Shown: piece by piece, positions 1-64,000 of the stretch
Layout of the letters: each line of letters begins with the position of its first letter
Position numbering within the stretch: position 1 is the first letter of the stretch
Made by a program: the position numbers and the translations under genes
The notes under the pieces: generated by a model
What the model was told of the DNA's origin: nothing
What the model saw: only the letters and a program-made list of their open reading frames with translations
The model's database searches: none
From: Cenococcum geophilum
Lineage: Eukaryota
DNA: 64,000 nt
NCBI GenBank assembly: GCA_050273025.1
Contig: CP158635.1
Coordinates: 9,300,001-9,364,000, forward strand
Direction of reading: 5' to 3'

Positions 1-240
1 TACCTACCTGCCTACCTGCCTACCTGCCTGCCTGCCTACCTACCTACCTACCTGCCTACCTACCTGTCTACCTACCTACCTACCTACCTGCCTACCTGCC
101 TACCTGCCTACCTGCCTACCTACTTACCTACCTACCTGTCTGTCCGTCCGTCTATACCTACCCATCTATGCCTACCTATCTATGCCTACCTGTCTATGCC
201 TACCTGTTTGTGCCTACCTGTTTGTGCCTACCTGTCTATA
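1..240. repeat. (TACC/TGCC)n tetranucleotide repeat grading into ~14-bp TATGCCTACCTGTC units
   Basis: Directly visible; runs off the left window edge. Confidence 0.9.
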
Positions 241-315
241 TCACCTTAATTCGATTAATCGATCGAATTGTTTATCGTGTTCGCTGGCTAGTCGTTCAAA
301 CGGTTGTCGTGTGGC

Positions 316-815
316 TCTAGCGACGGTTATATAGCAATAACGACGGTCATCTGGCTCTAACGGTCGTCTAGCTCTGGCGACGGTTATCTAGCTCTAACGA
401 CGGTCGTCTAGCTCTGACGGTCGTCTAGCTCTAGCGACGGTCATCTAGCTCTAACGACGGTCGTCTGGCTCTGACGGTTATCTAGCTCTGGCGACGGTCA
501 TCTGGCTCCGGCGACGGTCGTCCAGCTCTAACGACGGTCGTCTAGCTCTGACGACGGTCGTCTAGCTCTGACGACGGTCGTCTAGCTCTAGCGACGGTCA
601 TCTGGCTCTGGCGACGGTCGTCTAGCTCTAACGACGGTCATCTAGCTCCGGCGACGGTCGTCTAGCTCTGGCGACGGTCGTCTAGCTCTAACGACGGTTA
701 TCTGGCTCCGGCGACGGTCGTCTAGCTCTGACAACGGTCGTCTGGCTTTAACGGTCGTCTAGCTCTAGCGACGGTTATCTAGCTCCGGCAATAGTCGTCT
801 GGCTTCAGTAACGGT
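316..815. repeat. Minisatellite, ~20-bp unit CTAGCTCTRRCGACGGTCGT, about 25 copies
   Basis: Directly visible tandem units that vary by transitions and 1-2 bp indels. Confidence 0.92.
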
Positions 816-835
816 CGTTTACTAGCTGTCATTCT

Positions 836-946
836 GGTGTCTTCCTAGGTAGGATATAAAGAAGGGTAAAAAATAAGGTAGCTACCTAGGTATCTTCCTA
901 GGTAGGATATAAGGAAGGGTAAAAAATAAGGTGGCTACCTAGGTGT
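836..946. repeat. 53-bp tandem duplication
   Basis: GGTRTCTTCCTAGGTAGGATATAARGAAGGGTAAAAAATAAGGTRGCTACCTA at 836-888 and 889-941. Confidence 0.9.
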
Positions 947-1871
947 ATATAAGGGGTATACTTAGCAGAGGTACGTGTTGAGGCTATTGGGAATATAGCG
1001 GGGACCTAATAGTAGTATATCGCGCGCATACACAAAGGCTTTATGTAGAGCTTCGTATAAAGCCTCCGTACGCAGAGCTTCGCGCAGAGCCTTGTGTAGA
1101 GCTTTGTGTAGAGCTTCGTGCAGAGCCTCGTGCAGAGCCTTTATATGCAGAGCTTTGTGTAGAGCCTTATATAGAGCCTCGTGCAAAGCTTCGTGTAGAG
1201 CTTTGTGTAGAGCTTCGTATAGAGCTTCGTGCAAAGCTTCGTGTAGAGCTTTGTGTAGAGCTTCGTATAGAGCTTCGTGCAAAGCTTTATACAGAGCTTC
1301 GTACAGAGCTTTGTGTAAAGCCTTGTGCAGAGCTTCTATATATAGAGCTTTATATAGAGCCTCGTGTAGAGCCTTATGTAAAGCTTCGTGCAAAGCTTTG
1401 TGTAGAGCATTATGCAGAGCTTTGTATAGAGCTTCGTGTAGAGCTTTATGCAGAGCTTCGTGCAGAGCTTCGCGTAGAGCTTTATATAGAGCTTCGTGCA
1501 GAGCTTTATATAGAGCCTTATACAGAGCCTTAGTACGTAGAGCTTTGTATAGAGCCCGTAGAGCCTTATATAAAGCTTTATATAGAGCTTCGTGCAGAGC
1601 CTCGTGCAGAGCCTCTATATATAGAGCTTTATATAGAGCCTTGTGTAGAGCCTCGTGTAAAGCTTTGTATAGAGCTTCGTATAGAGCTTCGTGTAGAGCT
1701 TCGTGTAAAGCTTTATATAGAGCTTTGTGCAGAGCTTTGTATAGAGCTTTATATAGAGCCTCGTATAAAGCCTCGTGCAAAGCTTTATATAAAGCTTCGT
1801 ATAGAGCTTTATATAGAGCTTTATATAAAGCCTCTGTATATAGAGCTTTGTATAGAGCATCGTGCAAAGCT

Positions 1872-4800
1872 CAGTGATCTATTTGGATTGGATCCTTTTT
1901 GGCGTGGATGGTTGGAGCCGACTTGCATTGGCTGTGGATCTGCTGATTTTACTAGTGGCGCGGAGTGGATCTTAAGGCTTCGGAGCTCCAAGAGCGCCAG
2001 TAGTATATCCAATTAGAAGAAGGAGGCTATAGAGTAGGGCTCAAAAAGGTACCAAAGCGTGGTGTTAAGCCAATCAGTAGAGCCACGCAATGAATTAAAT
2101 TTCTAAAATACAAGCATCCTCCGTACAATCTAGGAAGCCTACTCATTTTAATTCCCTCCCTGCTTTCTTTCCTATATTCTTAATCACTTAGTGGTTTAAT
2201 TTTGCCTCTTAATTGCGATGAAGCGATTTTTTCCTATACGCGCAGCCGCGCCCACTAACAATATTATCCTCGTACCAAAATTAATCAACCCAGGAGCTAA
2301 CGAGTCTTAAGAATTCAATAAGTTTCGGCTATATAGCAAGCAGAATATACGGTATATATCGCTTACGAAGAGGCCAAAGAATATTAAGCAGCAAATATCA
2401 CTAATCTGGCGGTGGGGCGAGGATATCTTCTTAAGAGACTTAAATAGAAAGACGACGTACTTCTACTGCTGGCTTTATAAGAAGCAGAAGCGACACTAAG
2501 AGCTTATAGTGGTGTTAAAGGGGAGGTATATGGCTTTAGACCACCTTACAGAGGACTATAATATATATAGGACTACCAGCAAGCTCTAATAGAGGCGTCC
2601 TACTAATTCAAATCAGCTAACGATTAAGGAGTACCCTCTATAGTGGTCTCTTAAGATACATCGCAATTTTAAAGGCCTTAAACGGCTCTTAATTTGATAA
2701 ATTATATATTGCCATATTGCCTTCTTCCAATTTAAAAATAAGTATTTCCGACAACTTCTCTTCTTCTTATACCCAGGCCTTAAAAAGCTTCTTCTAAAGG
2801 CTGCAAATATAATTTAAGAATAGGTTATTGCAGCCTTAAAGCAACAGAAAAAGGAAGTAAAGAAGAACCTAAAGGAAGCTTAAAGCACAATATTAATATC
2901 CTTTAACCTTTAGACGTCGCCAAATGCGCATATAGTCCTTAGGGTAATTGCCCATTATATTAATAAGAGAGGAAGGCGTCGCTAAGTTATTTTAGGCTTA
3001 TAAGAAGTTATTAGTAAACATAGTGGAGAGAACTAAGCAGGCGTACTTATTGCTCTCTTTAAGGAGTATAAGATTAGTGGTAATATAGGATATTTTATAG
3101 CTGACAATATAGAGTTAAACAATACTTGTATTAATGCAGTTCTTTAAGCTCTTTATCCAAATATATTAGCAAAACAGCAAAAGGCACGGCGACTACGTTG
3201 CTTTAGCTATATTACTAACCTCTACGCCCAAGCCTTTATTATAGGAAAGAACTCTAAAAAGATTTATAAGCAGCTCTCTACTACGTATCGCGACATAGAT
3301 ATAGCAGCTATTAAGAAGCTCTAGCGCAAACGCAGAGTAGTTAAATTATTTTATAATATCGTCCGTTTTATTCGCCTAATACTTTAGCATTATAGCTTCT
3401 TTGCAAGGATTTAAATGGGAGGTTCGTTGGCTAAGTTTAATAGCCTAGAAGTAAGTAATAAGATCTTATATAGGCCTTTAGTATTAAGATTTAAGCTTAG
3501 ATTTTCCCTCTAACGTTATAAACAAGGGTTTTAATTAGCTTAGTTATGGATTTTCTATACGCCAATAGGGAAATGCGTAGAGAGTCTCTATGATCGCGAT
3601 ATTTAACTTACCTTAAGAATTAATACTAACGCTAATTAGCTTATATATAATAATCAAACGCGTTAGAATTCCCTTTTTATAGCTATTAGTCGCTTTTTAA
3701 ATTGCAAGCAACGTGTTAAATAATTCTATAACACGTATACACCCTCCTCCAGCTTAAAGCCTCTCTTAAAGGATAATATCCTTTAAGCCCACTACTAGAA
3801 GAAGCTTAAATATCTATATAATTACTTAGAGACCTTCTACAAGGCTACTATTATAGTAGAAGGGAATGCAACAAGTCTTATAAACCATTTTTAAACATTT
3901 AATTGGCTTCTAAATAAGCTTAATACTATAAAGCAGAAGTTCTTAAAAATTACAGCTAAGAAGTAAAAGCACTAGCAGCGCTACTAAAAGGCCCAAAGCT
4001 ATAGATATCTTACAGGCCGTGCGGAAGCTACTTAGGTAAAGTGCGAGAAGTATTACAAGAAGGCTAATAATACTATAGCGTACTATACAGCGATTGTATT
4101 AAATCCAACTCTTAAAATAAGGTGGTTTAAACAGTAATAGAAGGACTTAGCTAAGAAGCAGCGGTAAATCCTTATAGTTAAGGCTCTCGTTAAGGAGCTC
4201 TGGCTTAAATACAAAGGTAGATCTTTAGCCTCTCTCTTAAATTTGCCTTTTATATACTCTCTACTAAAGCCACTAAAGCTAGGCAAGACGTATACCTCTG
4301 CTTAAGCTTATAAATACCTTAAAGTCTCTTACTAGTCCTAAATAATTTAACCGCCCAAAAAGGATATCTTAAGAGCCTACCTTAAAACTAATTATAAGCT
4401 AGTTAATAAGAGCGAACACTTTAACGTTATATAATACTAGATAAATTAGCTTAAAAGCCAGCTAGATTTAGCTTGCTTTGCCCTTAATATTCTTACAGTA
4501 CCTTCTATATTGGACAAATGCGAGAGGCTCTTTAGTAGCTATAAGATTCTTCTTAAGGATCATCGCTCTTAATTATAGATGGATATAATTAAGGTAAATA
4601 AGTGTCTTCGGCACTCGTACGGGCCTCTAAAAAAGGGTATATTTAATAATTAAGAAGTTAGAGAGGTATAAGAAAAGCCTGCAGCTCCTATAATATCGCC
4701 TACATAAGCCTCTACGGCTGGTAAAGCTATAGAGGCTCTACCTTAATAACCTACTACTTCTAAGGATACCTAGGGCTCTAGCTTTAATGAGGAGTTTAAT

Positions 4801-5106
4801 GCAATTAAGGGCTTTAAGGTAGAGGCTAAGGGGGAGGCTATGTCCGACGGTAAGGTAGTAGTTATTAAGGACGATGATATTATAGAGGAAGGTAAGGAAT
4901 CTAATGAGCCCATTTAACGATGTTTTTTGGTACGTTTAAAGACCTCCTACCTCTCAAATACTACACCAAATTCGTGCTAAGACTTACTATAAATAGTATA
5001 TAATTACACTGGAGCTCCGTGGCGCTCCTGGCTTCAAATCGAATATTTGGTGGATGGAGTGGATCTGGCTTCAAATCCGCTCCACTCCGATCCAAATAGA
5101 TCACTG
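1872..5106 (+). mobile_element. hAT-superfamily DNA transposon, full length, RIP-inactivated
   Basis: TIRs CAGTGATCTATTTGGAT / ATCCAAATAGATCACTG; perfect 8-bp TSD GCAAAGCT (1864-1871, 5107-5114); internal transposase remnant. Confidence 0.95.
2218..4917 (+). pseudogene. hAT transposase pseudogene with probable intron 3451-3639
   Basis: ATG at 2218; BED-like LIWRWG...FYCWL; SFNL*TSPN (SFDLWTSPN); YFIADN; RRLRCFSYITNL; NNQTR*NS; C-terminal ALNILTVPS..DKCERLFS dimerisation motif; many TAA/TAG stops derived from CAA/CAG/TGG. Confidence 0.88.
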
Positions 5107-5372
5107 GCAAAGCTTTATGTAGAGCTTCGTGTAGAGCTTCGTGCAGAGCTTCGTATAGAACTTTATATAGAGCTTTGTGTAGAGCTTTATGCAGAGCTTT
5201 GTATAGAGCCTTATGCAGAGCCTTAGTACGTAAAGCTTTGTATAGAGCCTGTAGAGCTTTATATAGAGCTTCGTGTAAAGCTTTATGTAGAGCTTTGTGT
5301 AAAGCTTCGTGGAGAGCTTCGTGTAGAGCTTTTTGCAGAGCTTTATGTAAAGCCTTATACAGAGCCTCTAGC

Positions 5373-5610
5373 CACCAGGAAAAAAAATTTTGGGCACGTT
5401 ATTGCAAGCGAAAATCGGGGTCTACGTAAGTTGCAATTTTGGCAATTTGCTATAAACACATAGATAGGCCAGGCGCGTGTATAGGTAGCCTATGTGTTTA
5501 TAGTAAATTGCTGTAAATTGCCCGCAAATTACCAAAATTGCGACTTACGCAGGTTTTGCAGACCCCGATTTTCGCTTGCAATAACGGGGCCAAAAAATTT
5601 TTTCCTGATG
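5373..5610. mobile_element. Foldback/MITE-like palindromic element (~240 bp) with CAC...(G/A)TG termini
   Basis: CACCAGGAAAAAAAATTTTGGGCACGTTATTGCAAGCGAAAATCGGGGTCT pairs with AGACCCCGATTTTCGCTTGCAATAACGGGGCCAAAAAATTTTTTCCTGATG; inner arms also pair; no TSD found. Confidence 0.7.
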
Positions 5611-5654
5611 AAATATTAGATAATATTAGGACAAATAAGAAGCGAAGAACGTAC

Positions 5655-7200
5655 CTAAAAGTTGCGTTTAAAAAACTACCTAATATATTACTAGCGCGGA
5701 GCGCAATCTCTTTAGTAGCGTAATTAAGCATTATAGTAAGCGGAATAATGTCAATAAAGTTAACAATAAATATAGTAATACCGTTAATATAAAGATAATT
5801 AACTACGAAGCCGACGGGAACAGTAAGAAGAAGTATATTTATTTATAAGCTAAATAAGACGGCATAAACCTAATCCTTAGCAGGTATATTACGCTTTAAA
5901 GCTACTTTTAGCCTTTCCTTTTTAATTATTAGCTTAAGATATAAGGATCTTTATAGGCCTATACCGGCCTCTTTATTAGGTTATTTATTATTAGGCCTTA
6001 TTTAGGCTGCTTAATAGGCTTTTAAGAGTGTTACTAGATCTAAATATACTATTATAAGTATGGTTTTTAATTTTTCCTAAAAAAAGCATAATAGAGAAGG
6101 GCGATTTTATAGCCTAGAGGGTACCTATATATAGCAAAGACTAAGAAGTCCGATAGTACTTAGGCTAACACTAACGCCTTAAATCCACAATAATGTGTTT
6201 AGCTTTTTTTTTAGTTAATTTTATAAGTAAGGATCTAAAGTAAATTCCAGAATAGTTACTATAGAGGAGAGGAGGATTAACATTAATAACTAGATAGAAC
6301 GGCTAATAAAAAAAGAGAAGGTAGAGTATTCTGATAGATAAATAATAAGTAAAGAGTAAACCGACTACTTATAGAAATAAGGACGCAGTAGAATATATAA
6401 ATAAAGGTATAAGTCTATATGCCTAAGTACTAGCTGCTTAGTGTCTTAAATATAAGTCCTTCCTTAACGCAAGGCAGATTAATAGGAGTTATTATACCGC
6501 CTATATAAGGTAGAACGCTTATAAAGGGCTTAGCTAAAATGCTAATTAAACCACCCTATAACATACTAATAGCTCCTTTACTATAGATAGGGAGTAAATA
6601 TACAAGATTAACTAGCTAAGATAAGTCTATTACTTAAGCAGTGCCCTACTCCGTAAAGGGTGGGCGTTAGGAGTAGATTATATAATGCTATTCCTGCTAG
6701 GTAAGGCGTTATTAGGGGGTTATTATTGGCTTCTAGTTCTAGTTTATAATTTTATATAAACGCTTTTAAACCCTACACTATTAGGGCTGTCTAAAAGCTA
6801 AGTTACCTATTTACCTTATCTTAACCTTAGACCTAGCTCGTTACCTATTAAGGCGATAAAAAGTTGCATTAAGGCGTATAATAGGGCTTAAGTAAAGCCA
6901 TGTAACTAAATAGGCATTGCTATACAAAGTAACGCTTAACCGGCTACCTCTATATCGCCGTCTTAAAATAATTAGAAGAAATGGGTTAATGCTAGCCCTT
7001 ATTATTTAATGTAACCCTCCTATAGAGGTATAGCAAAGGTAGGTATAGACAGAAAGGATTATGCTTCTATTATGGCCGTATTATAGCGCATTTATAATAC
7101 TATACTAGTATCCCTAAGTTAGTAAATTGGCTTAACTTTTAAGGCATAGTTAAAGCGGAGTCCACCGTTAGCTCTCTTATTAGCTAGGTAGTAAAGAGGA
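5655..7200 (-). pseudogene. 5' part of a vacuolar Ca2+/H+ exchanger (CAX/VCX1-family) gene, RIP-mutated and truncated
   Basis: Minus strand 5900-5655 reads LFSL*INILLLTVPVGFVVNYL..GITIFIVNFIDIIPLTIMLNYATKEIALRASNILGSFLNATF, then a GTACGT donor. This matches the CAX pattern SSWINxLL..VP.G...F..NF.AIIPLA..L.YATEE.ALR.G..LGGLLNATFG. The upstream limit (~7200) is approximate. Confidence 0.8.
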
Positions 7201-7686
7201 GCAGGATATAAAAGGTCTTTATATCCTTTAACCAGACCTATATTAAGTATAGTATCCTTTAAGAAAATCCCTCCTTACTTTCTTATAAAGATACTTAAAC
7301 TATTAGCTGCCTTATCTCTTTAATAATAAGCCACTTAGACGCTATAATAGAGGATACTATATTATATTAGGCCGAGGTGCGCTTTAAACATTAAATTATT
7401 TACGGGATACCGCTAACGGAGCTAGGATATACCGTATACTTCCTATTCTAAGGGCTCCAATAAGGCCGTTAATATAGTAGGGTAGGTATACAATAGTTAC
7501 TTCTTCGTAGTTTTATTCGTTTGCTAGCTTACTAATATAAGTAGAATATCTAGTTAGTATTAGAACGTAAGAGCGATTTAGAGAATAATAAGGCTAATAC
7601 GAAAGGAACTATAAGGAAATACTTACTCCGCACTAATAAGATAAAGAAGTCATCTTAATATAATCCGTTTAGTAACTCCTTTTAAT

Positions 7687-8109
7687 TATTACGGACGCTT
7701 TAAGTACGATGTTACGACTACTAGGAGAGGAGTTAGAAGAAGCTAGTTGGTTAATTTAGGCACGGTTTAGGGTAGAGCCAATAGAACTATATAATAAGGA
7801 ATAGTAACTAAGGTTACATAACGTGCTACGTATTAAATAGAAGGAACGAGAGGAATTTACGTACCTTATATATAAGACGTATATTACGTATAAGAAGGAT
7901 TTTATAGAAGTATGGTTATGTATTTAAAGACCTTTAATCCCTACCTAGATAGTTCCTTTCTTGTAGTAATTCTTAGAATATAATTAGAGTTAATTTATTA
8001 GGCAACTACTCTACCAGTTATTATTACGTTATTAATTTTAATTTATATTACCTATATGCCTAGCCTAATAATAAGCCTATCATAGTTCCTATTATAAGGT
8101 TCCGTTACA
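7687..8109 (+). repeat. 5' LTR of Gypsy A
   Basis: T(A/G)TTACGGACG...GTTACA, direct repeat of 20374-20797. Confidence 0.9.
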
Positions 8110-11100
8110 CAATTACTACCTAGTTATGGTATTAAATATAGAAAGTTAAATAATATACTACTAAAAGCAGCTACCATAACGCTATTAACGGCGGCAACTA
8201 CTTTGGGGTTAGAAGGAGACACTAGTATAGCGGATACTAACTTATAGCAACTAGTAACGGTTAGATAACTACAAAAGATAATTAACCAGTTAACAACTAA
8301 TAGTATAGTGCTAGAAGAAAGGGTTAATAGAATAGGAGCAGCGAAAATTAAGTTACTATTAATTAAAAGGTACTTAGGAGAAAGATTAAAGCTTAAGGGA
8401 TTTCTTACGTAAATATACTTTAAGGTTACGTAAAAAGGAGTAAAGCTACTAATACCTATAAATCGAATAGCCTATATAGGACTATTCCTATCGGGAAGGG
8501 CACTTAAGTAGTTTAAGCCTTACCTAACGGAAATATAAGCTAATGGAATAACGACCACCAATTAGGAGGTGCGGTTTATATTCTTAAGCTAAAAAGGGTT
8601 TGTAGAGCAACTTATATAAATATTTAGAGACCTAAAGGCAATAATTACAGCAGAAAGGAAACTCTAAGATATTACGCAGTAAACCTTAGCAATTAAGTAT
8701 ACAATATAGTTCTAAACGTTAGCTATATAAGTTAAGTGGAATAATAAGGCGCTTCTAGCACAATATAGGTAAGGACTTAAGACTAAAGTCTAAAATATAA
8801 TTATTCTAATAGAAGATGCGGATACCCTAAGGGAACTAATAGATTAAGTAATTAAGATTAATAATTAGATCTACTAAAGGGAACAGGCCAAGAGAGGTTA
8901 AAATAGAGTTTTATAGTTATATAAGACGCAGAGTACGTAATAACTAAAGCTAAGTTAAAAACTATAGTATGGCGTAGAGCTAATAGACCTAAGCGGTACT
9001 AAAGAAGCCTATAAAAGATAGAGTAAGAAACTATAAAAACCTAGAGGTTAAGGATCTAGTAATTATAGGACTAAGGAATAGAGGCTAAACTAGGGATCTT
9101 AGTAGTAGAAGACGTTTAGGCGGACTCTATAGTAAAGTTAATAGTTTAAAGACGGAGCTTATATAAATTATAGAAAATAAGGTTACTTTATAAGGGATTA
9201 TAAAGATAGTTAAAGTTATTATATAATAAAGGGAACCTAACTAATAGTAGAAGACATATATATATAGAGGGATAATAGTATACTATAAGGAACAAAAGAA
9301 TATTTAATTAGAAGTTTTGCGTTTTACTATAATAACGCATACCGAATTTATAAAGACGCTAAGTATAGCGTAAGCTATTAGCTATAAAAGCTAAACCCTA
9401 TAGTATATAGAGGAACTAATAAACTAGTTTATAAATCGGATATTAAGGACAATAAATTTAATATAGGCGAAATATTTTATAACAATAAGGTAATAAAAGT
9501 AGCTTACTAAGAGCATGCAAACCTTAGAGATATTATACTAAAGGTAAAGGATAATTCCACTATAGAATAGGGAATATTAATAGGGATTAAAACCCCACTA
9601 AATATAATATCTATCGCTTTATAAGACGTAAGAGAAGTAGGACAGCAAACTACTTCGGCACTTAATAAAGGTAAAAGGCCAAAGGCTTAAGATTCTTAAG
9701 AAGAGATAAGAAATAACTAAGATTCTTAAGATAAGATAAGGTATACCTAAGGACCTATAATAGACAAAAACCAATAAAGTAGGGTAGTAGCTTAGTTTAA
9801 AGATATACGAATAAGCTTAGGATAAAGTTTCCTATAGGTATAAGACTCTTAAGATAAAATAAGTAAGATTTAAGACTTTTAAGATAAGATAAGAACACCT
9901 AAGCCTAGTTAAACTAAGGCAGGAGCTAAGCTTAAGTTAGAAGCAAGCTTAGGATTAAAAATCCTATAGAACCAAGATTTTAAAATATAAATAAGGACTA
10001 TTAATAAGATTAAAAAGTAAGAAGACTTTAAGGATCTACTTATAAGACGCGAAAAGAAAGAAACTATAGAGGAATTTAGAGTAAGAATTACCTTATAGCA
10101 AGAATAGAAACTAGATAAGAGATTTAGCATATTAGGACATATATAAGATAGAGCACTAGTATAAAGGATTACTAATAGGCCTAGAGCAGGCATACTAAGA
10201 GCTAAGTGGCTTACTAAACTAGAATAAGAAGAGGATTTAGGGATTCTAACTAGGTTTAAAGAATAATATATAAAGGGCTATTATAATACAGTAATAAGAA
10301 AATACTTCCTTATGGACAAGCCGTATATACTTAAAGGGTTATACTAAAAGTAGTATAGACAGCGATATAATAGCAAGTGGGAAGATTTCTATATATAGTT
10401 AGATAAAAAAGTTGTCTAAGACCACCTAATTATAGAAAAGGCTATAACTTATATTAAAGGAGCCTTAATTATAACGTTAAAGGATTTAGAGGAGTAATTA
10501 GAGGACTAAAGAAGTAAGAGGCAAATCTTAGTACCTATAAATAAAGTTATAACGCTTAGATTAATATAAGAAAGGTTTAAACTTAAGGATAAAAACGAGC
10601 TAAGAGTTAATCTAAAATACTAAATATATTATATATTAGTATAGATTACGTGCGTAAATAATATGTATAATATATATAGAGTACCTAAAGATAAAAACTA
10701 AAAGTATCTAAAAAGAATATATTAAATAACGGATAAGGCAAAATATAGAAATACTAAGTATATATATAGTTAGCACCTAGTAAAAGTATAAAGCTAAGGG
10801 GACTTAATACTTTAACTAGGAAGATTCCTTATAGAAAAATACCTAGATAGATAATAGTGGTGGGAATGCTTAGAGAATATATATCTATAGTATATTAAGG
10901 ATAAAAAGCAAACTAAGTATTAGCTAAAAGTAGACTAAATATAAATAGGATTAAGCAGCTAATAGTTAGGAAAAGTAGAGACCTATAAAACTAGAGGGAA
11001 CTAGTAGTAAAGCCTTAAACCCTTAAAGGAATTTAAGAATAATACCTAAATTTATAAGTTAAGTGGCAAGATTAATAGTTTAAAGCATTAATAGATAGTA

Positions 11101-11644
11101 AAGCAATAAGGAACTATATATTACTAGCAGCAGTTAAAAGAATAGGGTTACTATATAGGAAAAAGGAGTATCTTTACCTATTAGTAATAATTTTAGGAGA
11201 TCCGATAGCCTATAGAGGAGGTATTATTAACCTTAAAATAGGACCTATTTAGTTAACTATTAAAAGGAGATAGATTAAGATGTCTTTTAATATATTACTA
11301 TTAGGGAATAATAAGGCAGTACTAGGAATGCCTTAGTTATAGAAATATAATCTAAAAATTAATTAGGTTAGGTTAAGTTAATATTAAAGATACTTAACGC
11401 CGTAAGATATAATAATAAGCTAAGTTAGTATAGTACTAAGTTGGAGCAATATATAAAGAGACTAAGTAAGGCTTAAGTTATATACTAAAAAGATACCATA
11501 AGTATAGCAAGAAACTATAATGACTAGAAAGTAAAAAGCTATTAAAGTATATAGTATAGAACTATAAGATAGAATTAAAACTAAAAATAAGTCTAAGGTT
11601 CTTTCTAATCTATAAACTTACTAAAGAAGAAGGTAGAGCATTAA

Positions 11645-14600
11645 TAATAATAATAATAAATTCAATTTACCGCCCGTCCCGGTCCCCCTAGTGGGTCCAC
11701 GCAGGCTAATACCTTCTATAGGAAAAACTCTAACTTAGAGAAAACCCCACCTCGGGCCGCGCTGGAGAGATGGCAGCGTTCCGACATCGAAGCGCTGGCG
11801 ACTCGCCTTCTACCTGCCTTTAAGTCTGCATATTAAGCTAACTAGCCGCGCTTCGCGGACAATCTTACTCTACCCCCTTCTTTCCTTATTCTTTTATCCT
11901 TATTCTTTTACTAGTCCTCTAGGCTTTAAAAGGGCTAGTATCCACTTATATCCTCTATATCTATTACCTTTACTACCTAAAACTGGGGTAAAACACCTAA
12001 CTGTACCAGCCATTTTGCTGCTACTTAGGCGCTTTCTTTATTATTTAAAACATCCTAAAGGCGTTTAGAGGCGCATTTTGCTATAAAGTCCGCCCTTTAG
12101 TAGTGTGGACACTAGAGCAGCATATAGTGGACTATCTGCCTTATCTAGCCACATTTACACCGTGGGAGAACCGCTAGTATACTAACGGATACAAGCCATA
12201 TATTAAGCCCTATTACCTCTATACAAAGGAGAAATAGTACTATAGCCTCTACTTTTATTAGGTCTTCATATAATGGGATTATAGGTTTCCCCTATGGGGT
12301 CTTCTATATAGTTTCTGTGCGGTCTTTAACCTTTGCCTACCACCGTCGTCGCCATTCTAAATCTACCCATTTCGCGATAAAGGTGGTTACCTGCCTTTAG
12401 TGCTGGTGACCTCCTATACAGTAGCGGCGCTCCGCCTACGCTCTGCCGGTGTTCCGCTGGCCATACTTACGGGGGTTTATTACAGCTTCCCGCTCTATAT
12501 AATCCTTTTAGTGCGCAAGGAAGCCTTATATCTCATTTTTATAGTCCTTTACGCGTTCCCTAAGCGCTTCTAATAGTACTAGTGGCCGTTTTATTTTTTG
12601 CTAGTGCTTTACTAATATATTCCAGATACCGTTAAGTGCCTCTACTAATTCCTTTTCTACCCTATTAGAGGCCGTCTTAGCGGCTCTTTAGAGGGCTATC
12701 GTTTCAATATAGAGTTGGATTAGGGGAATAGCCGCTTCCTTCTCCATTACAGCTATTAGTGTTTACTAATATGCCCCTATAACCCTACGGAGACACTAGT
12801 TCTGGACTTTCTATAGTAGTTTAAGCAAGCTTTTCGCTAGCGTTCCGCCGTCGTCCCATACTCCCCACACTTAGGCGCTATATAGTATTACTAGTCGGAC
12901 GGTGGCTGTATATAGGAGGCGTAAGCGGCGCATTAATGGGCCCTATATAGACGCGGTAATCCTTAACATCGCTTTAAAGGCTACTAAGCCCTTACTCGCG
13001 GCCTTTTTAACCTATTCTTTCCATTAGAGCTTAGGGTCTACCCAGATCCTTAGGACTCGCATACTAGTTTTCTAAAGGGCTATCTCGCAGCCAGCGATAC
13101 GCACGGTAGACGCAAGGTCTACGGTGGCGTGGCGCCGTTGCCTTATAAAGTGCATAAGCTAGTACTTTTTAGGGGCGAACGCCGCCCCGTGTTAATTTAC
13201 CTATACAGCGCAGCAGTTATAGGCGGCCTCTAATCATTAACAGTTCTCTGCCGCGGAGTCCCCCTAGGTAATAAAGTTTGTGTCGTCTATAAAGCTAAAC
13301 CCTAGCGTGCCGCTATTAGGGCGCTAGAATTCCTTTAACAGCTCTAATATAAAAAAGAGGAATAAGATTAGTGATAAGGGTAACCCCTAGGGAATACCTG
13401 TCTATATCTAGATCTAGTTGCTCTTATATCCTATAAACTTAATACGGGTTTTATGTGCTGTTAGGAAGCTTTATATAAAGTCTATAAGCCACTTTAGAAA
13501 GCCTTTTCTTTTTAGAATATGGAGGAGCCTTTTATAGGAGACGTTGTTAAATACCCCTGCTAAGTCTAGGCTTAGCATTAACACCACACACCTACGGCGC
13601 GTTTACCACGCCGTCTATACGTAAGAGCTAAGCAGTCCTACTGCTAATAGTGTGGATTATTTACGCCTTACTCCCATCTAGTTTTAAGGGAGTAGCCTAT
13701 ACTCCTCCGCAGCCTTAGATATAATATTAGCTACATACTTTTCTAGGACTTTTACTAGCGTGTTTTTAAGGGCAATTGGTCTATAGCTGCCTAAGAGAGA
13801 GTAGTCTTTCTTTCCTTCTTTACGTAATACTATAGTTATAGATTCTTTAAGGCTTTCTGGTATTATTCCGCTAGCAAAGCAATAACTAGCTGCTTCTACT
13901 AAATCTTTTATAATAACTGGGGCAACTACTTTAAGGACCTTATTTGGTATACTATCTAGCCCTAGGGCTTTTCTATTTAGAAGACTCCTAATAAGCTTAC
14001 TGATTTCTTCTATTAAGATAGTAGGGCTAATATTAAGCACATTTTATTCCCTTATTGTCTCTATATCGCTAAGGTCTACTATTCTAGTTTTAGGAAAGAA
14101 CTTAGCTGTAAGGATATTAGCCTTTATAATATTATTGTCTATTAAGGGATCTTTAGTAGACCTCCTAAGGTCTAGTAGATAGGGGTCCGCCTTTACTACG
14201 CTTGCTTTTCTACTCTATTTTAATAGAGTCCAAAGTCCCTTATTATATAGTTTTAACTAGTCTTTAGTAAGTTTATAAACAAAGCGTCTCTAGTTATTAT
14301 AACTAACTCTCCTAGTCTCTTTTTATAGTTGGTTATTTAATACTAAATATCTTTAGTGGTCCTTGGGGTTATTATAAGCTTAGAGCTATTGTCGCGCCTA
14401 TTAGGCGCCGGCGTGGAGCTATATAGCCTATGGCGACTATTCTTAACAGGCCTACCGGCTAGGCTGTGCTTATAGGTAGTATTCTTTAAGTACTTATTTA
14501 ATCCCTTCCTAAAGGGCTTAAAAGGGGTCTTTAGATATAGTCCAGTTAAGCTCCTAGATGCTTTAGAGAAAGCCCTATAAGTTTAGCTTCTTAAGGGCGA

Positions 14601-16914
14601 GGCGCTAGCGTTCCGCTAGCGGATAGCTGGCGTTATTAATTTAGATGCGGATTGGTATATAGTCTCTTATAAGGGCCTATTCCTCAACTATACCACAAAA
14701 GTTAACTTTTCTGTATAAATCTAGTGATATAAACATAAGGTCTATTACACTCTCCTATTACCCTCTTTTCCATATAGGCTCTCCTTTTAGTGTGGCGAGT
14801 ACTAGGCCTCTAGCATCGGTTTCGGCCAAAAGGCGTTCCACCTACTCTTCGCTGGCTATATGCTTTCCGCCCTATATTAGGTAGTAGGCGTTAAAGTTAC
14901 CTAAGAGTATAATTTCTCCCTTGGCTTCCTTAATAGCCATTTTAACCTTAGGCTATGCCCTAATCTAAGGGCTATCTTCGCGCGGGTTATAAATATTAAT
15001 AATTATAGCCTTTAGCCCCTTTAGGCGTACCTAGAGGGCTACGGTAAAGGGGCCGTACTATCTACGCTTCTAATACATAGCGTTAATATTCCGGCTAATT
15101 ATAAAGTAGACCTTTATTATAGGGAGAGCGTTATATATAAGTGTGAATCCCCTAGGGCAGTATATCAATTTAGTATATCTATTATATACCAGCTCTTAAA
15201 TTATAAGGACCTAGTAGTCCGCCAACATAACGCTATTAAAGAAGGGGTAACACGCCCCTTAGTTTACATTTCCGCAGTTATACTAGATAATTATACACTT
15301 ACTTATTTAAAGTAGGTGTAGGCTCATCTATATCTATATCCTATTCCTCTTCATTTTCGCTATTAACTATTATCGCTCTATTAGCGCGAAGCTGGAGCCT
15401 TAATTATAATCTGTCTCTGCTTGCTATTTTAATAAAAGATAGTTTACCTAGTCCCCGTTTAAGTGGTTATTCTTAGGTCCCTAAATAAAATATTTCCTAT
15501 CCTCTTTTCTTATTAGTGCTAATTATAAGGTTTCTTGGTATTAAGGGTTAGTATATTATTTCTACGGCTTCTTATATACGGAGTAACTGCGTTAAAAGGG
15601 CTATCCTCTTTATTTAGATACCTTTAAGGTAGCTTTAAAAGGTCCTATACTCTTTTCTTTACTATACTTTATAGGCTTTACCGTAGTTAGTATAGGATAC
15701 CCTTTCCTTAGGGCAATTTATGGTGTTATATAGTCCCGCACATTACCTATATTTTATTTACTTTCCGTATACGCTTTATATATACCCCCATTAATTATAG
15801 CGGTAGTATTACTTTATAATTACGCTATTCTTAAATAGCCTAGTCTTAAAAAGCTAGGATTTAATAACTATCCCGCTTTTTATAATCTTTTGCTAAATTA
15901 CTTAGGTTAGGACGCTAATTATAATTATTCCCCTAGTCTTCTTAGGTTCTCTTTAGGCGCTACTAGAGTTTGCCTAGCGTTTCGCCTACGCTTTAGGGTT
16001 ATATAGCTATTAAATCCGGCTAATAGCTATCCTAGGCATAAGGCGCTTTATAGCTTCATAAATGGATTAAGTTAATTCTAAATTATCTACGTCCCTTCTG
16101 CTATTAATTAGAGTCTTAAGCGGGACTCCCGGTACTTCTAGGAGATAATCTTTCCTTAGTATCCTAAGTCCTAGCGCGTCTAGCCCGTTTAGGATTTAGT
16201 CCTTTATTGTTTGGGAGGGGATATAGACATCTACGTCCCTACTATTAAGGGTGCGTACGGCGTATACGCTTAGTATTATTCTCTAAATAGTCTTAAGAAG
16301 CTCCCCTAGTTCGTGGCCCTGGGGCTCCTTAAGCCGGACGCGTACACTCGCTCTCTATGGTGCCGCGACTGCGTTTACCGTGCGGGCCGCCTACGCAGCG
16401 ACGGCTGCCTAGGTTTAGACCTGTACTAGGGGAACTCCTAGGCCTAGGGGTCCTCCTTTACGCGTTTCTTTTTGGATTTTTTTAATACTAGCTTTAATTC
16501 GGTTAAGCTAGGCCTTAGTCTCTTGTTCTTAGGTTGTCTAGGGGACTAGACGCGTTAAGAGGGCTTTAATATACTATATTGCCTCTTAGACCGAGGCAAG
16601 TATCTAGTGCCGTAGAGTTTTTTCCTCCTCTTTTATAAGATCGTCTTTAATTTATTTAAGTATTTCCTTTAGTTTTTGCTATTGCTAGCAGCTGTCCTTT
16701 TCGCGTTATTGCCCACCTGGTTTATGGTTCGGCTCCCGCGCGTTATAACTCTCGCAACTCTAGTAGGGAGCCTACGCCCCTCCGTCATCCCCTATGCTCT
16801 AGATAGGGGGCGGCGTGGTTTTATAGGGTTTCTCGGTGCGGGGAATAGGATTCCGATATTAGGTTGCTTTATTAAGTGGTTTTTAGGCTAGTTTTGCTGC
16901 TGTTACGGCTTTTT
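11645..16914 (-). mobile_element. Tad1-like LINE, apparently full length, RIP-inactivated
   Basis: 14-bp TSD AGGTAGAGCATTAA (11631-11644, 16915-16928); (TTA)n 3' tail; ORF1 with CCHC knuckles ~15720-15830; ORF2 endonuclease start II*YNCG ~15290; RT motifs KKDYSLLGSYRPIAL, GIP*G.PLS.ILFLFF and GFSFIDDTN. Confidence 0.95.
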
Positions 16915-19699
16915 AGGTAGAGCATTAAAAGAGTTTATCTAGGAAAATCTATAAAAGGGATATATTAGACTATTGCAGTTATTAGTAGGTTATCTAGTAC
17001 TATTTATACTAAAGAAAAATAGTAAACTAAGGCTGTGTATTAACTATAGACAGTTAAATAGCATTACTAGAAAGGATAAATATCCTTTACCCTTAATTAG
17101 TAAGATCTAAAATAAGATAAGTAATATATAAATCTTTATAAAGATAGATTTAAGATAGGCGTACTATTAAATTAGGATTAAGGAAGGCGACAAATAAAAA
17201 GCAGCCTTTAGATTAAAAGAAGGACTATATAAACTATTAGTTATGCAATTTAGGCTTATAAATATACTAGTATCGTTCTAGAAGCGTATTAATAATATAT
17301 TAAAAGAATACTTAGATAAATTTGGTATAGTATATCTTAATAATATTATTATCTACTTAATAATGGAGGAAGAGCACGGAGAATATATTAAATAGGTTTT
17401 AAAGAGACTATAGGAAGAACAGATACTAGTAGCAATTAAGAAATATAAGTTCTTTATAAGGAAGACTAATTTTGTTAAATTTATTATTAAACTAGGCTAA
17501 CTTAGTATAGATCTAAAGAAGATTAAGGCTATAGTAAATTGGTAGGAACTAGAGAACATTATATAGTTAAAATCGTTTTTAGGGTTTTGTAATTACTGTA
17601 GAAGGTTTATAGCGTAATAGTTAAAGGATATTAAGCTATTTACGTAATTAACAAAGAAAGAGGAACTATAGGTATAGGGGGAAGAATAGTAAAAATTATT
17701 TAAATAAGTTAAGGAATTGTTTACCTAAGAGTTAGTTCTTAAGATCTATTAACTAGAACTAGAAACAATTATAAAAATAAATATATTAGACTATATACTA
17801 GGGGCGTACTTTATATAAAAATATTAAAATAAATAGCACCTAGTGGTATACTATAGTTGGAAGATAACACCACTAGAGTTAAACTATAATATCTATAATA
17901 AGAAGTTATTAGGTATAGTTACAGTATTAAAGAAATAAAGAGCATTTTTATAAGGCATAGAAAAACTATTTATAGTTAAAATAGATTATAAAAACCTAAT
18001 AGGATTCCTAATAATAAAGGAACTTAACTAAAGATAGGTTAGATAGGTAAAGATACTTATAGAATACTATTTTAAGATTTAGTATATTAAGGGTACAGAT
18101 AATATAAGAGTAGATGCTTTAAGTTAAAAGGCTAAACTATAAAATAATAAAAAGCTATTTGGGGCTTTACTATAAAAAGATATAGACGGTTTAATTAGGT
18201 TTAATTATCTAAAGATTATAGTAACTTAAAAAGAACTAGAAAGAGTTTATAAGTTACCAGAAAGCTTTTAAGTATAAAGAATTCTAAAAGTATAGCTAAA
18301 AAATCTATAGATAGATATATACAAATACTAGGAAGTAAAGTATATCCTAAAAAGCATAGTAGAGTAATTTATAGTAGATTTCTATAAAGGAATAACTTAA
18401 GGATATAATAGAGCCATAGGCTTAGTATTAAAACTCTAAAAGGAGTATATTATAGATAGAATCTAAGGCTTAGTATAGAAAGTTACTAAAGAATATTTAG
18501 ATTGCTAAAGAAATAAACTAATAAGGTATAAGCTATATAGAGGGCTATAACCTATTAAAATACCAGAGAGACTATAGGAGGTTATATTATAGAACTTTAT
18601 TATTAAGTTGTTAAAATTAAGAGATTCTATTATCGAATAAGATTACAACGTAATTTTAGTAATAGTAGATAAGCTTATAAAGTAGGCATACTTTATAGCG
18701 TATACAGAAGAAATATTAGCAGAAGATATTACTAAAATCTATATTAAGGAAGTATTTGTAAAATATGGAGCACTAAGTAAAATTATATTAAATAGAGATC
18801 TAAGATTTATAGCAGCATTTTAAGAGGTATTTTTAGCGGAATAAGAAGTTGGAGCAGTAACTTTTACTATATATTATCCGCAGACAAACAGTTAAATAAA
18901 AAGATTAAATTAGATACTAAAGCAGTATTTAAGATACTATATTAATTACGTATAGAATAATTAGGTATTATTACTACTAGTTATATAGTTTATATATAAT
19001 ATAATACCTTAAGAAGGAATAGGTATATTACTATTTAAGGCGAATTATAGATATAAGCTAAGAATATCGTTATTACTAAAATAAGCAAAGAAAATAAGTA
19101 GTATAGCTAAGAAAAGAATAAAGACGTTAATAAATCTTTATGCAGACCTTATAGAATTAGTAAAGAAAGTATAAAAAAGAATAAAAAAGTACTATAATAC
19201 TAAGAGATCTAAGGAACTAGATCTTAAGGAGGGAGATAAAGTATAGCTACTATATAAAAATTTTAAGAGTTAATAACTAAGTAAGAAGTTAGACTATATC
19301 AGACTAGAATCTTTTAAAATTATTTAAAGGATTTTACTAGTTATATTTAAGTTAAACCTACTAGCTAAAATAAAAATCTACCCTATATAGTATATCGCAA
19401 TACTAGAGCTAGTATATAGGAATATTTAGCTATTAGTCTATAAAGCAGACACGTATAAAGGGCAAGAAAAAGATAAATAATAAGTTTTAAAGATTATTAG
19501 CTATAAGACTATTAATAATAAAATATAGTATAAGGTAAAGTAAATAGGCTATAACGAGACTACCTAGGAGCTACTAGAGAATTTAAAAAACGCTATAGAA
19601 AAGGTATAGGAGTATTAGAAGAGATTAGGTTAGGTAGTATTAATAAAGAAGAATTACTAAAAAATAAGTCACCTAAGGGGGACTTAAAAAGAGTAGTTG

Positions 19700-20265
19700 C
19701 CAAACTACTTAGATCTATTTTCTTCTCGGCCAGAAAAAAGTCTATTCTTTTATTATTAAATTCCTATAAACCCTATTTTATAAGTTTTTACTCCTTAAAA
19801 CGCACCTTCTTATACACCTTCTTAAGATGGATTAACTAAGTAGATGCCGTAAGATAAGACTTAAGGGCCCTTTGCTAAGTATCGGCCGCCTCCTATTCTA
19901 CGTTATAGAAACGGCGTAACTCCGCTAGAGTAATAAATAGTTTATTATCTAGCTTTATAGTAGCAGATTAAATATAAAACCCTAAGATAAATTAATTAGG
20001 GAACTAGACGACTATTAAAAGTAATAAGTTACATATATTTAGTATTAGAGATAGAGTAAACATTATAGGATAAATAAATATTTACTTTAGTGCACTCTAA
20101 GTAAGAGGATAGTTATCGCGAAGATAGGTTTACCAATATAATATAAACTAACCCTTTTTTTAAATAGCGAGAATATGGAGACGGTATAATCTTACTAAGA
20201 GATAATATTATAGCGACAGTGCGAGCACGATAAAGAGTTAAAGAAGAAGAAATTACTTTAGGTAT
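19700..20265 (-). pseudogene. Antisense Cys6-type ORF in the 3' region of Gypsy A
   Basis: Reads IPKVISSSLTLYRARTVAIILSLSKIIPSPYSRYLKKGLVYII...SSR*LSSYLECTKVNIYLSYNV. With RIP reversed (TAT/TAC from TGT/TGC) this gives C-x2-C-x6-C-x13-C-x2-C-x8-C, followed by an intron and a charged helical exon. Confidence 0.7.
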
Positions 20266-20373
20266 AATAAGCAATAATATTAACGAAATTAATTAGACGG
20301 ATATTATACCTCTAGTAAATAACTTAGAGATATTAGGAATCTTTAAGGATAAAAATAAAAAGGAGGGAGATAG

Positions 20374-20797
20374 TGTTACGGACGCTTTAAGTATAATATT
20401 ATAACTACTTAGGGAAGAGCTAAAAGAAGCTAGTTAGTTAATATAAGTATAGTTTAGGATAGAGCCAATAGAACTATATAATAAGGAATAGTAACTAAGG
20501 TTATATAATATAATCTATATAATTTATATAATTTATAAGATCTATAATAGAGCAGATAGAATATATGTATATTACGTATAAAAAGGATTTTATAGAAGTA
20601 TGGTTATATATTTAAGGACCCTTAATCCCTACCTAGATAGTTCCTTCCTTATAGTAATTTTTAGAATATAATTGGAGTTAATCTGTTAGGCAACCACTCC
20701 ACCAGTTATTATTACGTTGTTAACTTTAATTTATATTACCTACACACTTAGCCTAATAACGAGCCCATTGTAGTTCCTGCTATAAGGTTCCGTTATA
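20374..20797 (+). repeat. 3' LTR of Gypsy A
   Basis: Preceded by the PPT; direct repeat of 7687-8109. Confidence 0.9.
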
Positions 20798-20865
20798 TAT
20801 ACGCGAGGTATACGTAAAAGTACGGGACTCTCCTATAGAGGCCCCTACGGTGGGGTTTTATAATA
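20798..20865 (-). repeat. 68-bp terminal fragment of a Gypsy E LTR, inverted
   Basis: Reverse complement matches the first ~70 bp of the LTRs at 51307 and 53443. Confidence 0.85.
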
Positions 20866-21322
20866 ACTATAGAACTTAAAAAACGTTATAGGAAATATAT
20901 AGGATTATTAAAAGAAAATAGATTAGGTAATATGAAGAAGGAGCTAAAATTAAAAGGATAAGCTAAAGGTAATAGATAAGCCAGATTATATAAGGGATCT
21001 ACTATTAGTATATAAGCTGTTTCCGCCTCCTTTTAATTATAATTCTTTTTAGCCTTTTTAACCTTAAGGTTATAAAGGCCTTATCTAACTAAATAAAGCT
21101 CCTTTAAGCGTACTTTCTTATAAACCTTTATAAGGCGGTTTAGTTAAGCGTAAGTATCTACTAATTAAGCCTTTAGAGCCTAAGACGCCTTATTAAAACG
21201 GCGCTAAATCTTAATAAGGGCTTTAGTTAGCTTACCCTCTACCCTTTTAGCCGCTATTAATACGTAAGACCCTAAAACAAATTTAATGAGGAACTAGGTA
21301 ATTATAAAGAATATTAAAATAT

Positions 21323-22147
21323 GGCCACTACTAGTTACACACCCCCTAATCACTGCGCGTACACCCCCCAATTGATACGCGCACACCCCCCACCTAACAG
21401 GCTTAGATCCCTCCTCTTCAGGTTAGAACGTCACGTGTGTGCGTGCGCAACTATCGCGCACCCATACCCAAATCAACACCTAGCATTTGCATACTTTTCC
21501 CTACATCTACCATGGCTCTCAACCCACCTCCGTTGAAGCTGTACGATTGCGCAAACTTTGTCCTTAACGATATCAACGAGTCCGCAAAAGGCTAGGGCTA
21601 TACGGTGTCAAAGTTTCGCGGGCGCGGGCGCGCCCGCGGGAGCAGCTCGCGGACGACAAGCGGAGGTGGCAGCAGCCAAATTAGTTCGTACACTGCCTCA
21701 CAAGCCACTACGCAATCCAATCAATCGACTTAGGAGCATTTAAGTAGTATTACAAGCGGTATTACAGGTGGCGAGAATGGTGGTAGAAGTAAGACGCCTC
21801 TGCAGATGGCTTGCTAAGTGTTGGTAGCAATATTTCACAAGCTTACAGCGGTTGTGGGGCCTTGCCCTTTCGGCAAAACTTTACTGAGGGGTCCTTTGGC
21901 GCATTCCAGCTCTAATTTGAACTCTATAAGTCATACTATAGTTAAAATTAAGACTTAATTGTGGTGGTATAGTCATAGAAATTGCATTTTAAAGGTTTAA
22001 TTTTCGCGATGTAGATGCATACAAGTCAAACGCACGTGACGTTCTAACCTGAAGAGGAAGGATCTAAGCCTGTTAGGTGGGGGGTGTGCGCGTATCAATT
22101 GGGGGGTGTACGCGCAGTGATTAGGGGGTGTGTAACTAGTAGTGGCC
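21323..22147 (+). mobile_element. Non-autonomous Mutator-like element (internal deletion derivative)
   Basis: ~120-bp TIRs GGCCACTACTAGTTACACACCCCCTAATC...; 8-bp TSD TAAAATAT; ATG at 21512 gives MALNPPPLKLYDCANFVLNDINESAKG*GYTVSKFR, resembling the FAR1-like N-terminus of fungal MULE transposases. The superfamily is inferred. Confidence 0.8.
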
Positions 22148-22284
22148 TAAAATATATACTTAGTATTAAAGACGGATTAAATATTATAGGATAACCGTAT
22201 ATTTGCTTACGTATACTTAGTATATAAAGAAGGTTAGCAACTAGACGGAGCCGTAATTATAATATATACTAACTGTTAGGAATA

Positions 22285-23909
22285 CAGCTATGTGCATGAC
22301 CAGCTTCACCCCCCCCTCTGGAGAAATATAAATTCGCTACGCGCATCTAATTTCGCTTGATTGCCACCAACTGTACATAGTAATCGTAGCGAACGCCTAT
22401 GCTTGGCTGTAAGAACCTTGCTTCTGAAGGACTTGGAGCTTCTGACGAACTTGAAGCTATTTACGATTGGCCTTCTTCTGCAGTGTTATGCTCTTTATCA
22501 AATACCGTGAGGTTTCCACCCGTACCGCAATATGGCTCCGCGAATGGGCCCATATCAGCATGCCCTAATTGAGGATCTTCTTCAACTTGGAGCTACTCGA
22601 GCAGAGTGTGCCTCCGCCACTAGTTGTACGATTCGCTTAATCGCCTTAATCAGAAGGAACCTGCGGGTGTTTGGATTGACTCGGGCGCCTGTAAACGGTA
22701 AGGGTGGCTAGTTTTCACTGAGTAACCGGATGATCGTGGTAATACTGATGCGGCTGGAGGAAAAGCCAACTCTCTTTGGTGATAAGTTGCAGTGGTTAAT
22801 CTTTGACATATTTAATGTCGTAGTAAGCCGCTATGTAATATTCCGAGAGCTCTATTTGGCTGGCTGGATGAGGAAGCGTGTAAGCCAATTGATCCTCTAG
22901 TAGAGCTTAGAGTAGCTTACACAAAGTAGTATCGCCAGGTGGCCCTTAAGCGCAGCGCTCACGATCGCAACATATATTTCGCCATTATATCATAATATAC
23001 CGCCGATCAACTGGTGTTTATAAATAAGTTGGGTGCGGATTCGAAGACGGGCGTGCGGAAGACTGGCTGGGCTCCCTCTAGTATTGCACCAGTTTCGCAT
23101 ACGCCATATAATCGGGGTAAGACGAGGCTTAATATACTGCCTGCATATACAGTCGACGGCGTACTAGCAGCTTCGGTATATAAAGGCTCAACAAACGGCG
23201 AAGGCTTTAAGTTCTGGGTAGCAAATACTCTTCTGCTATGGTGTAATCGCTTTTCTGCTAAGCGATTAGTAGTGGTTATGGATAACGCCAGCTTCCATTA
23301 CTCAGAGAGAATGCAGGCTCTCTTTAACGCCTTCGGTGTTAAGCTGGTATATTTGCCTACGTACTCACCTGATTTAAATCCGATTGAAGAGTTTTTTGGA
23401 GAGCTGAAAGCATTCATTCGGCAGCAGTAATTCTCTTGGGTAGAGGACCCGGAATCCTTTGGCTATAGCTTTAAAGCGTTTCTTCTTTGGAGTATAGATG
23501 AGGTTAGCAGCAAAAGTGAGAGCGCGAGAGGACATTTCCGACATAGTGGGTACGAGTGTTGAGGTTTTGGTGTGAGAGTTAAGATTAATCTTTAGTGGCG
23601 TTCTTGATTGTATATATGGCATTTATAAAAACACCAGGAGGCTTCAATCTCTCATGTATGGGGCGTCTCTGCTACTGTAGGCGCGCCAGCAGTGACGAAG
23701 ACACCTAATATCACGACTTTGGTAGATCAGGCAAGTTCTGCATGGCTTCAAATCGATCGTCCCTAGCAACCAGAACGGTCCTTGCGTGCAGCCATAGGCG
23801 TTCGCTACGATTACTATGTACAGTTGGTGGCAATCAAGCGAAATTAGATGCGCGTAGCGAATTTATATTTCTCCAGAGGGGGGGGTGAAGCTGGTCATGC
23901 ACATAGCTG
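22285..23909 (+). mobile_element. Tc1/IS630-like DD34E transposon
   Basis: ~117-bp near-perfect TIRs CAGCTATGTGCATGACCAGCTTCACCCCCCC...; TA duplication on both sides. Confidence 0.95.
22532..23562 (+). pseudogene. DD34E transposase pseudogene, intron 22880-22929
   Basis: MAPRMGPYQHALI...; removing GTAAGC...TAG joins the frames; FINKLG (from FIDESG), MDNASFH and YLPTYSPDLNPIEE with 34 residues between D and E; a few RIP stops. Confidence 0.9.
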
Positions 23910-25299
23910 TACAGGCAAGTTGCTATTACATGTCGCCGCGGCACTAGCGTAGCGAGGAGCCCTAAGCTCCTCGCCCTTCCTCAAGCAAGAGGAATATAGA
24001 ACAACAATCATCATACTACCTACAACTTATAGATACGTGATATCACTTTATGTTACCAACACTAACCTTTTCTCTATATAATAAGAATAGGATAGTATAA
24101 CTTTACCTAGTAAGAGGATAATAGTTACTAGCTAGTTATAATAGTTAGATATAAAAGATTTAATAAAAGGTATTAAAAATAATAAGGTTTATTAAATTAA
24201 GAATAGGAATGCTATACCTTTAATAGATAACTTAGAGATAGGAGATGTCTTTAAGAACGAAGATAAAAAGGAGGGGGATAGTATCACAGACTTTATATTA
24301 GTAGTAGTAGAACCACTAAAAAGAGATATAAATAGGTTAGTTAAGATAGTATAGAAGGTGTTAAAACTAATATAGCTATAAAATAAGGGGTAGTTAAGTT
24401 ATATAGCTAGTTATATTATAAGTTTAGAATATAGAAATATAGAAACTTAGGAACGTAATATACTAATATACTTAATACATTTCCCAAGTGTAGTTTTAAA
24501 TACTTAAAGGACTATAGTCCCTACTTAAACAGTTCTCTTCTTTATAGTAAATCTTAGAATATAATTAGAGTTAATCTATTAGGTAATCTACTCCACTAGT
24601 TATATTTACGTTATTGACTTTTTATTTACCTATACACTTAGCCTATTAATAAGTCCACTGTAGTATTTCCTACAAGGCTTTATTATAATATTAGTATACC
24701 ACTATATATTATCTATCTATTTAATCCCTACTTTAAACTGCTATAAAACTTTAGTAAGGAAAAAATATAAGTAATTACAAGACGATAATTTAATGGCAAT
24801 CTACGGCAATTTAATGGCAATCTACCGTATTCTACTATATTTTGCCAAGTTTTACTAAATCCTATTAAGTTCTGCTAGAACTACTACCTAAATCCTATTC
24901 TGCTCTATATATATATTAATTAAGCAACTAAGCTAATAATATATACCCTTTCTTCTCGTTTTCTTACCTTCCCTCCTTATATAACGTTTTAGCTTTATTA
25001 TATAGTTTATATATATAGCTTAATAATATCTACTTCGTTATATATTATCGTCGCTTATACTTACTCTATAATACTATATTACGTTAAACCTATACTACCT
25101 TACTCTACTTAATATACAGAATAACCTAAAAGCCCCTATATTTGTAATTAACTTACGTAATATATTTACTAAATAATTAAAGGGCCTATAATAGGCCTTA
25201 TAGACGCCCTTACTTAATAAAAGGCTTAATACTAAGTAATAATTAGATCCCTAAGAAAGAAAATTAAAGAGATCCGCTGTAACCTACTACCTACTATAC

Positions 25300-25800
25300 T
25301 ATTGCCCCCACAATTTGGAGCTCTGGAGCCTTATCTGGAGCGTTACTAAACAATCGACTCAATTACAGATTAAACGAAGCTATTAAATTAAACGCCACTA
25401 CTATCTTACTAATTGACGCCAAAGGATGCACGGATTAAGACAATTCTGATCTGGAGGCAATTTATAACCAAACATACCCTTATATACTACACCACCCTAG
25501 CGCATTCGGTTAAAAGGGAGTATTAATTACGCTAACTAAAATTCGTAGATATATACCTAAAAGAAGGTAAAAATATAATAAAATGGCCGTGCGTATTACT
25601 TTAAAAGGTATAAACTCTGCCGTTTTATTATAAAGAATATCTCTATAGAGCCTTATATAAGCACACAGAATAAATTATACTTTAATAGATAGGATAGCGG
25701 AGAATATATAAAACTGTTAATCTATAAAGTAGTATATTAGATATAAGGTACGAATAACTACTAGTCTATACTTTTATAGTATATAGCTAGAAGGGATCGA
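25300..25800 (+). mobile_element. Possible 5' fragment of another hAT-like element (BED-finger-like remnant)
   Basis: GGAGC-rich start like the hAT subterminus; degenerate NS*IY...GTNNY* pattern; no partner TIR seen. Confidence 0.3.
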
Positions 25801-28229
25801 AAGCTTATAACGACCTCTATAAGAAGGTATAATCTTGCTAGTATATATAACACAAGACCTATAATAGGTATAGTTTAGGTTATTAGAATTACTACTGCTT
25901 TTTTAATAAGGCGAGGGATAGGAACCGAGGAAATTCTAGACCTTAACGCTAAGGTATATAGTGTAACTATTAGGTTATTTATAGCATCTCTAAAGTATGA
26001 CTTAGTAATTACTTCCTAAATATATAGGATGACGTTTATTAGGAACTATAAGATAGGCATGCTTGTAGATAGTATAATACTATAGGTTCTTTAGGTAGCT
26101 TATTTAGTAACTATGGGAAAGGATACATTCTATATAGCGTAGTGGAGGCCTTTATATATAAAGAAAAATAATATAGGAATAAAACCATAAATATTAAGGC
26201 GTTCTATAGATTCCTTAGTAGCTAAATAGAATTTCCCACTTAGTAAGAACCTTAAGTATGGTAATATAGGAATAGGAGCTTGTTTAGTTATACTAGTATT
26301 ATTAGGCAGCGGAAGACACCTAATTTTAAGTAATATAGGCTTATTAACATTATAGGGCTTATTCCACTATAAGACTATTAAGACTATAGTATAAGGAATA
26401 TAAGCTAGTATACTAATCTCTAAGGTTATAACCGGAAGATATTAGCTTACTTTTATAATATACTAGATAACAAACCAGAGGATCTAAAGTAATATAATCA
26501 ACCTAAGTAAAGTATTAGTTTTTCCTTTGTCTTTAATATCGGCCTTAGTAATAAAGTTAATAGGTAGAAGGCGCTTTTGCTCTAGTAGAGAAGGGATTTG
26601 TAACGGAATTCCCTAGAAGGTACATATTAGATAAGACAGAAGGAGGTCTTATCTATATTCCATCTACGTTATAGAAGATATAGTTAGACAGATAAGGGGC
26701 AAAGGGTTTTACTAGCGTCTTAGAAGGATTATATAGGGAGCTGGTTCTCCTCTAGAGAAGAACTAGCGATTAGTCTCTAAATAGAAGTGGTTAGAAGCAT
26801 TTGGCCTTTAATACGTAAAAACTCATTCTACCTTCTACTTACCTTTAATATACCTTCGTCTTACCTTCTACTTACCGGTGATACTATTAATTAGATAATT
26901 ATACGTTCCGGTTAAGCTGGCCTCTTATAATTCTAATTGCTCTTAATCCTTTACGGAAGGAACGTACGGCTATTAATTAATAATAACGGGCTATACCTCC
27001 TTAACCCCTAAAACGACACCCCCACCGTAAAAGGCTTAAAGAGTCTCCCTAGAGGAGCGCATTCCCTCTTCCTATAAAGAAGCTATGGCTGGTCCGTCTA
27101 ACCTTATAAGACCCTTAGAAACGATTACCGCTAGGGAGTTATTAGAGCGGTTACTATATAAGACCCTATAAAAAACAAAGGAGTTAGAGATACGATTAAG
27201 ATAAGTATATTAAGACTACTAAGAACAATTGTAAGGACAATTAGGGGAAGTATAGATACCCTAGATATAAAGCGGACTTAAAGGGGTAACGCTATACTAT
27301 ACTATAACATTAGAAAAACCTAAATTCCGCATAAAGGAACCTAATAAGTACTATAGTAATAGTCTCCGGAACTGTAATCGTTTTATCCGTTAATGCAAAA
27401 CTAAGTTTCGGCTAGATCTGAAACGTTACTCTAATAAGTATAATTAGACACTAATTGCTTCTACCTTCCTATATAGCACCATTAAGAGTTTATAGATACG
27501 CTATAAGAAGAAACTTACTATACCCTTTAAATTTAGCGAACTTAAGTCCTAGTTAGTTAATTAGGTCTAAGACCCTATTAATTAAGGGATGGATTATAAC
27601 TAGTAATACTATAACGCTAAATAGCGAGAAGGCCAGAGTGTAGTCTAGTTTATAAACTACTTGGAAGAATTAGAAGATAATATACCCTACTTAGATCTAT
27701 AGGATGACGCTATATAACTTCACTAGCTACTTACTAAGCTATAACCTAAGATTTAACAGGCCATATAAGAGAAGGGCGAAATTCCTACCTCTTGAGAAAA
27801 GCTTATCTCTAAAGCTACTTGGATTAAGAATGCTAAAAGAGACTATTTAGGCAAGCGAAAGGAATAAGACGCTAATGATAAAGAGCGTAGGACTAGACCT
27901 AGCTTTAATAATAGGGGTAGATTCCGACCTAATTGCTCTATAGAGGGATAACGCGAGCAGGCCTCGCAGCCTTAGAGCAACGCTAGTTAACCCTAAAATA
28001 ATAATAGGTAGAGACCTAATCCGTAGGAAGGGAACCGGAAGACACGTACCTATTATAACTACGGCAAGAAGGGCCATATAAGCCGCTTCTGCCGGTAAAA
28101 GAAGTAAGAGTTAGCCTAATTAGGAAAAGAGATAGCCTAGTAAATCTTTACTCCCTTATACTAGGCCAGTAAGAGAAGGAGGGAGTAAACTGCCGTATAG
28201 TTATTCCTGTCTCTATTTAAGTTAATAAT

Positions 28230-31200
28230 TGTTCATACTAACTTAATAGCACGAGTGAGTCGTATCCACGGGCACGAAATACATGTAGTATCGTATGCTT
28301 GTTTAGATAGTGACTGTCAATTGTATAAAGCAGACTACGTGGTCTATATACTGATGCACCTCCCCCCTAATTAGTCAGTGCTTCATAAGTGCACCAGACG
28401 CGTAAGCGAGTGGTTGGTACACTAAACGCGTAAACGCGTACCTGGTGTACCAAACGCGTAAGCATGCGTTTAGTACAACAGGTACTGTAATTATACACTA
28501 GCAGTACTTGAAAAATGAAACCACCTATATACAGCCTCCGTAATTGCTTTAATAAAACCATAGAACACAAAGGAAAATACATAGGAAATCTCCCCAAGGT
28601 GCCGTCTAGGCTGCTTTCCAAACGGTGCCCCAAGCTAGCCGTAAGTTCTACTTACGGTCCGTAAAATAAACCGTACGGCCTTTTAATGGGCAGTAGACGA
28701 GCCGTAAGTCAGATTTTAAGGGCCGCTAAGGCGCTAGTGCTAAGCGAACTAATGGCGATTTTCCATCCCAGGGATAGAAAATCGTGATTAGTCAATTTAA
28801 CCACCCTATAAAATTCGGCAGGTTACGTAAGTCCACTAAGTTCCACCGTAGCTTTCCACCATTTTCCACCTGTACTGTATAACAAGCCGTACGGCCTTCC
28901 AACGGGCCGTAGACATACCATAGGTGCTCCGTTAGTCCCATTCTACCCATTTTATAACTTTTAGGTTAAGCTTATTTATGTTAATTAGGGTTTTAAGGGC
29001 TTAATACGGCTTTGCCTTAGTTATAGCGTCCGCTAGGTTATCTCCGCTGCTAATCCATTTAACCTCTATAATTTTACGTCATTTATAGGCCTAATATAAG
29101 CACATTAGGTCGACTATGAGCCTCTTCTCTTATATCGTACCTAGTTTAACTAGGCAGTTGTAAAGGGACTTTAAATCGGTGCATAAAACCAGGGGTAACT
29201 ACTCCAGTTATAGAATCTTCTGGACCGTTAATTTAATTGCAGCTGCTATATTAAATCCATAAGCTAGTATATATAGTTTAGAAGCTAGTATACTACGGGT
29301 TACTTATTTACACTTAATTAAAGACCAGTGTAGTATATTTACGTCCTAATTACGGTCCGTAAGTACAATTATAAAGCTAATTTGTAATAATAGGTCTTTA
29401 TTATTAGTAAAGGAGGCGTCCGTAAATACTAGTAGGCTAAGGGAATTTAGGTCTAGTGGTACAAAAGTAAGTCCCCTTGCTGCATTATTAATTTGCCACT
29501 AAATACGCTTATTAAGCTGCTTAATATTTTCTTTTTGTAGATCTACTACCTAGGCCATAAAGGATAAGTCATAGGCAGATTTAGGTTAGCAAACTGTGGC
29601 AATATAGGCGCCTCTTACACGCTATATAGCGTATTAGTCCTTTATATTTATGGTCTTACGGGTCTCTCTACGGGAACTAGTAAGGTCCGTAGGCTTTACT
29701 GTAACAAGCTTTAGGTTTTAAGCTTGGCGTTCCTAAGTTAGCTTAATTAGGTTGCCCTTTTATATAATTAGGCCTTTATTAAACTTAATCGGATTCTACT
29801 TAGTTAACTACTTTTACGGCTTTACCAAGAACTTAGCCTTTTATAGTTTAGTTTCTTTAGCGTCCGTAAAGGTCTAGTCTACTAGGAATAAGGTATTATC
29901 TATTTAAAGTCCAACAATACCAAGGCCGTTCGATGGGCTATATAGGAGGCAGGGGTTATAGGTCGACTGTTCCATTTTAAGCTTACTAACGTAATACTAG
30001 TAGTACGTCTTAAACTAGTAGTTCCCAGCTTCTAGTACTCCATAAAGAGGTTTTATAACCTATAAAATTGTTCCTAGTTATAGGTTAAGCTCACAGGGTA
30101 GTTATATAAAGATATCCCTACTTAGGTAGGTATTAGACTGCACGTAGGCTTATAAGATGTCCCATAAGTATAGGGCTACGGGTTTAATTTGCTGTAGTCC
30201 CGGCGCAAGTACAAGTATAATTCGTTGGCTGACTCGTTAAATTGTAGGCGATTGCGTAAGGACTAAGTCCTTTCCCTTATCGTTATAAGCTTATACGACA
30301 AGCCTTAATTTCTTAAAGGCTTTATTAGTACTAGGGTGCTTAATCTTATTAACGAAGCGTAAGTTAAATATATAGACGCCTTGCGGGACGTCTTTCTTTA
30401 TTATAACTACAAAGACACCCTTTTTAAGTAGTCCGTTAATTTCTTTACGTTATAAGTCCGTAAACGGGGTTTCCTATACTAGAACTAATATATTCGCAGG
30501 CGGAGATTGCCTTACGGATATTCCTGCGGAGGTTAGGTGATTTTTTATTACGGTGTTCTTAGTTACGGGGTGCTTTCGGGGGCGTCCTTAACTACGCTTT
30601 ACGGTAGGTTTAGTAGGTTTAGTGGGTTTCTGGGGGACTTCTAGGGTAGGTAAGGGTGCTTCTAGTTCGTTTGATTTGGTAAGTGCTTCCGGTTCGTCTA
30701 GTTTGACGGGTGCTTCCAGTTCGTCTAGTTCGACGTTATAGGTGTTTTCGGGCCGAAAGTAGGGTTTTACGGACGTGCTTCTAAAGCTAGTTAGCCCACT
30801 AGGAAGCTATACGCAGCACGTCTCGTTTTCTACGGCTAGTAGACGATAAGGTCCATTCCAATTGCCGCTTTTACGCTATATAAGGACTTTAGAGTTAAGC
30901 GGGAGGTCGTATACTAGGGTCGTATTAGGTCCGTTGCGGTAGTATAGGGCGTTATTAATAGCTTGCTTGGCCCGTAGCTTGACTATTTTAGTTATTACCT
31001 TCCGTATTGTAGCTGCTCGTTCCGTAATAGACGGGGCAGGAGGGCCTAGGTTGCTTATCCTTAGGTAGGCTCCGTAAACTAAGAGGGTAGGTACTAGTTC
31101 GTTAGGGCCAGCGGTATTATTAATAGCTTTTACAGCCATCTATAAAGCTAGTTCCTTTTAGATGTCCTTATACTCGTCCGTAATAATCTAGTAAGCTCTC

Positions 31201-34200
31201 CGTAAGGCTAGGTAAGCTCGCTTAATAAGCCCAATAGACTAGTGCGCCTTAACTAGAACAGCTTTTGTTAATATAGCCATGGCCATAGCATACTGCTAGA
31301 ATTCCTTGCTAATAAAGTTCCTACCGGCGTTATAGGTGATATACTGCGGAGGTCCGACGTATATGTTAATCTAGTAGGTCCGTAAAATATCCCAAGTATA
31401 TTTTATGGATATATTTTACAACTAACGGGCGGCTTAATAGCGGGTTACCTTATTAATTATATATAATACTAGACTACCGTTAATGTACATAATGTCCACG
31501 TATACTAAGTGGTTAAAGTTAAGGTCCTTATAAAGGGTAAACTTAAATCGGCCTAGGGAACGTCCGTATTTCTAGCAGAAGGAGCAGTATTTAGTTAGGT
31601 GGTTAATTGCCTTCCTGTTAACATTGTTATATCTAGAGCGTTTAAGGACTCTATATAGCTTTTCGGCTAATAGGTGGCCGAAACGGCGGTATAGGCGGTG
31701 GATCTCCGTACTGGTAAGGTAGCACGGGTTATAGTCAAAAGATTCCTAAATATAGGTCCGTAAAGTCTCTCCCTATATAAGGAACGGGTGTCCAAATTGT
31801 TATATAATTGGCAGGGTAATATACTTGCTTCCTAGGGCAGTTGCGGGGCTAATTAGGGTGTCTGTAATATTATTATAGTACACCTATAACCTATCTATGT
31901 CTGCAAGACAGAGTAGGAAGGGGGTGTCTGCTTTTACTACGTAGAAGTTAACTAGGCCAATTAGAGTCTTAACTTTAACTAATCTAATTAATGCGGTTGA
32001 GCCGATGCCGAATTAGACGTTTACGGCCCCAGTTTGCGTAATATTAATGTCCATATTGTCATTTATAGTGGTCCTATATACGAGGTATTGTCCGTAGCCT
32101 ACAGTAGACTTCTTAGAGGCACCTATATTAATTATAACACCATAGAATTCCTTAGGGGTATAGCGTTCTATAGTAATATATGTAAATAGGTTCTGCTTAT
32201 AATCTGTAATATCCGTAACGGGGGTACTTACGGAATGGTTTTTAGGCGCAACTAAGTATATAAAGGAACAGTCGGCTAATACGGTCGTAATATTAAAGGC
32301 TTGGCTGTCCGTAAAAGGTCTAAAAGTAGTTAGGAATATCTCTAAGGTCTCTTATTCCTAAGCGTCTAAATTAAAGTTAATTATAAGGGCTTCTATTAAC
32401 TTATTAGGGGGCTCTTCTACTTCCTCTCCTTTGTATTCTAAAATGAACTAGTTAATACGGCTATTAAGTCTCTTTCTAGACTTATTACGTTCTTCCCAGG
32501 TATGCCTTATAAACTAATATCCTTCCTTACCGCACACGAAGCACTTCTGGCTAGTTTGTCTATAGGGGTATGTTTTTATACGGGGGTTGCTATAGGGGTT
32601 ATGGGTGGGACTTGGTCGGTATAGGTGCTGCTAGCGGTAGCGGCGGTCCATAAAGTAGACGTCTGAGTCTGTTTATGGATATTAAATATCCGTAATAAAG
32701 GCTTAAGTGCTGCCTGGTGGGTTTAAGACTTTATACGTTATAATAGAGGAGCGTAGGTTATTAATAAGGCCAGCTAAGGTATCTATAGGCTTATAGTAGG
32801 CGTACTTATAGGGCTCTACTTCCTGGCAGGCTATAATAAGTTTATTGTATAGGAAGTCGTCTGTTCGAAGCTTAGTATTAAGGCCGTGCTATAGGTGCCG
32901 AAGGTCTTTAATGAGAATTTATAGGCACTCTATAGTCGATTTTTTAGTGTTCTTGTTGATTACGGTCCGTAGCTTAGTTGTATTCCATTGGGTAAGAATA
33001 TTACGCTTATATTTCGGTCCTTTAAAGTAGTTACGTATAGCTTTGTATAGCTTATTAAAGGGAACACCAAGGGGGTTACTCTTAAGGTTAGTGTAGTAGT
33101 AGTTAAGTGCTAGGCCGCGCAGTATAGTGGAGTAGGCTTAGCTAAATTTCTATTTAGGAATATCAGCCTTCTAACAGAGGTCCGTAAAGATAGTAAGTTT
33201 AAAGTTAAAGTTATCGTTTTTACCGCTATACTTGGATTCGTCGGTATAGAGCTTAGCTAGGTTAGCTAGCTCCTTGCCGTAGGTTTTTACTTAGGTAGGT
33301 TGCGGATCTATAACTTACGGATTTATAGCTTACAGATATATAGCTTGCGGATCTGTGACTTAAATAACGGGGGTAATTTGGTCCGTATTTTAGTTTATAG
33401 AAGTATTACGGTCCGTAATTTAGGTTACGGGGGTATTGTAGTCCGTAACTTGAGTATTAGGTATACTTTGGCCAGTAAGATTAATTCTAATACCACTTAG
33501 GTTTATAGAACGAATTTAGTTAAATAGGTCAGTTATAAGGCCAGAGATTCTGTTAAGTTTAAAGGAGGCAAAGAGGTTGCTGGTTTTAATATAATTTAAG
33601 ATCTGCTCTTTAGTCTATTCCGTTTGGTCCTCTTTATATAGTGTGTCGTATAGAGACCGTGCAACAGTGACTTGTTTATCCCTTTTAACCTATACGCCTT
33701 AGTGACGTAAAAGGGTTTATAGGTTACGGATAGCAGTAGGGTTGCAAGCCTTAAAAATAGCTTCCGTAAAGTCCGCAAAGTCTTCCTTATATTGCTCCTA
33801 TAGGTCGTTATTTATAAGCTTAAAGTATCTATATTTAAGGATTTTAAAGCTAATATAGTCGTTAACGTCGTTTATAGACGTAACGTCGACGCCTTATCTC
33901 TACTTCTTTTGACCTTCGCTGACTTGCTTGCTAATATCTGCCATACTATAGTGTAGTGTAGTGCGTAGCGGGTAGTAGCAGCTTATAACGGGTGGGGGAG
34001 GTCTTATAACGGTCCGTAAAATTAATTAACGGGTCCATAATGGTTTATAGGAGGGTAGGGGGTTTCCGTAAAAGGTCCAAAGAGGTTTAAGGTTTAAGGG
34101 GGTTAAGGATAGGGGTTCCGTATAGGTCTGTATTCGCGTCTATAACTTCTAGTAAACCGTACTAAGACTTAAATAAGTATATAGAGTTGGAGATAAGTCC

Positions 34201-34592
34201 GTAATCCCTAACTTCCGACCTTCTAGCAGGTCGTACTAGGAGTCTAAACGGGTGGTCGCTGTCGTGTGTATCGCTCGGGGGGAGGTATTAAGTAATTGCT
34301 GATCTGTGCGCGCTTACTGATCAGTATTCGTACTAACTTAATAGCATAAGTGAGTCGTATCCACGGGCACAAAATACATGTAGTATCGTATGCTTGTTTA
34401 GATGGTGACTGTCGATTATATGAAGCAGACTACGTAGTCTATATACTGATGCACCTCCCCCCTAATTAGTTAGTGCTTTATAAGTGCACCAGACGCGTAA
34501 GCGAGTAGTTAGTGCACTGAACGCGTAAACGCGTACCTGGTGTACCAAACGCGTAAGCACGCGTTTGGTACAACAGGTGCTGTAATTATACA
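28230..34592 (-). mobile_element. Ty1/Copia retrotransposon, full length, RIP-inactivated
   Basis: 268-bp LTRs 28230-28497 and 34325-34592; TSD ATAAT; minus-strand order gag knuckle QKCFVCGKEG, protease, integrase (IHRLYRRFGH), RT KPLYGVLEAGNY*F and GL*IDNTLF, RNase H VFTDASF...CTD.KSLY...NLADAITK. Confidence 0.95.
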
Positions 34593-37500
34593 ATAATAAA
34601 TAGGTAACGCGAGACTGCCTTATAGACAGCGGCGTGAGTATAGAGTTTATTTCTTAATTACTAGTAAAAGAATTTGATTTAGACCTTAGCGGCTTATAGG
34701 TGCGCACTATTTAAAGTATTAGAGGCTACTAGATTCCATACTACGGGGAATAAGCTTTTTCTGTAGCTAGCTAGGACCGCAATAGTCTATAGAATACGTA
34801 GGAGATGCGCTTCTATGCCGTAGAAATTAAGGGATATAACCTTATTTTGGGATACCTATGGCTTTACCAAGTTAATCTGGATATTAATTGGCCTTTAGCC
34901 TCGTATTAACATCGGAAGTCTTAACCGCGCATTATAGTTGAAAATTAAGAGACTTTCTTAAACTATATATAAGAAGAAGGGTGGGTATATACTATATATA
35001 CCACTCTTAACACTAAAAACGGGGACACGGGATATTTATTTTTGGATATCCGGCTATACGCAGTTAAGGAATTAGAGATTCTATAGGAATATATAGACTT
35101 AGAGGATATTTCTAGTAAAGAGGCTATATAAACCTTATCTAACCCTATATTAGTTAAGCATAAGATAAATATAGGGGATAAATAACCTCCTTTTAGACTA
35201 CTATATAACCTATTAGAAAATAAGCTAGCGGTACTGCGTTAATATATAGTGGATAATCTTTAGAGAGGATAGATTTAGCCCTTTATAAGCCTAGTAAGGG
35301 TACTAATTATATTTATACCTAAGAAGGACGGGACCCTTTACCTCTATATTAACTATTAGGCACTAAATAAGATTACTATAAAAAATTGCTACCTGTTACC
35401 CTTAATAGGGGAGCTTATTAATAGGCTATTAGGTGCGAAGATATTTATAAAATTAAATCTAAAAGATATATACTATTGAATCCGGATTAAAGCCGGCGAT
35501 AAGTGGAAAACGGCGTTTTAAACACAGTACGGCCACTTTAAGTACCTAGTAATACTATTCGGGCTCACTAACGCACTAGTAATATTTTAGGCCTATATTA
35601 ATAAGACATTATTAGGCCTATTAGACACGATATATATAGTCTACTTTAATAATATTGTAGTCTACTCTAATAACTACGAAGTATATATATACTACGTGCG
35701 AATAGTACTAGAAAGACTATAGGAATATAAACTCTATATAAACCTAAAAAAGTACACATTCTATACTACTAGTATTAATTTTTTAGGCTTTATTATTAGC
35801 GTTAACGAAGTATTAATAAAGAAAAGTCGGGTAGACGCTATTAGGAAATAGCCCTACCCTATAACATTTAGAGAAGTATAGGTTTTCTTAGGCACGGCGA
35901 ACTTCTACTAAACGTTTATTATTTACTACTTATAAGTAATGCTCCCAATTACTAATCTACTAAAAAAATCTAAGAATAGTAAGAAGTTAGGACTCTTTAT
36001 ATTTAGGGAAGCTATTAAGTAGGCTATAGACTAGTTAAAGGATTTATTTATAACGGCGCCTATCCTAATATACTTCTGCTAAAAGCTATATATATACCTT
36101 AAAACGGATATATCTAGCTTTACCCTAGGGGCAATTATATCTTAATTAAAAGACGGAAAATGGCATCCTATAGCGTTTTGGTTTAGGAAAATAACCCCTA
36201 TAAAATAGCGTTATATAACGCATAACTAGGAGTTACTTATAATAGTCGCAGTAATAAAGCACTAGCGATATTATTGTATGGGAAGTAATTACCCTATTAA
36301 AGTCCTTATAGACTATAATAACCTAAAATACTTTATAATTATAAAGGTATTAAGCGGTCGACAAGCTAGGTAGGTAGAGGCACTATTATAGTATAATTTT
36401 AAGATTATATACCGCCTAGGAAAAATAAATCCTGCTAATAGGTTATTAAGATGTTTAAATTATAAGATAGGGAGGATCTAGGACAGCATAGGGGAAATAA
36501 TCCCTATATTGCAAAATTTGCTTAGGAAGAAAGAAGACTCTTTCCCTAAAACTATAGAATTTTATAGTAGGGCAGAGGTCCTAGTAATACAGCTATAAAG
36601 TAACACGATTATAGAGCCGTAGGATATAGTTATAGACTAGGTTATAGACTAAGCAGATATTATAAAGTTAGCGTACCCTAGAATTAGCGAGAATTCTATA
36701 GGATGTACTAGAGGTATCGCGGCACCTTTAACTCGACGGCGTATTAGCTATAAGTTTTTAGATCTAAAGGAGATAGGCGAGATGCCTATCCGTAATATGG
36801 CACACTATATAATAGTAGGAGAATCTACTAGTACTAATAGTTTAAAATGTCTTATGCTATACCTTAAGTCCGTAATAGCGGCAGGCGAAATAGAAGTAAG
36901 CGATCTATATAAAACCTTTCTGGATTTTCTTCTTTAAGCTTAATAAAGGGACGCCTTCGCCTTTAGGGAGAGGTAGAAAGATATAGTAGAGACTAACTTG
37001 GCCGGAGTTACTAAGAAGCTATAGCAGCAAGACTAAAAGGGTCTATTACGCTTTAAGGGTGCTGTATATATCCTAAAGGACTAAGCGATTTAAGACGAAA
37101 TTTTAAAGGTCTTTTATAATAATCTTTTTAGGGGTTACTACGGTGCCAATAGAACCCTTAAGGCTATCTAAAGGAAATACTTTTAGAATAGAATATCTAA
37201 AGAGGTTAAGGACTATATATTAAGGTATAATACGTGCTAAAGGATACAGGTATCTAGGCATTGCCTATACGGCGAGTTATTAGTACTTCCTATTCCATAG
37301 GGACCTATATTAAAATTAATAATAGATTTTATTATAGGCTTACCCCCTACTAAGATAAGAACTAGAGAGGTTGATAACGCTATCCTAGTAATCGTTAATA
37401 GGTATATAAAGTTTTTAGGATACTTTGCTATTATAATAATAATTACAGTAGCAGAACTAGTAGACCTATTTTTAAAACGGTGGCTCTTGTTTAGTACGCT

Positions 37501-38399
37501 AAGGGGAATTGTATCTAACAGAGGTACCATATTTAATAGTGCATTTTGGTCTTTATTCTATCTCTTATTAAAAATATAGTAAAGGATAAGTACTACCTTT
37601 TACCCATAAATAGACGGGCTAACGGAGCGTCTAAATGCGTTATTAGAACACTACCTCCGCTGCTATGTTAATTATTAACAGGATAATTAGACATTATAGT
37701 TAGCTCTAGCGCAGTACGTATATAACACAAGCATTTATAGCAGTATAAAAATGACCCCTTATAAAGCATTATTTAGGGTAAAAGCAAATAACCCCTAAAA
37801 CGTTAAGGATATTATTCCTAAAAGAGAGGCACTAGTGGCGTCCGAAAGAATTAAGCAAATAAGAATTTGCAAAGAAGAACTTAAAAAGTACTTACTAGAC
37901 GCCCAGGCCGTATAAAAAAGGTACTATAATAAAAAATATATACTAAAAGAATTCGAGATAGAAGACGAGGTCTTACTATTTATAAAAAATATCTAAATAA
38001 AACGCATTAAGAAGAAGCTGGATCACCAGTGGCTCAGACCCTTTAAAATAGTTAGGAAAACTAAAAGAAACTAAGCCTATAAATTAGAATTACTAAAATC
38101 TTATCTAATATATCCTATATTTTATGTTTCCTTACTAGAGCTATACTGGAAAAGAGATAGTGCGGAACCGCCCCTACCTAGCGAAATTAATAGGGAACTA
38201 GAATAGAATGTAGAAGATATTCTAGACTAAAGATAGCGCTAAAAAAAAGCGCAAATTTTTAGTTTGTTAGGAAGGATACTCTTAGGCGTATAATAGTTGG
38301 GAACTTAAGGAGTACCTTTAGCTAGAATACAACACCGTAATTAAAACCTTCCTAAGAACTAAAGGTAAAGATTTAGAAATAGTTCTAAATATACCATAG

Positions 38400-39219
38400 G
38401 TAAAGCGATAAGGAGTAGTAATAGAAGCCTCCTCTTCTATCTTAACGTTATTATTAACGGTATTATTAGCTCCTCTATCCCTAGAATTATTAGTACTTCC
38501 ACTAATATTCTTCTTGGAACGACGGGTACTAAAAAGACTAGCATAGGCAGGAAACTGGCGAGGAGAACGTTTATCTTAACCGTTGTTACTATCCTTAGTA
38601 TCCCTAGGTTCTAAATCGGCGTCTAAGTAGGGATTAGAAAGACATTAGCTAAAGAAGTTAGCACAGTTCCTAAGTAAGTTACTAGAGAAACTTACCTGGC
38701 TAAAATAGCCCGCGTAAGAGTATAAATGTTATTATTAATAAGGACAAGCTGTTCGCATATACGCTCTTAGATACTATATATCCAAGAATATTATGTCTCC
38801 ACAGCAGTGGAAACCCTTATTAAATTAAAGAGTCTATAAGTAAGGGAAGACACCTTCTATCCCCGCCTATTACTATTAGGATATTAGCGGAAATCTTAAA
38901 TAGCGCGTTAGAGCCTATAAGTCTTATATATATAGATAGCGGGGATTTAGTATAATTAGCAAAACCTAAAATAAGACAGGATAGGAAATACTAGGACGTA
39001 GGTCTTTCTCCTACTACGGCAATAGGAGCGCTTAGATTTATTTTTACTAAAGTAAGGCATCTTATAGACGTAGAAAGGATCCTACGTAAGAGCATAAACG
39101 TAGCAACAACAGCATTTTAGGGAAACTGCCGTAGGAGCAACAGACGCTGTCTGGGGCGTCACTAGAAAAGGAATAACACTGCTACCAGTTTAGGGACGCG
39201 TAGAAGGACTACAAGCCAT
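38400..39219 (-). pseudogene. Antisense Cys-rich, intron-containing ORF in the 3' region of Gypsy C
   Basis: ATG at 39219; ...KCCCCYVYALT*DPFYVYKMP...KRSYCRSRRKTYVL (Cys cluster after reversing RIP); intron signals GTAAGT...GCTAAC...TAG at ~38695-38646. Confidence 0.5.
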
Positions 39220-40897
39220 TATAAGAGAATACTCTAAGAAGTTAGCATTATTATAAGAGATAAGGTAGGATCCTATTACTTATAAACGTATTATAAGAAG
39301 AGAATAAAGTAGCTATAAAAGAATAGCTAAAGACACGGAAGCTAAAAGCGGAGATATAGAGGAAATAGTCTGCTAAAAGACGAGACGAATAGTGTTGTTA
39401 ATAAAAAGACGCGTAAGAGGCGACAGCTTATAAACTAGAAGAAAATTAAAATAAAGACGTTATTATTAGAATCTATTTTAGGTAAATAGGGATAGTAGCT
39501 CGTAGACGCGTTGCACAGGACAACCTCTAGATTAACTTATAACAAACTCTTATAATAAGAAAGGTAAATCCCATCTAATTTTTATTATTATTATTTTAGT
39601 TCCATTATAAAGGCATTATAAGAAACTATAGTAGGAGAAAAGTAGAGAAACTGAGGATAAAGTAAAGTTCTACGCTAGTAAAGAACTAGCTATAAGCCGC
39701 ATTATAGAGTACCTTTTTACTAAGAATTTCCCTAGTGGTTTTAGCCGGAACTCTATAAAAGCTTAGTAGAGGCGAAGTCTTAGAGGACTAAGACCCTTAA
39801 AGGGGAGGCAATTATAACGGAATTCCCTAGAAGGTACATATTAGATAAGACAGAAGGAGGTCTTATCTATATTCCATCTACGTCCTAAAAGACACAGTTA
39901 GATAGATAAGGGGTAAAGGGTTTTACTAGCGTCTTAGAAGGATTATATAGGGAGCTAGTTCTCCTCTAGAGAAGAACTAGCGATTAGTCTCTAAATAGAA
40001 GTAGTTAGAAGCATTTGGCCTTTAATACGTAAAAACTCATTCTACCTTCTACTTACCTTTAATATACCTTCGTCTTACCTTCTACTTACCGGTAACACTG
40101 TTAATTAGATAATTATACATTCTGGTTAAGCTAGCCTCTTATAGAATTATATCCTATATTAGGTAATTATCCAAAATTTACGCGGACTCTAAATTATAAG
40201 ACTAAACCTGGAAACCTCCTATATTTAAGTAGAATCTATATATAAGGGACTATTAGGCTCCTAAATATTAGCTCTTTCCTAGCCTAAGAATAGGGTAGCG
40301 CGCTCCTAGATATTTATTATAAGTAATATACATAGCAACCTTAGGCGCTATTAAAAGAAAAAATAGAAAAAGTATTTTATTTAGCATTTAATACCAATAT
40401 AAGGATCTAGGAGGTAGTATCCGGATGTACTATTATCCAACAGTAAAGAAAAACCGTAAAAAGACAAGACCACACTATATTAAGTATACCTCTACTATCC
40501 GGTGACTTAGTCTAACCCTTTCTTATCCCTAAGGATAATCTAGCTAGAGACGGGCTCGCGTATATATTGAGAGTAAATGCGAAGAATAGAGCGGCACAAT
40601 TAAGGCTAGTATAAGTGCGCGCCATTGGAAAACTTCTATTAGGAGCCCAGTTTCGTTTTCACTCTTTAAAATATTATAAAATTGAACTTTTTACCGGCGC
40701 GTCGACCAAATGTGAAAAGGAACGAGTTTAAGGGTTGCCAACGTTTGTGAAGAGATGAAGTCAAGGTAAATATGAGGCGTAGGATCGTTTGCAACATAGC
40801 GCAGGGGCTAAGTTGGCGTGTGCATTAGGCCATGTTCGATAACTCGTTTTGGCCAGGTCGGCTCCACCAGGTGGGCGCAGCCAGGTCGACACTTTTA

Positions 40898-41043
40898 CAA
40901 GGGGGCTACCTAAGCGGGCTGCCGCCCTCCCTGCAAGTTTTGGGTAGCATTATAGTTGTACCCTACGAAAATAATATGGATTCGACTATAATGCTACCCA
41001 AAACTTGCAGGGAGGGCGGCAGCCCGCTCAGGTAGCCCCCTTG
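40898..41043. mobile_element. 146-bp MITE of Tc1/mariner type
   Basis: ~60-bp arms CAAGGGGGCTACCT(A/G)AGCGGGCTGCCGCCCTCCCTGCAAGTTTTGGGTAGCATTATAGT; flanked by TA on both sides. Confidence 0.85.
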
Positions 41044-41599
41044 TACGGCCCACCTGGGCGCAATCTGCAGGGTGTAAGCGCCTCTTCTAGGCGCCAAAGC
41101 AGGGGGGGTTTCCCACCTGGAAGGAGGCGTTCGTTCGGTAGGCGATTCGCTAAAAAGGAGCCGTCGCCAGACAGGAAGGGCGGTGAGGATAATGGTTATG
41201 TAATCCGCGCAGGACATTGAAAAGGCCTATATAGAATGGATAGTTAGAACCTTATCAATATATCAACTAATTCGTAATATCTACTTACTGCTTTTGATGG
41301 CCGACGACGATACACCTATAGAGGGTAGCCCTGCCGATACTGCCGACGTTACTGCCTTTACCTATGCTTCTACCCATGCCTCTACTAGCACCCCTCTACT
41401 GAATACATCCAGTAACATGCGGATCGTTGGTACCCCCCAACGAAAACTTTAACCCGAGTTTATAATTAATAAGCCGATTAATTAACCTAAAGCTTTAATT
41501 TAGAGCCTTATTGTATAGAGCTTAATTAACATATACTAGTAGGTATGGATTTATTTCGCAAATCCTATACCTCTGTCGTGCCTTGCAGTAGGGGGTAAG

Positions 41600-43590
41600 C
41601 TTTAGGTAGAGCCTTGTGCAGAGCCTTATGCAGAGCCTTATGCAGAGCCTTATGCAGAGCTTTGATAAAGTCTTGTGTAGAGCTTTGGTAGAGCCTTGTG
41701 CAGAGCTTTGGTAGAGCCTCGTGCGGAGCTTTATGCAGAGCCTTGCATAGAGCCACGTGCAGACGTATAGACGTGCAGACGTGTAGACATGCAAACGTGC
41801 AGACGTGCGGACGTGCAGACGTGCAGCCGTTTGTTCTAGCGATTAATTACAGAGACATTTATAGAGGCGGTTGTATAGGCAATTGTATGGGCGTTTAATT
41901 GATCGTTCGTACGGGCGTTTATGTAGGCGATTAATTAATTAATTAATTATATGGACATTTGTAGAGCTGTTCGTAGAGACGTTCGCATGGGCGTTTAATT
42001 AATTGATTGTATAGGCGTTTGGTTGATTAATTGATTAATTATATAGGCGTTTGCATAGGCAATTAATCGATTAATTGACGAATTGTATGGGTATTCGTAC
42101 GGGCGATTGTATAGACGTTCGTAGAGCCGTTTATAGAGCTGTTCGTGCAGACGATTATAGAGCCTTCCTATTATATTAGTGCTGCGTGTTAGTAGAAATT
42201 TAGAACTCCGTATTAAGCTTTAAGTAGAGTTTCGGGTAGAGCTTTGAGCTCAAGGGGGAAACCCCCTTGGACCCCCCCCCCCCCCCCCCCTACGCACTGC
42301 GTGCTCTATTTACTGTGTGGGCAGAGCTCTTGCAGAGGCTTTGGTAGAGTGTTTAGCAGAGCGTTTAGTAGAGCTTTTGTAGAGCTTCTGCAGAGCTGTG
42401 TAGAGCTTCGGTAGAGCTTTGTGTAGAGCTTCGGTAGAGCTTCGTGCAGAACTTTGGTAGAGCTTCGTGTAGTGCTTCGGTAGAGCTTTGTCCAGAGCTT
42501 TGGTAGAGCTTTGTGCAAAGCTTTAGTAGAGTTTCGTGCAGAGCCTTGTGCAGAGCCTTGTGCAGAGCCATATGCAGGCGTTCGCACGGGCGATTAACTG
42601 CAGAGACGTTTGTAGAGACGATTGTTTAGGCAATTGCATGGACGTTTGATTGATCGTTCGTACGGGCGTTCGTATGGGCGATTGATCGATTGATTAATTG
42701 TATAGACGTTTACAGAGCCGTGCGTAGAGCCATTTGTAGAGCCATTTATAGAGACGTTTATACGGGCGTTTGATTGATCGATTGTATAGGCGTTTAGTTG
42801 ATTAATCAATTGATTGTATAGGCCTTTGTATAGGCATTTGATTAATTAATCGATTAATTGTATGGGCGTTTATACGGGCGATCGTGTAGACGTTTATAGA
42901 GCCGTTTATGGAGCCGTTTGTGCAGATAATTATAGAGCCTTCCTAGTATATCATTGCTGCGTGTTAGTGGAGCTTTGAGCTCAAGGGGGAGACCCCCTTG
43001 GACCCCCCCTGCGCACTGCGTCCTCTATTTACCGCATGGGCAGAGCTCTTGCAGAGGCTTTGGTAGAGCTTTTGCAGAGCTTTTGCAGAGCTTTGTATGG
43101 AGGTTCGTGTAGAGCTTTTGCAGAGCTTCGGTAGAGCTTCGTGCAGAGCTTCGGTAGAGCTTCGTGCAGAGCCTTGTGCAGAGCCTTGTGTAGAGCCACA
43201 TGCAGGCGTTCGCACAGGCGTTCGTGCAGGCGTTCGTGCAGACGTTTGCGCAGACGTTTGTAGAGATATTTGTACGGACGATTGTAGAGCCGTCGTAGAG
43301 GCATTTGTAGACGTTCGTAGAGACGATTGTGAGACTTCCTAGTATATTAATGCTGCGTGTTAGTAGAGCTTTGGAGCTCCGTATAGGGCTTCGAGCAGGG
43401 CTTCGAGCAGGGCTTCGAGCAGAGCTTCGAGCAGAGCTTCGAGCAGAGTTTCAAGGATACCCCCTTAGACCCCATGCGCACTGCGTGCTCTATTTCACTG
43501 CGTGGCCAGTACACTGGGTGGGCAGAGGTGTTGTAAAGCCTTTGGTAGAGCTTTTGGTAGAGCTTTGGCAGAGCTTCGTACGGAGCTTAG
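41600..43590. repeat. Compound array: three higher-order units built from 12-bp GCAGAGCTTCGT, 8-bp GCAGACGT and TTGA/TTAA-type subrepeats, each closed by a hairpin plus C-tract
   Basis: Marker CAAGGGGGA(A/G)ACCCCCTTGGACCCC...GCACTGCGT(G/C)CTCTATTT at 42251, 42982 and (degenerate) 43452. Confidence 0.88.
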
Positions 43591-44852
43591 TGTTTTGAAG
43601 TTCGTCACGTGGATTCTGCCACAACTTACCGCGCGCACTTTTTTTCTAACCAATCAGAAGCTAGCTTGGCAGGGTTTGAATTCTGGGACCCGAAAATATA
43701 GACCACTCGTACCTCGGGTCAATAAGGTCCTTTAAAGCAGCTACCACCTCCACTAAAGCCGCACCAGCGCCTATATTAACATCTGCGACGACCTCTTTAA
43801 GGAAGCGACTAAGGAGGATAACGGTAGCAACAACTCTTGCGGCTAATAAGCAGGATAAGGATTAGGACACTAGCAAGCCAGCTACTAAAAGGACTTAGAG
43901 GAAGAAGACTATATAGGAAGGCGAAGTTGTTAATAAGTAGGCTTAATTTTTATGGCTTCTAGCCTTAAATAAAGCCTTCTTGGACTTTCTAAGGTTATTA
44001 ATAACCTAGGGCAAGGAAATAAATGGGGCTACCTTTAAAGCTACTAACTATACTAACGCTATTAGCTTTATTAGCTTAAAATTAGGCTAGGTTCTTACTA
44101 TAGAGCAGCTAATAAATAAGTATAATTACTAAAAGACGTACTAGCGTAAATAGAAGGCTTATATAAAGGCGTGTTCTAGCTAGGGGGCGTAAAAGGTTAC
44201 TGGTCTTCTATATACTAATAAACCTAGAGTAATAGACGGCTATTTTAATTGGCATATTAAAAGGTGGCCTTTTAGGAAGAAGTACCTACTTTATTTTAAA
44301 TAGCTAAAGGAGCTTCTTAAGGGTAAGATAGCCAGCGGCGAATACACCGCGTTAATTAATGACGCGCTTAATAAGAGTTCGGCTTATAATAATTAGGAAG
44401 ATAATAATAATAGCTTATTTAATACAGACGTAGAGCATAAGAAGGAAGATAAGGACACTAAGTATTTAAATACTCTACTTTAAATAATTAAACGGAGTCT
44501 ATCTAGTGTATTACTTCCTCTTCTACTTCCTTATCTAAGCTTTCTACACCCTTGCGTTCCCTATTAGTACTTAGTATAACGTTATCTTTAGTAGGCTAGT
44601 TACTATTACTAGTTACAGAAAAGAAGCCTTAAAATACTTAGAAAGTAAAGGACCTTAATATGGTATAGTGGTTAACAAAGAACGCAGCTAAAGCTGCTAA
44701 TTAAAGCTATTTATTAAAGACAGTAAAAGGGTTAGAGGCTTTAAGTAAGAGTATTAGTAAAGCAATGGCGGCTTTTAGTGCTTTAGAGACGACGCTATTA
44801 GCGTTAAAAAGCTCGCTAATAAGGAGGGCTGTATATAGCTTTATTAAGGACT

Positions 44853-47800
44853 TATAACGGGACTAGCCTAGTTATAGTAGGAATGTCTCGGTAAAACACT
44901 TAATAGATAAATTCCAACGCTTTAACCGAATTTTGCTAGATTAATTAAATTTTACTAAAGTCCGTTAAAGACCGCGTATGTATATGCGTACGCATCGACC
45001 ACTAAGCCCCTAACTATTTAATTATATAATTCTCTTATTATTCCTTTCTCTTCTTTATATAACGTCTTGTTCTTAGCAAGAGCTATATACCCTTAGATTT
45101 AGATAGAATTTATATTATTCCTTTAAATCTTCCCTAAAGCCTCTTCGCGCCCTTATATTACGTTACGTTAAAATAACTACTATTAAAATAGTAAATAAAC
45201 TTAAACCCTCCGCGTTAACTATAAGCATTATAGCCCTAGTTAAGGAATAGTTAACTATAATATAACAGTCCTTTATAGATACTTTAGCCTAACAGCGAGC
45301 AATATTAGAAGCTTAGCACTGGCAATTAATAGGAATAATCTATAAAGAACTCCGTAACCTTAAAGCACTTATATTAAAGACCCTAATAGTAATACTTATA
45401 AATAAAATTAAAATAACTATATATAAACCCGACCCGTTAAATACAAACCCTAAACTAGTAATAACAGCTTAACTTATACCTATAATAAACCTAGTACCTA
45501 CTATAAAATCTAAAAAGCTCCCTAACCCTCTAATATTTAATAGAAATTAAAATAACCTACGTCCCTTTATAACTAAGCTCTGTCTTAAACTTTTAATAAA
45601 CTATAACTAATACCCTACTAAAGCTAGTAAGATTAGTTATGGAATGTCTTATTTAAGTAAAGACGCTATATAAACTATAGACCCATTTTTCCGTAATAGC
45701 ACCTTTATTAATTTTAAAATCTTTATCTCTCTATTAAAATAAATATATAATAACGCTAGCCGCGAATATATAGCTGTTACTAAACTTAAAAACCTATAAT
45801 AATAGAACCGAGACTTTACTAGCTTCTTTTTAGAATTTTTAGGCCTTATTAGTAAACTAGATTAGAATAAAGCCGCTAGAGTTACTGCTCTTTATTAAGC
45901 TATTTTAGATAAAATTAGAGTATAGTTAGTAGGTAGAAAACTGCTAAAGAACTTACCTAAATTTGCTATAATATGTTAACAAATTAATAAGGACCTTTAA
46001 TATAATAAATAAACTTATTCTCTAAAGCTAACTATACCTTATTTATAAAACTCTATAAAACTAGTATATACCTTAAAGCGCGATCCGTCTTTAAGACCTA
46101 AAAGCCCTATATATAACCCTATGGACCTTAACACCACTTAATTCTATATACTTTTAGGAACTAATAAATAAAGAATATAAGCCGTAAATAGAGAATATTC
46201 TAAATATAGAAAAAAGGGAAATATTTAAAGGGATTACCAAACTTACCCTTTTAAAAAGGTTCGCCGTAGCTCCTCTTAGTCCTTAAGTTACACTTATTCT
46301 ATAAATTATACTTAGTCGCCATAAAGTATCTTACCTTTAGTTAACTTAGAAAATGAATCGTTCTAGGGCTAAGTTACGCCTTAGGATAAGAAATAGAAGA
46401 GTATAAGTATCTAGGCTCTTCTAGCACTAATATATAATATAACTCCCTTAATATACTTAGCGAAATTTAAATACTTAAAAAATAGAAAGAAGTATAAATC
46501 CTAATAGATAGCGGAGCTACTAGTATAGGCTTTATTAATACAAACTATGTGAAAACCTAATACCTAAATTTAAAATAACTTAAGCAACCATAAGGCCTAT
46601 AAAGCTTTAATAGTAAACCCTTAATATATAGTAAACTAACGTACTACGCTCTTATAAAGTTATAAATAGGTAAATACCTTAAATATATTCCCCTATTTAT
46701 AACCCCCTTAAAGTAATATAAGATAATACTAAAATATAGATAACTAAAGCGATATAACCCTTTAATTAGTTAGGTAAAAGAAATACTAAAGTTCTATATA
46801 ACCTACTACCGAAGTTATTATTTAAAATACTATATACCCTATAAATATGCATATAATTATTTAACTTTAAAATAATATAAGCTGCCCTTACTATAAACCT
46901 TAAACTAATATAATAAAGCTATAACTGCTAATTATAGTAAGGAATGCGAAGACGATATATTAAAACCCCTTAAAATTTATATAATATAAGCCGTACCCTT
47001 TTATTTATTAGTAAGAAGACGAGACTATAAGATCTTTACTATAACACTAGAAGATATTAAAAAGGCATTAAAACTAAAGCAATATATTAACCCCTAACCT
47101 CTTATACCTAAAGAATATTATAATCTAATTAATACGTTTAAGAAACGATTCGCAGACTAACTACCCCTATATTAAGATAAGTATAATTTTAAAATAGAAC
47201 TTAAACCTAGTATAACGCTAAAGTTTAGCCCGTTATACGGTATATTATAAGAAGAGCTGCTTATAATATAATAATACCTTAAAGAGCACCTAGAGAAAGG
47301 ATTTGTTTACCCTAGCTAATTACTATTTACTTTACCCGTACTATTTATTAAGAAACTTAAAGGAGGCTTAAGGTTCTATATTAATTATTAAGCCCTAAAT
47401 ATAATTATAATTTAAAACTAATATCTAATCCCTCTGCTTTAAGAAACGCTTAACTACTTAGTAAAAGTATAATACTTTATAAAGTTTAACATAGTTACTG
47501 CCTTTAATTAAATCCGTGTTTATAAAAGAGATAAGAAGTATACGGCTTTCCGTATATAATAGAGACTTTTTAAATACCTAGTAATGCCATTTAGTGTAAA
47601 AAATAGTTTTAGTATATTTTAGTAATATATTAATAATACGCTTCGCGAATTCCTTAATATATTTATTACCGCGTATATTAATAATATCTTAATTTATTCG
47701 TCTTTGCTTCTTAAGCATTAGAAGCACGTCTAAATAGTCCTTAAACGCCTATAAGATATAGGCTTATAATGCGATATTAAGAAATATAAGTTTTATATAT

Positions 47801-50800
47801 CTAAAGTTATATACTTAGGTGTAACCGACTACGGTACTGCCGAGACAGCCTCAACGCCACCCAATATATTGATCGCAGATCAATATTGCTTGCAGATCAC
47901 TGTTCCTATTTCAGCTACCATTTCATGTATATATACCTCTTGATACCCATAGATTTACAATCAAGTTGCTCGTTCAATCCCACACACTGCAAAGCTTACA
48001 TTAGGCCTAATTATATCCTATAACGGAATTAAAATAGATCTTAAGAAAATTGCTGTAATTATAAACTAGGAAAGTCTTAGTAATATATAAAACATCTAAG
48101 GATTTTTAGGATTTGTAAATTTCTATTATTAATTTATTAATTACTTGTTAAAAATTGTTTAGCTATTAGTAAACTTAATAAGGAAGAATATAAGATTTAA
48201 ATAGACTACTAAATATAAATAAGCTTTTAACGACGTAAAATATCGTTTTATAACTACTCTAATTCTCGCCTATTTTAATCTAAACCTTAAATATATTATT
48301 AAAATAGACTCGTCTAATTATATACTAGGAGGAGTATTATTATAATATAATAAGAACGGCGAGCTACGCCTAGTAGCCTTTCTCTTTTAAAAACTTACCT
48401 CTATAGAATTAAACTATAAGATATATAATAAGGAACTGCTTATAATTATTAGATACTTTAAATAATAGCGTTTAAAACTTAAAGGATTGTTATTCCTAAT
48501 ACGCGTATTAACGGACTATAAAAACCTATAGTACTTTATAACTATAAAGCAATTAACATAGCGCTAAGTACCTTTTATAATTTAGCTTTAAGATTATATA
48601 CTAACCTGGCAATCTTAATTAAAAGCCTAACTTATTAATATAATAATTATAGGACTTACTTATAAACGCCTCTAATAAACGGATTATAAATTAATTACGA
48701 ATTCTACTACCCCCTAAACGCTTTAAGAAACTACGCCCTATATTTTTAAACGCGGAGCTTAATAGGAATAAATTAGAAATTAATAAGTAAGATATAGAAA
48801 TTAATAAATTAATAGAGCATAAATATAAGAATAACCCCTAGATAGTAGATATAATAAAAGCAATTTAAATAGGGAAACGGCAATATAAAGATATTATACT
48901 CGCTAAATGCGAAATCCGTAATAATTAGTTATACTATTAATAGAAGATAGTAATCCCGAATTCCGAACCCTTACAATTTAAGATACTCAAATTTATATAC
49001 AATTCCCCTATAGTAGGGTATCCTAGCTATATAAAGACCTATATAATTATCTAATAAGTATATTACTAGCTTATAATGCATAACTATATATAAAAATACG
49101 TTTAAGTATACAAAATATGCGTATATAGGAAGACCTCTTATATAAAGAAGTAAGGAGTACTTTAACTATTGCCAATTCCAATATAAAGATAGTAAGATAT
49201 CTTAATTAACTTTGTAGTTAACCTACCTAATAGTAATAGGTTTACGAATATTATAGTAGTTATTAACCGTCTTATAAAAATACGATATATAATTCCTATA
49301 GATTTAATTAATATAATATTAGTAGCCGAATATTTTATTGGGTATATTTTTAAGCTATATAGACTTCCTAATTTAATAATATCCAACTATAGAAGCCAGT
49401 TTATTTTAGACTTTTAATAAGCCCTATATAAATATAACTCTTAACTATATTTTATCTGGAGATAAATAGATAAACTAAAATTATAAATATAATTATAGAA
49501 TAATATCTATAAATATACTGCTTCTACCTATAAGATAACTAGGAAAAGTAGCTACCTTTAGCTAAGTTTACTGTAAATAATACAAGAAATAAATTAATAG
49601 GCATAATGCCGTTTTACGCAACCTACGAATAAGACCCTTAACTTAGGTTTAAACTATAACCCGAAATTAATATAGCAGGCCCTATAATTAAGAGGATTTA
49701 ACTAATTAATATATATAACTTTACTAATTAAATAAAGTAGTTAATAGAACTATTATAAAGTAAATTAGCGTATACTTAAATGGTATAGAAATAGTATATA
49801 AATAAAGAACGAGCTCCTATATAGGACTTTAAGGAAGGTAATATAGTTTACCTAAATATATAAAACCTAAAGACTTAATAACCCTTAAAAAAACCAGACT
49901 AGAAGTTTACGGGCCTATACTAAATTAAGAAGAAACTAAGCCTATACACTTATAAGCTTAAACTGCTAACTAAGATAAAAATATATCTAATATTTTATGT
50001 AAACTTGTTGTAACCCTTAAAGGGTAAACCTATAACTTATAAAGTGCCACTACTACCTCTCGTAATTGTTAATAATAGTAATAGCTTTTACTTTATTAAC
50101 TTAATTAACGATATATAATGGAAAATATAATCTAAATAATTTAAACTCCTTATTAAATAGAAAGGATATAAAATATAAATTTAGAAAACCTATAACTAGA
50201 TTAAAACCGACGCGCCTTCCCTAGTAAAAGAATTCTATAAAGACTATCCTTCGCGGCCTACTTTAGCTAGATAGATATAATATAAAGGTAAATAACTGCT
50301 ACCTAATATAAATATATAAAATACAATAGCAAGAAGCTTAAATTAAAAAGAACTTAAAATACGTTAGAACGTTTGTAATATAATTACGTAATATATAAGA
50401 TATTAAAGAACTTTAACTACTAGTTAAAGTTATCTAATTAGTTAGATCTGCCTTACTAAGACCTACTATAAAGATATTAGTTCTGCTTACCGCCTTAACT
50501 AAGCTAATAGTAATTTTCTATTTTGGGGATAGAAAATCCTAATTAGCCTATTTAATAATAGAATTAGTAAAACTTTATACCGCTACCTAACGCGAAAATA
50601 TAACACGCGATAAGTTATAAGTCTTAACTAAAATTAAATTATTTGGACCTTTAGCTAAAAGGGGGGGTACTATAACGGGACCAGCCTAGTTATAGTAGGA
50701 ATATCTTAGTAAAATACTTAATAGATAAATTCTAACGCTTTAACCAAATTCTGCTAGATTAATTAAATTTTACTAAAGTCTGTTAAAGACCGCGTGCATA

Positions 50801-50975
50801 TATACGCATATATTAACCACTAAGCCGCTAACTATTTAATTATACAATTCTCTTATTATTTCTTTCTCTTCTTTACGTAACGTCTTGTTCTTAGCGAGAG
50901 CTATATACACTTAGATTTAGATAGAATTTATATCGTTCCTTTAAATCTTTTCTAAAGCCTTTTCGCGCCCTTATA
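44853..50975 (+). mobile_element. Ty3/Gypsy chromovirus family D, full length
   Basis: 305-bp LTRs 44853-45157 and 50671-50975; TSD GGACT; gag, protease LIDSGA ~46500, RT YINNILIYS ~47675, RNase H, integrase, chromodomain ~50090-50250; PPT AAAAGGGGGGG. Confidence 0.95.
47820..48000. mobile_element. Solo LTR, 181 bp, inserted in Gypsy D RT
   Basis: TGTAA...TTACA termini; TSD TTAGG. Confidence 0.92.
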
Positions 50976-51306
50976 GGACTTTAGGCGCCTTACTACCACT
51001 AATTAGCAGCTTGTTCTAAAAGTATTTAAAGTAAAAAGCAGGACCTATATCTTTAATTCTTTTAGCGGTAACGCTTAAAACGGTTATATAGATTAATTAA
51101 TGGTTAATATATAGCTAAAGCCTATATATATTAAGTAGCTAGTATTAGTTAATAAAGTAGGAGAGGTTAATAGTAAAGTAGAGGCTTAATTAAGTTAGGA
51201 AATTGGCTTAATTAGATAAGAAAGCTAGCGATATAATTAAACTGTAATTAAATTATCTATTATGACTTTTTTATAAGTAATATTGCACGTTATTTTACTA
51301 CTTTAG

Positions 51307-53236
51307 TGTTATGGAACCCTACCGTAGGGGCCTTTATAGGAGAGCCCCGTGCTCTTACGTATACCTTATATATAGCTTATATTAGCTACGCGTAGGTATA
51401 TTACCTCCTTACGCCCTTAACCCTTACGATTAATCGCGTAACGTCTTGTAGACTCCTTGAATATATACGCTCTATAGCTACTACCCCCGTTCTATAACAT
51501 TATATTATGCCTTTTTACTACTAACGCTTAGCCTATAACTAATTCTATATCTTTATAATACTATAGGCGCTACTAAAAGCAGCGTATTTACAAATTACCT
51601 TACTTTATACTTCTAAGGAACCTATAATAGTAAGACGATATTCCTTACTAGCTACTATATTAAACCTAAAGAATAATCTAATACCTATACTTAACCTACG
51701 ACGCCAATTAATCCTAGGAGAATTTAATTTATTAGACTTAGCCTTAACCCCTAAGAAGATAGACACTAATAATGTCTTATCTTTTATTAATTATATAACT
51801 ACGGATAAGTAAATAAAAGGGCTACTATTTATTAAAATCAAAATATAAGACGCCGAGACGTTTATAAAAATAGTAGTATAAGACTTTAATAAATACTACT
51901 ACCTAAAGCTTATATAAGCTAAGATGCGTACTGCCTAAGATTATAATATTATCTAAGACCTATAAGCTTATAAGGCGCTCGCTAATAATACACGTTAAGA
52001 AACTAAAGATAACCCCCGCGTGTCTAAACGCGACGTTTAATAGTTAAAGAAGAATAAGATTGTACTAATTGCTACAGTCACTAAAAAAGAAGGTATAATT
52101 AAATACTTATAATCTTAGCTTAATAAGCACATTTATAATAAACGCTACCTAAGTCTCTATACCTCCAGCAACTTTACCTACTTAACACTTAATAAAGGGT
52201 TGGCGCCAAGCAGCTTTACCTAATAAAAACCCCTACTAAAGTAGTAATAATAAAAGCTATAATAATTGGGCCTAAACTGCTACTATAGGGTCTAATATAC
52301 GTTACCTTAATCCCTTAGTTTTTTAGGGAAACTATAAGGAATATAGCTACTAAAAGATACAAATCCGCAAGAAATTAACTTAGAGCGCCTACCTTTTTCC
52401 TACGGAAGATACTAAGATTGGCTATATTATTGGGCGAATAAAGGGTATACTATTTAATAGACTCTTCGCCTAATAGGAGACTAGTAGCCCCTAGAAGTAG
52501 TAGTCTTACTAAAAAGTCCTTAATAATCTTAATTTAATATACCGTAACTATAACCTACTAGCTACTAATTAAGCTAAACTATATACCCCAAAGATAAGCC
52601 CTATTAAATTATTTAATAAGTTTTATATTAAATTCTAGGAATACACCAAAGTACTTACTTAAGATAATACTAAAGACTAAAAGGATCTTCTTAAAAAAGT
52701 TACCTATTGCCTTAGTTACGCAGCCGCTAGCTATAACTATAATAATATTTATAAGATAGTAGCAGCCCTATAAAAGATTAAATAACGACTAAATTAGATT
52801 ACTACTGCTAATTTTTACCCAAAGACCTCTTTATAAAAGCCTTTTAGGCCTACTAAACTTATATATACTAAGCTACTAACGCCTACTACCTTAAGTACTA
52901 CTAGAGCTAATATTAACCTCTCTATACTAACCTTTCTGTAAAAACTCCTAGACGGAGAGCGCGAGCTACTCTAGAAACTAAAATACTACTATAGATGCCG
53001 TTAAAAAGGCTATTATTATAATAACTTAAACTACCTAATAGCTAGGTTTAATACCTGCCGCCTAATATCTAACCTAATACCCTAAATACTAAATACATTA
53101 CTATACGCTACTACCATATAAGATAAAAATATAGTAATAGTAGTAGAATTAGATAGAGAAGTGGAAAACGCTAAATCCTAGCCCTAAGTTATAGGTTAGG
53201 ACGCCCTAATAATAGAGAGATCTATATATTAGCCTA
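51307..53236 (+). mobile_element. Ty3/Gypsy family E, copy a: 5' LTR (51307-51499) and gag, cut off just after the gag/pol junction
   Basis: Collinear with copy b (53443 onward, LINE and solo LTR removed) until ~53236. Confidence 0.88.
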
Positions 53237-54227
53237 ATATGCTTAATTTATATTTTCCTATTAAAGCTATTACAGGAGCTCTTGCTGTACCCGGCTTAAA
53301 AAGACTAAAACCAACCAAAAGAACCCTGAAAAACACCTAGAGAATCCCCCTAAAATGCATACATCGCAGGGGAGGCACATGTTAAGCGACGGTGGTTTGT
53401 ACTTGCGCGCGTTTACCAGAACCACGCCTAGCAATAGACCTCTATCACGGAACCCTACCATAGGGGCCTCTATAGGAGAGCCCCGTGCTCTTATATACAC
53501 CTCACGTACAGCTTATGTCAGCTACGCGTAGGTATATCACCTCCTTACGCCCTCGACCCTTATAATTGATCGCGTAACGTCTTGTAGACTCCTCGAATAC
53601 ATACGCTTTATAGCCACTGCCCCCGTCCCGTGACATTACGTTACGCCTTTTTTACTACTAACGCTTAGCCTACGACCAATTCTACGTCTCTATAATACTA
53701 TAGGCGCTACTAAAAGCAGCGTGTCTACGAATTACCTTACTTTATACTTCTAAGGAACCCATAATAGTAAGACAATATCCCTTACTAGCTACTATATTAA
53801 ACCTAAAGAATAATCTAATACCTATACTTAACCTACGACGCCAATTAAACCCAGGAGAATTTAATTTATTAGCCCTAGCCTTAACCCCTAAGAAGACGGA
53901 CACTAATAATATCTTATCTTTTATTAACTATATAACTACGGACAAGTAAATAGAAGGGCTACTATCTATTAAAATTAAAATATAAGACGCTAAGATATTT
54001 ATAAAAATGGTAGCATAAGACCTTAATAAATACTACTACCTTTTATAGAACTACTACCTAAAGCTTATATAAGCCGAAATACGTACTGCCTAAGATCGCG
54101 ATATTATCTAAGACCTATAAGCTTATAAGGCGCTCGCCAATAATACACGTTAAGAAACTAAAGATAACCTCTATATATCTAAACGCGACGTCTAATAGTT
54201 AAAGAAGGCATAATTAAATACCTATAA

Positions 54228-54421
54228 TGTAACCGACTACCGGTACTGATACCCTACCAAAACACAACCCTGTCTCGACTGCGTATCACCCTGTTTTAGC
54301 TACGCATTGGTACCCCCATTCATCTTATTACCTGCACCTTTTTCATGTATTTATACTACTTGATTTCCATAGATTTACAATTAAGTTGCTCGTTCAATTC
54401 CTATATACTGCAAAGCTTATA
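54228..54421. mobile_element. Solo LTR, 194 bp, related to 47820-48000
   Basis: TGTAACCGACTAC...AAAGCTTATA; TSD TATAA. Confidence 0.9.
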
Positions 54422-54960
54422 TATAATCTTAGCTTAACGAGCACATTTATAATAACGCTAGATACCTCTTTACTATATATAACGCTACCTAAGTCTCTAC
54501 GCCCCTAGTAACTTTACCTACTTAACGCTTAATAGAGGGCTAGCGCTAAGCAGCTTTACTTAATAGGAACCTCTACTAAAGCAACAATAATAAAAGCTAT
54601 AATAATTAGACCTAGACTGCTACCATAGGGTCTAATACACGCTACTTTAATCCCCTAGTTTTTTAGGGAGACCGTAAGGAATACAGCTACTAAAAGATGT
54701 AAATCCGCGAGAAACTAACTTAGAGCGCCTGCATTTTTTCTACGGAAAATACTAAGATCGGCTATATTATCGGGCGAATAAAGGGTATACTATTTAATAG
54801 ACTCTTCGCCTAACAGGAGACTAGTAGCCCCTAGAAGTAGCAGTCCTACTAAAAAGTCTATAATAATCTTAACCTAATATACTGTGACCACGACCTACTA
54901 GCTACTAACTAAGCTAAACTACGTGCCCTAAATATAAGCCCTACTAAATTATTTAATAAG

Positions 54961-57900
54961 AAGTTTTGCCGAAAAAGCCGCTATAGCAGTAGAACATGCC
55001 TACCACTTATCTAATAAAGAAATAACCACTTCCAATTAAATTTATAGTATAATATGCCCTAGACCTAATGTACGCATTATAGCTAGAAAGCCTACGCGGT
55101 ATAGGAGGGTCGCAGTAGACTTAAAGGTGGGTTAATATATAGGAGAACGCGATACTATAATAAACCTAATAAGGGGCGACCTAACTATAATAACCAAAGG
55201 ATAACGACCAGAAATGGTAGAAACTTATAAACATTCTAAAAGATATTAAGGAAGATTTAGGGAAGGGAGAAGACGAACACCTATATATAGGGGTAGCGCG
55301 TGCGGCCTAATAGGCAGGACAAATTGCTTAGAAGCTTTGGTTAAGATATAATAGGAATTAAAACGCGGTAGAGAATAGGCTTAGGCGTATTAAAGATGCT
55401 ATAAAATTATAGGGAATATAAATAGTATAGGCAACAAAGCTATTATGGGCTAATATTGCTGTAAGCGCCTAACTGGCGACTCTCTAGCGCATCCCTAGCG
55501 TGGCTCCGGTAAGAGCTATAGTTAGGGTTAAAATACTAGAGGTAGTAGGAGCAGAACTAGAATAGATTTTTATATCGATTAAGGCTTATATACTAAGGGC
55601 AGTGGCGATAAGGGTACTATAAAGCGGCGATATAGAAGTTACGCTCCTAAACTAGCAGGTAAAGGACTAGGTTATTACCTAGGAAGACACCCCTAAGTAT
55701 AAGATCCTCTAATAGGACTACCTAGTTAAGGTAATAGGGGTACCCCTTAGTATATAAGTAGAAAGTAGGCAAGGCACTATAAATATATAACTTATCTAGA
55801 GGATTACAGAGGCTACTAAAAAGCTAGCCCTAGGAATTACTATAACTAGAGTTATATGGCTTAATAAGGAACGTATAATATATATAGGGGAGTTACTAGG
55901 GTTCTAAAGGGTTAAAACGCGGGGCACCCTAATAATTAGCCTACTAATGTAAGAGATATAGGTAGCATTGGCTCGTAAGGGAGTAGTTATAAATAGCCTC
56001 TGGTATAAAGCCCGGCTCTACTACTACGGAGTTTAAGTTAAGCGGTGCTTTAGATATTAATAGTGGGGATATACCTAGAGCTAATGCGGGAGGCCGGTAA
56101 GGTGTGGAGAGTATATAGATACCTATAATATTAAGGATTGCCCTAAGGATAAAGGAGCTAGATATATAAACTATGGTAAAGAATATAGAGCATGGCAGAA
56201 GATAGCGTGTAAAACCTACTAGGTATACCTAGAAGCCACAAAAATAAAATAAGCCTAGCTATACTAGATTACAGCTGCGCTATAGGGAAATGCCCATAAG
56301 GGGAAGGAGATAAGTAGGGTGGGTAAAGGTAGGTAGATAGTCGCTTAACGGAAGAGACCTAAGGTACCTACCCTAGTAGAAGCATTATCTACCTAACTAG
56401 CAGCAAAATAAGGGCGTAGGACGCCTATAAAGCAGTACTAACGCGGCTAGAGACCTATTCTAGCAGAAAATCCCAACTACTATAGCCCTGCCTAAGACAC
56501 CCTAAATATAAAGAGAAGACGCCTATAAGTTACCAGACGAGATATAAAAGGAATAATAATAGTATAATATAACTGCGGACACTTAAACTATAGAGTAACG
56601 CGCCCTTTATTTAATAGCTTTAGCCTAAAAGAATACCTAATAATAGCTTTATAAGAACTAGTATATAATAAGTAAACCTAGAAAATATACTAACTAAAAG
56701 GGTACTACCTCCTATACGAACTAGACCCGGCTACCTGTATATACTTCCTAATTAGTTAACGCATTAGTATATAGGTGTAGAGCTACTAACCTATTAGCCC
56801 TAATATAGCTAAAATATAAATAGCTACAGATAGGGGCTAAATTAGTATAATTAACGTCTATAACCTAAATGATAATAGACCCTAGATAACTATATAGGGA
56901 CTTTTATAATACACTATTAATATAGTAGAAGGCGAGATAATAGTCCTAGGGGACTTTAATATATACTATATAGTATAGGCAACTTACCTACTTAACGAAC
57001 TAGAAATGCGAGGCCTTGTCCTTACTACCCTAACTAGTAAACCTACCTAGAAAAGGGGGACTTAAGAGAGTATAATTGACCTAACATTTATATAAGAAGC
57101 ACTTGTAGACTGGCTAGAGTTCTGTAGAATAGAAAATATATAGGTAATAACTGCAGACTATATACCTATACGGATTACCCTTAATATTAACGCCTTAGTG
57201 TAACGAGCCCGCCGGAGATACGCTATATAAAAATTTACCTAGGAAAAATATTCCTAAGAAATTACTAATAGATTAGTAATAATACCGGAGGTAACGCTAG
57301 AGGACATCTAGAGAACTATAAGTAATTGCTTAAAAGAGTACTGCCTAAAAGCGCAACTTAGTAAACACGTATAACGGGGATGGTTGCTAGAGGTAGTATA
57401 GCTACTCGCAGGCATAAGGAGGGTAAGGCGATAGTATAGCGTAATAGGCGATGCCTATTACTATTTGAGCTATATAGCTTTAAAAAATAGGCTTAAGAAG
57501 ACAATATAGAAGGAGAATAAAAATAGCTAGTACTAATTCCTAGAGGAAACTACCTTAAACCCTACTAAACTATATAACTAAGGTCTTTAGCGCCTATTAA
57601 AGTGGAGCAGAAGAGCTATAGGGGAAACGCTAGGCGACCCCTACCTACCTACACTCCGCTAAATAGAATAAGACTAGTATATAAATGATAACGGGGAAAA
57701 AAATAAAAATACTTATAGAAAGATTCTTTCTAGGCGCGTACTAAGTGGACCTATAGGACATTAGCAGCTAAGACCTCCCCCTACTTCTAGAGATAAGCTA
57801 ATTGTCTTACTAAAGGAAATAAAAGATGCTATACGGAAACTCCCTACTAGTAAAGTAGCTAGGCTAGATAGAATCCTAAATAAGGCAATTAAAGCTGTAT

Positions 57901-60123
57901 TAGAGGCTGTAGCTATATTTTTAGCGAATGCCGTAACTACCTGCCTCCTTAAAGGTAAGATACTAGAATGCTATAAAGAAATAATTATAGTTATACTCTA
58001 AAAGGCAAATAAAAAGGACTACTCCCTACTAAAAAGCTACTAACTAGTCGCCCTTAAAAACACACTAGGAAAGATACTAGAAAAAATAGTAGTAGAACGA
58101 ATGTAAGAGGCTGTAAAGATATAAGGGCTATTACCGTGGACATAAATGGGAGTAAGAAAGAAGCGATTAACCCTTTTAGCCCTCTCCCTAATTACCTCTA
58201 GTGTTTAGGCGGCGTGGTAGGCCCGCCTAGGCTGCGTAGTATCTATACTAAGCCTAGATATAAGTAGAGCCTTTAACTATATATTATATAAGAGGCTCCT
58301 ATAGATCCTAAGAAAGAAGGGCCTACTAAACTAGATGATTAAGTTTACCTAAGCCTTCCTAATAGGACGCTTTACTAAAATAGTATTTAAGGGATATAAA
58401 AGCGAAATAATACTAATACCTATAGGCATTCTATAAGGATCTCCCCTTTTACTAATCTTATTCCTATTCTTTATATCTAAGCTTCTAGAGATATTCAATA
58501 GTAACTAAGAAATAGTTGCCCTAGGGTTTATAGACAATATAAACCTTATTATATGGGGAGATATAGTAGTAGAAAACTGCATTAGGCTAAATTAAGTATA
58601 TAATAGGTGTATTGCTTAGGCAAAATGATATAGCGTTAAATTTGCACCAGATAAATACTAGCTTATCTACTTTATAAGAAAAAGGAGGGTAAATAACAAC
58701 CTTATATTAATGGTAAGTATCTAGGGCTGCAAAGTAAAACCAGAAACTACCCTTAAGGTCCTAGGGGTATAGGTAGACGCTAAACTAAACTAGAATACGT
58801 AAATTATATAGGCGACCTATAGGGGAGCAGCGGCCTTTACAGCGGTATTATAAATAGTAGCTTTAACCTAGGGACCCTCTTTTAGACGCACACGACTACT
58901 ATATATAGTAGTAGTAAGAGTAATAATGCTCTACGGCGCCTAGATTTGGGGTATAGGTCTAAACAGTAAACTACTAGCAAAAAGCTCCCTAGCGCCCCTA
59001 GAGAAACTATAAAATTAATGCCTATGTAGAATTACAGGGGCCTATAAAAGGACACCACGCGCCGCACTAGAACGCGAAGTAGTAGTACCGCTACTAGATA
59101 TATATATAGAAGCAACCGCTATATAGAGAGCATTTACAGTATAAGACCACCCGGTAAAGAAGGAGATTTACTAAATACTCGAACGTATATAAGGAGTGAA
59201 GGCTATATAAAGGAGTACTACGCCTAAGCTTATAAGCTAGGAGACCCTATACCTATAGGTAGTAGAAAGGGAATAGGAAATATAGGAGCTATTATAACAC
59301 TAAGCGGAGAACTGAGGCCGCACTAGTAGAGCACCCCCACGATAGAGGTTAGGGGGCTATTAATATAAGTAGAGATCCACCACATGCATCGCAAGATAGG
59401 CAGATATTAAGTAGAAACAACGCTAGAAGAAGGCCGCGAAAGCATAAAGTATAGTTATATAGAATACCCTATAGTTAAAGTTAACTTTCCCCCTATATAA
59501 AGGACAGACGAAGGTAGAATTTATAGCCGTATTTTTACTATAGACGAAGATCCTAGGGCTAAATGTATAGCTAGCAAGCATTTACGTACTAAATACTACA
59601 CCATACTGCACCTGTGGATGGCCTATATAGTTAGTACGCCATATAATACTATTTTATAACCACTGTATAGAAAGAGATTAGCTATTTGCTAGGGTGGGTA
59701 TAAATAATATTACCTAAATACTCTTTATAGGTAGGGGTCTTTATATAGCAGTAAAATGGCTTATAGGTTAAGGAGTTCTCTAGCAGTTCTAGGTAGTGTA
59801 TAAGATTTAATAGGAGGATATAGGAGGATACGCCCTACTTTAGGCCCTTAGGGACTGGACACTATTGCTAAGCTAAAGGCGGCGCGTAGGCGAACTACTA
59901 GACCCTTCCTCTACCCCCTAAATCTTCGAAGATATCTTAAAAGTATAGTATAAAAGGTAGACAAACTATAAAGGTAAATAGGCTAAGCAAAGGCGGAGCG
60001 CGTAAAACCAGCCAGAAGGTTAAACTAAGGTTTTCCCCTTACTAGGGATTTTTCCTATAAATAGAAGGTATAAGCCTATATAGATTTAGAAAAGGGACTA
60101 AATTGGGCAATAAATAGAAAAAA
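54961..60123 (+). mobile_element. Tad1-like LINE (second family), RIP-inactivated
   Basis: Degenerate ~19-bp TSD TA(C/T)TAAATTATTTA(A/T)TAA(G/A) at a site that is single-copy in Gypsy E copy a; ORF1 with three knuckles ~56040-56210; ORF2 YNCGH ~56570, KANKKDYSL, GIL*GSPLLLILFLFFI and LGFIDNINL; A-rich tail. Confidence 0.93.
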
Positions 60124-63100
60124 TATTAAATTATTTATTAAATTTTATATTAAATTCTAGGAATATACCAGAGCCCTTACCTAAGATAATACTAAAGACT
60201 AAAAGGACCTCCTTAAAAAAGTTACTTATTGCCTTAGTTACGCAGCCGCCAGCTATAACTATAACAATGTTTATAATATAGTAGCAGCTCTATAAAAGAT
60301 TAAACAACGACTAAATTAAATTGCTACTACTAACTCTTACCTAAAGACCTCTTTATAGAAGCCCCCTAGGCCTACTAAACCCATATATACTAAACCACTA
60401 ACGCCTACTCCTTTAAGTACTACCGGAACTAATATTAATTTCTCTATACTAACCTTTCTATAAAAACTCCTAAATAAAGAGCGCAAGCTACTTTAGAAAC
60501 TAGAACGCTACTATAGATGCTGTTAAAAAGGCTATTATTATAATAACCTAAACTACCTAATAGCTAGGTTTAGTAGCCGCCGCCTAATACCTAACTTAAT
60601 ATCCTAAACACTAAATATATTACTACGCGCCACTACCGTATAAGATAAAGATATAGTAATAGTAGAGTTAGATATAAAAACGGAAAACGCTAAGTCCTAG
60701 CCTTAAGTCACGGGTTAAAACGCCCTAATAATAAAGGGATCTATATATCGGCTTACTTAATAAATAACTCTATAAAGATGAATAAACGGAAATAGATAGT
60801 TTTACCTATAATAGGAACTATTGCTAAAAAATAATATAAAAGCCGTTCTATAATTAATTGTAAAGCTATTAATAAATTAATAAATATCTAATTTATATAT
60901 ACTTATAACCTATCTACCTTACCCCTTACTAAAGCCCGCGCCCTATAACTCGCTAACGGTAATTATACTATATAGGAGATTACCTATATAGTATAACTCT
61001 ACCTAGATATAAATGGGCACTAGGAAGAACTCTAGGCCTATATTATACTACTTACTAACTACTTTATTATCCTTAAAATAAACTAGCTTAAATAATATAA
61101 CCCCGCTATTAACTAGAAGAAGAAAAAAGTAACCTTTAACTTTAAATACTACAGAGAGACTTGCCTAGGGTATAGCCTAGCCGCCTCTATTTACTCCCTA
61201 GGATATTAACCTAAGGAACCCCTTATTATTCTATTTATAACTAACTACTATTATATAAGTGCCCTGGCCTTCTACAATATAGTATATAAGAAAGGCTAAA
61301 CCATTACTATAGCTTCCCAATTATAACTATATAAGCTTAATAAAGAATAGAACTACGTCCTTTATAGTAATAGGATAGATATAGTTGACCTTTTAGAAGA
61401 TAACGCCCCTATAAAACTCTACAGACTTTTACCTTTAAACTTTAAGAAGTTTATAAAGCTTAAAAAAGGACTTACTAATAAAGAACTCTGCAAGCTCCTC
61501 CCTAAGAGGTACTATAACTTTATTAATATATGCTTATAAAAGAGTGTAGATATACTCCCCTATATTAACCTAATAACTATACTATTAATATTAAATAAGG
61601 AAAAATACTACCTTATAAGAGACCCTACCTAATATTAAAAGACAAACTTCTAGTTATAAAAAAGTATATTAACAAGCACCTTAATAAAGGATTTATTCGT
61701 CCTAGTATATTACTAATAGCCGCCCCTATCCTTTTTACTAAGAAGCTAAGAGAAGGTATTTAATTTTACGTTAACTATAAAGGACTTAACGCTATTATAA
61801 TTAAAAACTAATACCTAGTACCGCTTATACGTAAGACCCTTAAGCGGCTTAGTTAAGCTAAAATCTATACTAAGCTTAATATTATTATTACCTTTAACTA
61901 TCTCTAAATACGGGAAGGTAATAAATAGAAAACCGCATTTGCATTGCGCTTTAGCTAATTTAAATATACTATTATACCCTTTAGTATATATAACGGCCCA
62001 GGCACCTTCTAAAGCTATATTAATAACGCCTTACGGGACTACCTTAACGACTTTTACTCTACGTACCTAGATAATATACTTATTTATAGCAATAACCCCT
62101 TTAAGTATACTAAACACGTTTAAAAGGTCCTATAGCGCCTTAGGGACGCAGGACTTTATATTAATTTAAAGAAATGCGAATTCTTAGTTATAGAAGTAAA
62201 ATACCTTAAACTAATTATTACTACTAAGGGTGTCCGTATAGACCCTAAGAAGGTATATATAATTACTAAATAGTAAGCCCCTAATTGCATTCAGGACGTA
62301 TAAGCCTTCCTTAGTTTCGCTAACTTCTATTAAAAATTTATATACAACTTCTTAGGCGTAGTAGTACTATTTATAGCAATAATATAAATAAAGGGCCTTT
62401 CTATAAAAGGAAGAAAAACGTACCTATGCTTTACCTAGACGCTTAAATACGAGAAGGCGTTCTAAGACCTTAAAAATACCTTTACTAAAGTACCTATTCT
62501 GGCTTACTTTATACTAAAATAATAACTCTACCTTAAAACTAACTCCTTAGACCATATTAACGCAGACATTCTTTCCTAGATAGGCGATAACGGTCTTCTT
62601 TACTTATTTATATTCTACTTATCTAAGCTTATATTATAAGAGTATAACTATAAGATCTATAATAAAGAACTCCTTATAATTATATAAGCGTTTAAAGAAT
62701 TCTAACTAGAACTCTCCTTAGTAGAGCCTAACTAGTTAACTAAAGTCCTTACAAACCATCGCAACTTTAAGTACTTTATAACTATAAAGTAGCTAAACTA
62801 ACGCTAAGCACGTTAGAATGAGTTCCTCTTTAGTTTTAACTTTAAAATTACGTATAGACTAGGAGTATAAGGTAATAAACCTAATAGCCTAATACGCCGC
62901 TCGCAAGACCTTCCTTAGTTTAAAGATAACCCCTATAATTAGTTCTAACAATAGATAATCCTAAAAGTACGAAATTTAGCCTTAGGTATACTACCTATAA
63001 TAGAGCTAACTATAACTAAGCTTTATACTATAAAACTAGAGTTACCTCCTAAAATTAATAAGCTTATTACTACGGTATATAACGCCTCTATTAACCTATT

Positions 63101-64000
63101 ACTATATTAACTTATTACTGTAAAGACCGCTAGCGCCTATATACTACCTACTAACCTCTAAAGCTTAGGCTAGATTAATATAGCAGCCTTAAAAGTAAAA
63201 GAGAATAGGCTCTATTATAGAGGCCGCCTATTTATCCCTAACTTAGAAAATTTATAACGGTAACTAATCTAAATGGCCTATAACCTCCGATTAAGCGGCT
63301 ACCTAGGTAAAAAAGGAACCTACGAGCTTCTTAGCTAATACTACTTCTGGCTAAAAATAATAGACTTAGTTAAATACTTTATAGGCGCCTACTATAGTTA
63401 TAAGCGCGCTAAGGCCTTTAATATAAAGTACTAAGGATTACTATACCCTTTACTAGTACCTATATAATAATAGGCAGATATTGCTATAGATTTTATTATT
63501 AACCTACTACTTTATAAACGACATGGCCGTACCTATAAGAACATCCTTAAAATAATATGCCGACTTATAAAAGAGTGCTACTACGTCCCAACTAAAGGCG
63601 TAGCCGTTAGCGACGTTACTAACGCCTTTCTTTACGAAGTTTATTAACTATATAGGTTACCTAACTTAATTACATCTAACTAAGGTATATAATTTAACTC
63701 TTATATATAAAGACGAATCTGCTAACGCCTTAGTATCTCTATTAAAATATTTATATTCTTTTATTATAAAAATACTAGGCAACCAGAAAACGCTAATGCT
63801 AGTATAAAAGCGTACCTATAATAGGTAGTCGCCTATAGTTAAGATAACTAGGTAGATTACCTCCTACTAGGTAAATTTACAACGAATAACTATATCTTAA
63901 CCACTATAGGACTTACCCCGTTCTTCGCAAATAAGGGTTATTACCCCTAATCTAGTATAAAGCCACCAAAACCTATTAATAAAAAACTACTATATAGAAA

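Follow-up and report, generated by a model that had tools for sequence, protein, structure and literature searches.

A RIP-killed antisense gene with a six-cysteine cluster in a Ty3/Gypsy retrotransposon family of Cenococcum geophilum

Element A and its antisense gene

The window, the whole stretch of 64,000 nucleotides that was analyzed from Cenococcum geophilum (contig CP158635.1 of assembly GCA_050273025.1), is repeat DNA of a RIP-competent fungus, with an excess of TpA and a loss of CpA and TpG. It harbors element A, a Ty3/Gypsy retrotransposon wrecked by RIP, in whose broken pol gene Pfam still matched reverse transcriptase (RT) and RNase H. In L047 (the locus also called L050), a sister copy with less damage, protease, RT, RNase H, the integrase zinc domain and SH3 were recognized, together with a weak Chromo match in the right place (profile positions 2-53, E 0.035), which lies below the cut-off in this damaged sequence. 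The order protease-RT-RNase H-integrase between direct LTRs with a polypurine tract (PPT) is that of Ty3/Gypsy chromoviruses. The parts of element A are:

about 7687..8108, plus strand: 5' LTR (82% match to the 3' LTR; ends read)
16915..19660, plus strand: pol with RT, RNase H, integrase, SH3 and a putative chromodomain, broken by RIP (Pfam on the window and on sister copy L050; collinearity)
19481..19624, plus strand: putative chromodomain, end of pol (weak Chromo match in the sister copy, mapped by alignment)
20357..20373, plus strand: PPT (read from the sequence)
about 20374..20797, plus strand: 3' LTR (match to the 5' LTR; ends read)

The upstream part of pol precedes a nested insertion of 5.3 kb at about 11644-16915, which breaks element A upstream of RT; the sister copies are continuous there. 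As the 5-base flanks of the two LTRs (7682-7686 and 20798-20802) differ and do not match as a target-site duplication, this copy may be recombinant. A piece beside the 3' LTR (20800-20863), which parts element A from the cut end of element B, matches in inverted orientation 51309-51366 and 53451-53508, the end of another repeat pair. Tandem arrays with units of 4/8, 14, 20 and 11/12 nt occur at 1-1850, 5043-5370 and 41600-43590, and the ends of apparent DNA transposons, those in L050 and L053 included, show the 12-nt unit again. The transcribed sister copy has an insertion upstream of RT, a DNA transposon with a transposase-like frame (L050 5226-8320); RNA contigs that derive from other loci cover the end of this transposon. 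The family is large: 40 of 3150 first-look candidates were scored, at 84-88% identity excluding the window itself, which gives a lower bound for its size and not a copy number.

On the strand opposite to pol, the window contains an extra gene that mutation has disabled; it is a copy of a genuine gene carried antisense by this fungal Ty3/Gypsy family. The window copy itself does nothing. An antisense, intron-containing cysteine gene between the chromodomain and the PPT had been proposed in the initial annotation, and its position, strand, layout and intron were borne out by the sister copies. The following features were read from natural sister copies, because the window copy alone would not show them:

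20256..20309, minus strand: alternatively spliced 54-nt GT..AG intron, which removes the first start codon (sister-copy RNA; splice-site conservation)
20037..20265, minus strand: exon 1 with the first Met column (ATA here), an N-terminal helix and the six-cysteine cluster; one stop here (alignment of loci)
20185..20187, minus strand: second Met column, ATA here, where a short form likely begins (ATG in 50 of 114 loci)
20065..20175, minus strand: cysteine cluster C-x2-C-x6-C-x13-C-x2-C-x8-C (alignment of loci)
19982..20036, minus strand: 55-nt intron, with the donor AT here and the acceptor AG intact (sister-copy RNA; switch of codon phase)
19593..19981, minus strand: exon 2, a long charged helix and then, overlapping the end of pol, a Ser/Pro-rich tail; seven internal stops here (alignment; sister-copy RNA)
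19820..19979, minus strand: variable first half of the exon-2 helix, with alleles common to element families (distance comparison)
21024..24158, minus strand: diverged second copy in element B, in pieces at about 24158-24045, 22278-22159 and 21271-21024 (profile matches, translations)

The antisense frame ends at a stop column at 19595-19593, beyond position 19700 where the gene had initially been taken to start, and overlaps the end of the chromodomain. In addition to the eight stops, the loss of both start codons and the loss of the donor, the window copy has retained only the fifth of its six Cys codons (columns at 20175, 20166, 20145, 20103, 20094 and 20067), and Pfam gave no match for its own two exons. 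All six Cys in the spacing listed above, a GT donor and an AG acceptor are present in L047, the least damaged sister copy, and 141 of the 169 differences between it and the window copy are G>A or C>T.

The copy in element B is split by two insertions with terminal inverted repeats, one at 22283-23911 in exon 1 (repeats of 140 nt, 94%) and one at 21323-22147 inside the intron (118 nt, 98%). These insertions are probably recent, since the stretch with them is far less RIP-damaged than its surroundings.

Sister copies and their transcripts

A metagenome scan confirmed 551 relatives, the best 80 of which were used. The alignment of 114 loci is composed of 45 loci of the own genome, whose sets exclude L040 (unrelated) and L035 (truncated), and 69 of these 80; the other 11 were too short or unplaced. 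At the six cysteine columns, in order, 58, 80, 47, 44, 100 and 54 of the 114 loci encode Cys, and all others encode Tyr except for one stop. Lys or Arg occupies codons 36, 60 and 76 in 93-100% of the loci. The first Met column is ATG in 25 loci and the second in the number given above, the rest being ATA, and no conserved ATG column was found in the LTR that could serve as an upstream in-frame start in the 114 loci. The main length classes of the intron between the exons are 55, 61, 124 and 130 nt. In L088 alone, the conserved part of the exon-2 helix contains a tandem duplication of 36 nt, which repeats a four-residue unit and keeps the frame.

The motif of Cys1-3 occurs at 17 places in the genome and at none in the control; 16 of these are element copies. 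The remaining one, unrelated L040 (about 1500-1533, minus strand), gives a weak Zn_clus match (E 0.03), is embedded in GC-rich DNA free of RIP and is probably a host zinc-cluster gene. Among proteins, a profile of 14 natural copies retrieved 173 clusters at E <= 0.001. Of 157 proteins examined, three have kept all six Cys, each with loops of 13 and 8 residues, and the columns contain almost only Cys or Tyr. Ten proteins looked up in clusters were all unnamed singletons, and no relative was found in the viral contigs searched.

Sixty-six loci, all found through the antisense gene itself, extend 1.5 kb or more downstream; in 65 of them the end of pol is located on the opposite strand, and it is on the same strand in none. 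This is the layout of an antisense additional ORF between pol and the 3' LTR. The gene is collinear with the element in the own-genome copies, and it occupies the same place in at least two families that differ from each other at 11% of the purine/pyrimidine sites of pol. Together with the spliced RNA and the selection described below, this agrees with the initial view of a third, element-borne gene beyond gag and pol. A fully intact element was not found among the 80 metagenome loci, all of which are RIP-damaged.

Transcription was analyzed for the sister copy. Among the runs listed, 20 hold at least half of the words of the sister locus; 13 are recorded as RNA, and four were examined. Contigs from three of these four runs, belonging to three studies, match the sister copy with 0 mismatches and skip L050 1329-1383, which is bordered by GT..AG. 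This segment is exactly the predicted intron (window 20036-19982) on the strand opposite to pol, the strand being inferred from GT..AG. No depth was observed over pol (L050 1948-5133) in any of the four runs. The 54-nt GT..AG intron (window equivalent 20309-20256), which contains the first Met column, is skipped in two of the three contig sets; one run retains it and one has both forms. Of the 114 loci, 107 have GT at the donor of this intron and 96 have AG at its acceptor. Spliced at the main intron, the frame has about 205 codons from the first Met. The transcribed sister copy is itself a pseudogene, with two stops and ATA at the starts. In the fourth run, raw reads added by species label (X21, about 12% read), no reads were found on the gene.

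The contigs end 60-90 nt past the stop column in two runs, and at the other side a contig with 0 mismatches reaches the position equivalent to 20397, inside the 3' LTR. Thus the proposed transcription inward from the 3' LTR holds insofar as the transcript comes from the 3' LTR side, but the contigs give neither start site nor level. The 3' LTR of element A is likely the site of the antisense promoter. CGG/CCG triplets were listed in the sister-copy LTR as raw occurrences.

Selection and helix alleles

Because RIP distorts dN/dS, which the initial annotation had suggested, a codon-position test was applied in which the natural sequences were recoded as purine/pyrimidine. RIP changes only C>T and G>A, hence this test is immune to it; at most 11 outlier loci per region were left out. 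Changes shared by at least three loci fell on codon positions 1/2/3 as 17/7/39 in exon 1 (p 3e-6) and, in the shifted frame, as 23/20/45 in the exon-2 helix (p 0.002), p values that are optimistic because related loci are not independent. The 55-nt intron was flat (6/8/6), and the phase of the third position switches across it as predicted. The pooled pol control leans to third positions as well (22/20/34) and was not significant (p 0.10), probably because pol varies little. Over the last 150 nt of exon 2 (19745-19596) no clear phase was found (15/9/13), and both strands may be coding in this part. Wherever at least two loci share a length change in an exon, the frame is kept; such changes in the helix comprise 4, 7 or 11 residues, sizes that keep the helical register. 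Between the near family (106 loci) and the distant family (8 loci), changes are distributed as 3/3/11 in exon 1 and 5/5/14 in the exon-2 helix. The initial annotation had named a lack of conserved cysteines, or neutral evolution between families, as speaking against the gene; the Cys/Tyr columns and these counts show the opposite. The results support selection on the gene as a protein.

The first half of the helix is exceptionally variable. Among 20 cluster representatives of the near group its mean distance is 0.19, compared to 0.02 for the adjoining pol segment. L033 and L047, from the same genome, are identical in pol (0 of 320 purine/pyrimidine sites) and differ at 33 of 138 sites in the helix, whereas L033 and the distant-family locus L060 differ at 35 of 320 sites in pol and at only 15 of 138 in the helix (Fisher p 0.0065 for the two helix values). 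Within the distant family, L114 and L060 show 2 differences in 320 pol sites and 35 in 138 helix sites. This family contains two allele classes about 0.25 apart, and for each of its eight loci the near family offers a relative at a distance of 0.11-0.13, matching the divergence of the pol segments between the families. With classes so far apart and cross-family distances at the level of pol, the helix alleles look older than the family split. According to our own reading of the sequences, they may reflect balancing selection; neutral shuffling of helix segments by recombination could also give rise to allele sharing. The sharing hints at a role in recognition.

Resemblance and possible role of the protein

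The six cysteines form two CxxC pairs accompanied by basic residues and a helix downstream, as in GAL4-type Zn2Cys6 domains. The GAL4-type pattern is C-x2-C-x6-C-x5-12-C-x2-C-x6-8-C; with 13 residues in L047 and in all three six-Cys proteins, the middle loop of the antisense protein is one residue outside its strict form. Further differences are a helix and a strand predicted before Cys1 in a low-confidence model, the segment after Cys2, which is more basic in Gal4, and the size of about 205 aa, for which the usual Zn2Cys6 regulatory region is too long. PF00172 matched 12 of 32 aligned members at E <= 0.5 (best E 0.0014), with printed scores of 14.4-16.5 against a cut-off of 21 and coverage of profile positions 16-38 of 39, half the motif. 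DUF3716 (PF12511) matched three of the 32 (best E 0.002) and covers the whole motif. For an intact homologue, P0003, the DUF3716 score is 16.4 against 22 bits (profile 7-59 of 59, E 0.0086), so that the printed scores of both profiles stay below their cut-offs. Of the Zn2Cys6 identity proposed initially, a half-motif match therefore remains, below the cut-off and about as weak as that of DUF3716 to the whole motif. Assignment to Zn2Cys6 is weakly supported by these profiles, and membership in the GAL4-type factors is tentative.

Structure comparisons were less informative. Neighbours of P0003 in the Atlas were a cluster of 204 aa labelled 'Zn(2)-C6' (TM 0.69) and DUF3716 clusters (TM 0.73 and 0.64), all under the bar of the tool. 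Models of exon 1 (pLDDT 56 and 45) were too poor to test the fold, and Foldseek and VIA-align with the better low-confidence model were uninformative on it (best E 4.2, best Z 2.4). A sequence search of the PDB gave one chance-level match. Exon 2 retrieved generic helix neighbours only (0.80-0.82), and a two-copy complex prediction of its helix scored 0.00, without a usable answer. The helix expected after the cysteines is present as a long charged helix in exon 2, but a canonical leucine heptad was not seen in the one natural copy checked (at most 0.33 large hydrophobics at a/d).

REP9-1 and REP9-2, DUF3716 accessory genes of the Zymoseptoria class II transposon REP9, are likewise cysteine-rich accessory genes of a fungal transposon, and expression of REP9-1 is described to lower the number of pycnidia (PMC8232023). 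They differ in that the antisense gene resides on a retrotransposon, not a DNA transposon, in that a long helix follows its cysteines, and in that its DUF3716 match is below the cut-off.

As the best explanation we propose, at a probability of roughly 0.45, that the product binds zinc, regulates the element and uses its variable helix to contact a partner. The six cysteines very probably bind zinc, and the protein would work like a small zinc-cluster protein with a helix for contact with a partner or for self-association. In a functional element, the inner end of the 3' LTR would carry an inward-firing promoter. Its transcript, spliced once, would yield a protein of about 205 aa from the first Met; spliced twice, it would lose the first start codon and yield about 179 aa beginning just before the cysteines. 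Introns that are antisense to the reverse-transcribed genomic RNA survive retrotransposition, and for this reason those of the antisense gene do so. In the nucleus the factor may act on the DNA or chromatin of its own element, setting transcription or guarding it from silencing, and to such a role as regulator or anti-silencing factor we give a little under an even chance. The variable part of the helix would decide which partner is bound, a sister protein or a host factor.

The absence of fixed stops from the pol frame, which each of the four main intron lengths preserves, raised a different origin of the reading frame: the stretch could be a long sense-strand C-terminal extension of Pol, with the antisense frame as its shadow. 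No column of the pol frame from the chromodomain to the LTR (19596-20400) has at least 95% stops in the 114 loci, whereas the other five frames have 4-12 such columns. However, the third position of pol is the least variable one in the exon-2 helix (20 vs 45), splicing of the RNA is seen on the opposite strand, with no RNA over pol, and in one subfamily another sense frame is equally open over the gene (two fixed stops each; one of 74 loci was not projected in this comparison). For the helix, its phase and the opposite-strand RNA largely refute such an extension, which we regard as very improbable. Similarly improbable is a host gene that was captured once and decays neutrally inside the element. 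The weak likeness to host Zn2Cys6 factors would fit it, but the codon-position test between the families contradicts it, as does the fixed position in at least two of them; that no longer host form was found among the 8000 best-sharing candidates of 409-2000 aa is weak evidence in the same direction. Somewhat less improbable is that the protein is incidental and the antisense RNA matters, be it by interfering with the transcription of gag-pol or by way of double-stranded RNA or small RNAs. The transcript does overlap the end of pol and persists in a copy with a broken frame, and such effects have been proposed for plant elements (PMC7264820). On the other hand, the six conserved Cys columns, the bias to third positions in the two exons and the indels that keep the frame need selection on a protein, alongside which a role of the RNA could coexist.

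A reading that overlaps in part with the regulator is possible, if less favoured: a factor of specificity or conflict acting on the host or on related elements (self/non-self, copy-number control, host development), whose old alleles would reflect balancing selection. It draws on the helix contrasts of L033, on the two allele classes of the distant family with their near-family relatives and on the effect of REP9-1 on pycnidia. However, old segments could also be spread without selection if co-packaged elements recombine, only eight loci represent the distant family, all of them damaged, and the link to DUF3716 is weak, with the few matches given above. Its widest form, which we consider unlikely, would be a zinc-cluster accessory protein of fungal chromoviruses whose helix is an allelic specificity cassette under long-term balancing selection, like self/non-self loci, with an intron-retention switch between long and short forms and a DUF3716-like part that serves as an anti-silencing or recognition module shared by unrelated fungal transposons.

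For antisense extra genes of fungal elements, the source paper on brtn is reportedly Zhao et al. 2011 (Virology 417:248). This gene is an additional antisense gene of Boty (BcGypsy1) of Botrytis cinerea (cited in PMC8365987, PMC7264820 and PMC4227169), and it is ranked among the antisense ORFs between pol and the 3' LTR (PMC7264820). Boty, too, belongs to the Ty3/Gypsy elements of fungi and carries an extra gene in antisense orientation, and its chromodomain has a probable counterpart here; compared by description only, the citing passages give brtn no cysteine cluster, start-removing intron or shared alleles, and two supplements of PMC8365987 do not contain the name. Plant counterparts are gene23 of maize Grande and the antisense ORFs of rice RIRE2, Silene Retand and bean PvRetro13 (PMC7264820). 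As described there, they share position, orientation, presence in most copies and an own antisense promoter, which parallels the own antisense transcript of the sister copy. They belong to another kingdom, and that account mentions no six-cysteine domain for them; it describes some of their products as nuclear and gives the proposal that they act in regulation. The gene layout is thus already known from Boty and the plant ORFs, and what antisense extra genes do in LTR retrotransposons is described as an open question (PMC7264820). A literature search, with thin coverage of subscription journals, found no six-cysteine antisense gene, start-removing intron or allele sharing. The gene described here adds RNA proof of splicing in a sister copy, an alternative intron that removes the start codon, and alleles common to families. 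With a gene structure fixed by RNA, a probable metal-binding head and natural alleles at hand, comparison of alleles and binding experiments become feasible on natural homologues. Should the alleles encode specificity, this would give retrotransposons a recognition system of their own.
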